From a virus (Duplodnaviria > Caudoviricetes), in the IMG/VR virus record IMGVR_UViG_3300032335_000770, positions 1 to 37,471 of that record: a DNA stretch of 37,471 nucleotides. One strand, 5' to 3'. The position numbers and the translations under genes are program-made. Positions 1-37,471 of this stretch are shown here, piece by piece (the stretch's first letter is position 1; each line of letters starts with the position of its first letter). The notes under the pieces were generated by a model. The model was not told the DNA's origin and did not search any database. It saw only the letters and a program-made list of their open reading frames with translations.

Positions 1-99
1 CCCACCCCTGTGCCCAGACCCCCAAAAGCCTCCAAATCGCCTTAAAACGCACAGAACGGCGTTTGGCGAGCCATCCAGAGCACGATGCGAACCGCGGTT

Positions 100-510
100 T
101 CACGTCCCTGCCTCCCGTTCCGGTTTGTCCGCTTCATCCGTCGCCTGCCGGTAATCGGTCATCAGCTGCGCCAAAGCCGGGAAGACAAGCCTGACCCGCT
201 CGATCTCGTGCGCCCATTCGTAATGCAGCGCCTGACGTGTTCGCCCGGTCTTCGCCGCCATCTCGCCGAACGACTGACGCACGGCCGACACATCGCCCGA
301 GCCCAGCCTGAGCGTGACCAGAAACATCGTGGGCGATAGGTCCGCCAACGTCCCGAGCCTACGGCATAGGTCCGCCGCGCTCGTCATTCGTAGCTCGTGC
401 AGCTCAACGAGCCTTTCCATGATCTCAGCCGATAGCCTTCCCGCTTCCGACCGTGCGCCGTCGTAAGACGCCTCGTAGGTCGCCGCGCGGTCGTATGTCG
501 CGGTAATCAC
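100..510 (-). CDS. HTH protein, possible sigma-region-4-like late transcription regulator
   Basis: 136 aa. Contains SFGEMAAKTGRTRQALHYEW, a helix-turn-helix-like segment. Last gene of the early arm; GTGA overlap with the upstream gene. Confidence 0.45.
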   Translation of the reverse strand: MITATYDRAATYEASYDGARSEAGRLSAEIMERLVELHELRMTSAADLCRRLGTLADLSPTMFLVTLRLGSGDVSAVRQSFGEMAAKTGRTRQALHYEWAHEIERVRLVFPALAQLMTDYRQATDEADKPEREAGT

Positions 511-779
511 GTCAGGTCACCAACCGGGTTGTGGATCAACTTCTTAAGCTCCGGCGAAATCTCAACGGCGTCAATGCCTTGGATGCCGAGTTGCCCGATG
601 CTCTCGCGCTGTTGCAGAATGAGAATCAGCGCTCGTATCTTTTTTATACGTTCGCCGTATTCGCGGGTGATCGTCTTCCGCTGCATCTCCAGCGTCGTGA
701 TGGCTCGCGCCGCCCTCGCAGAGAAGCGCAGAGCCTCAAGTTCTCGTTGATCTTGGTCGTGTGTTTGGGTCGTCGTCAT
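507..779 (-). CDS. hypothetical coiled-coil protein
   Basis: Likely start MTTTQTH (779) or MGQH (791). Stop overlaps the next start. Confidence 0.55.
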   Translation of the reverse strand: MTTTQTHDQDQRELEALRFSARAARAITTLEMQRKTITREYGERIKKIRALILILQQRESIGQLGIQGIDAVEISPELKKLIHNPVGDLT

Positions 780-820
780 GTGTTGCCCCATCGCTTTTGA
801 CGCATTGCGCTGCGAGTCAA

Positions 821-1702
821 TCACGAACGCGTTGCGATCTGCTCCGGCAGTCGGAAAATCACGGCCGAGCAAAGCTCGTTCAGCCGTCGCAGGATGTCAT
901 CGCCCAAGCACTCCTCGCCGAACCGTCCGCGCAGCTCCGCGCCTGTGAACCGCGTCGAGAGCACGATTGGCAAGCCGCGCCCGTAGCGCTTGTCTAGCAC
1001 CTCCCAGAGCAACGCGGCCATCGCCGGCGTGCTCTTCTCCTTCCCGAGGTCGTCAATCATGAGCACCGCGCAGCCGCAAAGCCATTCGACCTGCTCGATG
1101 TCGCGTGCGGCCTTGCTCAAAATTCGGCCCAGCTCAACCGCGTTGAGCGTCACCGGTGCCCGTCCCTCGCGTTCAAGCTCGCGAGCAAGCGCCCAGTATG
1201 CCGTCGTCTTGCCGCTGCCGCTCGGCCCTTTCATCGCGATGCCTTTGCCGTTGCTCGGACGCCACGCCTTAACCCGCTCGAACGCCTGCCTGTCCACGTT
1301 GGCCGGCAAAGCGCCAAAGATCGCCTCGCGGAGCTTGGCCGGGCAAGCCTCGTCCCATTTCGGCGTCGCGCTCGTCGCCATCTGCTCGTGCGCCGCCCCG
1401 TCGTAGTGAATCCTGACCAGCTCCATGCAGTCATCGCAGACCGAGACGGGCAGCGTGACCACCGACCCAAGCAGCTCGTGATGCGTCGGCGTCGCGTCGA
1501 GATGCTGAGCGCAGCCCCGGCAGACGGGTTGGCCGAATTCCCACTCTTCGCGGGTTCCCGAGCCCCAGGTGTTCGCCAGCCGGGTCTCCCAGCGCGTTCG
1601 CTGCGCCGGATTAAATTCGCACTTGAGCCCGGTCAGACGAGCGACGTTGCGCGCTTGGATTTCGCCGAATGGTGTTTCAGAGCGTTGTTCGACGGGATTC
1701 AT
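821..1702 (-). CDS. DnaC/IstB-like AAA+ helicase loader
   Basis: Walker A GPSGSGKT, Walker B LMIDDLGKE, later RRLNE motif, N-terminal CxxC pairs. Start at 1702 gives an ATGA overlap. Confidence 0.85.
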   Translation of the reverse strand: MNPVEQRSETPFGEIQARNVARLTGLKCEFNPAQRTRWETRLANTWGSGTREEWEFGQPVCRGCAQHLDATPTHHELLGSVVTLPVSVCDDCMELVRIHYDGAAHEQMATSATPKWDEACPAKLREAIFGALPANVDRQAFERVKAWRPSNGKGIAMKGPSGSGKTTAYWALARELEREGRAPVTLNAVELGRILSKAARDIEQVEWLCGCAVLMIDDLGKEKSTPAMAALLWEVLDKRYGRGLPIVLSTRFTGAELRGRFGEECLGDDILRRLNELCSAVIFRLPEQIATRS

Positions 1703-2517
1703 ACGCCACACATCCCTTCGCACTCGTTGAAAAACTTGAACTGGCCAGTGGCGTCGCTTTCGCTGAAATCAACCTCGCCAAGCGGCACGAGTGAGTCGTG
1801 AAGAAAAGGAATGGAGTCTAAGCGCCCGCGCCCGACCGGAGCGTGTAGGTCTTGCAGTTCCTTTTCAAACCTGACGGCGGCGGCAAAATCTTCGGGCGAA
1901 TCGTTCTTGAGCCTGCGCCACTCAACGTCCGAGTGGAACGGGCAGTAAGTGCACGCCGAGCGCGGAGGCGTCGGGAACCCTTTGTTTTTCATCCACCGAA
2001 AGCAGTCATGCCGTGTCATTTCTAGCTCGATGAGCGGCCAACGGTTTTGTGCCCAAGCCAGCCGGCTAGGCTTCATGCGCGAAACTTCGTCAAGGCTTAT
2101 GCCAATCCACGAAACGACGCCCGGTGTTTTTTGTCCTCTGGTGATTCCGGCCAACTCACGCATTTTCTTGAACATCGGTGCCAGCTTGAAATCTCGCGTG
2201 CAGGACCGGCCGACAATGCCCTTTGTCCCGTCAGGGTTCAGCGTAAATGCCGGAATGATTGAGCGAACGTATTCGTGTCCCTTCCTAGGGTTTGTTCGCA
2301 CCATTAGTGCTCCCTCCGTTAGACTGCCCGCCGTGACGCGGTAAACAGGGAATGGGAGCTGACCTTCCAACCAGTCCAGCCAGCGATAAACGCTTTGCGG
2401 CTCGGCCTGCGTGTCTGCAAAGATCGCTGCGACCGGCATCGGCGTGACCTCGCCCGCTGCGGCCATGAGCGCAAGCGTCGAGCTTTGCACGCCCGCCCCA
2501 AGCGATAAAATGTGCAT
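1699..2517 (-). CDS. PAPS-reductase-like / adenine nucleotide alpha-hydrolase family protein
   Basis: ILSLGAGVQSS PP-loop, FADT, WIGISLDE, SACTYCPF and C-terminal CEGMCGV. Alternative start at 2538. Confidence 0.75.
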   Translation of the reverse strand: MHILSLGAGVQSSTLALMAAAGEVTPMPVAAIFADTQAEPQSVYRWLDWLEGQLPFPVYRVTAGSLTEGALMVRTNPRKGHEYVRSIIPAFTLNPDGTKGIVGRSCTRDFKLAPMFKKMRELAGITRGQKTPGVVSWIGISLDEVSRMKPSRLAWAQNRWPLIELEMTRHDCFRWMKNKGFPTPPRSACTYCPFHSDVEWRRLKNDSPEDFAAAVRFEKELQDLHAPVGRGRLDSIPFLHDSLVPLGEVDFSESDATGQFKFFNECEGMCGV

Positions 2518-2521
2518 CGGT

Positions 2522-3370
2522 TCAGAGCGTGTATCCATGTGCGCGCGCCTCCAGTTCGTAGGTTGAGGTTCCGCCCGGCTTCTGACCCGAGTTGGTAAAC
2601 TGATTCGGCTTGTCGCAGAGCGCCCAGTTCTTTGCGAGAGCGTTCGGCGTGAGAACGCTTTCGCGCATGTGCGTCCGGTAGTTCTTCGCCCGGCGCGTGA
2701 TTTCGTCTGGGCATACGTCTGGGCAAACTCCGCGAATTTCTTCCAACGCTTTGCCGATGCCTGACCAAGCCGAGGCAACTACTTGCAGCGGGTCAGCGCC
2801 TCCGCAGCCGGCGAGAGCGTCCATGAGCAGATTGCGACCCGGCTTTGATTTTGCGGGTTTTTCAGGCGGAAGCCCCGGCAAATCGCCTTGCAGTTCCAAG
2901 GTAACGCCGGGAACCGGCCCCTCTGGTTTCCTTTCCCCTTCCATTCCTATTCCTATTCCTATTCCTTTCCCTTCCGTTGAAGCGTTTGCTTGCCCTTTTG
3001 GTTCGTTGTTTTGGTTGGAATTTGCTGCAAGTTTAGCTGATCTCGACTGACCAGATTTTAGTCCGCCGGTCTTGCCGATTTCTCGGCGTTCTCTGACTAT
3101 CATCTCCTTGTCCACCGGGTAGTTCCAGACCTCCAAAGAATCGCCTTTCCAGATCAAAAGAAGATTCGCTGAATCAACTTCGCGACGAGTAACGCCACAA
3201 GTTTGTTGCCATTGCCTGTCCTTCCAGCCTCGAGCGCTCTTAATCAGACCGCCGTTCTCTTGTTGGGCGCACCAGAGTATCACGTTGAGCCAAGCGGCTC
3301 GTGAGCGAGGCTCAGAGCCGATGTATTCGGTCGCGTGGAGCGTCGAGGTTTTAAGATTAAGCCATTCCAT
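2522..3370 (-). CDS. putative replication initiator protein
   Basis: N-terminal helical domain (WCAQQENGG), GKTGGLKSG and GKGIGIG linker typical of phage O-like initiators. Lies upstream of the DnaC-like gene. Confidence 0.6.
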   Translation of the reverse strand: MEWLNLKTSTLHATEYIGSEPRSRAAWLNVILWCAQQENGGLIKSARGWKDRQWQQTCGVTRREVDSANLLLIWKGDSLEVWNYPVDKEMIVRERREIGKTGGLKSGQSRSAKLAANSNQNNEPKGQANASTEGKGIGIGIGMEGERKPEGPVPGVTLELQGDLPGLPPEKPAKSKPGRNLLMDALAGCGGADPLQVVASAWSGIGKALEEIRGVCPDVCPDEITRRAKNYRTHMRESVLTPNALAKNWALCDKPNQFTNSGQKPGGTSTYELEARAHGYTL

Positions 3371-3794
3371 TTGCGGCCTTTTTCTGTCTCTCAAATTTTT
3401 GCCCAAACTCAATCGCATATTGAATCTCGTCATCGCCCATAACCTGTAGGCTTTTGCTCTCAGTATGTTGAACCAAAGATGTGACGAAATTTAACAAAGC
3501 GCGGTTGTCTTGGTTGTTTGGTAATTGGGAAAAAATCATCCCGAGTGCTCGCTTTGCGTCTTGTTCAAGTTCGCCGCGATCTTGGTGGCAGTCGCAGCAT
3601 AGGGTCATTAAAAACCGATCTTCTGTAAGCCAAGGGTCGCCCTTTGCGTAAAAGCAATGGTGGACCTGCAGGTTTTTCTTGCTGTCTCCGCAATCACGGC
3701 ACGCAAATTTGTCTCGCTGCATAACGCCAAGCCGTTTCTTTTGCCACCTGGGGTCGCGTAGTTTTTCGGAATAAATTGTTTGGGTCGTAGTCAT
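3357..3794 (-). CDS. HNH endonuclease
   Basis: PRWQKKRL..RDKFACRDCG..LQVHH..Y..LMTLCCDCH motif set. Confidence 0.85.
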   Translation of the reverse strand: MTTTQTIYSEKLRDPRWQKKRLGVMQRDKFACRDCGDSKKNLQVHHCFYAKGDPWLTEDRFLMTLCCDCHQDRGELEQDAKRALGMIFSQLPNNQDNRALLNFVTSLVQHTESKSLQVMGDDEIQYAIEFGQKFERQKKAANGMA

Positions 3795-3796
3795 AA

Positions 3797-3883
3797 TCAA
3801 AAAACATCCGCCAGCCCACGCGGTAGAAATTGGCGATGAAACACGCCTCGCGCAGACTGACGGATGTAATTTTTTGGTTCCAT
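3797..3883 (-). CDS. putative 28-aa leader peptide (MEPKNYIRQSARGVFHRQFLPRGLADVF)
   Basis: Read by hand. Spans the long hairpin and stops inside the U-tract, 2 nt before the HNH start. Confidence 0.3.
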   Translation of the reverse strand: MEPKNYIRQSARGVFHRQFLPRGLADVF

Positions 3884-3905
3884 ATCTTAGGCTTTCTACG
3901 GCCTA
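3799..3905 (-). promoter_or_regulatory. structured cis-regulatory RNA / attenuator-like terminator
   Basis: 18-bp stem (3805-3822 with 3849-3866; four G-U pairs that form only on the minus strand) followed by U6. An upstream 5-bp hairpin has a loop GUAGAAA complementary to UUUCUAC inside the large hairpin. Confidence 0.6.
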
Positions 3906-3934
3906 GTTGTTGTTTATCGTATCCGCTCCCCGCG

Positions 3935-4396
3935 TCAAGCCTCGCTCGCCTCGAATCGCTCGACGCTGAGGTAAACGCCGATCCTCGCGTCGGTGATCGC
4001 CCAGAATTTGTGCACGCTTAACTTCGCGACCTGCGAATCATCGCGCCAAATCCGCCCGCCCCGCGTGATGCGGTCCAGAACGAGCTTCGCCAAGTTGTCC
4101 GCGTCCGGCTTGCTGACGTGGCAGACCGGCGCGCTGGCCTTCACGTGTCCGCCCTTGCCGTAGTGCGACTTCGGCCGGCGGAAAAAGAACGTCAGCTTGC
4201 ACTCGAAGGCGCCGACCGGATCGACTGGAACCTCCGCCGCCTTTAGCTCGCGCTCGATCCCGAGGTCCACGGCGCGCTTCCAAGCGTCGGCCACGTCGCT
4301 GTCATACATCCGCGCAACGTGCTTTGCACCCATCTTGCGGGCAAAGGCTCGCGCTCGGGGTTGGCCTTTCGGATCTCCAAAGATAAAGGTGTTCAA
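3935..4396 (-). CDS. rusA: RusA-like Holliday junction resolvase
   Basis: PKGQPRAR, KPDADNLAKLVLD and WRDDSQV motifs. Confidence 0.88.
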   Translation of the reverse strand: MNTFIFGDPKGQPRARAFARKMGAKHVARMYDSDVADAWKRAVDLGIERELKAAEVPVDPVGAFECKLTFFFRRPKSHYGKGGHVKASAPVCHVSKPDADNLAKLVLDRITRGGRIWRDDSQVAKLSVHKFWAITDARIGVYLSVERFEASEA

Positions 4397-4608
4397 ACTG
4401 TCCTCCCCATTCGCCTGACGAGCAAATGGTCCCGCTCGGCCTGCGTGATGCGGTGCAGCGCCAAATTCATTCGCCGCGCCCTCGCGTGGACATTGCTCAG
4501 CGTCGCGCCGCGCAGGTTTCGGACGATCTCGCTAGGTGACTGCATTTCGAGCAGCCGCCGGTCGATCTCAGAGTTGGTTTTGTTGTGCTGGGATTTTGAT
4601 CTTACCAT
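4393..4608 (-). CDS. small HTH-like protein (GcrA-N-like)
   Basis: SPSEIVRNLRGATLSNVHARARRMNL. Start chosen at MVRSK. Confidence 0.5.
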   Translation of the reverse strand: MVRSKSQHNKTNSEIDRRLLEMQSPSEIVRNLRGATLSNVHARARRMNLALHRITQAERDHLLVRRMGRTV

Positions 4609-4798
4609 AAGGTGCCTTTCGTTTTTTGAACCGCCCGAGGTTGTCTCGGCCGGCCTGTGTTTTGCGTTCGTAAGCAAGGTAGTCGCTGACCCATTGCTCG
4701 TCTCGGCCTCGTCGTTTGCCGAGCGCGTGGCCGAGCCAAAAGCAAATTGCGCTAGTGCAGACTGAGGTCGCAACGGTGATGACGAATAGTTCTTTCAT
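4568..4798 (-). CDS. small membrane-anchored protein
   Basis: Hydrophobic N-terminus, RDNLGRF motif, ATGA overlap with the upstream gene. Confidence 0.55.
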   Translation of the reverse strand: MKELFVITVATSVCTSAICFWLGHALGKRRGRDEQWVSDYLAYERKTQAGRDNLGRFKKRKAPYGKIKIPAQQNQL

Positions 4799-4962
4799 AT
4801 TTCGCGGGTGATGCCGACAAGGGTCACGAGCCAATCCACTTCGGTTTCAAGTTCGTCAGCCGCGAGCAACGCCTCTTCGATCGTGCAGAACTTGATCGCG
4901 CTGATGGAGTGACCCGGCGCTCCGAGCGTGATTCTCCAGTTATATTTGAGGTTGGATTTCAT
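4795..4962 (-). CDS. hypothetical 55-aa protein (not in ORF track)
   Basis: MKSNLKYNWRITLG...VGITREI read by hand. ATGA overlaps at both ends. Confidence 0.65.
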   Translation of the reverse strand: MKSNLKYNWRITLGAPGHSISAIKFCTIEEALLAADELETEVDWLVTLVGITREI

Positions 4963-5786
4963 TTCGCATACCACGCCGGCAGTTTCAACTCATGGACGGT
5001 CGGCTCGATGTTCGGCCACTCGTTCGTTTCCAGACTGCGCTTGAGCCGCACCAGGTCTGCGATGTTCTCGTCTTGCCCTCGCGCAATCGCATCGTCGCTC
5101 AGCTTGTAAACTGCGACGCCGTAGGGCTCGCACTTTTCCACCGCCACGTAATACATCCGCGAGACCGGCCGCTGATAAATCTCGTTGATGAGCGGGAGAT
5201 AAAACCCCGCCTGCCGATGGTAGCCGTAGGAGAACGCCGCCCGCTCGAAGTTGCGGAACGCGTCGCTGTCGAGTGACTCAACGGTTTTAATGTCCAGCGC
5301 ATAGGGTTGAAACTCGCTGACTTCGCAGCCAAGCGAGCTGAACCAGTCCGTGCGGCATTGCAGCGCGCCGAGTGCGTTCGGCTGCTCCTTGCGCCACGTC
5401 ATCTCAGCGTGGCCGTCGTAGAGCAGTTGCGACGCGATTGGATGCGCCGCCACCGCCTCGCGCATTGCCACGACCTGAGCCATCTCGTCGGCGTCTAGCA
5501 GCGTCTTATCCGCGTGCTGAGCCGAGAACTCGGCGAACTGAATTTTGCCTTCCTTCGTGCGCCGGTCGCAGTCCGGCCGCAGAATGTAGCGCGACGCGAA
5601 TTCCTTTTCCTCCAAGATTGCGCAATGCACCGCCGAGCCGAGGCGAAACGCGCCCGTCTCTTCCGGCGGTGGCAATGTGCGGGCGACGTATTTCTTGAAG
5701 TAGAGCGCCGGCCTGCGCCGGTAGCACTCCAGCTTGCTGTGACTTATCGCCGGGTTCGCGTGGTATTGTTCGATGGTCTCGCTCAT
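4959..5786 (-). CDS. exodeoxyribonuclease VIII / RecE-like PD-(D/E)xK nuclease (DUF3799-like)
   Basis: YHANPAISHSKL, GSAVHCAILE, DRRTKEGK, CRTDW, DIKT and YGYHRQAGFY motifs. Confidence 0.88.
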   Translation of the reverse strand: MSETIEQYHANPAISHSKLECYRRRPALYFKKYVARTLPPPEETGAFRLGSAVHCAILEEKEFASRYILRPDCDRRTKEGKIQFAEFSAQHADKTLLDADEMAQVVAMREAVAAHPIASQLLYDGHAEMTWRKEQPNALGALQCRTDWFSSLGCEVSEFQPYALDIKTVESLDSDAFRNFERAAFSYGYHRQAGFYLPLINEIYQRPVSRMYYVAVEKCEPYGVAVYKLSDDAIARGQDENIADLVRLKRSLETNEWPNIEPTVHELKLPAWYAK

Positions 5787-6079
5787 TTGATTTCCTCCAA
5801 GCCCAGCTTCGATTGCAGCGGGTCGATCTCCGTCTCGCTCTCGTCCTTAAACCGGACCGACCAGCCGACTTTGACGCTGACCTTCGGAGCCATTGCGAGC
5901 GCATCCCACTCGACGGCGAACGTGGCTTTGGCCTTCGGCTCGGTCGCGTTTTCGTCCTCGATAAACGAGTCCTGCGCCGCCTTGCCGATGGAGTTGAAAT
6001 GCGTTTCGAGCAGGCTTCGGAACTGTTCCGTCGCCGCGTTGATAATTGCGTGTGCTTTGATTTCGTTGTCGTTGTTCAT
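5783..6079 (-). CDS. hypothetical protein
   Basis: ATGA-coupled on both sides. Confidence 0.65.
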   Translation of the reverse strand: MNNDNEIKAHAIINAATEQFRSLLETHFNSIGKAAQDSFIEDENATEPKAKATFAVEWDALAMAPKVSVKVGWSVRFKDESETEIDPLQSKLGLEEIK

Positions 6080-6291
6080 GTTACTTTCCTTCGTGAGTTC
6101 CAAAAATGCGCCGCGCCCTTTTCGATGTCGCGCCGGCCGATGAATCGCCCGCGACTGTCCACGGCGATGCCCATTTTGTTTCGGCTGTAGGTCGTTTCGT
6201 CCACGACCTGACGGCGCTTCGGTTTCGCGATCTCGACGTGCACGTCTTTGCGGCGGGTCGGAATTCCTGATGTTCTCTCGCGTGGTTTCAT
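6076..6291 (-). CDS. hypothetical basic protein
   Basis: TAATG overlap with the recT-like gene; DSRGRF motif. Confidence 0.55.
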   Translation of the reverse strand: MKPRERTSGIPTRRKDVHVEIAKPKRRQVVDETTYSRNKMGIAVDSRGRFIGRRDIEKGAAHFWNSRRKVT

Positions 6292-6935
6292 TAGTTGTTG
6301 ATCGCCTCGCTCAGTCCTGACGCGAGCTTCTCAGCCAGCGGCGTGACGTTGATCTCTGCGGGCAAGTCCCGCGCTTCTTCGGCGGTCCGCAGTCCCTTGA
6401 GGATGTCGCCGAACTGATCGCGGAGGAGAAAACCGCGTGCGCGGAATTTCATCATCCGCTTCGGATAGTCGCTCCACGGTCCGGCCTTGCCCCAAAGCTT
6501 GGCGGCCTTTGCGTCGCCCATCGTGAACGTCTCCGAGGCTGCATCGAAGCCCTTCCGCTGCACCGTCACGGTGAAGCCGTGGCTGTCTTTGCCCGGCTCG
6601 CCGACCTCGGTTTCCTTGTAGGAGACGAGCTGGCCGCTGGAGCGAACCAGCGCGAGCGCCGCGTCGCCGTAGATCGCCGGGCGACCGTTAATCACGGCCA
6701 TGTTTTGCAGCGCCGCCATCGGCGTCAGCCCGATCTCCATGCCGAACTGGATGGCGATCATGACCGACTCAGGCTTTTCCATCCCCTTCGGTGCCCAGCC
6801 CGATGCGACTACGGCGCGAGCGAAGCGGAAAGCCTCGTCGATGCTCTGCAATTGCACGCCGTGTTGGCCGAACTGAATCGGTGCTTTGGTGGCGGTCTCT
6901 GTGACCGCGATCTCTGTTTTTACGTTGGTGTCCAT
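6291..6935 (-). CDS. recT: RecT-like ssDNA annealing protein
   Basis: GMEIGLTPMAALQNMAVINGRPAIYGD, AKLWGKAGPWSDYPKRMMKFRA and FGDILKGL motifs. Linked to the ExoVIII-like gene. Confidence 0.8.
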   Translation of the reverse strand: MDTNVKTEIAVTETATKAPIQFGQHGVQLQSIDEAFRFARAVVASGWAPKGMEKPESVMIAIQFGMEIGLTPMAALQNMAVINGRPAIYGDAALALVRSSGQLVSYKETEVGEPGKDSHGFTVTVQRKGFDAASETFTMGDAKAAKLWGKAGPWSDYPKRMMKFRARGFLLRDQFGDILKGLRTAEEARDLPAEINVTPLAEKLASGLSEAINN

Positions 6936-6965
6936 GTTGTATCGTTGTGTGTGTTTCGTGTGTTG

Positions 6966-6995
6966 CCCTCCGGTCGTCGTTGGCCGGAGGGTTTT
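6966..6995. terminator. GC-rich hairpin in the recT leader
   Basis: ccctccgg...ccggaggg stem followed by tttt on the + strand. Function and strand unclear. Confidence 0.3.
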
Positions 6996-7082
6996 CCGTT
7001 TCGGGAAATAGTTGCTGGCGTATTTTCGCACCGCCACCAGCGGCGTCGTAGGGTTGGGTTTATGCTCGGAACCGCCGAGAAG

Positions 7083-7259
7083 TTAGCCGGAGCCGGAGCC
7101 GTCGCCTAAGCCGGAGCCGGAGCCGTCGCCGCTGCCTAAGCCGGAGCCGTAGCCGCTGCCGGAGCCGGAGCCGTAGCCGGAGCCGTAGCCGCTGCCGGAG
7201 CCGGAGCCGTAGCCGGAGCCGTCGCCGCTGCCGGAGCCGGATATTTTCTGGGTGCTCAT
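7083..7259 (-). CDS. Gly/Ser-rich low-complexity 58-aa protein
   Basis: MSTQKISGSGSGDGSGYGSG... ATGA-coupled to the upstream gene. Confidence 0.65.
   Translation of the reverse strand: MSTQKISGSGSGDGSGYGSGSGSGYGSGYGSGSGSGYGSGLGSGDGSGSGLGDGSGSG
7086..7240. repeat. imperfect hexamer tandem repeat (gccgga/gccgta/gccgct)
   Basis: Directly visible; encodes Gly-X dipeptides. Confidence 0.9.
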
Positions 7260-7543
7260 TCGGCCCAGACCTTTACGGCATCCAGCGACGCCTTTGCTTT
7301 TGCGCTCAAAGGCAAAATTTCGATTGCTTCCAGCAAAGTGACTTCCGAGACGGCGCACGGAAATTTGCACTCATTTGGTTTGCTTGTCCCGTCAACAGAA
7401 AGTTGCGAGAGCGTAGCCGCCCCGGCCCAGTAGTAAATGCGACGAGCGTTGGTCAATACGACCTCGCGGCCTTTGCGTGATTTAAGAACGCCAGCGAAAA
7501 CGCCAGCGGAGTATGTTCGGACAATTACGTTTTGTTTTTTCAT
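7256..7543 (-). CDS. DUF6948-like phage protein
   Basis: VIVRTYSAGVFAG..VVLTNARRIYYWAGAATLSQL..EIL pattern. This family is typically followed by a Gly-rich ORF. Confidence 0.7.
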   Translation of the reverse strand: MKKQNVIVRTYSAGVFAGVLKSRKGREVVLTNARRIYYWAGAATLSQLSVDGTSKPNECKFPCAVSEVTLLEAIEILPLSAKAKASLDAVKVWAE

Positions 7544-7567
7544 GTGTGTTTTGTTTCCTGACAAAGA

Positions 7568-7984
7568 TCAGAATGGCACTTCCTCGCCCGCGCCTTCGCT
7601 GGCAAGCTCGGAGGTCTTGCTTGCCGTGACTTGCGTTGCTCCCGTCTTGCGCTGATGCCAGAGCGTGCGGCACGCGTTGAGGAGCTGCACGTCGGCCTCG
7701 CGTGGCGCGAATGGCGTCCCGTCCTTCTTGAGCTGCGCCGGACGATCGGTGCCATACCAGAGGAGTTGCTTGTCGCTGAGTGACGAGAGCGGCACGCCAG
7801 CGTTTTTGCCGAAGTGGACTTGCACCGAGCCCGCGTCCGCAATTGCAATCGCTGGCAGTGGCAGAGTGTCCGGCGTCGCGGTTGTTGCGGTTGCGGTTGC
7901 TTGCGCCGTGCGCGGCTTTGCTTCGAGAGCGGCGCGGATGGCGCGAAGCTCGGTTAGAAGTTCGAGGTGTTGTTCGGTGGTCAT
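7568..7984 (-). CDS. DUF3820-like (FGK motif) protein with SSB-like acidic C-terminus
   Basis: HFGKNAGVPLSSLSDKQLLWY; ends in GEEVPF. Confidence 0.55.
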   Translation of the reverse strand: MTTEQHLELLTELRAIRAALEAKPRTAQATATATTATPDTLPLPAIAIADAGSVQVHFGKNAGVPLSSLSDKQLLWYGTDRPAQLKKDGTPFAPREADVQLLNACRTLWHQRKTGATQVTASKTSELASEGAGEEVPF

Positions 7985-7988
7985 AAAG

Positions 7989-8657
7989 TTATGGCGTGCC
8001 TTTCATGGCGGCGTCGATGGCGGCGCGGATTTCTTGGCTTTTTAGCCAAACCAGCACGCGCCCGTCGTGCGAGTAAATGTCGTCGGCGTTGCCCCATAAC
8101 CAATCCAGCCGCGCTGTGTCAGCCTCGGCTTTCTCGGCGCGGGCAATGGCTTGCGATAGCGGCGTGCCGGTGGCGTGGTTGGTCGCGCCTTCAAGGTAGT
8201 GGAGACGGTCGGCTTGGTTGCCGATCTTGGCCGTCAACCGCTCCACCTCGGCGCGGAGGCGGGATACTACCGACGCGACCTCGTTGGGAACACACTCCAA
8301 AAACTCAACGCTAACGTCCGTCGTGCAGCACCCTCCATTTCTGAGAGCAGCGAGGATTGCAGGGAACAGAGCGCGAAGGCGGGTGTTTTCTTCAAGCACA
8401 AACCTTAGCCTTTCGGCTCCCGTTGCATTTACGCTAAGTAGCTCCTCGCACTCCGCTTTCGCGGCGGCGAGTTCGGTTTCGAGCTTCGCGCCCTTTTCGA
8501 TCAGTAGGTTTCGATTCTCTTTTTCGCGGGCGAGTTCGGTTTCGAGTTCGCGGGCGAGGTCAACCATGCGCTTGTAGGTCTCCGCAGAGACGCGGTGGTT
8601 AGTGATAAGTGGAGTTTCCTCGTCATCCGTGCGCGGCGTGGCGGTGGGCGTGCTCAT
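7989..8657 (-). CDS. modular coiled-coil protein (TPRTD family)
   Basis: TPRTD, ARELETELA, RAEVERL and RLDWL...RAAIDAAMK modules. Confidence 0.7.
   Translation of the reverse strand: MSTPTATPRTDDEETPLITNHRVSAETYKRMVDLARELETELAREKENRNLLIEKGAKLETELAAAKAECEELLSVNATGAERLRFVLEENTRLRALFPAILAALRNGGCCTTDVSVEFLECVPNEVASVVSRLRAEVERLTAKIGNQADRLHYLEGATNHATGTPLSQAIARAEKAEADTARLDWLWGNADDIYSHDGRVLVWLKSQEIRAAIDAAMKGTP
8122..8262. repeat. 141-bp direct repeat, copy 1 (copy 2 at 9391-9531)
   Basis: About 13 mismatches by manual alignment, mostly synonymous. Confidence 0.9.
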
Positions 8658-8875
8658 CGTGAATCCTCCTTCGTCGCGGCGAGCGCGTCTTCAACGTATT
8701 GGCAATAATAGCTCTGTTCGTCGTGCCGACGCTCCAGCGCAGAGCGCAGCACGCGCACCTTCTCGCGCTCGGCGGCGAGTTCGGTTTTGAGGGTGCGGGC
8801 GAATGATGCCCATACAACCTTTTCTCCGGTTGCGTTAGTCCATTCTTGGTTATCTGTGCGTAAACTAGTGCTCAT
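8654..8875 (-). CDS. small modular protein (SLRTD variant)
   Basis: SLRTD..FARTLKTELAA; ATGA overlap. Confidence 0.65.
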   Translation of the reverse strand: MSTSLRTDNQEWTNATGEKVVWASFARTLKTELAAEREKVRVLRSALERRHDEQSYYCQYVEDALAATKEDSR

Positions 8876-8888
8876 TTGCTGGCCTCCT

Positions 8889-9698
8889 TCATAGCTCGCA
8901 GGCGTAACCGAGGTTGTCCTCTCTAATTTGCTTCTTCAACCGCTCCACATAGGCGCGTTCGGCGCAAGCGCGGGCGTGGTCCTTAGCCGCTTGCTCCCAA
9001 ATTGTGCCATTCGGGTCGCGCAGTTCGCAGCCGTAACTGCGATTGTCGTCCTTGATTTGCTTCTTCAACCGCTCCACCTCGGCGCGGAGCGTGACCTGAT
9101 CTTCACGCAGCAATCGGATCGCTTCGCTCCTGATAAACGGTGGTCCGCCTGCGTTTCTCAGGTCGGTGCAAATCGTGTTGAGTTCTTCAACGACCGTGCG
9201 CGTTTGGGTGTGTAGATTCTTTTCGTCGGCAAGCTCGGCGCGGAGGCTGTCGCGCTCGGCCGCAAGCGCGGTGAGTTCGGCCTCAAGGTCTTGGCAGTGG
9301 TGAATCCGCGTCTGCTGGCCCTTGATGAACTCGTGAACGATTTCGGGCGTGCCGCCCCAGAGGTTGAGCACGGACCAGTCGGCGAGTTCGGCCTCGGCTT
9401 TCTCGGCGCGAGCGATGGCTTGCGATAGCGGCGTGCCAGTGGCGTGGTTGGTCGCGCCTTCAAGGTAGCGTATCCTATCCGCTTGGTTTCCGATTTTGGC
9501 CGTTAACCGCTCCACCTCGGCGCGGAGGCGGCGGCGGTCCGCATCGGCACCAAAGCGCAGGCGTTCGGTTTCGGCCAGTTCGGTTTCGAGGATGCGGGCG
9601 AACTCAGGCCAAACAATATCCACCCCGTTCATTGGATAGAGTGCCGCGTCCGTGCGCGGCGTGGCGGTGGTGCGCGGTGTGGGTTGATCGGTGGTCAT
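8889..9698 (-). CDS. modular coiled-coil protein (TPRTD family)
   Basis: TPRTTATPRTD, FARILETELA, three RAEVERL-like units and a duplicated ERLKKQI..DN..Y.CEL tail. Confidence 0.7.
   Translation of the reverse strand: MTTDQPTPRTTATPRTDAALYPMNGVDIVWPEFARILETELAETERLRFGADADRRRLRAEVERLTAKIGNQADRIRYLEGATNHATGTPLSQAIARAEKAEAELADWSVLNLWGGTPEIVHEFIKGQQTRIHHCQDLEAELTALAAERDSLRAELADEKNLHTQTRTVVEELNTICTDLRNAGGPPFIRSEAIRLLREDQVTLRAEVERLKKQIKDDNRSYGCELRDPNGTIWEQAAKDHARACAERAYVERLKKQIREDNLGYACEL
9391..9531. repeat. 141-bp direct repeat, copy 2
   Basis: Matches 8122-8262. Confidence 0.9.
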
Positions 9699-9943
9699 TT
9701 TTTGGAGAGTGCAGCCTTGGCTTTGTTTCGAGCCCAGTTTCCTACGTTTTCGAAGCCCTTTGCGTTGGCGATTTCTTCAAGAGTTTTTCGGTAACAATCG
9801 CTTTCACGTTCGAGTTCTCTCGCAAGTTTTATGCGTGCTTGCTCGACATAGTAATCATGAGGTCTCGTCTCATACATTTTTCGTTCTGAGGCATCCGTGC
9901 GAGGAGTCGGCGCAAGGGTGCTGGATTGGTCGAGTGAGTTCAT
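9695..9943 (-). CDS. small modular protein (TPRTD family)
   Basis: MNSLDQSSTLAPTPRTD..LARELERE; ATGA overlaps on both sides. Confidence 0.65.
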   Translation of the reverse strand: MNSLDQSSTLAPTPRTDASERKMYETRPHDYYVEQARIKLARELERESDCYRKTLEEIANAKGFENVGNWARNKAKAALSKK

Positions 9944-10323
9944 TTTTTGGAAAGTGCCTTGACCCGCACGCCGTAGCCCTTGGTCGCCTGCTTGAGATGA
10001 CCTCTCGGACCGCCGTTGTGCACGCGCGCCAGCACCTCGACATCGCCCGCCTTCCACGCCGCCGGAGCGTAGCGCTTGAGGTAGGCGGTCGCGACGCGCT
10101 TCGAGTATTCAAGATCCGCAACGCGGCTGTAATCGCCCGCAACGCGGCTGTCAGCGTGGTATGCGCGGTGGATCTGGAGCGGTCCCAGCGCCTTGCCGTT
10201 GTCGCCGATGATCGGACCGGTGCGGCCGGAGGTCTCGACGATGTGCAGAGCGCGGAAGAAGCTATCAGGTGGAGCGGCGTGCGCGGTGGCGCAGAGCGCG
10301 AGGAGGAGAGCAGCGAGTTTCAT
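9940..10323 (-). CDS. i-type (destabilase-like) lysozyme-fold protein with signal peptide
   Basis: MKLAALLLALCATAHA signal; IVETSG, GPLQIHRAY..D and ARVHNGGPRG...TKGY motifs. Confidence 0.8.
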   Translation of the reverse strand: MKLAALLLALCATAHAAPPDSFFRALHIVETSGRTGPIIGDNGKALGPLQIHRAYHADSRVAGDYSRVADLEYSKRVATAYLKRYAPAAWKAGDVEVLARVHNGGPRGHLKQATKGYGVRVKALSKK

Positions 10324-10484
10324 TTGGTGAGTTTGGCTGCGTTGCGCTTGGCGGTCTCGACCTGGCGCTTCGTGCAGCCCGCGCCGATAGATTCGGCGAG
10401 AGCGATTGCGCGGTCGGCGCGAGCTTGATCGGGCGCGGTGATCGCGAGGATCAGCGCGTTTGTGAGTGCGGTGGTCGGGCTCAT
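10320..10484 (-). CDS. hypothetical 54-aa protein
   Basis: MSPTTALTNALILAITAP...; ATGA-coupled on both sides. Confidence 0.6.
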   Translation of the reverse strand: MSPTTALTNALILAITAPDQARADRAIALAESIGAGCTKRQVETAKRNAAKLTK

Positions 10485-10696
10485 GCGCGGAAGATCGGAG
10501 CCATCGAGTATTTGCCGAGCGCAAAAACGTATTCGCCTTGGTCGTCGGTCATTACCTTTTTGCGGCTCACGTTGCCCTGCTCTTTGAGGGTGACGAAGGA
10601 GCCTTTGCGCTCGATCACTTCCACCGAAAAGATGCAGCCGTAATCGCAAACGCTGCGAGCCTTGAGGGTTTGTCCTGCTTGAATCGTGTTGGTCAT
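10481..10696 (-). CDS. hypothetical beta-rich protein, first gene of the early arm
   Basis: MTNTIQAGQTLKARSVCD...; follows the putative promoter. Confidence 0.65.
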   Translation of the reverse strand: MTNTIQAGQTLKARSVCDYGCIFSVEVIERKGSFVTLKEQGNVSRKKVMTDDQGEYVFALGKYSMAPIFRA

Positions 10697-10736
10697 TTTT
10701 GATTTTGTCGTCGGGTTAATTCCCTCCGATGAGAAA

Positions 10737-10789
10737 AACATACACATCCGCCCCGCGATGTGAAGAAAAATGTGCGATAAATCGCACAT
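10737..10789 (-). promoter_or_regulatory. putative sigma70-type early promoter with palindromic operator(s)
   Basis: TTCACA-16nt-(TG)TATGTT. Palindrome atgtgcgat-aa-atcgcacat at 10770-10789; cacatc-N8-gatgtg across the spacer. Confidence 0.5.
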
Positions 10790-10818
10790 AGAAACCGAGA
10801 CCGCTAACGCTCAACAAC

Positions 10819-11088
10819 TTACGTGCGCTTCTTTTTCCTATACCAGACGTAATGGTAGGCCCGTGCGCCTTGGTTTTTCGTGCCTTCGAACTTTTCGAGC
10901 ACGCCTAGCTTCAATCCTCGGCGCAGACTCTTTCGAGCCTGGCAGCGAGAAATTTTTAGTTTTGCCGAAACCTCCGACGAGCAGAGCCAGCCCGAGCCCG
11001 GTGGTCGGATTTCCTTTTGAACCAAAAGCGCTTGCAGCTCGTGCGCCCAGTCGTCAGCCGCCGTAGGTTTTGATTTCGCTGGCTGCAT
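10819..11088 (-). CDS. winged-HTH-like protein
   Basis: GWLCSSEVSAKLKISRCQARKSLRRGLKLGVLEKF; start at MQPAK. Confidence 0.55.
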   Translation of the reverse strand: MQPAKSKPTAADDWAHELQALLVQKEIRPPGSGWLCSSEVSAKLKISRCQARKSLRRGLKLGVLEKFEGTKNQGARAYHYVWYRKKKRT

Positions 11089-11803
11089 AAAATTGACCGT
11101 TGATTTTTCGTGTCTGGAAAAGCTGATACGTTCCGTCTGGAAATAAAATACCGTAGGCCCAGCCCTGCGCCCAACGTAGTTTACCGGTCTTCTTATTGAT
11201 ATAGTCCATGTCCTTTCGACAAAGACACCCGATGCTCCGCGCCTCGGCCGGTTCGCGTGCCGAGACCGGAGCAGACTCGATCGTATGAACGTGCCCGAAA
11301 ATGCAATTGCGGTAAATGTTCGCGTGCATCCGGCACGCTCCGACGCCCGCGTGGTAGCCGTGAATGACCGAGAGCTTCCCAAGATCGAGCACGCCGAGGT
11401 CGGAGTCGTAAGGCAGCATTTTTGCGCCGGACTTTTTCACGATGGATTCAAGCCGTTTGATTCCGTCCCGCGCATAATCGCGCATCATGCCCGTCGCGCT
11501 GTTCTGGAAATCGTAAATCCGCTCGTCGTGGTTGCCGCGCAAAAAGTGCTTCGACTTCCCGCCGTCAAAAAAGCGCCGCAGGAAATCGGCGCCGCCCTCC
11601 CAGTCCTCGGCAAGTGACGCGGCCTTTTCATCGTCGCTCGCGCCTTTGCGGAGATTGCGGAAATCGAAGTTGTCGCCCGCGTGAATTCTGATCTCCGGTT
11701 TCCAGTCCGAGATGAAAGACCAAAGCGCGTCAACGCTCGCAACGTCCGCCATGTCGCCGTGATTGTCGCTGACGACGATGAAGCGTTGCGCGTTTTTGGT
11801 CAT
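11054..11803 (-). CDS. calcineurin-like metallophosphoesterase
   Basis: SDNHG, GDNFD, GNHD, IHG and GHVH motifs. Confidence 0.9.
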   Translation of the reverse strand: MTKNAQRFIVVSDNHGDMADVASVDALWSFISDWKPEIRIHAGDNFDFRNLRKGASDDEKAASLAEDWEGGADFLRRFFDGGKSKHFLRGNHDERIYDFQNSATGMMRDYARDGIKRLESIVKKSGAKMLPYDSDLGVLDLGKLSVIHGYHAGVGACRMHANIYRNCIFGHVHTIESAPVSAREPAEARSIGCLCRKDMDYINKKTGKLRWAQGWAYGILFPDGTYQLFQTRKINGQFYAASEIKTYGG

Positions 11804-14373
11804 TGGACGAAGTGAATCGTAAAGCGCCGAGAGCCTGCGGAGATGTTTGAGCCGTCAATGGTCGCGGCTTGAAAGACCGTGTCGTTCGAGTTGTTGCCCG
11901 CCGCCGCGTAGTCGTGCGCGATGAGCAGGTCGTTCGCCGGGTCAACGCACGAGGCAAGCACGTAGTTTTGTGTCGTGCCGAGCGAGTGCGTAAACGTGAA
12001 CGTTTCGGTCGGTGAGCCGCCTGTGAGACTCTGAACGTGCGAAAAACGATTTATCCCGAGGTTGGCGCGAGCGGCAGACGGGCTGGCGACGTCCGAGAGG
12101 TTCGAGGCTTTTTGAGCTGAGCCGGTGATTCGGGTGTCGTCGCCGGCTGCGATTGTCTGCGTCGCCGTGCCGAAGTTTAGACCGAGGTTGCTGGAAGAAT
12201 TCGCGTTGCCGATGCGAACAAAAGCGGAAGCGACGCCGGAGCGATTGACTGAGCGCACGCGAACGTAGCCGACTCCGTTCGTCAGATTGTAAAGCGCACA
12301 CTGAGCCTCGTAAATAATTTCAAGTCGGTTGCTCACTCCGTTGACCGCCCACGAGAAATCGGTTGCCGCATCGCTGTCTGTTATCGTGGCTTTAATCTCG
12401 TAGTGGCTGAAATCTGCTTCGGTATTTGCGGTCCATTTTGCAATGACTCCGAAGGCAAACACTCCGGTAATCAAAAGTGGTTTTACGCCGTCCGACGAAA
12501 GACTTGTTGAAGCTGGAGCAGTCGGCGGTGTCGTGCTTGCGGCGACCGTAATCGACCCGCTGACATACGTCGTCGTAATTCCAAAATAACTCTCCCCGTA
12601 AATCCGCACATTGTAGTTGGTGCCGATCTGCACGTCAGACGAAATGAAGTCCTCGGTCTGCGCTCCCTCGACTCGCGCCCACGTCAGATAAGTCGTGCTC
12701 GCCGCTGGCTTGTATTCGATGACAACCGAGCCGCCCGACTGGATGAATTCAGATGCCGGTGCCGTCCATGCGACTTTGATGCGCGGAATGGCTGCTCCGT
12801 CCGCCTGCAAAAACTGCGTGGTGCCGTCTGCGGTGAGTGCAAGATTCGTCGGAGCGCCGAGCGTAAACGGATCTGGCAACGTCGTGTTCGGCGAGTCCGG
12901 CACGGCGATTTCGTCCGAGACGGTCCACGAGTAAACCGAGGAAGCGGTCTCCCGCAGAGTCATGTCGATGAACACCTGCGGCGGCGTCCCGTCGCTTGCG
13001 AAGTTCCACTCCATAACCTCGAACACCTTCGACGACCAGCCGAGCTTTTCGTTGGTAATCATGACCGTGTCCCCGGCGCGGACCTGCATCGCTTCGAGGC
13101 GGAAGCGAGCCGAGAACGTGATTTCCTCCCGAGCGCGGCGCAGCTCAAGCACCGCCAGCCGTTGAGCGCAGCTAGGCGAGGTGGTAAACGGAAGCACAAC
13201 GTCCCGAAAAAACACGTTGTTGTTGTCGGCGGTGACGTAGGTGGCCGAGCTAATCGTCGGGAAGTCCGTCACCTGCCAGTTGTTCGTCTCCGAAACGTAA
13301 ACGCCTTTGACCGAGTTCACGCGGTCGCGTGCACTCGTTCGCGTCTGCACGTTAAGCGGTCCCACGAAATGCTTCTCGGTCAACGTCACCGTTGGGATGC
13401 GGTAGGCGGACGCGTAGGGAACGATGCGGCCGCCCGTGTAGGCGATCAGGCCGCCCATTGCGCTCAGGAGCTTGCCGATGTTCTCGTCGGGCGATGCGCT
13501 TGTCACGATGACGCCGTTGGCCTCGTAGCGGTTTTCGTAAACCGTCGGCGAGAGCGGAAGGATTTGAACTTGTTCCTCGCAGATGGTTGCAGCGACGCCG
13601 AAAGCGGTGTCGTCCACCTCGGCTGCGGTCATGCCCATGCCGAGCGACGTGTCGGTGAGGTAGTCGCGCAAGCAGAGCGCAGCGTTGGCGGAATAGGCGG
13701 TTGTCGCCGTGCGCGGATCAAGCACCTTCTTGCCGCGAATGACGGCGCTGATGTTTGGAATCCCGCTCGGGAATTTCTCGGCGTCCCACGTCAGGCGAAC
13801 GTAAAGGTAGGCGATGCCAGAGAGCGTGTGGTCCGAGGTCCAGCGACCGTTGGCCAGAGGCGGGTTGTTTGTATCGTAAATCAAATCCGCGTCAGCAAGA
13901 TCGCCGGGAACGCCGCGCTTTTTGTTGATGCGGGCAACGCCGTTGTAGAACGAGCCAGCGTCGGGAGTGTTGCTTGTGCCGGTAAGCGGCACCAGCTCGT
14001 CGTTGAAATACACCTCGTCAATCGCTTCGACCTCGTGGCCGGCGAGCGTCAAGACGATGTGCAAGTATTCGTTCTTGGTGCCCGTCGTGCTGAGGTAAAC
14101 GATTGTCCCGCTGACTCGGCATTTGCCGTAAACAATCGTCCGCGCCGAGATTGGATTGCGAACCAACTGCGACCGGTCCGAGAGCGACGAGTCCGAGAAG
14201 CTCGGCATCTTCGGCGCGAGCAGTTTAGACGCGGCCATTGATGCGCCGATGACTCCGATGAAAGAGACGGTGTATCCGATCGCGGTCGCAACGGCTGCCG
14301 ACGTTGTAACGCCGATGCTTAATGCTGCACCCGCGACTGCTTTTGCGGCGGCGAAGATAATCCCTTGTGGCAT
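11800..14373 (-). CDS. tail tip / host-specificity protein (gpJ-like)
   Basis: 857 aa. IVYGKCRVSG, GIAYLYVRL, RGKKVLDPR, SANAALCLRDYL motifs and FN3-like domains. Confidence 0.85.
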   Translation of the reverse strand: MPQGIIFAAAKAVAGAALSIGVTTSAAVATAIGYTVSFIGVIGASMAASKLLAPKMPSFSDSSLSDRSQLVRNPISARTIVYGKCRVSGTIVYLSTTGTKNEYLHIVLTLAGHEVEAIDEVYFNDELVPLTGTSNTPDAGSFYNGVARINKKRGVPGDLADADLIYDTNNPPLANGRWTSDHTLSGIAYLYVRLTWDAEKFPSGIPNISAVIRGKKVLDPRTATTAYSANAALCLRDYLTDTSLGMGMTAAEVDDTAFGVAATICEEQVQILPLSPTVYENRYEANGVIVTSASPDENIGKLLSAMGGLIAYTGGRIVPYASAYRIPTVTLTEKHFVGPLNVQTRTSARDRVNSVKGVYVSETNNWQVTDFPTISSATYVTADNNNVFFRDVVLPFTTSPSCAQRLAVLELRRAREEITFSARFRLEAMQVRAGDTVMITNEKLGWSSKVFEVMEWNFASDGTPPQVFIDMTLRETASSVYSWTVSDEIAVPDSPNTTLPDPFTLGAPTNLALTADGTTQFLQADGAAIPRIKVAWTAPASEFIQSGGSVVIEYKPAASTTYLTWARVEGAQTEDFISSDVQIGTNYNVRIYGESYFGITTTYVSGSITVAASTTPPTAPASTSLSSDGVKPLLITGVFAFGVIAKWTANTEADFSHYEIKATITDSDAATDFSWAVNGVSNRLEIIYEAQCALYNLTNGVGYVRVRSVNRSGVASAFVRIGNANSSSNLGLNFGTATQTIAAGDDTRITGSAQKASNLSDVASPSAARANLGINRFSHVQSLTGGSPTETFTFTHSLGTTQNYVLASCVDPANDLLIAHDYAAAGNNSNDTVFQAATIDGSNISAGSRRFTIHFVQ

Positions 14374-14375
14374 GT

Positions 14376-14804
14376 TTAGATTTTCCAGAAACGCGTTTCC
14401 GCGCTGTCGTTTAAGTCAGCGAATAAAAGACCGTCCTTCCCGACATAAGCGATTTTCGAGCCTATCACGATCGTCATAGTTGGACCGTTGCCACAATCGC
14501 GCACCGCAATGTCTCCCCGGGCAGCGAATCCTTGGCCGATTGGCTTGAATCCTAGAGGCTCCATGTGCGCTTGGATAGTTCCGATCAGACCGCCGTGTTT
14601 TTCGAGCACGCGGACGCCAGAAAGCGCGCTGTTGTAGGTGCCGCGCAGACGCGCCGCCGGGTCGATTCCAGTGCAAAGATCAATCCAGTTCGCCCCAAAT
14701 AAGCAGCAATCGTTTGCGCCCCACGCGAAAGGTTGATAGCGGCGCGATTCGATGAATTGCGCCAGCAGGTCCGGCCAGTTGTCGCGACGTGCTGGCATGG
14801 TCAC
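14376..14804 (-). CDS. NlpC/P60-like tail-associated protein (DUF6950-like)
   Basis: PFAWGANDCCLF..TGIDPAA..RGTY, ARGDI motifs. Confidence 0.75.
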   Translation of the reverse strand: MTMPARRDNWPDLLAQFIESRRYQPFAWGANDCCLFGANWIDLCTGIDPAARLRGTYNSALSGVRVLEKHGGLIGTIQAHMEPLGFKPIGQGFAARGDIAVRDCGNGPTMTIVIGSKIAYVGKDGLLFADLNDSAETRFWKI

Positions 14805-15430
14805 ATGTAAGAGGTTGACTCGCTCTCGTCTCCGCCGTCCCGAATCGGTGCCGCGAGCTTCGCGTTGCCCCAGTAGATTTGTTTTTCCTGAATCGCGTTC
14901 ACGAATTCCAATCCGAGATCCGTCGAGAAAAGGTTCTGCTGCTCCTCGTGCGTATAACGCACTTCACGCGGACGGCGAAAGTCCACGAGCTTGTTCTCGG
15001 CGGTCATGATTATCGTCGCGTTTTGGCCGTCGTCGTTGACCGACATAACATCCATGCGGCCGGCGAAGATCGTGACGGGCGAGGAGACAATGGCGCCGGT
15101 CGCGTCGAGTGCGCCGAATAGCACGGAGCATGCTTTGCCTTGGTAATTCTCCGTAAGCGCAAGCGAGACGTAAGCGCTAGGAATTCCCGAGAGCTGGAAG
15201 TTGATTCCCCGCGCCGAGAGGTCGGTCGTCTCTTCGACCGGCGAGATTGTCCCGAGTGTGCCGATGCCTTGATAAGTCACGCTGCCAACGGTGATCGTCC
15301 CGTAACCGCTCCAAAGCCGCACCGGCGTCGAGAACGAAAACGACGCGAGCAAGATCGGCGAGAGCTGCGACGCGCTGACCTCGGTGACCATATTGGCCGA
15401 GAGCGAGCGGCCTGCGGTGGTGATGCTCAT
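14801..15430 (-). CDS. tail hub / minor tail protein
   Basis: LWSGYG..YQGIGTLG..IFAGRMD..RYTHEEQ..WG. Start at MSITT (ATGA overlap). Confidence 0.75.
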   Translation of the reverse strand: MSITTAGRSLSANMVTEVSASQLSPILLASFSFSTPVRLWSGYGTITVGSVTYQGIGTLGTISPVEETTDLSARGINFQLSGIPSAYVSLALTENYQGKACSVLFGALDATGAIVSSPVTIFAGRMDVMSVNDDGQNATIIMTAENKLVDFRRPREVRYTHEEQQNLFSTDLGLEFVNAIQEKQIYWGNAKLAAPIRDGGDESESTSYM

Positions 15431-16008
15431 GATTCGACGTCCTCGATGATCGCAAAGCCCACGCCGTAAATGCTCGCCTCGCCGATAGCCCACTCGGTGC
15501 TCGGTGACGCGAGGCGGAAGACGCCCTTGGCGTTGGCGTAGGTGATCGACGTGCCGCCCGCGTAGCTTTTGCGTAGAGCCGGGAAAACGTCCACGCTGTT
15601 GCTCGCGTTCCACTTAATGACCTTGTAAAGCGAGGTGCTGATTTGCAGCCAGTCGCCGACCTCGAAGTTGCCGGTAGCTCCGCCGAACGTGAGCGTCGTG
15701 CCGTTTGCGGTCGCGCTCGAAACAGTCAGCGTGCCGGTAATATTCCCACGTGGCGACGGATTTGCGTAGTCTTGGAAATAGAACGTGCCGCGCTGCGCCG
15801 CGAGTAGGAACGAAATGATGGTTTCCGCGTCCGCCCGCTTCATGGGTGGGCAATCGACGGAGCCGAGCCAGGCCTGGCCCGGCCAGTTGTATTGCTGGGT
15901 TTGCAGCGTGAACGGCGACGTGTTGCGCGAGGTCGCAGAAACGCCCGTTAGCGACAAGCGCGAGAGGTTAAACGGGCTTGGCGGCGTGAGTGGGTAGGTG
16001 ATGGCCAT
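15427..16008 (-). CDS. distal tail protein
   Basis: SPFTLQTQ..W, FLLAAQRG..F..D motifs; directly after the tape measure gene. Confidence 0.7.
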   Translation of the reverse strand: MAITYPLTPPSPFNLSRLSLTGVSATSRNTSPFTLQTQQYNWPGQAWLGSVDCPPMKRADAETIISFLLAAQRGTFYFQDYANPSPRGNITGTLTVSSATANGTTLTFGGATGNFEVGDWLQISTSLYKVIKWNASNSVDVFPALRKSYAGGTSITYANAKGVFRLASPSTEWAIGEASIYGVGFAIIEDVES

Positions 16009-16013
16009 GAGGG

Positions 16014-17216
16014 TTAGGCGAAGGCTGCGCGGTATCCGCCGCCGCGTCGAACCATGTCGGGAATCTCGGCCTTCAGCCTCCGTCGCTCTTGTTCGAGGAT
16101 CGGAGCGAGTTCAGCCCGCGAGACGCCGGCCGCGATGTTGTAATTCACGGTGACACTTCCGCTGCCCGAACCGCTATCGCCGCCCATCTTGTTATTCGGT
16201 ACGATGGTGCCGCTGGCGTGTGGAACGAACAGCTCCGGTCCCTTTTCGCCGACGACGTAGGGCGAGCCGCTGGCGACGGGTCCGCCCATTGCGCGAAAGC
16301 CGAACGCGCCTTTGATTGCGCCTCCGATGCCGGCTGCGAGTGGTTGCGTGATAAGTTGGCTGAACACCAGCCGAACCAAATCGCGACCGAGTGAGCGAAC
16401 AACCTCGCCGAGCTTTTGCCCGCTGAGGATTGCGTCCTCGAAGCCTTGGGCGATTAGGTTGCCGGCTTCCATGCTGAGCCGCCCCTGTTCATCCAATAGC
16501 GGAGCGATCTTTTGCAAGACCAGCACCAGTTCGTTGTTTAACTCGGTGCGCTTTTTTAAGTCGCTCATATCCGCCTTTGCGATTTTGCCCATGATGGCCG
16601 ACTCCTGCGCCCTGAGAGCGGAGATTCTTTCGCCAAGGGACAAAGCCTCGCCCGAATAGATTGCGGCTTGAGCGCGGCCCAAATCTTCCAGCGACTTTTG
16701 ATACACTTCGTTTTCGGCGGTGAGTTTTGCCTGAGTCGCAGCCTTGAAGTCGGTTAGCTTTTTGATGGTTTCTTCGAGCGCGATCTGGTTCCGCAGCGCC
16801 TCGTTGTAGCCCTCTGTTCCGAGTGTCTGGCTTTGGTCGGTTATGACCTTGGATTCAAATTTGCTGCGATCTCGTTCCAGTTTCAAAAGCATCTGCTCGT
16901 CGCTCAATCTGTCCTCAAAGTTTCTCATCTGCGCTGCTCCTAGCTTTTCCTGCAACGCAATGCCTTCGTTGGATAACGCCTCTTGTTCCGCAGACGTTCC
17001 GCTGATGAGTCGCGCAATCTTTTCGGTGATGTTTTGGATGTTGACGCCGAGAGCGGTTGCAAAAGCAGTTCCGATCTGTTCCGCGTTGAACATTTTTTTG
17101 AACACTGAACCAGTTACCTTTGAGCTGTTCTGGAGCTTCGAAAGCGAGTTCTGCACGCTCGCAAAAGCCGCCCTCGTCGTATCGACCGCCCGCAGTATGA
17201 ATGATGCCTCAGCCAT
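16014..17216 (-). CDS. tape measure protein (short, 400 aa)
   Basis: LRAVDTTRAAFASV N-terminus, helical body, RAMGGPV..YVVGEKGPELFVP C-terminus. Confidence 0.8.
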   Translation of the reverse strand: MAEASFILRAVDTTRAAFASVQNSLSKLQNSSKVTGSVFKKMFNAEQIGTAFATALGVNIQNITEKIARLISGTSAEQEALSNEGIALQEKLGAAQMRNFEDRLSDEQMLLKLERDRSKFESKVITDQSQTLGTEGYNEALRNQIALEETIKKLTDFKAATQAKLTAENEVYQKSLEDLGRAQAAIYSGEALSLGERISALRAQESAIMGKIAKADMSDLKKRTELNNELVLVLQKIAPLLDEQGRLSMEAGNLIAQGFEDAILSGQKLGEVVRSLGRDLVRLVFSQLITQPLAAGIGGAIKGAFGFRAMGGPVASGSPYVVGEKGPELFVPHASGTIVPNNKMGGDSGSGSGSVTVNYNIAAGVSRAELAPILEQERRRLKAEIPDMVRRGGGYRAAFA

Positions 17217-17376
17217 GTTGTTTTAGTTTTCGGTTTTGGTATTCGATGTAGGCAAGCCAGCCCGTCAGTTCCTGAGCCGGCATGGCGAGCACTTCGTGGG
17301 CAAATTTGTGCAGACGATCCGCGAGCGCGTAAACGGCGAGGAGGTCTGCCGCCTCCCCGCCGTAAATCAGTTTTTT
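17209..17376 (-). CDS. gpT-like extension of the tail chaperone reached by -1 frameshift
   Basis: Slippery A AAA AAC at 17370-17376. The -1 frame reads LIYGGEAADLLAVYALADRLHKFAHEVLAMPAQELTGWLAYIEYQNRKLKQHG. A 10-bp-stem hairpin lies about 8 nt downstream. Confidence 0.8.
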   Translation of the reverse strand, partial: KKLIYGGEAADLLAVYALADRLHKFAHEVLAMPAQELTGWLAYIEYQNRKLKQHG

Positions 17377-17690
17377 AGGTCGTCCACCTTCGGCGCGTCA
17401 TCGGCGAGAATGGCGTTTGCGACGCGGCCGACGACGTTGCTGTCCGCCTTGTTCAACAGCGTCGGCTTGTGCTCAATCGTAAACAGCTTCACGCCGTGCT
17501 CGTCGGTGGCCTTCATAATAAGGATGTCCACCAAAAGCTCCATGTCGTTTTCTTTGCTGCGACGATAAAGCCGGTTCTTTTCGGAAAGCGTGACCGGCGT
17601 TGCGTGCACGACGAGCTTCCACTCTGGCACGTCGATTTTGCGCGTGCCGAGTGAAGCGAAATGTTCTCTTACGAGGTCGATTGCGTCCAT
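17367..17690 (-). CDS. tail assembly chaperone (gpG-like)
   Basis: Between tail tube and tape measure; ends LKN* on a slippery site. Confidence 0.8.
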   Translation of the reverse strand: MDAIDLVREHFASLGTRKIDVPEWKLVVHATPVTLSEKNRLYRRSKENDMELLVDILIMKATDEHGVKLFTIEHKPTLLNKADSNVVGRVANAILADDAPKVDDLKN

Positions 17691-17718
17691 GTGTGTGTTG
17701 TGTGTTTTGCCTGCGAAA

Positions 17719-18105
17719 TTAAGCCGTCAGGGTGCTCAGCGGACCGTTGCCCTCGAAGGCGATCGAGCCCTCGATAATGCCGTCGAATGACGCGGAGACG
17801 TTGAACTGGGTCACGATGGCGGCGCCGGAATAGTAAACGTCGCCGGTGCTTCCGCCTTCTGGGTAAAGGTTGAGCGTGACCTGCGAGCCGATGGTGATGA
17901 GGAGCTGGCCGGCGTCGGTCTCGTCCCAGTAAAGGTCGCCAGAAACCGAGAACGATTTCATTGATGCGAGCCGGGTGCGGTAGGTGTCGCCGATGACCGA
18001 ATCTTCTACGGTGTCGGAGGTGTGGGTCAGAGCGTAGTTGCGCAGCTCGCCGATGGTCGTGCTGGATAATTTGATTAGGCCTTCGCGGCCGAGTTTGGTT
18101 GCCAT
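17719..18105 (-). CDS. tail tube (major tail) protein
   Basis: GREG..IGELRNYAL..GLK-like MKSFSVSG..YSGAAIVT..FEGNGPL pattern. Confidence 0.8.
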   Translation of the reverse strand: MATKLGREGLIKLSSTTIGELRNYALTHTSDTVEDSVIGDTYRTRLASMKSFSVSGDLYWDETDAGQLLITIGSQVTLNLYPEGGSTGDVYYSGAAIVTQFNVSASFDGIIEGSIAFEGNGPLSTLTA

Positions 18106-18114
18106 AAAATGAGG

Positions 18115-18546
18115 TTAGTCGGTTGAAAAATAGATGCAGTTGAAAGTGTGCCGAGCCGAGCCGAAGCGCCGGTCCTCGTCTGGCTCGATCGTATATTCGA
18201 CGGACGTCAAATGCAGGTCCTGACACTGCCCGCCCAGCGTAACGTCCGCGAGCACGGCAGCTTCGACCGCTGCGCTTCCGGTGTCGAAAAGGTCGTCGAT
18301 CAGGTAGGTGCCGCTTTCGGCAATAAAGTAGTCCACCACGAGTTGCAGTTGCCTGTATTGCGTGCGGTTGCTCGGCCCGAGTGTGCGAACTTCGATTTGC
18401 TCGCTGACCGCGTAAACGGCTGCGGCCGGGAAGCTGATGCTCGCAATCGTGTTGTTCCTGCCTCGCAGGATGTTCGCGGTCGGAACGACGAGAGCGCCGG
18501 TCAAAGCGTTGGCGGTGGCGTTGCGGATGTTTGTGCGGGTGCTCAT
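18115..18546 (-). CDS. tail terminator protein
   Basis: RTNIRNA.., FPAAAVY and D.TLGG motifs; position before the tail tube gene. Confidence 0.7.
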   Translation of the reverse strand: MSTRTNIRNATANALTGALVVPTANILRGRNNTIASISFPAAAVYAVSEQIEVRTLGPSNRTQYRQLQLVVDYFIAESGTYLIDDLFDTGSAAVEAAVLADVTLGGQCQDLHLTSVEYTIEPDEDRRFGSARHTFNCIYFSTD

Positions 18547-19340
18547 GCTGCTGTTTTGATTGGCATCGCGCCGCCGACGCGGGTGAAGCCAAGATTGACG
18601 GCGCGGTTGGCGAGAACTGCGGCGACTTTCTTCGTGGTCGTTTTGATCCGCGAGTTGATCGCGCCGTCGATCATGCGCTGATAATTTGGGATCTTCACGT
18701 TGTGCGCCGTCGCTTTGATGAAAGGCTGCGGACCAAAGCTCGATTGCACCGAGCCAAACAGCTTGTTGCCGCTCGCCTGCGGCTTGAGCTTGTCGCTGAA
18801 TTTCTTGTATCGCGCACCGGTGATTTTTGCCGATGAGTTCCAGCCCGAGACGGTCCAGCCGACGCGTCCCTCGATCTCGTTGCGGTATTTTTTGAAGTCG
18901 CTGCCGAACGCGAGTTGGTCCGGCTTTACGGTGATTCTCCCGCGAGCGTTTTGTTTGCGCCGATGCTCGAGGCGCAGCGCGTCCTCGTTCTCCAAAAGTC
19001 GCATCCCGTAATAGTGCGAGAGCTTCGGATTGCGCAGAAGCGCCCGCAGTTTCTCGACCTGTCGGTTGCGCACGTAACGCGCCATCGATGTGTAGAATCC
19101 GCCCTTGGTCGCCTTGGCCTGTAAGTCTTGGTAAACGAGCGGCTCTGCCAGTCTCGAAAAGTCAGCCCGCACCGCGTTCGCGCCCTGCTGCTTGCTCTTG
19201 GGCGGCGTGAATTTGACGATGGTTTGGATCGCGTATTTCGCCTCCTCCTTGATGACTTGCCCAAGGTCCACTTTTGCCGCAAGCGCGAGCCGCGCCAACT
19301 GATATTCAAGCCGGCTAAACTTTGCCTCGATCTCGATCAT
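18543..19340 (-). CDS. neck / tail completion protein
   Basis: Basic 265-aa protein at the gpZ / HK97 gp10 position. Confidence 0.55.
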   Translation of the reverse strand: MIEIEAKFSRLEYQLARLALAAKVDLGQVIKEEAKYAIQTIVKFTPPKSKQQGANAVRADFSRLAEPLVYQDLQAKATKGGFYTSMARYVRNRQVEKLRALLRNPKLSHYYGMRLLENEDALRLEHRRKQNARGRITVKPDQLAFGSDFKKYRNEIEGRVGWTVSGWNSSAKITGARYKKFSDKLKPQASGNKLFGSVQSSFGPQPFIKATAHNVKIPNYQRMIDGAINSRIKTTTKKVAAVLANRAVNLGFTRVGGAMPIKTAA

Positions 19341-19657
19341 ATCGACTTTTGCACTTCGAGTTCACATCCCGCGCCCTCGGCGTCGAGCATGACTCGGTCG
19401 ATGAAATAGGTGATGCCGGCTCGGGAAAGCGTCTGCGTGACCTGCGGAACGGCGCTTACGCTCGTCGTGAGCAGAAACACGGTGAACCGCGAATCGTCCC
19501 TGCGTTGGTCCTCGAAATCGGCAAAGGCGTTGCGCGAGGCTGACCAGACGCCCGTAATGCTTGCGCCCTGATACGTGAACGAGACGCCGGCCTGCGCGAG
19601 TATCGCCGAGAAATCGGAGTTCAGCTGAGTCGGGTCGAAGTCTCGGACGGCGGCCAT
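19337..19657 (-). CDS. head-tail joining protein (gpFII-like)
   Basis: 106 aa, beta-rich; position in the connector module. Confidence 0.6.
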   Translation of the reverse strand: MAAVRDFDPTQLNSDFSAILAQAGVSFTYQGASITGVWSASRNAFADFEDQRRDDSRFTVFLLTTSVSAVPQVTQTLSRAGITYFIDRVMLDAEGAGCELEVQKSI

Positions 19658-19678
19658 ACTATTGCGAGAATCGTCAAA
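19658..19678 (-). promoter_or_regulatory. TTTGACG-N14-ATG motif heading the connector/tail operon
   Basis: TTTGACG attctcgcaa tagt ATG. Confidence 0.55.
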
Positions 19679-20312
19679 CCGTGCCGAAGTGCTGCGCGTG
19701 CATCGCTGGCCGGTTTGCTTTCAGCCACGGCTCGGCATCGGCCATGCACTTGGCCGCGTCGTTGCCGCAGGTCTGAGAGCCGACGTGATGCACGTAGGAC
19801 CGCGAGACAAAGTGCCGGCGCTTCATGTCCGCGCATTGCACGTCATCGGAAAACCAGTTGATCGGCGGAAAATCGACCCACGCGTCGCGGTGAATCCACG
19901 CGCAAATCGGCGCGATGACCGGCGTCTCGATAATGCTGCGCTCGCTCTTGAACCGCAGAAAATCCAATCGCCCGGTGCCGGAACGAATGTTCTGCGCGCC
20001 TCGCGCGTAGTCCGACCTGGCTGCGACGTAGCCGAGATCGGCGACGGCCTCCTTGAGCAGCGCAACGTCGGCCAGAAGCATCCGCCACGTCGTCGGTGTA
20101 AACACTATGTCGTCGTTGCAAATGACCAGCTCGTCGTGCTCCTTGAACGCGATGCCTACCGCGTGGTTGTAAGCCTCGCCGAACGTCGCGCCGACGCCGT
20201 GGAAATAGTAGGTGCGAATGTTGCGCGGCACGTAGGCTTTGACCGACGCCTTAAGCACGTCGAGGCAGCGTGCGTTAGTCGTGCAGACGACAATGGCCGG
20301 CTCGGGAATCAT
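19674..20312 (-). CDS. glycosyltransferase, family 2-like
   Basis: FGEAYN, ICNDDI, WFSDD and VHHVGSQT motifs. Start at MIPEP (ATGA overlap). Confidence 0.8.
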   Translation of the reverse strand: MIPEPAIVVCTTNARCLDVLKASVKAYVPRNIRTYYFHGVGATFGEAYNHAVGIAFKEHDELVICNDDIVFTPTTWRMLLADVALLKEAVADLGYVAARSDYARGAQNIRSGTGRLDFLRFKSERSIIETPVIAPICAWIHRDAWVDFPPINWFSDDVQCADMKRRHFVSRSYVHHVGSQTCGNDAAKCMADAEPWLKANRPAMHAQHFGTV

Positions 20313-21694
20313 GCTTTTTTTGCTCCCAGAATTTGCTCGATGTTCTCCGCGTCGATCAGCGTGCAGCCGCTCGCAAGGATGCGCTCGTCCCAGCCGTGCG
20401 GCGCAACCATGCCGTCTTCGGCGTTGATCTGAATCACGCCCGGCTCGGCTGCGCTCGGCTCGCCTACGTCGTGCAGGAATTGCTTCGCCATCCCCATCGT
20501 CTCGACATCGTCGGCACGCACGAGAAAGCGGTGTTCGATGCGCTCCGGCTGCGCCGCCGTCGAGAGCCAAGCGTCACGGAACGCAACCGATTTGGTCGAG
20601 TTGCCGAGCGTCTTTTGCGTCAGCCGGATCTTTGGCTGGGTGTGCTTGTGAAACACGAGCTGCAACGCCGCCGCGTCGCTCAGTTGGCCGGCGAGACGAT
20701 AGGCCCGCGCAGCGAGATCGTGACCGGCCCAGCCATACCATTTAACTTCGTGAGTCCACGGACGGTCTTTCTCGTTCGGCTCGGGAAGCGCGAGCATCCG
20801 CGACGCCCAGAAGCTCGCTCGCTTGCCGTCGTTGCGCTCGAACGAGAGCAGGATAATCGACGCGATGGCCTCGCGGCACCACGGGAAAACGCCGTGCGCC
20901 GACATTGCGAACTGCATCGCCTCTCGCCGGGAAGCTACGAGCCGCGCAAGGTTGAGCCCAACCTCGTAGCGGAACGAATCGTCGAGGTTCGGAAAGCTGA
21001 GCGCGATGCGGCCGAACTGCTCCGCCGCCGTCTTGTTGCCCGCGCAGTAGTGCTCTTGGTGAATGTAAAAATACTGAGTGGCGGACTCGGCCACGCTGCG
21101 ACCGAGAATCGCGAGGTTGCGCTTGCGGTTGTGCTGCTTGATCGCAATCGGTTGATGGTGCCAGACCGGCGTTGACCAATCGAAATGACGGTCGTTCGGA
21201 AGTAGGAGCAGGTTCTCATGCACGTCGTGATGCCAGATGCGACCGCTTGCAAATGCGCTGCGCCGCACGATCCGCTCGCGGTGAAGCTTTTTCCCGGTGC
21301 CGCGCACGTCGTAAGGACAACGAACCATGAGCACGTCGTCCGATAGCTCGGCGAGCCTGTCCCGCAGCTTCTCGGCCTCCGCAATCACGTCGTCGCAGTC
21401 GGCCCAGATAAGCCAGTCGCCGCACGCCTGCGCGAACGCTTGGTTGCGTGCTCGGGCGAACGAATCGACGTGCTTCCACGCCTGCGCCGTGGCGCCGTTC
21501 TTGTATTCGGAGAACACGAATCCGACCGAGTGCTGCAAGCACCAGTCGCGCACGATCTGCTCGGTGCTGTCCGGTTCCTGCGAGCCGATGGCGCGGACGA
21601 GTGAGACCTCGTCAATCACGCCGTCGAAGCTGTCGAGCATCGCGCCGATTTGTGCCGCCTCGTTTCCAGCGATAACGCAAAGGGAAAGTATCAT
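20309..21694 (-). CDS. glycosyltransferase family 2 with TPR-like region
   Basis: LSLCVIAGNE, FARARN, WADCDD, RER, VHE motifs followed by helical repeats. Start at MILSL. Confidence 0.85.
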   Translation of the reverse strand: MILSLCVIAGNEAAQIGAMLDSFDGVIDEVSLVRAIGSQEPDSTEQIVRDWCLQHSVGFVFSEYKNGATAQAWKHVDSFARARNQAFAQACGDWLIWADCDDVIAEAEKLRDRLAELSDDVLMVRCPYDVRGTGKKLHRERIVRRSAFASGRIWHHDVHENLLLLPNDRHFDWSTPVWHHQPIAIKQHNRKRNLAILGRSVAESATQYFYIHQEHYCAGNKTAAEQFGRIALSFPNLDDSFRYEVGLNLARLVASRREAMQFAMSAHGVFPWCREAIASIILLSFERNDGKRASFWASRMLALPEPNEKDRPWTHEVKWYGWAGHDLAARAYRLAGQLSDAAALQLVFHKHTQPKIRLTQKTLGNSTKSVAFRDAWLSTAAQPERIEHRFLVRADDVETMGMAKQFLHDVGEPSAAEPGVIQINAEDGMVAPHGWDERILASGCTLIDAENIEQILGAKKA

Positions 21695-21742
21695 GGTCGT
21701 TGTGGTGTGTGCGTCTGGTCTTGCTGATCGCTCGGACCGGTC

Positions 21743-21777
21743 AAAACAAAAAGCCCCACGCCGTGAAGCGTGAGGCT
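21743..21777 (-). terminator. Rho-independent terminator after the major capsid gene
   Basis: AGCCTCACGC-loop-GCGTGGGGCT followed by TTTTGTTTT. Confidence 0.8.
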
Positions 21778-21798
21778 GTTTTCCGAACCTAGTTAAGA

Positions 21799-22764
21799 TC
21801 AGGAATACTGCGTCGAAATAAGCTGACCGGCGTTCGCATTGACCACCTTCTCGGCGGTGTATTGCGAGGCGCGGACGATGTTCGACTTGATCGCCTCTTC
21901 GCGATAGGTCGATACGCCGATGGCTGGACCATATTCGGACCAGTTCAGGGTGAATCCAGCGCCGCCGCCGAAGTAGCCGGCTCCGGCCTGCGTAACCGAG
22001 CCGACCCAGATGAAGGTGTTGGCCCACGCATTTGCAGCGGAGAAGGCAACGCCCTCGGGTGCTTGGTCGTAGGAAGCGCGACCGATCAGAACCTCGGCGA
22101 CGCCGAAGACTTCGGCGGCCGCTTGGGTGCTGGCGTTCAGGATCGTGTCAGTCGAAAGACCGGTGCCGCGAAGGCGGTTCTGGAATTTCGTGCTGGCGCG
22201 GATGCGGGTCCAGACCGGGTAAGGAATCACGACCTTGGTGTTCGTGGTCGATTCGCCCTTGGAAAGCAAACGGTCGAGAGCTTCTTGAACGTCAGCGCCG
22301 ACATCGAAGGTCGCCAGGTTCCCGGTCGTGTATGCCACTGAGCTATTGGTCGCCGTGAACGTGCCGCTGTCGAAGATTTTCGCAGCGACGCGAAGCTCGT
22401 GCGCGAGCAGGAGTTTGCGCTTGGCTAGTTTGGCGGCGATGACTTCGGCGTCGAAGAAGCGAGCAACGTCGAGGGTGACGGTGTCGTCCACTGCCTCTTC
22501 GTAACCGTATTCGAGAGCCGTGTATGTGTCTTGGACGAAGGCGCGAGTGCCACGAGCGTAGGCGCTGTAAGGCGAACGGGTCTTCATGTCGCTCTTGAGG
22601 AGCTGACCTTCCTTCAAAACGAAGGACGGATATTGGCCGGAGCGAACTGGGACGTCGAGGATTGGCATGACGGCGGTACCGATCAAACCGGCCTCAAAGT
22701 CTTTCGCCTGCTCAACTACGCCGGCGATGTCGCCACGGAAAATTGCTGCTGAATTGCTGTACAT
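21799..22764 (-). CDS. major capsid protein (lambda gpE-like)
   Basis: 321 aa; follows the decoration gene and is followed by a terminator; LLLAHELRVA and EVFGV..VLIG pattern. Confidence 0.8.
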   Translation of the reverse strand: MYSNSAAIFRGDIAGVVEQAKDFEAGLIGTAVMPILDVPVRSGQYPSFVLKEGQLLKSDMKTRSPYSAYARGTRAFVQDTYTALEYGYEEAVDDTVTLDVARFFDAEVIAAKLAKRKLLLAHELRVAAKIFDSGTFTATNSSVAYTTGNLATFDVGADVQEALDRLLSKGESTTNTKVVIPYPVWTRIRASTKFQNRLRGTGLSTDTILNASTQAAAEVFGVAEVLIGRASYDQAPEGVAFSAANAWANTFIWVGSVTQAGAGYFGGGAGFTLNWSEYGPAIGVSTYREEAIKSNIVRASQYTAEKVVNANAGQLISTQYS

Positions 22765-22784
22765 GGTAATTTATTTTTTAAGGG

Positions 22785-23135
22785 TTAGAGATTCTTCGGA
22801 ATCATTTCGATGATCGCACCGGCGTCGGACGCGGTGCTGAGAGATTTGCCAACGGTGATCGTCCCGGTGATTGCCACTTGGCCGGACGCGACGCTAAAGA
22901 GCGTATCGCCAACGGTGACTGGACCGGCGAGCAGGGTTGCGTTCACCGTGTTGCCGCCGAGGAACTGAACGGTGACGAGGTCGCCGCTTGCAGCGTCGAT
23001 CGTTGCCACGCCGTCAGGCAGAGAAGCGGTGGCGGAAAGACCCACGCCTCTATTGCTTGAGATACTTACGAGCCGGAAGGCCGTGATGGCCGAATTAGCG
23101 ACAAAACTGCCGCTGTTTTGGTAGGAAGTTGCCAT
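22785..23135 (-). CDS. capsid decoration / cement protein (DUF2190-like)
   Basis: GVATIDAASGDLVTV..G..VTVGD pattern. Confidence 0.75.
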   Translation of the reverse strand: MATSYQNSGSFVANSAITAFRLVSISSNRGVGLSATASLPDGVATIDAASGDLVTVQFLGGNTVNATLLAGPVTVGDTLFSVASGQVAITGTITVGKSLSTASDAGAIIEMIPKNL

Positions 23136-23147
23136 GGTAGTTTTAGA

Positions 23148-24089
23148 TTAGAGTTTGACGAGTTCGCCGGCTTGAACGCGTGCGCGGTAGGCAGCGTAGA
23201 GGTCGGCATGGTTTTTGATCGCGAAGGTGATGGCCGAGGATTTGTCGCCCTTTAACTCAACGGCTTTGGCGGCGACGACGTCCTCGAACTTCTCGACCTT
23301 TGCGACTGGTTTGACTGCTTCGGCCGAGGCAATCGGAGCGGCTGGCGCACCGAAGGACTTGGCAAATTCTTTGACTGCGGCGAGCGCGGCGGTGTTAGCG
23401 GCGAGCTGCACGACTTCGTTCTGCGCGCTCATGGCGGCAGGCTTGTCTTCTTTCGGAGCGAGAGCTGCTTCGAGCCTCGCGACCTTCTCATTCATGCTCA
23501 TCATGGCAGACTGGATCATGCCTTCGATGGCTTTCTTCATTTCGTCGTTCATAGGAATTTCGATTTTGATTTCTGCGTTCGGATACTCGCCGTCGTCGCT
23601 CTCAAATTGTTTGAGTTTGCGCGCGAAAAATCCGTTCGGGTTCGCAGCGGGTTCGCTGACGAGATCGACCGAGTAGATTTCCGAGCACCGTTGCAAAGTC
23701 GTGAGGCTGTCCGTGCTTTTTTCCGACGGACCCGAGAACGCGATCGAGAGCCCGAACGTGTCGGGAATTCTCTCTGCGATCTCCAAAATGTAAGCGCGAT
23801 GAGGCGAGGTTTGCAGAAGGTGCAAATCGCCGAGCAGCTTTTCCCCGCTGATTCGCAGCGCGTCGATGTACCCGACGATGTCGCCTGCTCCGCCGCTGTG
23901 GTTCAGCTTTACCTTGAGCCCGCCCTCGTATTGCTCGGCGGCGGTCTTCACCTGCTCCAGTGTCTTGTCGTCAATCATGACGCCGTGGCCCAGCGCCGGT
24001 CCCTTGGTGATCAACGAGACGCCGCGAATGATGCCGGCTTCGGCATCGATGACGCCGGCGGAGGCTGAGAATGTAATAACGGGTTCCAT
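23148..24089 (-). CDS. prohead protease / scaffold
   Basis: GPALGHG, NH, FGLSI and SVDLVSEPAAN motifs plus a helical C-terminus. Confidence 0.78.
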   Translation of the reverse strand: MEPVITFSASAGVIDAEAGIIRGVSLITKGPALGHGVMIDDKTLEQVKTAAEQYEGGLKVKLNHSGGAGDIVGYIDALRISGEKLLGDLHLLQTSPHRAYILEIAERIPDTFGLSIAFSGPSEKSTDSLTTLQRCSEIYSVDLVSEPAANPNGFFARKLKQFESDDGEYPNAEIKIEIPMNDEMKKAIEGMIQSAMMSMNEKVARLEAALAPKEDKPAAMSAQNEVVQLAANTAALAAVKEFAKSFGAPAAPIASAEAVKPVAKVEKFEDVVAAKAVELKGDKSSAITFAIKNHADLYAAYRARVQAGELVKL

Positions 24090-24111
24090 CGCCTAAGCGA
24101 TGGCCGTCAAA
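24090..24111 (-). promoter_or_regulatory. TTTGACG-N15-ATG motif heading the capsid operon
   Basis: TTTGACG gccatcgcttaggcg ATG. Confidence 0.55.
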
Positions 24112-24273
24112 TCACGGCTCCTTGTTCGCCTCGCGATTCCAGCGCCAAAGCAGGAACGCGATGCCCAGCAACGTCCCGATGAGCGCCGCCACGTCGTTCA
24201 CCTGCGAAAGCGAGGTAAAGGCGACGACGGGAGTCGAAGCGGTGGCGATGTCTTTAACGTGCGTCGGGTTCAT
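24112..24273 (-). CDS. small membrane protein (holin-like)
   Basis: MNPTHV...ALIGTLLGIAFLLWRW; ATGA overlap. Confidence 0.55.
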   Translation of the reverse strand: MNPTHVKDIATASTPVVAFTSLSQVNDVAALIGTLLGIAFLLWRWNREANKEP

Positions 24274-24668
24274 CGTTTGCGAGTCATGCGGTCTCCGAAC
24301 CACCAGCCGATGCAGTTGAAGGCGCAAAATTGAATCTCGTCGATCATCTCGGCCTGCTCGGTTTCGGTGACGCGGAAAAATACAATCGTCACGAGAACCA
24401 GCAAAAGAAACGTGATGGCCGGTCGAAACAACGTGATGACGTTCGCAGTCCACGTTGCGATATTGGCCGGAGGCGTCGCCGCTTGTTGGCTCGCGGTGAA
24501 CGCATCCCATTGCGCTTTGTTGGCCGCGATCTCGGCCATTACTCGCGCCTCTTCGAGCTTCCGCTTGTGGTCCTGCCCCGCTTTGTAGTTCTCGAAGAAA
24601 CCGTTGCCTATGCGAAGCAAGACACCGAGTGCGCCGCCGCCGAGTGCGTTGGTGAGAAGATCAAGCAT
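24270..24668 (-). CDS. holin-like protein (3TM, GTA-holin-like)
   Basis: N-terminal amphipathic helix, FRPAIT transmembrane segment, WWFGDR end. Confidence 0.65.
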   Translation of the reverse strand: MLDLLTNALGGGALGVLLRIGNGFFENYKAGQDHKRKLEEARVMAEIAANKAQWDAFTASQQAATPPANIATWTANVITLFRPAITFLLLVLVTIVFFRVTETEQAEMIDEIQFCAFNCIGWWFGDRMTRKR

Positions 24669-24671
24669 GGC

Positions 24672-25202
24672 TTATACCCTCCTTGGATTCGTCAAACGGC
24701 GGAACAGAAAGTAAGGAAGCCAGACCCACTTCGGCACCTTGGCAATCTTCACGTTCGTATTTCGGACAAACGGCACTTCGGCGTCCCAGACTTTGACGCG
24801 AATCGGCGAGCCGTCCGGTGAAGTGCAGTCCAGGATGGAGACGTTGCGCGTCGGAGCGCAGCACGGCTCCCAATAGTTGTCATACTGCCCCAGCTCAATC
24901 GTTCCGCTCACGACCGAGCCGTAGAGCGTGAAGCCGTTGATTGCGCCCTTGATCGTAAGCGAGCCATGAACCGTGCAGTTCTGCACCGTATAATTGGAGC
25001 CGCGCACGCAATCAATCGAGTCCTCACGGCCCGCTGGAATCGTCAGCCCGCTAATCGTGAGCCCGGTGCAGTTCGAGCACTTTACCAAGTCGTCCCAGTT
25101 CTCAGGGTCGAGCGGTGCCTGCCACTCGGCTGAGTCAACCGTGAGTCCATCGTCATTCGGACCAACGTAGCTGCGCCAATTCGTGTCCGCCGTCCCGCTC
25201 AT
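24672..25202 (-). CDS. small right-handed beta-helix (pectin-lyase-like) protein
   Basis: CTGLTISGLTI..EDSIDC..NYTVQNCTV..RNVSILDC repeats; start at MSGTA. Confidence 0.55.
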   Translation of the reverse strand: MSGTADTNWRSYVGPNDDGLTVDSAEWQAPLDPENWDDLVKCSNCTGLTISGLTIPAGREDSIDCVRGSNYTVQNCTVHGSLTIKGAINGFTLYGSVVSGTIELGQYDNYWEPCCAPTRNVSILDCTSPDGSPIRVKVWDAEVPFVRNTNVKIAKVPKWVWLPYFLFRRLTNPRRV

Positions 25203-25339
25203 TCGGCTTTCGGTTCCTTTGGCTTTAAAGCCTCGGCAATCTGTTCGGCGCACTTGCGTAGCAAATCGTGATCGTCGGCCTTTAATGGCGCTTGGCGGCT
25301 GGCTGCGTATAGGTTTTGGAGTGCTTCGTTGGTGGTCAT
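25199..25339 (-). CDS. 46-aa helical protein, possible fibre chaperone (not in ORF track)
   Basis: MTTNEALQNLYAASRQAPLKADDHDLLRKCAEQIAEALKPKEPKAE. Starts 1 nt after the fibre stop; ATGA overlap downstream. Confidence 0.6.
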   Translation of the reverse strand: MTTNEALQNLYAASRQAPLKADDHDLLRKCAEQIAEALKPKEPKAE

Positions 25340-25340
25340 G

Positions 25341-28300
25341 TTATTGATTGTTGATTGCCGAGATGCTCAGGGAATCGCCGTTGCGAGTTGCGCCCGCGAT
25401 TGCTTGAACGTAGTAGGGTGATGATCCTGCAACTGAAAGTTGAATCTCGGTAGCGGACGGCGAGCTGGTCGTAAAAATAGAACCGAGCTGGGATACAATT
25501 GTGAGGCCGTGAGAAACGTCCCACAACACGAGTGCCTGACCTCCCACTGTTGCATCCCGAATCCAGCACAATCCAGAAACGCCCTCAGTGGAATTGGTCA
25601 CAATCGTCTGCGTCGAGGAGTTGACGGTTACTGTTTTGACGAGCTTTTGCGTGCCGCTATCGACGTGAAGTTTTGCTGTAGGGCTGGCAGTTCCAATGCC
25701 GACGAGTCCGGTGGAGGTGACGCGAGCGCGCTCGGTTCCGCTTGCCAAAACTATCAAATCCTTGCACGAGATTTGCAGGTCGGCAAACGCTGCCCCGGTG
25801 TTGTAGTAACTCGCGATAGTGTGAGTTACTGCGCCGACGCTCGTGCTATTGAAACGAAACTCACCTGCGCCGCTTCCGTTGTAGCTTATCAATCCGTTTC
25901 CACTCAGAGAGGTAAACGCACCAGAACCGGGAGTGCTACCAATCGCGCCGGGGTTGGCAAACGTCGCGCCGTTTAGAGAGCTGGCGTTGAGGTTGGCGAC
26001 ATTGGTGGTGCTTGAGACGACAAGCGGCGCGGTGCCGGTGGCCACGGTGCTTGTAAATTGGGTCGTTACGCTGACGCCTCCAGTGATGGCCGCGCCTGTT
26101 GAGCTAATCGTTCCAATCGTCGAACCGTTGCTTTTAAGCAAAACTGAAGACCCGCTTAGATTAAGAACGCCAAAGGTCGCGCCGCCCGTGTTGTAACTCG
26201 TCAAACTGGAACTAACATTTCCCGTCGACGCATCGGTCCCGATGGCAATCGCGCTTCCCGTGCCGCCGCCGTAGGTCGTAGTGCTGGCAGAGAGCGCGGA
26301 GCCACTTCCGACACTTGTTGAAAGTGCACCTGTGAAAGTGCCGGATGTTCCGGAAATCGCGCCTGTTGCGGAAAGAAGACCCGTGATCGCGAGACCGGTT
26401 GAGCTAACCGTTCCGATCGTGCTGCCGCCAGATTGAAGACGAAGCGATGACCCATTGATCGTGACCTGCTGAAAGCTGGTGCCGCCAGCGCCGTAGGCTG
26501 TAATCGTTGACCCGACCGTCCCAGTGTTTGCATCGGGCGCAATTTCCAAAGCGCTCCCCGCTCCTCCGCCGTAGGTTGTGGTTCTAAGTTTCAAGCCACT
26601 TGTGCCGCCCGTGGAAATCAACCCGCCTGTCAACGAGAGCACGCCCGTTGTGTTGAGACTAAAAATCGAGGAGCCAAACGCGCTAGCGGCGTAGCGGCGG
26701 AGATTAAAAGCGCCGGCCGTGTCGGCATAGATGCCCCAGCCCGAACCGGCATCGTTGGATTGGGCGATCAAGATCGCCTCCTCATCCACTACCGGACGGA
26801 TGTTGAGCGTTCGCGTAAGCGATGGGAAACGGCCGAGAGCCAACTCCGCGAATGTCGGCGCATCGGTTGGGCGCAGATTTTGGGTGATGTAAACCGTCTC
26901 GCCCGCGAGCGCAAAGTTTGGCGTAAAACCATTAACCGTGAACGTGCTGCCGGCGTAAATTGCGTTTGCGAGCGCGACGTTGCCGGCCGCGCTTGGGTGC
27001 AGATTGTCGCCCGAATTGTAGGCAGGCAGAAAGGTGTAGGCGACGCCGGGGTCGAGGAGCGCGGTGTAAGTGTCGACGCGGTAGTCAATGCCAGTCGCTG
27101 TCGCCAAAATCCACGCGTTGACTTCCTCCAAGATCGCTTGCGTGCCTGCGTTCCAAGTCGCATAGGGTTTAAACGGAAGAATCGTGCAAGCGACAACCTT
27201 TGACCCAGCGGCCTGCGTTGCCGTGTAAATCGACTGGAGATTTGTCTTAATCGTCGCGGCCGTGAATCCCAGATTGATGTCGTTGATGCCGCCAAGAACG
27301 ATGACGTATTCTGCGTCTGCGCGAGCAAGACACTCGTTTTGCAACCGGGCAAGCATCATGGCGGTCGTGTCGCCACCGACGCCGTTGTTGTTCACCTGCC
27401 AAGCCGAGCCCAGCAACGTTTGAAGTCGCGTCTGATATGGAGGCAAACTGACGCCCGCCGTGATTGAATCGCCGAGCGTGTAAATCTGATGCTTCTGAAC
27501 GACCGTCCCGTTTTGGGTGGCGAGCGTTCCGAGTCCAAGATTTGTCCGCGCCGTTGATGCGCTCGCGAGGTCAGAAAGATTGCTGGCAATCTTGAGATTC
27601 ATGCCAGCCGTGAATGAAGCTGCGGTGCCGGTGATATTTGTTCCAACGAGCGCTGTCGGCGTGCCGAGCGCCGGAGCAATCATGGTCTTGTTGCTCAGCG
27701 TGTCCGTAGTCGCACGTCCGACCAGAGTGTCCGTCGCGTCGGGCAACGTGACCACGCGGCCGGCCGTCGAAACGGCGTCAATCAGCGTCACCGCGCTTGC
27801 GGCGCTGGACGAACTGCGAAAGCGGATGCCTTTGTTGAAATCCGTGCCGTCGCTGATTGTGAAAAGCCCGCTGCCCTTCGGCTGCAAATGCACGCCGATG
27901 TTCGCGCTCGCGCCCTCGGCGAGAACGTGGAGCGGGTTGCCGACGCCGGTCCCGTTCTTGATTTCCACGTAATCCGTCGCGCTTGCTACGCCGGTCAGTC
28001 GCACGACGTCGTTTCCGCCGCCGACGATTCCCACCGTGTCCGCTGCCGGGCGATACATGCCGGTGTTCGTGTCGCTGACGAAGAAGAGGGATGGCGCCGC
28101 TTCGGTTCCATCGGTGAGCTCGATCTGTCCCTCATTGCCAATAATCGTGATGTCAGTTGAAGTCTGGTTAATCGTGATGTTTGCTCCCGCGACTAGATTC
28201 TTTGGGACGTAGTTCGGCCCGACACTTCCAAGAATTTGTCCGTCGCTTGGCGCTGGAATCAGGTCAATAATTGACGCAACGCTCGGCCCGCCGCCGCCGT

Positions 28301-28916
28301 GTCCGCGTGCTGCGCTCAGCGTCCAGTTCGTCGCGTTCCGGCCCGGCCGCTCGCGGTTGTCGTTGATGTTCGACACGAACGAATCGCCGTTGAACGTCAC
28401 GAGGTCCAACTTTTGATAGGTATCGTTCGGCGTCCACTTGCCGCGAGGGTTCAGCCCGCGAGGTTCGGCGAATTCTTTCCGCAGTTGCTCGATCTCGCCC
28501 GCACGTGGAAAGCGCGAGAGTTCATCGGTGACGATGCTTTTAACTGCGTTCGGCAAAGCCGACGCCGCCTCAGCAATGCGAGCCTCGGCCTTTTCGAGCA
28601 GCGTTGCGTTTTGCTCGCGCTCAGCCATAAGCACCGAGTAACGCGCCGCCGTCGTGACTTCTAAAGCCTTGCCGAGTTCGTCTAGCTTTGCGGTCAGCGC
28701 TGCGCTGGATTGCGCGTGCGCGTCCTGTGCGCGAGCGATCACGAGCTGCTCCAGCTCGCTGCGAATCGCCGGCTCGATCTCTTCGAGGTTGCGCTCGATC
28801 TCCGACGAGAGGTGGTCACGTAACTGCGGCAGAGAATCGACGAGCTTCTTCAGCTCGGCGCGCTGGATAATTGCCAACTCAACAAGGTTATCGATTTCGG
28901 TCTGGGTGTGGATCAT
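25341..28916 (-). CDS. large virion fibre with SGNH/GDSL esterase domain
   Basis: N-terminal coiled coil; RGKW..Y..LDLVTFNG module; GDSIT/GINDI/DNLHP SGNH blocks; Gly/Thr/Ser-rich fibre repeats; VGIGTASP. Confidence 0.8.
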   Translation of the reverse strand: MIHTQTEIDNLVELAIIQRAELKKLVDSLPQLRDHLSSEIERNLEEIEPAIRSELEQLVIARAQDAHAQSSAALTAKLDELGKALEVTTAARYSVLMAEREQNATLLEKAEARIAEAASALPNAVKSIVTDELSRFPRAGEIEQLRKEFAEPRGLNPRGKWTPNDTYQKLDLVTFNGDSFVSNINDNRERPGRNATNWTLSAARGHGGGGPSVASIIDLIPAPSDGQILGSVGPNYVPKNLVAGANITINQTSTDITIIGNEGQIELTDGTEAAPSLFFVSDTNTGMYRPAADTVGIVGGGNDVVRLTGVASATDYVEIKNGTGVGNPLHVLAEGASANIGVHLQPKGSGLFTISDGTDFNKGIRFRSSSSAASAVTLIDAVSTAGRVVTLPDATDTLVGRATTDTLSNKTMIAPALGTPTALVGTNITGTAASFTAGMNLKIASNLSDLASASTARTNLGLGTLATQNGTVVQKHQIYTLGDSITAGVSLPPYQTRLQTLLGSAWQVNNNGVGGDTTAMMLARLQNECLARADAEYVIVLGGINDINLGFTAATIKTNLQSIYTATQAAGSKVVACTILPFKPYATWNAGTQAILEEVNAWILATATGIDYRVDTYTALLDPGVAYTFLPAYNSGDNLHPSAAGNVALANAIYAGSTFTVNGFTPNFALAGETVYITQNLRPTDAPTFAELALGRFPSLTRTLNIRPVVDEEAILIAQSNDAGSGWGIYADTAGAFNLRRYAASAFGSSIFSLNTTGVLSLTGGLISTGGTSGLKLRTTTYGGGAGSALEIAPDANTGTVGSTITAYGAGGTSFQQVTINGSSLRLQSGGSTIGTVSSTGLAITGLLSATGAISGTSGTFTGALSTSVGSGSALSASTTTYGGGTGSAIAIGTDASTGNVSSSLTSYNTGGATFGVLNLSGSSVLLKSNGSTIGTISSTGAAITGGVSVTTQFTSTVATGTAPLVVSSTTNVANLNASSLNGATFANPGAIGSTPGSGAFTSLSGNGLISYNGSGAGEFRFNSTSVGAVTHTIASYYNTGAAFADLQISCKDLIVLASGTERARVTSTGLVGIGTASPTAKLHVDSGTQKLVKTVTVNSSTQTIVTNSTEGVSGLCWIRDATVGGQALVLWDVSHGLTIVSQLGSIFTTSSPSATEIQLSVAGSSPYYVQAIAGATRNGDSLSISAINNQ

Positions 28917-28921
28917 GGGAA

Positions 28922-31090
28922 TTATTTTTTGCGCTTCGGTTTGCTCAGCTCGATGATGCTTTGGTCACCGGTGACGCTCTGCTTCGTCTCTTGAATCGTG
29001 TTCATTTGCTTCGTCCGGTATTTTTGCACCGCGTCCAGCCAGTCCTCTGCTGCGAGTGGCGTGTTGCGCGCAAACTGATGCTGCACTTCTGCGGCCGCGA
29101 CCGAGAGGTCTTTTTTCTCCGCCTGCTTGTTCAGCCGCTCAACGATTGCCGTGGCCCACGCATACCCAGCGTCTCCCCCCCAGCCCATCCACGCCTGCCA
29201 TCCCTTCCCTTGCTCGTCCCACGTCTCGCCCTGCTTGTCCACTTCGTGCCGGTCGAAAAATGCTTTCATCCGGCGAACAGTGTCCTCGGACATCGGCCTC
29301 TTGTTGATGAGGTCGCGCGCCCGAGCAATGCCCACGCTCGTCATGCCGCGCTGTGACATCGGCTTCTTCTCGCGGATCTCAAGTGCGCGCCGTGCGTTGT
29401 CCGCCATCGCATCGGTCGGAATGTAGGAGCCGTCTGCGAAGTTGATCGTGACGAGGTTTGAGTCGTTCTGGATCTGCTCGACCGGCTCGATTGCGGCCGG
29501 TGCCGCCGCGACGCTCGCCGCCTGCGCCTCGGCTGCGCTTGCGCCCACCGCGTCGCCGGCTGCGGCTGCGGCTGCTGGCGTGCCCGGGAGTGAGGTCGTC
29601 GTAAGGCGAATCGCCGTCTCCGGCACGCCGTATTTAACCGCTAGTTCCTTGACGAAACCGGCCTCGATTGCGATCTGCTCCAGCCGCGAAAAAGCGTCGG
29701 TGCCTTCCTCGGCCGCGATCTCTTGCAGCGACTTTGCGCCTTGCCGGTTTTCGTTCATGTTCGCCGCCGACTCGCGGCCGACGTCGATTGAGAGCTTGGC
29801 CGGAAAGCGCCATTCGCCCTTCGTGGCCCGGCGCAACGCTTGAACCATTGTCTCGCCCGCGAGAAGCGGAGGCGGCGGAATCTCGCCGCGTGCGATGGCG
29901 TCAAGAATCACGGCGTCTTTGATCGGGTCGAGAACCTTGTCCACCAGCACGCCTTGCTGCCGCGTGAAGACTCGGTCAGCTGCGGCGAACTCTGCCCGAA
30001 CACTTGGGCCTTTGAAGTCGCTGGTCCCGAACAAGACTCCCTCGGGTATGCCCACCGAAAGACTTATCTCGTGCATCAAATGTTGGACGAATCCGGTAAA
30101 CGCCTGCGACGGACGCGACGGCATGACCTCGACGCGGTCGCTGTTTTGAAAATACCGAATCATGCCGACTTCGGTCAGCTCGTTTTTCTGCGTCTGTCCG
30201 CTCGGCAGCGACATCGTCGGATTAGGCTGGAAAAGGTTGCGCGGGTTCGCGACGCCTCGGTCGTTGAAGATCAGCGCCGCCTGCTGCGACGAGAAGCGCA
30301 CGCCGGCCTTTTCGGCCTGCAAGATTTCGTGCAGCATCCGCGCCGTCTGAATCCCGCTCGCCAGATCCGAGACGCCCCGATACATATCAGACCGATTTGG
30401 ATCGAAATAATGACAGAACTGATTCGCCGGAATGTCCTCGGCTCCGAAATAAACGCCTTCACGCGTGACTCGGAAAATCCGATAAGCGACCGGCTGGCCG
30501 AAGTCGTTCGTGATAATTCCTTGGAAGTAATTGTTCGATGCGACGGCCGTCTCGTTCGGGTTGCCGATGCGTGTTGCCGGCACCAGTTGCAGCTTGAGTC
30601 CCTCGCCGCTGCGTCGAATCACGAAACCACAGTCGCCGTCAATCGGTCGTTCCTCGGCCGCGAGCTGCACGAGCTTTTTGAAGCTGTGCCGGTTCGTCAC
30701 GTCGCAGTTTTTGCACCACGCGTGGAAATAGTCGTCAATCACGCGGTTGTAATCGCGATCGCCGGTCGTCGGTGAGTATTCGTGCGGCGTCAGGTAGAGA
30801 CCAAATTTGCGCGAGACTTCACGAATCTCCGGCGCGTTGTCCACGAGGTCCCGAGCTTCATACATGAGCACCACTCGGTCCCGCTGATTCTGCGAACTTT
30901 CGGCTGGCTGCGTGTATTGCTTCGGCGAATACATCCGATTTGTCCGCGCCGCGTTATACTCGAAAAGCGACTTCGCGACGCGTGCCTCCAAACGCTTGAG
31001 CGCCCATGTCGGCGCGATGTTTTCCAGCGCCCGGTCAATCCAAGGTTTTTGCGCGACCAGTTTTGACGCGTCGAAGAAATCGGTGCTCAT
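28922..31090 (-). CDS. portal protein (lambda family) with C-terminal extension
   Basis: ARDLVDN, DGDC, GQPVAY, RGVSDLA motifs; extra domain containing WMGWGGDAG. Confidence 0.85.
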   Translation of the reverse strand: MSTDFFDASKLVAQKPWIDRALENIAPTWALKRLEARVAKSLFEYNAARTNRMYSPKQYTQPAESSQNQRDRVVLMYEARDLVDNAPEIREVSRKFGLYLTPHEYSPTTGDRDYNRVIDDYFHAWCKNCDVTNRHSFKKLVQLAAEERPIDGDCGFVIRRSGEGLKLQLVPATRIGNPNETAVASNNYFQGIITNDFGQPVAYRIFRVTREGVYFGAEDIPANQFCHYFDPNRSDMYRGVSDLASGIQTARMLHEILQAEKAGVRFSSQQAALIFNDRGVANPRNLFQPNPTMSLPSGQTQKNELTEVGMIRYFQNSDRVEVMPSRPSQAFTGFVQHLMHEISLSVGIPEGVLFGTSDFKGPSVRAEFAAADRVFTRQQGVLVDKVLDPIKDAVILDAIARGEIPPPPLLAGETMVQALRRATKGEWRFPAKLSIDVGRESAANMNENRQGAKSLQEIAAEEGTDAFSRLEQIAIEAGFVKELAVKYGVPETAIRLTTTSLPGTPAAAAAAGDAVGASAAEAQAASVAAAPAAIEPVEQIQNDSNLVTINFADGSYIPTDAMADNARRALEIREKKPMSQRGMTSVGIARARDLINKRPMSEDTVRRMKAFFDRHEVDKQGETWDEQGKGWQAWMGWGGDAGYAWATAIVERLNKQAEKKDLSVAAAEVQHQFARNTPLAAEDWLDAVQKYRTKQMNTIQETKQSVTGDQSIIELSKPKRKK

Positions 31091-31094
31091 GTGA

Positions 31095-31331
31095 TTAGTT
31101 GCCGGTGAAGCTGACGAATGTCTGATCCGTTGACGCTCCGGCCGCGTCGGTCAATGCGTCCTGCAAGTTGCCAAGCATGTTGTTGAGCGCGTTCAGGTCC
31201 GCCCGGCTCACGCTTTTCCCGTTGAGGCTGTAACTCTGGTTGAGCAGCACCGCCTGAATCGCGTCAATCGTCTTGGTCTTGAGCGCGGTAAGCGTCGCGG
31301 TGTCCAGTCCGAGAAATGGGTTGTCGAGCAT
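31095..31331 (-). CDS. head completion protein (gpW-like)
   Basis: QSYSLNGKSVSRADL; lies between terL and portal. Confidence 0.75.
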   Translation of the reverse strand: MLDNPFLGLDTATLTALKTKTIDAIQAVLLNQSYSLNGKSVSRADLNALNNMLGNLQDALTDAAGASTDQTFVSFTGN

Positions 31332-31352
31332 ACCACTGCTCGAAACGTCAAA
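31332..31352 (-). promoter_or_regulatory. TTTGACG-N14-ATG motif heading the portal operon
   Basis: TTTGACG tttcgagcag tggt ATG. Confidence 0.55.
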
Positions 31353-31358
31353 CCGGCC

Positions 31359-33149
31359 TTATTCCTTCGGCGCTGCGTAGCGAATCACGTTCGCAATCGT
31401 GGCCATGCAAAGCAGCATCGCCGAGGTGTCCAGCCCGTGATTCGGCGCGTTGCTTTTCACTTCTTTCCACTCCCAGACGCCGGTCCGAATCTCAACCTTT
31501 GACTCGCCCTTGAGGTGTTCGAGGTAGAGCGGGTTTACGTCCTTCGGGAGAAGCCATTTCAAATCGCCCTTGGCTTCCAGCGCGTTCGCGAGGAGGTCTT
31601 TGAAATAGTCGCCGCTCCAGTCGTAATAAAACACGTCTCCGCCCCGGTAGTCGCTCACTCGTGGCTCCGAGAACGGGAAGTTGATCAGCTTGTCGGTCGC
31701 CTCGTCGCGCATCGTCCAAGTCTTGCGAGCGTAACCGCGCATCCCTCGCCAGCCAAAGTCCGCGCAATCCCGGTCCACGTCGGCCGGGCGGTAGCCGCGA
31801 TCTTGGGCAACGCATGAGTCCTGCACCTTGTAGCGGTGCTGAATCTGTCGCAGTTGGTCCCGCGTCTCGACGCGCCCGAAATAGAGCTGCCGGTAAGTCG
31901 GACCGGTCGCCGAGCTGAAAGCGCCGATCTCGACCCACCAATGGTCCTGCTGCCGGTCGATTGCCATGAAGCGAATCACCTCGCCGTCGATTGCCTCGCC
32001 GTTGGAGAACTGCGCGACGCTGTAGTCGCTCGCCTGCACGAACAAATTGACCACCTTCTTCTCGACAATCCACGGCCTCGCCTCGCGCTTGGTCTTGAAT
32101 TCGATCTTCATCTTGTCGTCACCCTGACGCACGAAATGATTGTCCGCCTCGCAGAACTCTTCGACGAGCAGCCGCATCGGACGGCTCACCAGCGACTCGA
32201 CGCGGAAGCTCTGAATCTCGTCCGGCGCATCCTTGTTCAGCGGCACGAACCGCCCGGCCCGCTTCCAGCCGGTCCGCGTCGTGTCCGTGTCCGGCGACTC
32301 GTGGCCGCAATGCGGGCAACGGAATCGGCACGACTCGACCGCCCGCGCCACGTCCCACGTTTCGTCATCGCGCCTCGCCGCAACATCCCAGACCACGCCG
32401 CCGCGAAGCCCGGTCTCTTCGTTCTTGTCCAGCGCGAACGCGAGCGGGTGCACCTTGTGGCACGCCGGACACTCGGTGCTCCATTCTTGCTGGGTGCCCT
32501 GGCGGAAGCTCGTGTCCTCCACGTTGCCGGTTTCGAGGTCCATTATCGGCGCCTGTGACGTGTTGTAAATCTTCGAGCGCCCGACTTCCTCGAAGCGTGA
32601 GACGCGGGCGACGGCGTGACCATAGACCTCTTGCCACTTCGGTAGCCAAATCTCGTCGTTGATCTTGTAGCGGATGGACTGCGATTGCTGGCTGGAAAGG
32701 TTGGCCGGGTTGAGCAGAAAAAAGAATCCGCCGAAATAGATTTCCGTCGTCGTCCGGTGCGGCCCGACTCGCGGAAGCATCGCCGCCACCGGCTTGCAGC
32801 TCTCGAAGATCGGGTTGAGCCGAGACTTCGCGTGCCGGTCGATCATCTCGTCGGTCTGCATCGTCCACGAAATCGGTCCGGCGTCGTTGCAAATCAGCCA
32901 CGGCACCCAGATGTCAGCGACGAGCGTGCCGCCGATCTGCACGGCCTTGCGGAAATGCACGCGGCGCACCAGCGGATTTTGGAGCGCATCGAAGATCGGA
33001 ATCAGCCACGGCGAAATCTTGACGTTGAAGGGACCGGGCGTGGCGTAGCTTTCCGGTAGAATGATGTGCTTCCGCGCCCACTCGTAAATCGGCGAGCGGT
33101 CGGGCTGCGGCAGGCGCAGCGTAGCGCATAGGATGTCGGAGGCGGTCAC
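31359..33149 (-). CDS. terL: terminase large subunit (GpA-like)
   Basis: KAVQIGGT, INDE, CPAC/CPHCG zinc motifs, AIDRQ, DRGY and NHGLD nuclease motifs. Confidence 0.9.
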   Translation of the reverse strand: MTASDILCATLRLPQPDRSPIYEWARKHIILPESYATPGPFNVKISPWLIPIFDALQNPLVRRVHFRKAVQIGGTLVADIWVPWLICNDAGPISWTMQTDEMIDRHAKSRLNPIFESCKPVAAMLPRVGPHRTTTEIYFGGFFFLLNPANLSSQQSQSIRYKINDEIWLPKWQEVYGHAVARVSRFEEVGRSKIYNTSQAPIMDLETGNVEDTSFRQGTQQEWSTECPACHKVHPLAFALDKNEETGLRGGVVWDVAARRDDETWDVARAVESCRFRCPHCGHESPDTDTTRTGWKRAGRFVPLNKDAPDEIQSFRVESLVSRPMRLLVEEFCEADNHFVRQGDDKMKIEFKTKREARPWIVEKKVVNLFVQASDYSVAQFSNGEAIDGEVIRFMAIDRQQDHWWVEIGAFSSATGPTYRQLYFGRVETRDQLRQIQHRYKVQDSCVAQDRGYRPADVDRDCADFGWRGMRGYARKTWTMRDEATDKLINFPFSEPRVSDYRGGDVFYYDWSGDYFKDLLANALEAKGDLKWLLPKDVNPLYLEHLKGESKVEIRTGVWEWKEVKSNAPNHGLDTSAMLLCMATIANVIRYAAPKE

Positions 33150-33427
33150 AAATCAGATGCCGGCTCGTAAATCGCGAACTCGCACATCCCCCCGTCCGTT
33201 GCCCCTCCGATTACGCGGCAATCCCAGATTCCAACCAAACTGCCTCCGCGAGAAACGCAAACGCCTTTTGAGTCTCGCCGGCTCAGATGATAAAACTCCA
33301 CGAGTTGCAGCGCTGAATTGTCGCGCTCCATTGTCGCGATTAATTCACCGCCTCTGTCGGCGATTGCATTGTAGTGCACGATGTCCCGAACCTTTCGTTT
33401 CGTCTGTTTTTTCGTTGTTGTTTTCAT
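33146..33427 (-). CDS. hypothetical protein
   Basis: 93 aa; GTGA overlap with terL. Confidence 0.55.
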   Translation of the reverse strand: MKTTTKKQTKRKVRDIVHYNAIADRGGELIATMERDNSALQLVEFYHLSRRDSKGVCVSRGGSLVGIWDCRVIGGATDGGMCEFAIYEPASDL

Positions 33428-33450
33428 GGTGTTAAATTTCTTCAGCGATA

Positions 33451-33571
33451 AGTGCGTCGGAGGCGGTCACCAGATCAGGTGGAGCGCCCACGTTGAAAAC
33501 GCCTCGCCCTGACTCATGCCGCGAGCCTTGCACCAAGCGCGAAACCGCGCCGCGACTTGCGGACGCACGCG
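33451..33571. repeat. 121-bp direct repeat (other copy at 35301-35421)
   Basis: About 9 mismatches by hand. Covers the 3' half of the RHH-like gene and the first terL-like codons. Confidence 0.9.
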
Positions 33572-33670
33572 GCGTCGCACGGTGTCGGGATCTCGCTGGC
33601 GGCTTTCTAGCGTGCGCCGGCCGATGCCGGCCTGCGCGCAGGCGTCGTCAATGGCTTGGTCCGTCAGCAT
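33467..33670 (-). CDS. chimeric small gene (HTH gene 5' half + RHH-like gene 3' half)
   Basis: MLTDQ...DTVRRR from 34030-34248 joined in frame to VRPQVAARF...WALHLI from 35317-35499. Confidence 0.65.
   Translation of the reverse strand: MLTDQAIDDACAQAGIGRRTLESRQRDPDTVRRRVRPQVAARFRAWCKARGMSQGEAFSTWALHLIW
33568..33670. repeat. 103-bp direct repeat (other copy at 34146-34248)
   Basis: 4 mismatches by hand. Confidence 0.9.
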
Positions 33671-33678
33671 GGTTCGGC

Positions 33679-33891
33679 TCAAAGAGACATTGGTGTGTTC
33701 CACGCGTCGCCGTAGACCTCGCGGTCGTAGCGTTCTGCGGGAGTTTCCTCGTCGTCGCTATGATACGCCTTGAGGTAGGCGCGCGCGGTTTCGTTGCTCA
33801 CCGGTCCGTCGCCTTCGGCGCGCGCCAGTTTGTGCGCCTCGGCCTGCTCGGCGTTGTGCGCGTAGGGTTTTCCGTCCGGGTCAGTTGTCAT
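33679..33891 (-). CDS. hypothetical acidic protein
   Basis: MTTDPDGKPY...WNTPMSL. Confidence 0.5.
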   Translation of the reverse strand: MTTDPDGKPYAHNAEQAEAHKLARAEGDGPVSNETARAYLKAYHSDDEETPAERYDREVYGDAWNTPMSL

Positions 33892-34033
33892 GGTAGTTGA
33901 GAGTTTTCCCGCAGGTTGTGCAGCGCCACGCGCCGTCACGGCATACGCCGCCGCAGAGTCCGGCGACGCATCCCAGACGCCGAACCCAGCGCCCGAGCCA
34001 AGCGGCACACGAACGGTAAATTTTAAATTTCAT
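33881..34033 (-). CDS. 50-aa Cys-rich protein (not in ORF track)
   Basis: MKFKIYRSC...GCVAGLCGGVCRDGAWRCTTCGKTLNYHDN; ATGA overlap with the upstream gene. Confidence 0.5.
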   Translation of the reverse strand: MKFKIYRSCAAWLGRWVRRLGCVAGLCGGVCRDGAWRCTTCGKTLNYHDN

Positions 34034-34248
34034 GCTAGATGATTTCGGAGCAGGTTCTTGATCTGCCTGGGCGTGCGGTGCAGCGCGAGGCCGATCTCCC
34101 GCTGCGTCCAGCCGTGCGCGTTGGCGAGCAACCAGGCCACGATCTCGCGGCGTCGCACCGTGTCGGGATCTCGCTGGCGGCTTTCCAGCGTGCGCCGGCC
34201 GATGCCGGCCTGCGCGCAGGCGTCGTCAATGGCCTGGTCGGTCAGCAT
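34030..34248 (-). CDS. small HTH protein (DnaA C-terminal-like)
   Basis: R..DTVRRREIVAWLL..GWTQREIGLALHRT. Confidence 0.65.
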   Translation of the reverse strand: MLTDQAIDDACAQAGIGRRTLESRQRDPDTVRRREIVAWLLANAHGWTQREIGLALHRTPRQIKNLLRNHLA

Positions 34249-34286
34249 TTTTTGTGATAGGCAGAAAACTTTCGGCCTAGTGACTG

Positions 34287-34565
34287 TTAGGCCAAGACTT
34301 CGTAAGTCGCGCCCGTGGTGAGTTCGTCGGCGATACTTTCCATCACGACGCGCGCGAAATGTTTCTGCGCGCCGGGCTCCGCTGGGAATGTCTCCTCGCC
34401 GTGCCATTTTAGTTGGCTCGCCAGTTTCGCGTCGCGCTCGGCGAGTTTGATCGTTTCCGCGAGCAGTTCGGACGCGAGCACGCTGCACGCGGTCAGTTGT
34501 TCAGAAGCGCCTGCTGCCTCGATGGCGTAGCAGAGTGCGCGAGCTTTTTCGGTGGTGGTTTTCAT
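34287..34565 (-). CDS. cassette 1 hypothetical protein
   Basis: 92 aa; its TAA stop lies inside the core site (GCC TAA C). Confidence 0.7.
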   Translation of the reverse strand: MKTTTEKARALCYAIEAAGASEQLTACSVLASELLAETIKLAERDAKLASQLKWHGEETFPAEPGAQKHFARVVMESIADELTTGATYEVLA

Positions 34566-34578
34566 AGGTAAAAAGAGG

Positions 34579-34671
34579 GCCTAACCAGCGCATCACAGAC
34601 AAGGCGCTGACGGGGCCGTTGAGTTGATTTATTGTCCGTCCGCAGCGCCTGTCTGACTGCGAATGTTCGGC
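34579..34671 (+). repeat. attC-like site 1
   Basis: GCCTAAC..CAGAC(A)AGGCGCTG / CAGCGCCTGTCTG..GTTCGGC; 93 bp. Confidence 0.75.
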
Positions 34672-34871
34672 TGAAAGTATGCGGTGGCCATTGAGAGAGC
34701 TTCGCGGAAAGCGCGGTGCCGGTTCTCGTGCATTTTCCGGCACGGCATTTCGGGTTTTAGTCCGGCGACCACCAGCCGCTCGGCTTCGACCACGCCAGCG
34801 AGCAGTTGCAAGAACCCATCCGCCGAACCAGACGCCACAGAACAACGCTCGGGAATTTTCCGTTTTTTCAT
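34629..34871 (-). CDS. cassette 2 hypothetical protein
   Basis: 80 aa. GGAG and ATG lie inside the attC2 loop; the stop lies inside the attC1 loop. Confidence 0.6.
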   Translation of the reverse strand: MKKRKIPERCSVASGSADGFLQLLAGVVEAERLVVAGLKPEMPCRKMHENRHRAFREALSMATAYFQPNIRSQTGAADGQ

Positions 34872-34934
34872 ATTTAATCTCCGCTCAGCGCCGAGGGACG
34901 TTCGCCCGAGCGTGTCTGAGCTAAATTGTTAGGC
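34822..34934 (+). repeat. attC-like site 2
   Basis: GCCGAAC..CAGA(A)CA(A)CGCTCGGG / CCCGAGCGTGTCTG..GTTAGGC; 113 bp. Confidence 0.8.
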
Positions 34935-35105
34935 ATTGGCTGGCGTTGATGCTTTTGGGAATCGCGTGAGTTCTACTTCGGCCAAGGCGATTGCTTCGGC
35001 GTAGGTTTCGGCCTCGACGCGGGCATCACGCATTTTCAGCCGCGCCAGTTTTTCTCGTGAGGTTAGATCGGCAATTACTCGTTTGAGGTGTTCTTGTTCG
35101 GTCAT
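34929..35105 (-). CDS. cassette 3 hypothetical 58-aa helical protein (not in ORF track)
   Basis: MTEQEHLKRVIADLTSREKLARLKMRDARVEAETYAEAIALAEVELTRFPKASTPANA; TAA inside the core site. Confidence 0.7.
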   Translation of the reverse strand: MTEQEHLKRVIADLTSREKLARLKMRDARVEAETYAEAIALAEVELTRFPKASTPANA

Positions 35106-35135
35106 TTTATTGGTATGTTTGAGGTTAAAAACGGA

Positions 35136-35222
35136 GCCTAACCATGCACTACAGAGAACGCGGGCAAGGCCCCCATTGCGTGCTAGGGCCGGTCCTCCGC
35201 GTCTCTGACCGCGACGTCACGC
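35136..35222 (+). repeat. attC-like site 3 (degenerate right core, GTCACGC)
   Basis: GCCTAAC..T(A)CAGAG(A)ACGCGG / CCGCGTCTCTGA; 87 bp. Confidence 0.7.
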
Positions 35223-35284
35223 GCTCCTCCTCTCGTCGCCCATGCCGCGCTCGATCTTGTTGCGGAAGTTGGCGGGCAAGGTGT

Positions 35285-35320
35285 GCGCAGGGTGGTGAGG
35301 AGTGCGTCGGAGGCGGTCAC
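35285..35320 (-). pseudogene. relic of the terL 5' end
   Basis: Encodes MTASDALLTTLR versus terL MTASDILCATLR; shares GTGACCGCCTCCGAC. Confidence 0.65.
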
Positions 35321-35499
35321 GCGATCAGGTGGAGCGCCCACGTTGAAAACGCTTCGCTCTGACTTATGCCGCGAGCCTTGCACCACGCACGGAACCGCGC
35401 AGCGACTTGCGGACGCACGCGCACCGTCACGGCGACGGCGCGCTGGTTAGGCGCGAGCGGCTTGCGGCCCGCTCCTTTGCGTTTGCCGCCGGAGGTCAT
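35317..35499 (-). CDS. small DNA-binding protein (GGKRKGAGRKP + ribbon-helix-helix-like)
   Basis: MTSGGKRKGAGRKP..VAVTVRVRPQVAARFRAWC..GISQSE; ATGA overlap. Confidence 0.7.
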   Translation of the reverse strand: MTSGGKRKGAGRKPLAPNQRAVAVTVRVRPQVAARFRAWCKARGISQSEAFSTWALHLIA

Positions 35500-35702
35500 G
35501 GCTGAGACTCTTTTTTTGCCGAGTTTTCTTTTTGGCAATTGTATCGAAAACCAAGTTCGTTTCTCCATCCGGTCATTTCTTCCAGCTTTTCAAGCAGGAA
35601 TTGCACATCGTTTGCCGCTTCGGTTCTTGATCCTCCTGCCGTAAAATATCCGCCACCGTAAAGGGTGGCGGAGCGTTTTTTAATTTCTGCAAGGGTGTTC
35701 AC
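35496..35702 (-). CDS. hypothetical protein
   Basis: 68 aa; coupled on both sides. Confidence 0.55.
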   Translation of the reverse strand: MNTLAEIKKRSATLYGGGYFTAGGSRTEAANDVQFLLEKLEEMTGWRNELGFRYNCQKENSAKKESQP

Positions 35703-35908
35703 GCTACGGTGTATCCTTTGCGTTGAGCAAAAACAACAAAGTCGCTGAACTTTGTTTTTGGCATTTCAATAGAAACTGGAGCAACACCAGCGCAGCCAAA
35801 CATTTGCCGAAAAAAATCGCGAGCGCGTTCAGTAGCTGGCGCGACGGTAACAGTGACCAAGGAAAAATCGCCAGTGGCGATGAAGTCGAATGAGGAGGCA
35901 GAGGTCAT
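35699..35908 (-). CDS. hypothetical protein
   Basis: 69 aa; first gene of the insert. Confidence 0.6.
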   Translation of the reverse strand: MTSASSFDFIATGDFSLVTVTVAPATERARDFFRQMFGCAGVAPVSIEMPKTKFSDFVVFAQRKGYTVA

Positions 35909-35909
35909 G

Positions 35910-35957
35910 TTTCAAACCCTAAAGCCCGTTTGATTGATTGCAAGCACTATTTCAAAC
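35910..35957 (-). promoter_or_regulatory. putative promoter/operator of the accessory insert
   Basis: TTGCAA-16nt-TAGGGT, 7 nt before the ATG. tttcaaac occurs at 35910 and 35950, with an inverted gtttga at 35928. Confidence 0.4.
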
Positions 35958-35964
35958 AATCGCT

Positions 35965-36441
35965 TCACTCCCTCGACCGGTCCAGCGCCTCGGCCTCGAA
36001 CGTCGCAATGTTCGCGTTCACGATCTCGCGGATCTCCGACAAGATCGCTGCGCCTTCGACGTTCAGTTCGGCGGCGTTCATCCCGACGCCGCGAGGTCCG
36101 AGTTCGATTGTCAGCTTGAGCCGCAGCAGCAGGTCCAACTTTTGGCCAAGCGTTACCAGCATCGCCTCGACCACTTCCCGATCAATCACGTCGCCGGCCT
36201 CGCGCTCGTTCTTGGACCGGGCGAGGCGGATTTGCTCGCGCATGAGTTCGGCTTTGAGGTCGGCGAGTCCGCCGCCGCTTCCGCCTACGCGTCCAAGTCC
36301 GTGCGAGTCAGCCCACGCTTTGACTTGCTCGAAAGTGCCGTCGTGCGGAAAGCCGTCGCGCTTGCGCCAGTTGCGCAGCGTGCGGATGTCGATTTGCAGC
36401 TTTTCAGAAAGCGCGATCAGATCGGGTTCAGGCTTGGGCAT
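35965..36441 (-). CDS. terS: terminase small subunit (Nu1-like)
   Basis: N-terminal HTH (IDIRTLRNWRKRDGFP..VKAW), coiled coil, GDVIDREVVE. Confidence 0.8.
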   Translation of the reverse strand: MPKPEPDLIALSEKLQIDIRTLRNWRKRDGFPHDGTFEQVKAWADSHGLGRVGGSGGGLADLKAELMREQIRLARSKNEREAGDVIDREVVEAMLVTLGQKLDLLLRLKLTIELGPRGVGMNAAELNVEGAAILSEIREIVNANIATFEAEALDRSRE

Positions 36442-37357
36442 AGTTTGAACCTTTGCTGATATTTTCCGACGCCCACATTGGCTGGAGATTGCGCCAGTTG
36501 AAACACTGAATCACCTGCTCTTTGTCGTTCAAATCAAACGATGCGCACGGCCTGATGTGGTCAACGTGCCATTCGCCGTAATTTTCCCACGTCATTCCTT
36601 TCTCAAATTTGCCCTCGATGTAGGTTCTGAGAAATTCAACTGAGCACCCGACCAGAGAAAATGAGCCCCTGCTATTAACTCTGTTCCTTTTCATTGCGCT
36701 CCATATCCGACTCATGACGCGCTTTCTGAGCCTGACAGACGGAATCGTCATTTTCATCTGATATCTCGCTTTTCTTGTTTCGCTAGGAGTCAGCGAATCG
36801 CTTGGCTTGAAATAATTCCTTCGCTTGGTCGTGTCGATCCCAGCCTCTTTCAAAGCGTGCAAAACCTGACAGCTAGACGTTCCAAATTCCTTGGCGATTG
36901 TTTTGCATCCTCTTCCTTGATGATAACGAGCCATCATGACGATGATGTTATCCCATGCTTTGCTTGCGCTTGATCTGAACTGAATCGCATTACTGCCGCC
37001 TTTAACGTGGCGTCCAGTCAGCCAATCAATCACGTCGCCCTGAATTACTTTGTGAAGCTTGCAGATGTGAACCCATCCCATCGTTTGATCGTAAATTATT
37101 TGTCTCAGCTTTGGACCGATCTGAGACCGATGGAAGAATAGCGACCCCCGATAGCTTATGTCCACGAGAGCCATTCGATAGAGTCCTTTTAATTGCGATA
37201 ATTCTGATATCGTCTGGTCGCAGATTTCTCCCGTGTAAATGTTTTGCCATCTGTGCAACCACCCCACGCGAGAGTTTGGCGTTGTTGGCGCACGCCGAAA
37301 GTTTTGCGTCGGTTTTTGCACGCCCTCCTTTTCGTCCCATAGCTCTAGCTGCTTCAT
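36428..37357 (-). CDS. HNH-type (homing-like) endonuclease
   Basis: LVGCSVEFLRTYIEGKFEKGMTWENYGEWHVDHIRPCASFDL..CFNWRNLQPMWASENISK. Internal HTH; lower GC than its neighbours. True start uncertain. Confidence 0.8.
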   Translation of the reverse strand: MKQLELWDEKEGVQKPTQNFRRAPTTPNSRVGWLHRWQNIYTGEICDQTISELSQLKGLYRMALVDISYRGSLFFHRSQIGPKLRQIIYDQTMGWVHICKLHKVIQGDVIDWLTGRHVKGGSNAIQFRSSASKAWDNIIVMMARYHQGRGCKTIAKEFGTSSCQVLHALKEAGIDTTKRRNYFKPSDSLTPSETRKARYQMKMTIPSVRLRKRVMSRIWSAMKRNRVNSRGSFSLVGCSVEFLRTYIEGKFEKGMTWENYGEWHVDHIRPCASFDLNDKEQVIQCFNWRNLQPMWASENISKGSNYAQA

Positions 37358-37385
37358 TTAGCAAAACGCTTGGTTGTGTGTCCAT
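37026..37385 (-). CDS. possible overlapping small basic protein (KGG motif)
   Basis: AARAMGRKGGRAKTDAKLSACANNAK resembles a common small phage protein motif. Overlaps the HNH ORF in another frame. Confidence 0.4.
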   Translation of the reverse strand: MDTQPSVLLNEAARAMGRKGGRAKTDAKLSACANNAKLSRGVVAQMAKHLHGRNLRPDDIRIIAIKRTLSNGSRGHKLSGVAILPSVSDRSKAETNNLRSNDGMGSHLQASQSNSGRRD

Positions 37386-37471
37386 TGAGTCAAATTTCTT
37401 TTGCGATGGCTGCGGAACAAAGGTCAAAAAAAATTACGTCCGTTTTTGCTCTAGGTCGCTTAACCCGCGCC

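Follow-up and report, generated by a model that had tools for sequence, protein, structure and literature searches.

An integrase-less array of antisense integron-type cassettes in a tailed phage, probably built in another phage lineage

The viral record IMGVR_UViG_3300032335_000770, the whole of which (37,471 bases) is called here the window, carries three sites, attC1, attC2 and attC3, which sequence comparison confirmed as a genuine attC-type cassette array, that is, a phage CALIN. The array has no integrase, and its genes run antisense to the attC sites. In our opinion, it was probably built by IntI at a core provided by the stop codon of another phage's gene, and then likely came into the present phage as a passenger.

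Three attC sites in the terS-terL gap

The record has a completeness rating of 100%, yet it is linear. It belongs to a tailed phage according to its PHROG matches (terminase subunits, portal, major head protein, tail fibre, RecT-like annealing protein, exonuclease VIII and RusA), and every gene lies on the minus strand. The array sits inside the 2,815-nt gap between the genes for the terminase small (terS) and large (terL) subunits. A sequence-only reading had claimed that the phage lacks an integrase, and indeed the search of the record for a tyrosine recombinase gave 0 PF00589 matches. Being devoid of an intI gene, the array is not a complete integron; what we found, three attC sites of the same polarity within 650 bp and no neighbouring intI, corresponds to a CALIN. 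One contig of run X1, which may be where this DNA comes from, covers 34204-35986 with zero differences and at a depth of 38, equal to that of the flanks, so misassembly of the array is unlikely. Ahead of terS lies a gene for a 309-aa endonuclease VII-like protein (36428-37357), in an A+T-richer stretch, which only some relatives have. The features discussed below are as follows (R1 is the covariance model described in this section).

31359..33149, minus strand: terminase large subunit gene (terL), phrog_15, E 3e-37; left anchor of the variable gap
34249..34292, plus strand: 37-nt leader and first core (G/TTAGGC at 34286-34292), attI-like or terminator-like
34287..34565, minus strand: cassette 1 gene, 92 aa, TAA stop within the core, no family
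34579..34671, plus as top strand: attC1, 93 bp; R1 46.1 bits, E 1.5e-9; stop codon of ORF 2 in the loop
34629..34871, minus strand: cassette 2 gene (ORF 2), 80 aa, in frame through both adjoining attC arms
34822..34934, plus as top strand: attC2, 113 bp; R1 57.3 bits, E 2.5e-12; ATG of ORF 2 in the loop
34929..35105, minus strand: cassette 3 gene, 58 aa, TAA stop within the core, no family
35136..35222, plus as top strand: attC3, 87 bp; R1 42.2 bits, E 1.4e-8
35965..36441, minus strand: terminase small subunit gene (terS), phrog_57, E 1e-6; right anchor of the variable gap

The motif GCCKAACCA-N5/6-YACAGA, searched on both strands, occurs three times in the window, always on the plus strand, at 34579, 34822 and 35136. 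The earlier description of three imperfect palindromes of 87-113 bp with these motif ends, a left arm containing additional bases, and the triplets GTT, GTT and GTC held at all coordinates. The right cores are GTTCGGC in attC1, GTTAGGC in attC2 and GTCACGC in attC3, and, as had also been noticed, left and preceding right cores are exactly reverse-complementary in 3/3 cases (34286/34579, 34665/34822, 34928/35136). Both attC1 and attC2 have the GTT triplet, and their cores pair at 6/7 positions. In attC3, R' has GTC instead of GTT and pairs at 5/7 positions with its own left core; this right core, G/TCACGC, is supplied by the stop codon of a gene that we call X, and the contigs of runs X4 and X10 show no difference at it. 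The sites show the L box, extrahelical bases on the L'' arm (three extra left-arm bases in attC2, as seen from the arm alignment), the unpaired spacer and the variable terminal structure. Since the extra bases are in the left arm and attC1 scores 46.1 bits on the plus vs. 13.1 bits on the minus strand, the plus strand is the attC top strand. This bears out the proposal that the genes are antisense to the sites and co-directional with phage transcription.

To score the sites, we used a purpose-built covariance model, R1, in place of the IntegronFinder and HattCI models. A pattern derived from attC1 and attC2 was scanned over 185,579 genomes, which gave 59 loci, mostly titled Rariglobus, Opitutaceae or Verrucomicrobiota, and R1 was built from 48 aligned sites out of 72 distinct ones, all representing the Opitutaceae-type bacterial attC. 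The stem of the training alignment covaries (91.7% paired, reached in 0/500 shuffles, with slid controls at 14-32%). The covariance-model check suggested by the sequence-only reading came out positive: R1 matched the three sites on the plus strand, and the best other match in the window reached only 14.5 bits (33 matches). For attC1 and attC2, the motif contributes to the score in a partly circular way because the training sites were chosen with the window-derived pattern. Two lines of support are free of this circularity, namely the score of attC3, which falls outside the pattern yet gains 42 bits, and an array of 13 such sites behind a true IntI in an Opitutaceae chromosomal integron (L207). 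As for folding, only attC1 is clearly better than shuffled sequences (bottom strand z -3.9, compared with -0.5 for attC2 and -1.2 for attC3); the recombinogenic fold costs 0, 0.8 and 0.8 kcal/mol above the minimum for attC1, attC2 and attC3, respectively. Excision of cassettes 1 and 2 in trans may still be possible; attC3 is likely weak.

Antisense genes, core breakpoints and the insertion target

Each interval between cores holds one small ORF, in agreement with the first description, and all three ORFs are on the minus strand. In a classical cassette, the ORF occupies the top strand of attC and ends at R''; the window genes depart from this rule. The stops of cassettes 1 and 3 are the TAA of the R' core, and ORF 2 starts in the attC2 loop and stops in the attC1 loop. 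In cassette 2, codon changes relative to its homolog in the contig L192 comprise 17 synonymous vs. 2 non-synonymous in the minus frame; the mirror plus frame is also open and gives 13 vs. 4. The cassette 1 protein has 9 database matches, itself counted, and that of cassette 3 has two (95% and 69%). Two cassette 1 homologs, P0005 and P0006, end in EPN plus residues fitting an antisense read-through into an attC arm. When the cassette 1 and cassette 2 proteins were sought in viral contigs, only the identical copy of the window locus, L001, was found. None of the three cassette proteins was assigned to a family by Pfam, PHROGs or the protein atlas (scores < 0.8 in the atlas), and for this reason we propose no function for them. 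Promoter and terminator scans were not above chance (3 vs. 1.4 and 9 vs. 7.6).

The same layout prevails in other viral arrays. By the longest ORF, which is a crude basis for sense/antisense calls, the cassettes in 26 other viral loci comprise 61 antisense, 17 sense and 16 unclear cases (n = 94, with cores exactly matched in 68/94), vs. 3 antisense, 22 sense and 1 unclear among bacterial cassettes of the same attC type (n = 26). Ten viral arrays of this type (L088, L090, L098, L101, L102, L104, L112, L114, L118, L120) contain 3-10 attC sites and share cassettes in a different order. The RHH-like gene that neighbours the array in the window, 35317-35478, starts like cassette genes in two of them, L118 and L120, as judged by eye.

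One line of evidence for breakpoints at the cores is cassette 2. Its 21 protein homologs are conserved only between the two cores, with unrelated termini: the conserved part ends with PN in 19/21 and begins with GS or CS in 17/21, which are the translations of the two cores. DNA for the homologs came from three metagenome contigs. In L192 and L194, which represent one element, identity to cassette 2 (88-89%) starts exactly from the G of G/TT at 34665, and the cassette is surrounded by other neighbours and other attC sites. In the third contig, L193, the identity is 80%, and the alignment continues 15 nt past the core into a motif-like arm.

A second line of evidence is the junction between gene X and a helix-turn-helix (HTH) gene, which flank the array in the window. 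L191 is a fragment of a different phage, with a terminase-like protein that fails to align with the window TerL. It has the empty site: the HTH gene (97% to 34035-34248) directly follows gene X (89% to 35232-35286), whose stop codon together with one further base spells GTTAGGC on the top strand. In the window, the gene X stop codon forms the GTCACGC core of attC3. In a contig of run X10 (23.7 kb, depth 48; the same study as X1 but another sample), 270 other letters, covered here by length and flanks, stand between 34254 and 35216, and homology resumes at the core G. L191, X10 and the window thus show the junction in three states: empty, holding one insert and holding three cassettes. Two further contigs, each at a depth below 3, link the right arm of attC3 to the full gene X (run X4) and place an attC3 variant behind another cassette (run X5). 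Taken together, these comparisons support the view that the cassettes moved with breakpoints at the cores in the donor lineage. The check on relatives and breakpoints thus gave a divided answer: breakpoints exact to the core were found in other contigs (cassette 2 and X10), but none of the 79 relatives of the window phage described below has an attC.

The sequence-only reading had placed an attI-like or secondary insertion site at 34250-34292. In favour of this, 15/19 letters of the leader match the attI of a prophage integron (L210, see below), which ranks first among the 1169 GTT sites compared with that attI, and 9/5000 shuffles do as well against this single, hand-picked sequence. Over 72 intI leaders, however, 33/400 shuffles match as well and 22/1169 window sites reach 15/19; the 12 nt before the core alone are unremarkable (163/1169). 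The attI reading is suggestive only, and the insertion target appears better placed at the right-hand core, i.e., the stop codon of donor-phage gene X. The second-best match to the prophage attI (13/19) lies at 3900-3918, between the HNH and RusA genes, with no attC nearby.

If 34249-34292 were an attI, the array could be a remnant of a complete phage integron in which the HTH gene had replaced intI. This is a sub-case of the explanation given above, with the cassettes added at the left end, not the right, and we regard it as rather unlikely, though deserving serious consideration. Apart from the attI match, it draws on the distance of 37 nt between the first core and the HTH start codon, comparable to the 33 nt between attI and the intI start in L210 and L214, and on a viral array (L216) adjoining an intI whose 5' part is out of frame. 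Against it, in addition to the counts just given, a scan of the collection yielded no third copy of the leader, its two matches being the pattern's own two sources; L191 and X10 have the HTH gene beside gene X without the leader; and the leader forms a terminator-like hairpin on the minus strand, which may simply be a terminator.

The foreign block and the source of the integrase

The array lies within a longer foreign block, which is bracketed by two copies of a phage repeat; the parts are listed here.

33451..33588, no strand assigned: left copy of a 138-bp repeat (terL-start copy plus the 3' end of an RHH gene), 88% to 35301-35438
33568..35286, no strand assigned: foreign block carrying the array, about 1.7 kb, absent from 79 relatives, with ends matching the L191-type phage
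33672..33985, plus strand: possible decayed fourth cassette, cores GTTCGGC/GCCGAAC around a 70-aa antisense gene (33679-33891)
34030..34248, minus strand: HTH gene of the donor block, HTH_23 E 5.5e-5 (below the cut-off), 97% DNA identity to L191
35217..35286, minus strand: 3' remnant of donor gene X, 89% to L191 over 35232-35286, full gene in X4 and X10
35301..35438, no strand assigned: right copy of the 138-bp repeat, 88% to the left copy

Neither end of the block is an att core. At the left end, the HTH gene is fused to the 3' end of the RHH gene, and at the right end, the gene X remnant is fused to the terL-start copy. The left fusion yields a chimeric gene, 33467-33670, with an HTH N-terminus and the C-terminus of the RHH gene 35317-35478. 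The HTH gene, downstream of the array in the sense of transcription, gave 35 matches in a protein search. The terL start motif is present in three copies (33138, 33459 and 35309), and relatives gain or lose gap modules at this repeat. The candidate fourth cassette gained no hairpin support, having no R1 match, a fold no better than shuffles and no intact attC; the L191 match continues through its core at 33672. A contig of run X2 joins the whole HTH gene to this candidate, and in a contig of run X4 the HTH start is immediately followed by another core-like sequence.

Among 293 TerL relatives, 80 (92-100% identity) were kept, one of which is the identical copy L001. R1 found an attC in 0/79 of the others, 61 of which span the whole terS-terL gap (3-1,910 nt), as well as in 0/5 whole relative records. 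The whole records G016-G019 contain no part of the block, and GenBank phages gave no match to 34250-35300. Since the relatives lack attC sites and the block is foreign with ends other than att cores, we regard the array as a passenger, not a shuffling device of the window phage; the earlier idea of gene acquisition or shuffling by such a route in this phage lineage finds no support here. The array likely reached the window phage on the 1.7-kb block, which would have entered by short-homology recombination, the phage having RecT-like and exonuclease VIII proteins. With such an entry, and with block ends that are not att cores, the IntI-type events would belong to the donor lineage.

Which IntI might have served these sites? 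The proposed match of the attC style to host integrons was found: the same type occurs in bacterial arrays, mostly of Opitutaceae or Verrucomicrobiota, and, judged by the attC style alone, the host is likely a member of the Opitutaceae or another verrucomicrobial species; TerL relatives in 301 genomes of the Opitutaceae family, only 22-36% identical, add nothing to this assignment. An IntI scoring over the TIGR02249 cut-off (265) is present in 3/5 genomes with this attC type, and in L207 it is followed by 13 plus-strand sites. Two of those in one Rariglobus genome (G004) lie in prophage-like contigs, with TIGR02249 scores of 295 (L210) and 277 (L213) bits, and in both the cassettes run with intI, i.e., antisense. 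The L210 IntI aligns over its length with VchIntIA (PDB 2a3v, E 6e-56). In L210 (G004:C7:247000-253988, the same element as L214), this gene has terminase, portal and head genes as neighbours, the attI lies 33 nt ahead of its start, and one of the antisense cassettes is for an adenine methyltransferase; in L213 (G004:C5), which also has IntI, a RusA-like gene and a primase flank the antisense cassettes.

IntI relatives are also encoded by 186 viral stretches, 80 of which were kept; 4/4 tested exceed the TIGR02249 cut-off. At viral intI loci, all 27 R1 matches are on the strand facing away from intI, and the upstream ORFs share the direction of intI in 37 cases, oppose it in 1 and are unclear in 11 (n = 49 distinct viral loci with enough flank). 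These viral contigs (L214-L293) carry a short leader with a GTT core at its end, the leaders being of recurring types, and in L233, L253 and L274 a second, phage-type integrase adjoins IntI. A tyrosine recombinase was detected in 0/5 of the other viral records examined, four with arrays and the one containing L191 (only one of the five is near complete). Given the prophage and viral IntIs with antisense cassettes, the array is at least as likely to have been built by a phage-encoded IntI as by that of the host, and we lean slightly towards an IntI encoded by a prophage or a relative of the donor rather than by the host chromosome.

That the window phage itself employs a chromosomal IntI of its host in trans, gaining and shuffling genes at 34250-34292, we consider improbable. 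The host-type attC style, the IntI over the cut-off in three of five such genomes and the intact cores of attC1 and attC2 are in keeping with this idea, as is the reported recombination of lytic-phage attC by IntI1 (PMC9892861). It is opposed by the lack of attC in the 79 relatives and five whole relative records, by the block ends, which are not att sites, and by the mostly sense orientation of host cassettes. Besides, cassette 2 was not found in 301 genomes of the Opitutaceae family, apart from one 32% match inside a 618-aa frame.

The attC sites appear to have been re-paired with gene bodies, because the attC of cassette 2 has an identity of only 0.40-0.54 to those of its homologs (background 0.60), and two attC sites that are 94% alike (L193:63-157 and L085), each with an ATG for the antisense gene, stand on unrelated genes. 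The latter pair suggests that attC may be a swappable start module. Two identical viral cassette pairs keep their attC (1.00 and 0.92), while one 98% pair does not (0.76). A change of attC by cassette 2 is not predicted by classical bottom-strand cassette movement. Such re-pairing gives some ground to the idea that the attC-like hairpins are now boundary repeats, no longer served by IntI, across which RecT-type annealing of the phage swaps genes; the RecT-like and exonuclease VIII proteins of the phage and the mosaic make-up which the same gap shows in relatives at the repeats of the terL start (gap 3-1910 nt) speak for it as well. But the breakpoints coincide with the core G, the variant core pairs remain matched (68/94), the empty site offers only 7 nt and the extra-base pattern is retained, which makes this idea quite improbable, slightly more so than the use of a host IntI by the window phage. 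Finally, chance palindromes, terminators or an assembly artefact can practically be dismissed: though two of the three sites fold no better than shuffles, R1 gives E-values of 1e-8 or better, the depth is even along one contig, an identical copy (L001) exists, no Rfam family matches the sites, and cassette 2 homology in other contigs starts at G/TT.

Precedents, proposed origin and meaning

Integrase-less phage arrays as such are already published. Qi 2023 (PMC9892861) describes 17 phage CALINs, and IntI1 recombined five of six sites. Those arrays resemble the window in having at least two attC within 3 kb, one ORF per interval and no intI, and the TJE1 array has, just as here, a hairpin with inverted cores at its edge. 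The TJE1 and PH101 arrays are described there as typical, and antisense genes are not reported in the text covered here, though the annotation or figures of the paper may show some; nor does that text present an empty site, and the complete integrons it describes derive from hosts, whereas the window has antisense read-through genes and an empty counterpart. Our literature search, with subscription journals and preprint supplements outside its coverage, found no antisense phage arrays and no phage IntI class, so the mirror-image layout of a phage CALIN is not found in the literature searched.

Sedentary chromosomal integrons of Opitutaceae (e.g., L207, G002 contig 25) share with the window the attC type, its length (88-114 bp) and the GCCKAAC/GTTMGGC cores, but their cassettes are mostly sense (22/26) and follow intI and attI. 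The phage-encoded IntI integrons (L210, L213 and L214-L293) are like the window in the attC polarity against the genes, in the small phage-type genes and in the starts and stops inside attC, and unlike it in that the window has no intI. According to work on attG insertion and SALINs (10.1101/2022.09.11.507474), IntI genome targets have the consensus GWT and no strand bias in E. coli, and small CALINs are proposed to arise by insertion of cassettes into the genome. The window is similar in that cassettes apparently entered a short core outside any integron; the filled target, GTC, is outside the consensus, the empty L191 copy is GTT, and the target is a phage stop codon. The reverse-oriented IntIs of Spirochaetota mentioned in 10.1101/2022.02.06.479319 are a separate matter from antisense cassettes.

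The proposed origin of the array is as follows. Recombination of the attC bottom strand at the AAC of R' is established (PMC5027507), and here too IntI would act on the bottom strand of every site, in the same manner as for attCaadA7 and VCR. The cassettes were likely inserted by IntI at the core formed by the stop codon of the donor-phage gene. A TAA stop followed by C reads GTTA on the other strand, so that a target at the end of a phage gene would set the attC top strand against phage transcription, and because of this only antisense cassette genes would be read, without a promoter of their own, from the leftward terS-to-terL transcript. The 1.7-kb block would then enter the window phage through short homologies.

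In a broader perspective, phages of Verrucomicrobiota and other hosts may run a mirror-image integron economy with their own IntI, antisense cassettes, stop-codon cores and re-paired attC, in which the attC sites would supply gene starts and be re-paired with other gene bodies; we give this broader interpretation an even chance. The window itself is of limited weight, since its array is small, integrase-less and probably a one-off passenger with genes of no known family. The polarity of its attC sites is normal and the genes are reversed, which is the case in most viral arrays examined. If the economy exists, the window would be a snapshot of cassettes spreading into an integrase-less phage family, and the empty, filled and swapped sites would make the origin of new cassettes directly testable. 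If IntI works on these sites, for which the empty and filled alleles are ready substrates, phages would share a pool of accessory genes by site-specific recombination, and any gene end reading TAA-C would be a potential docking site.
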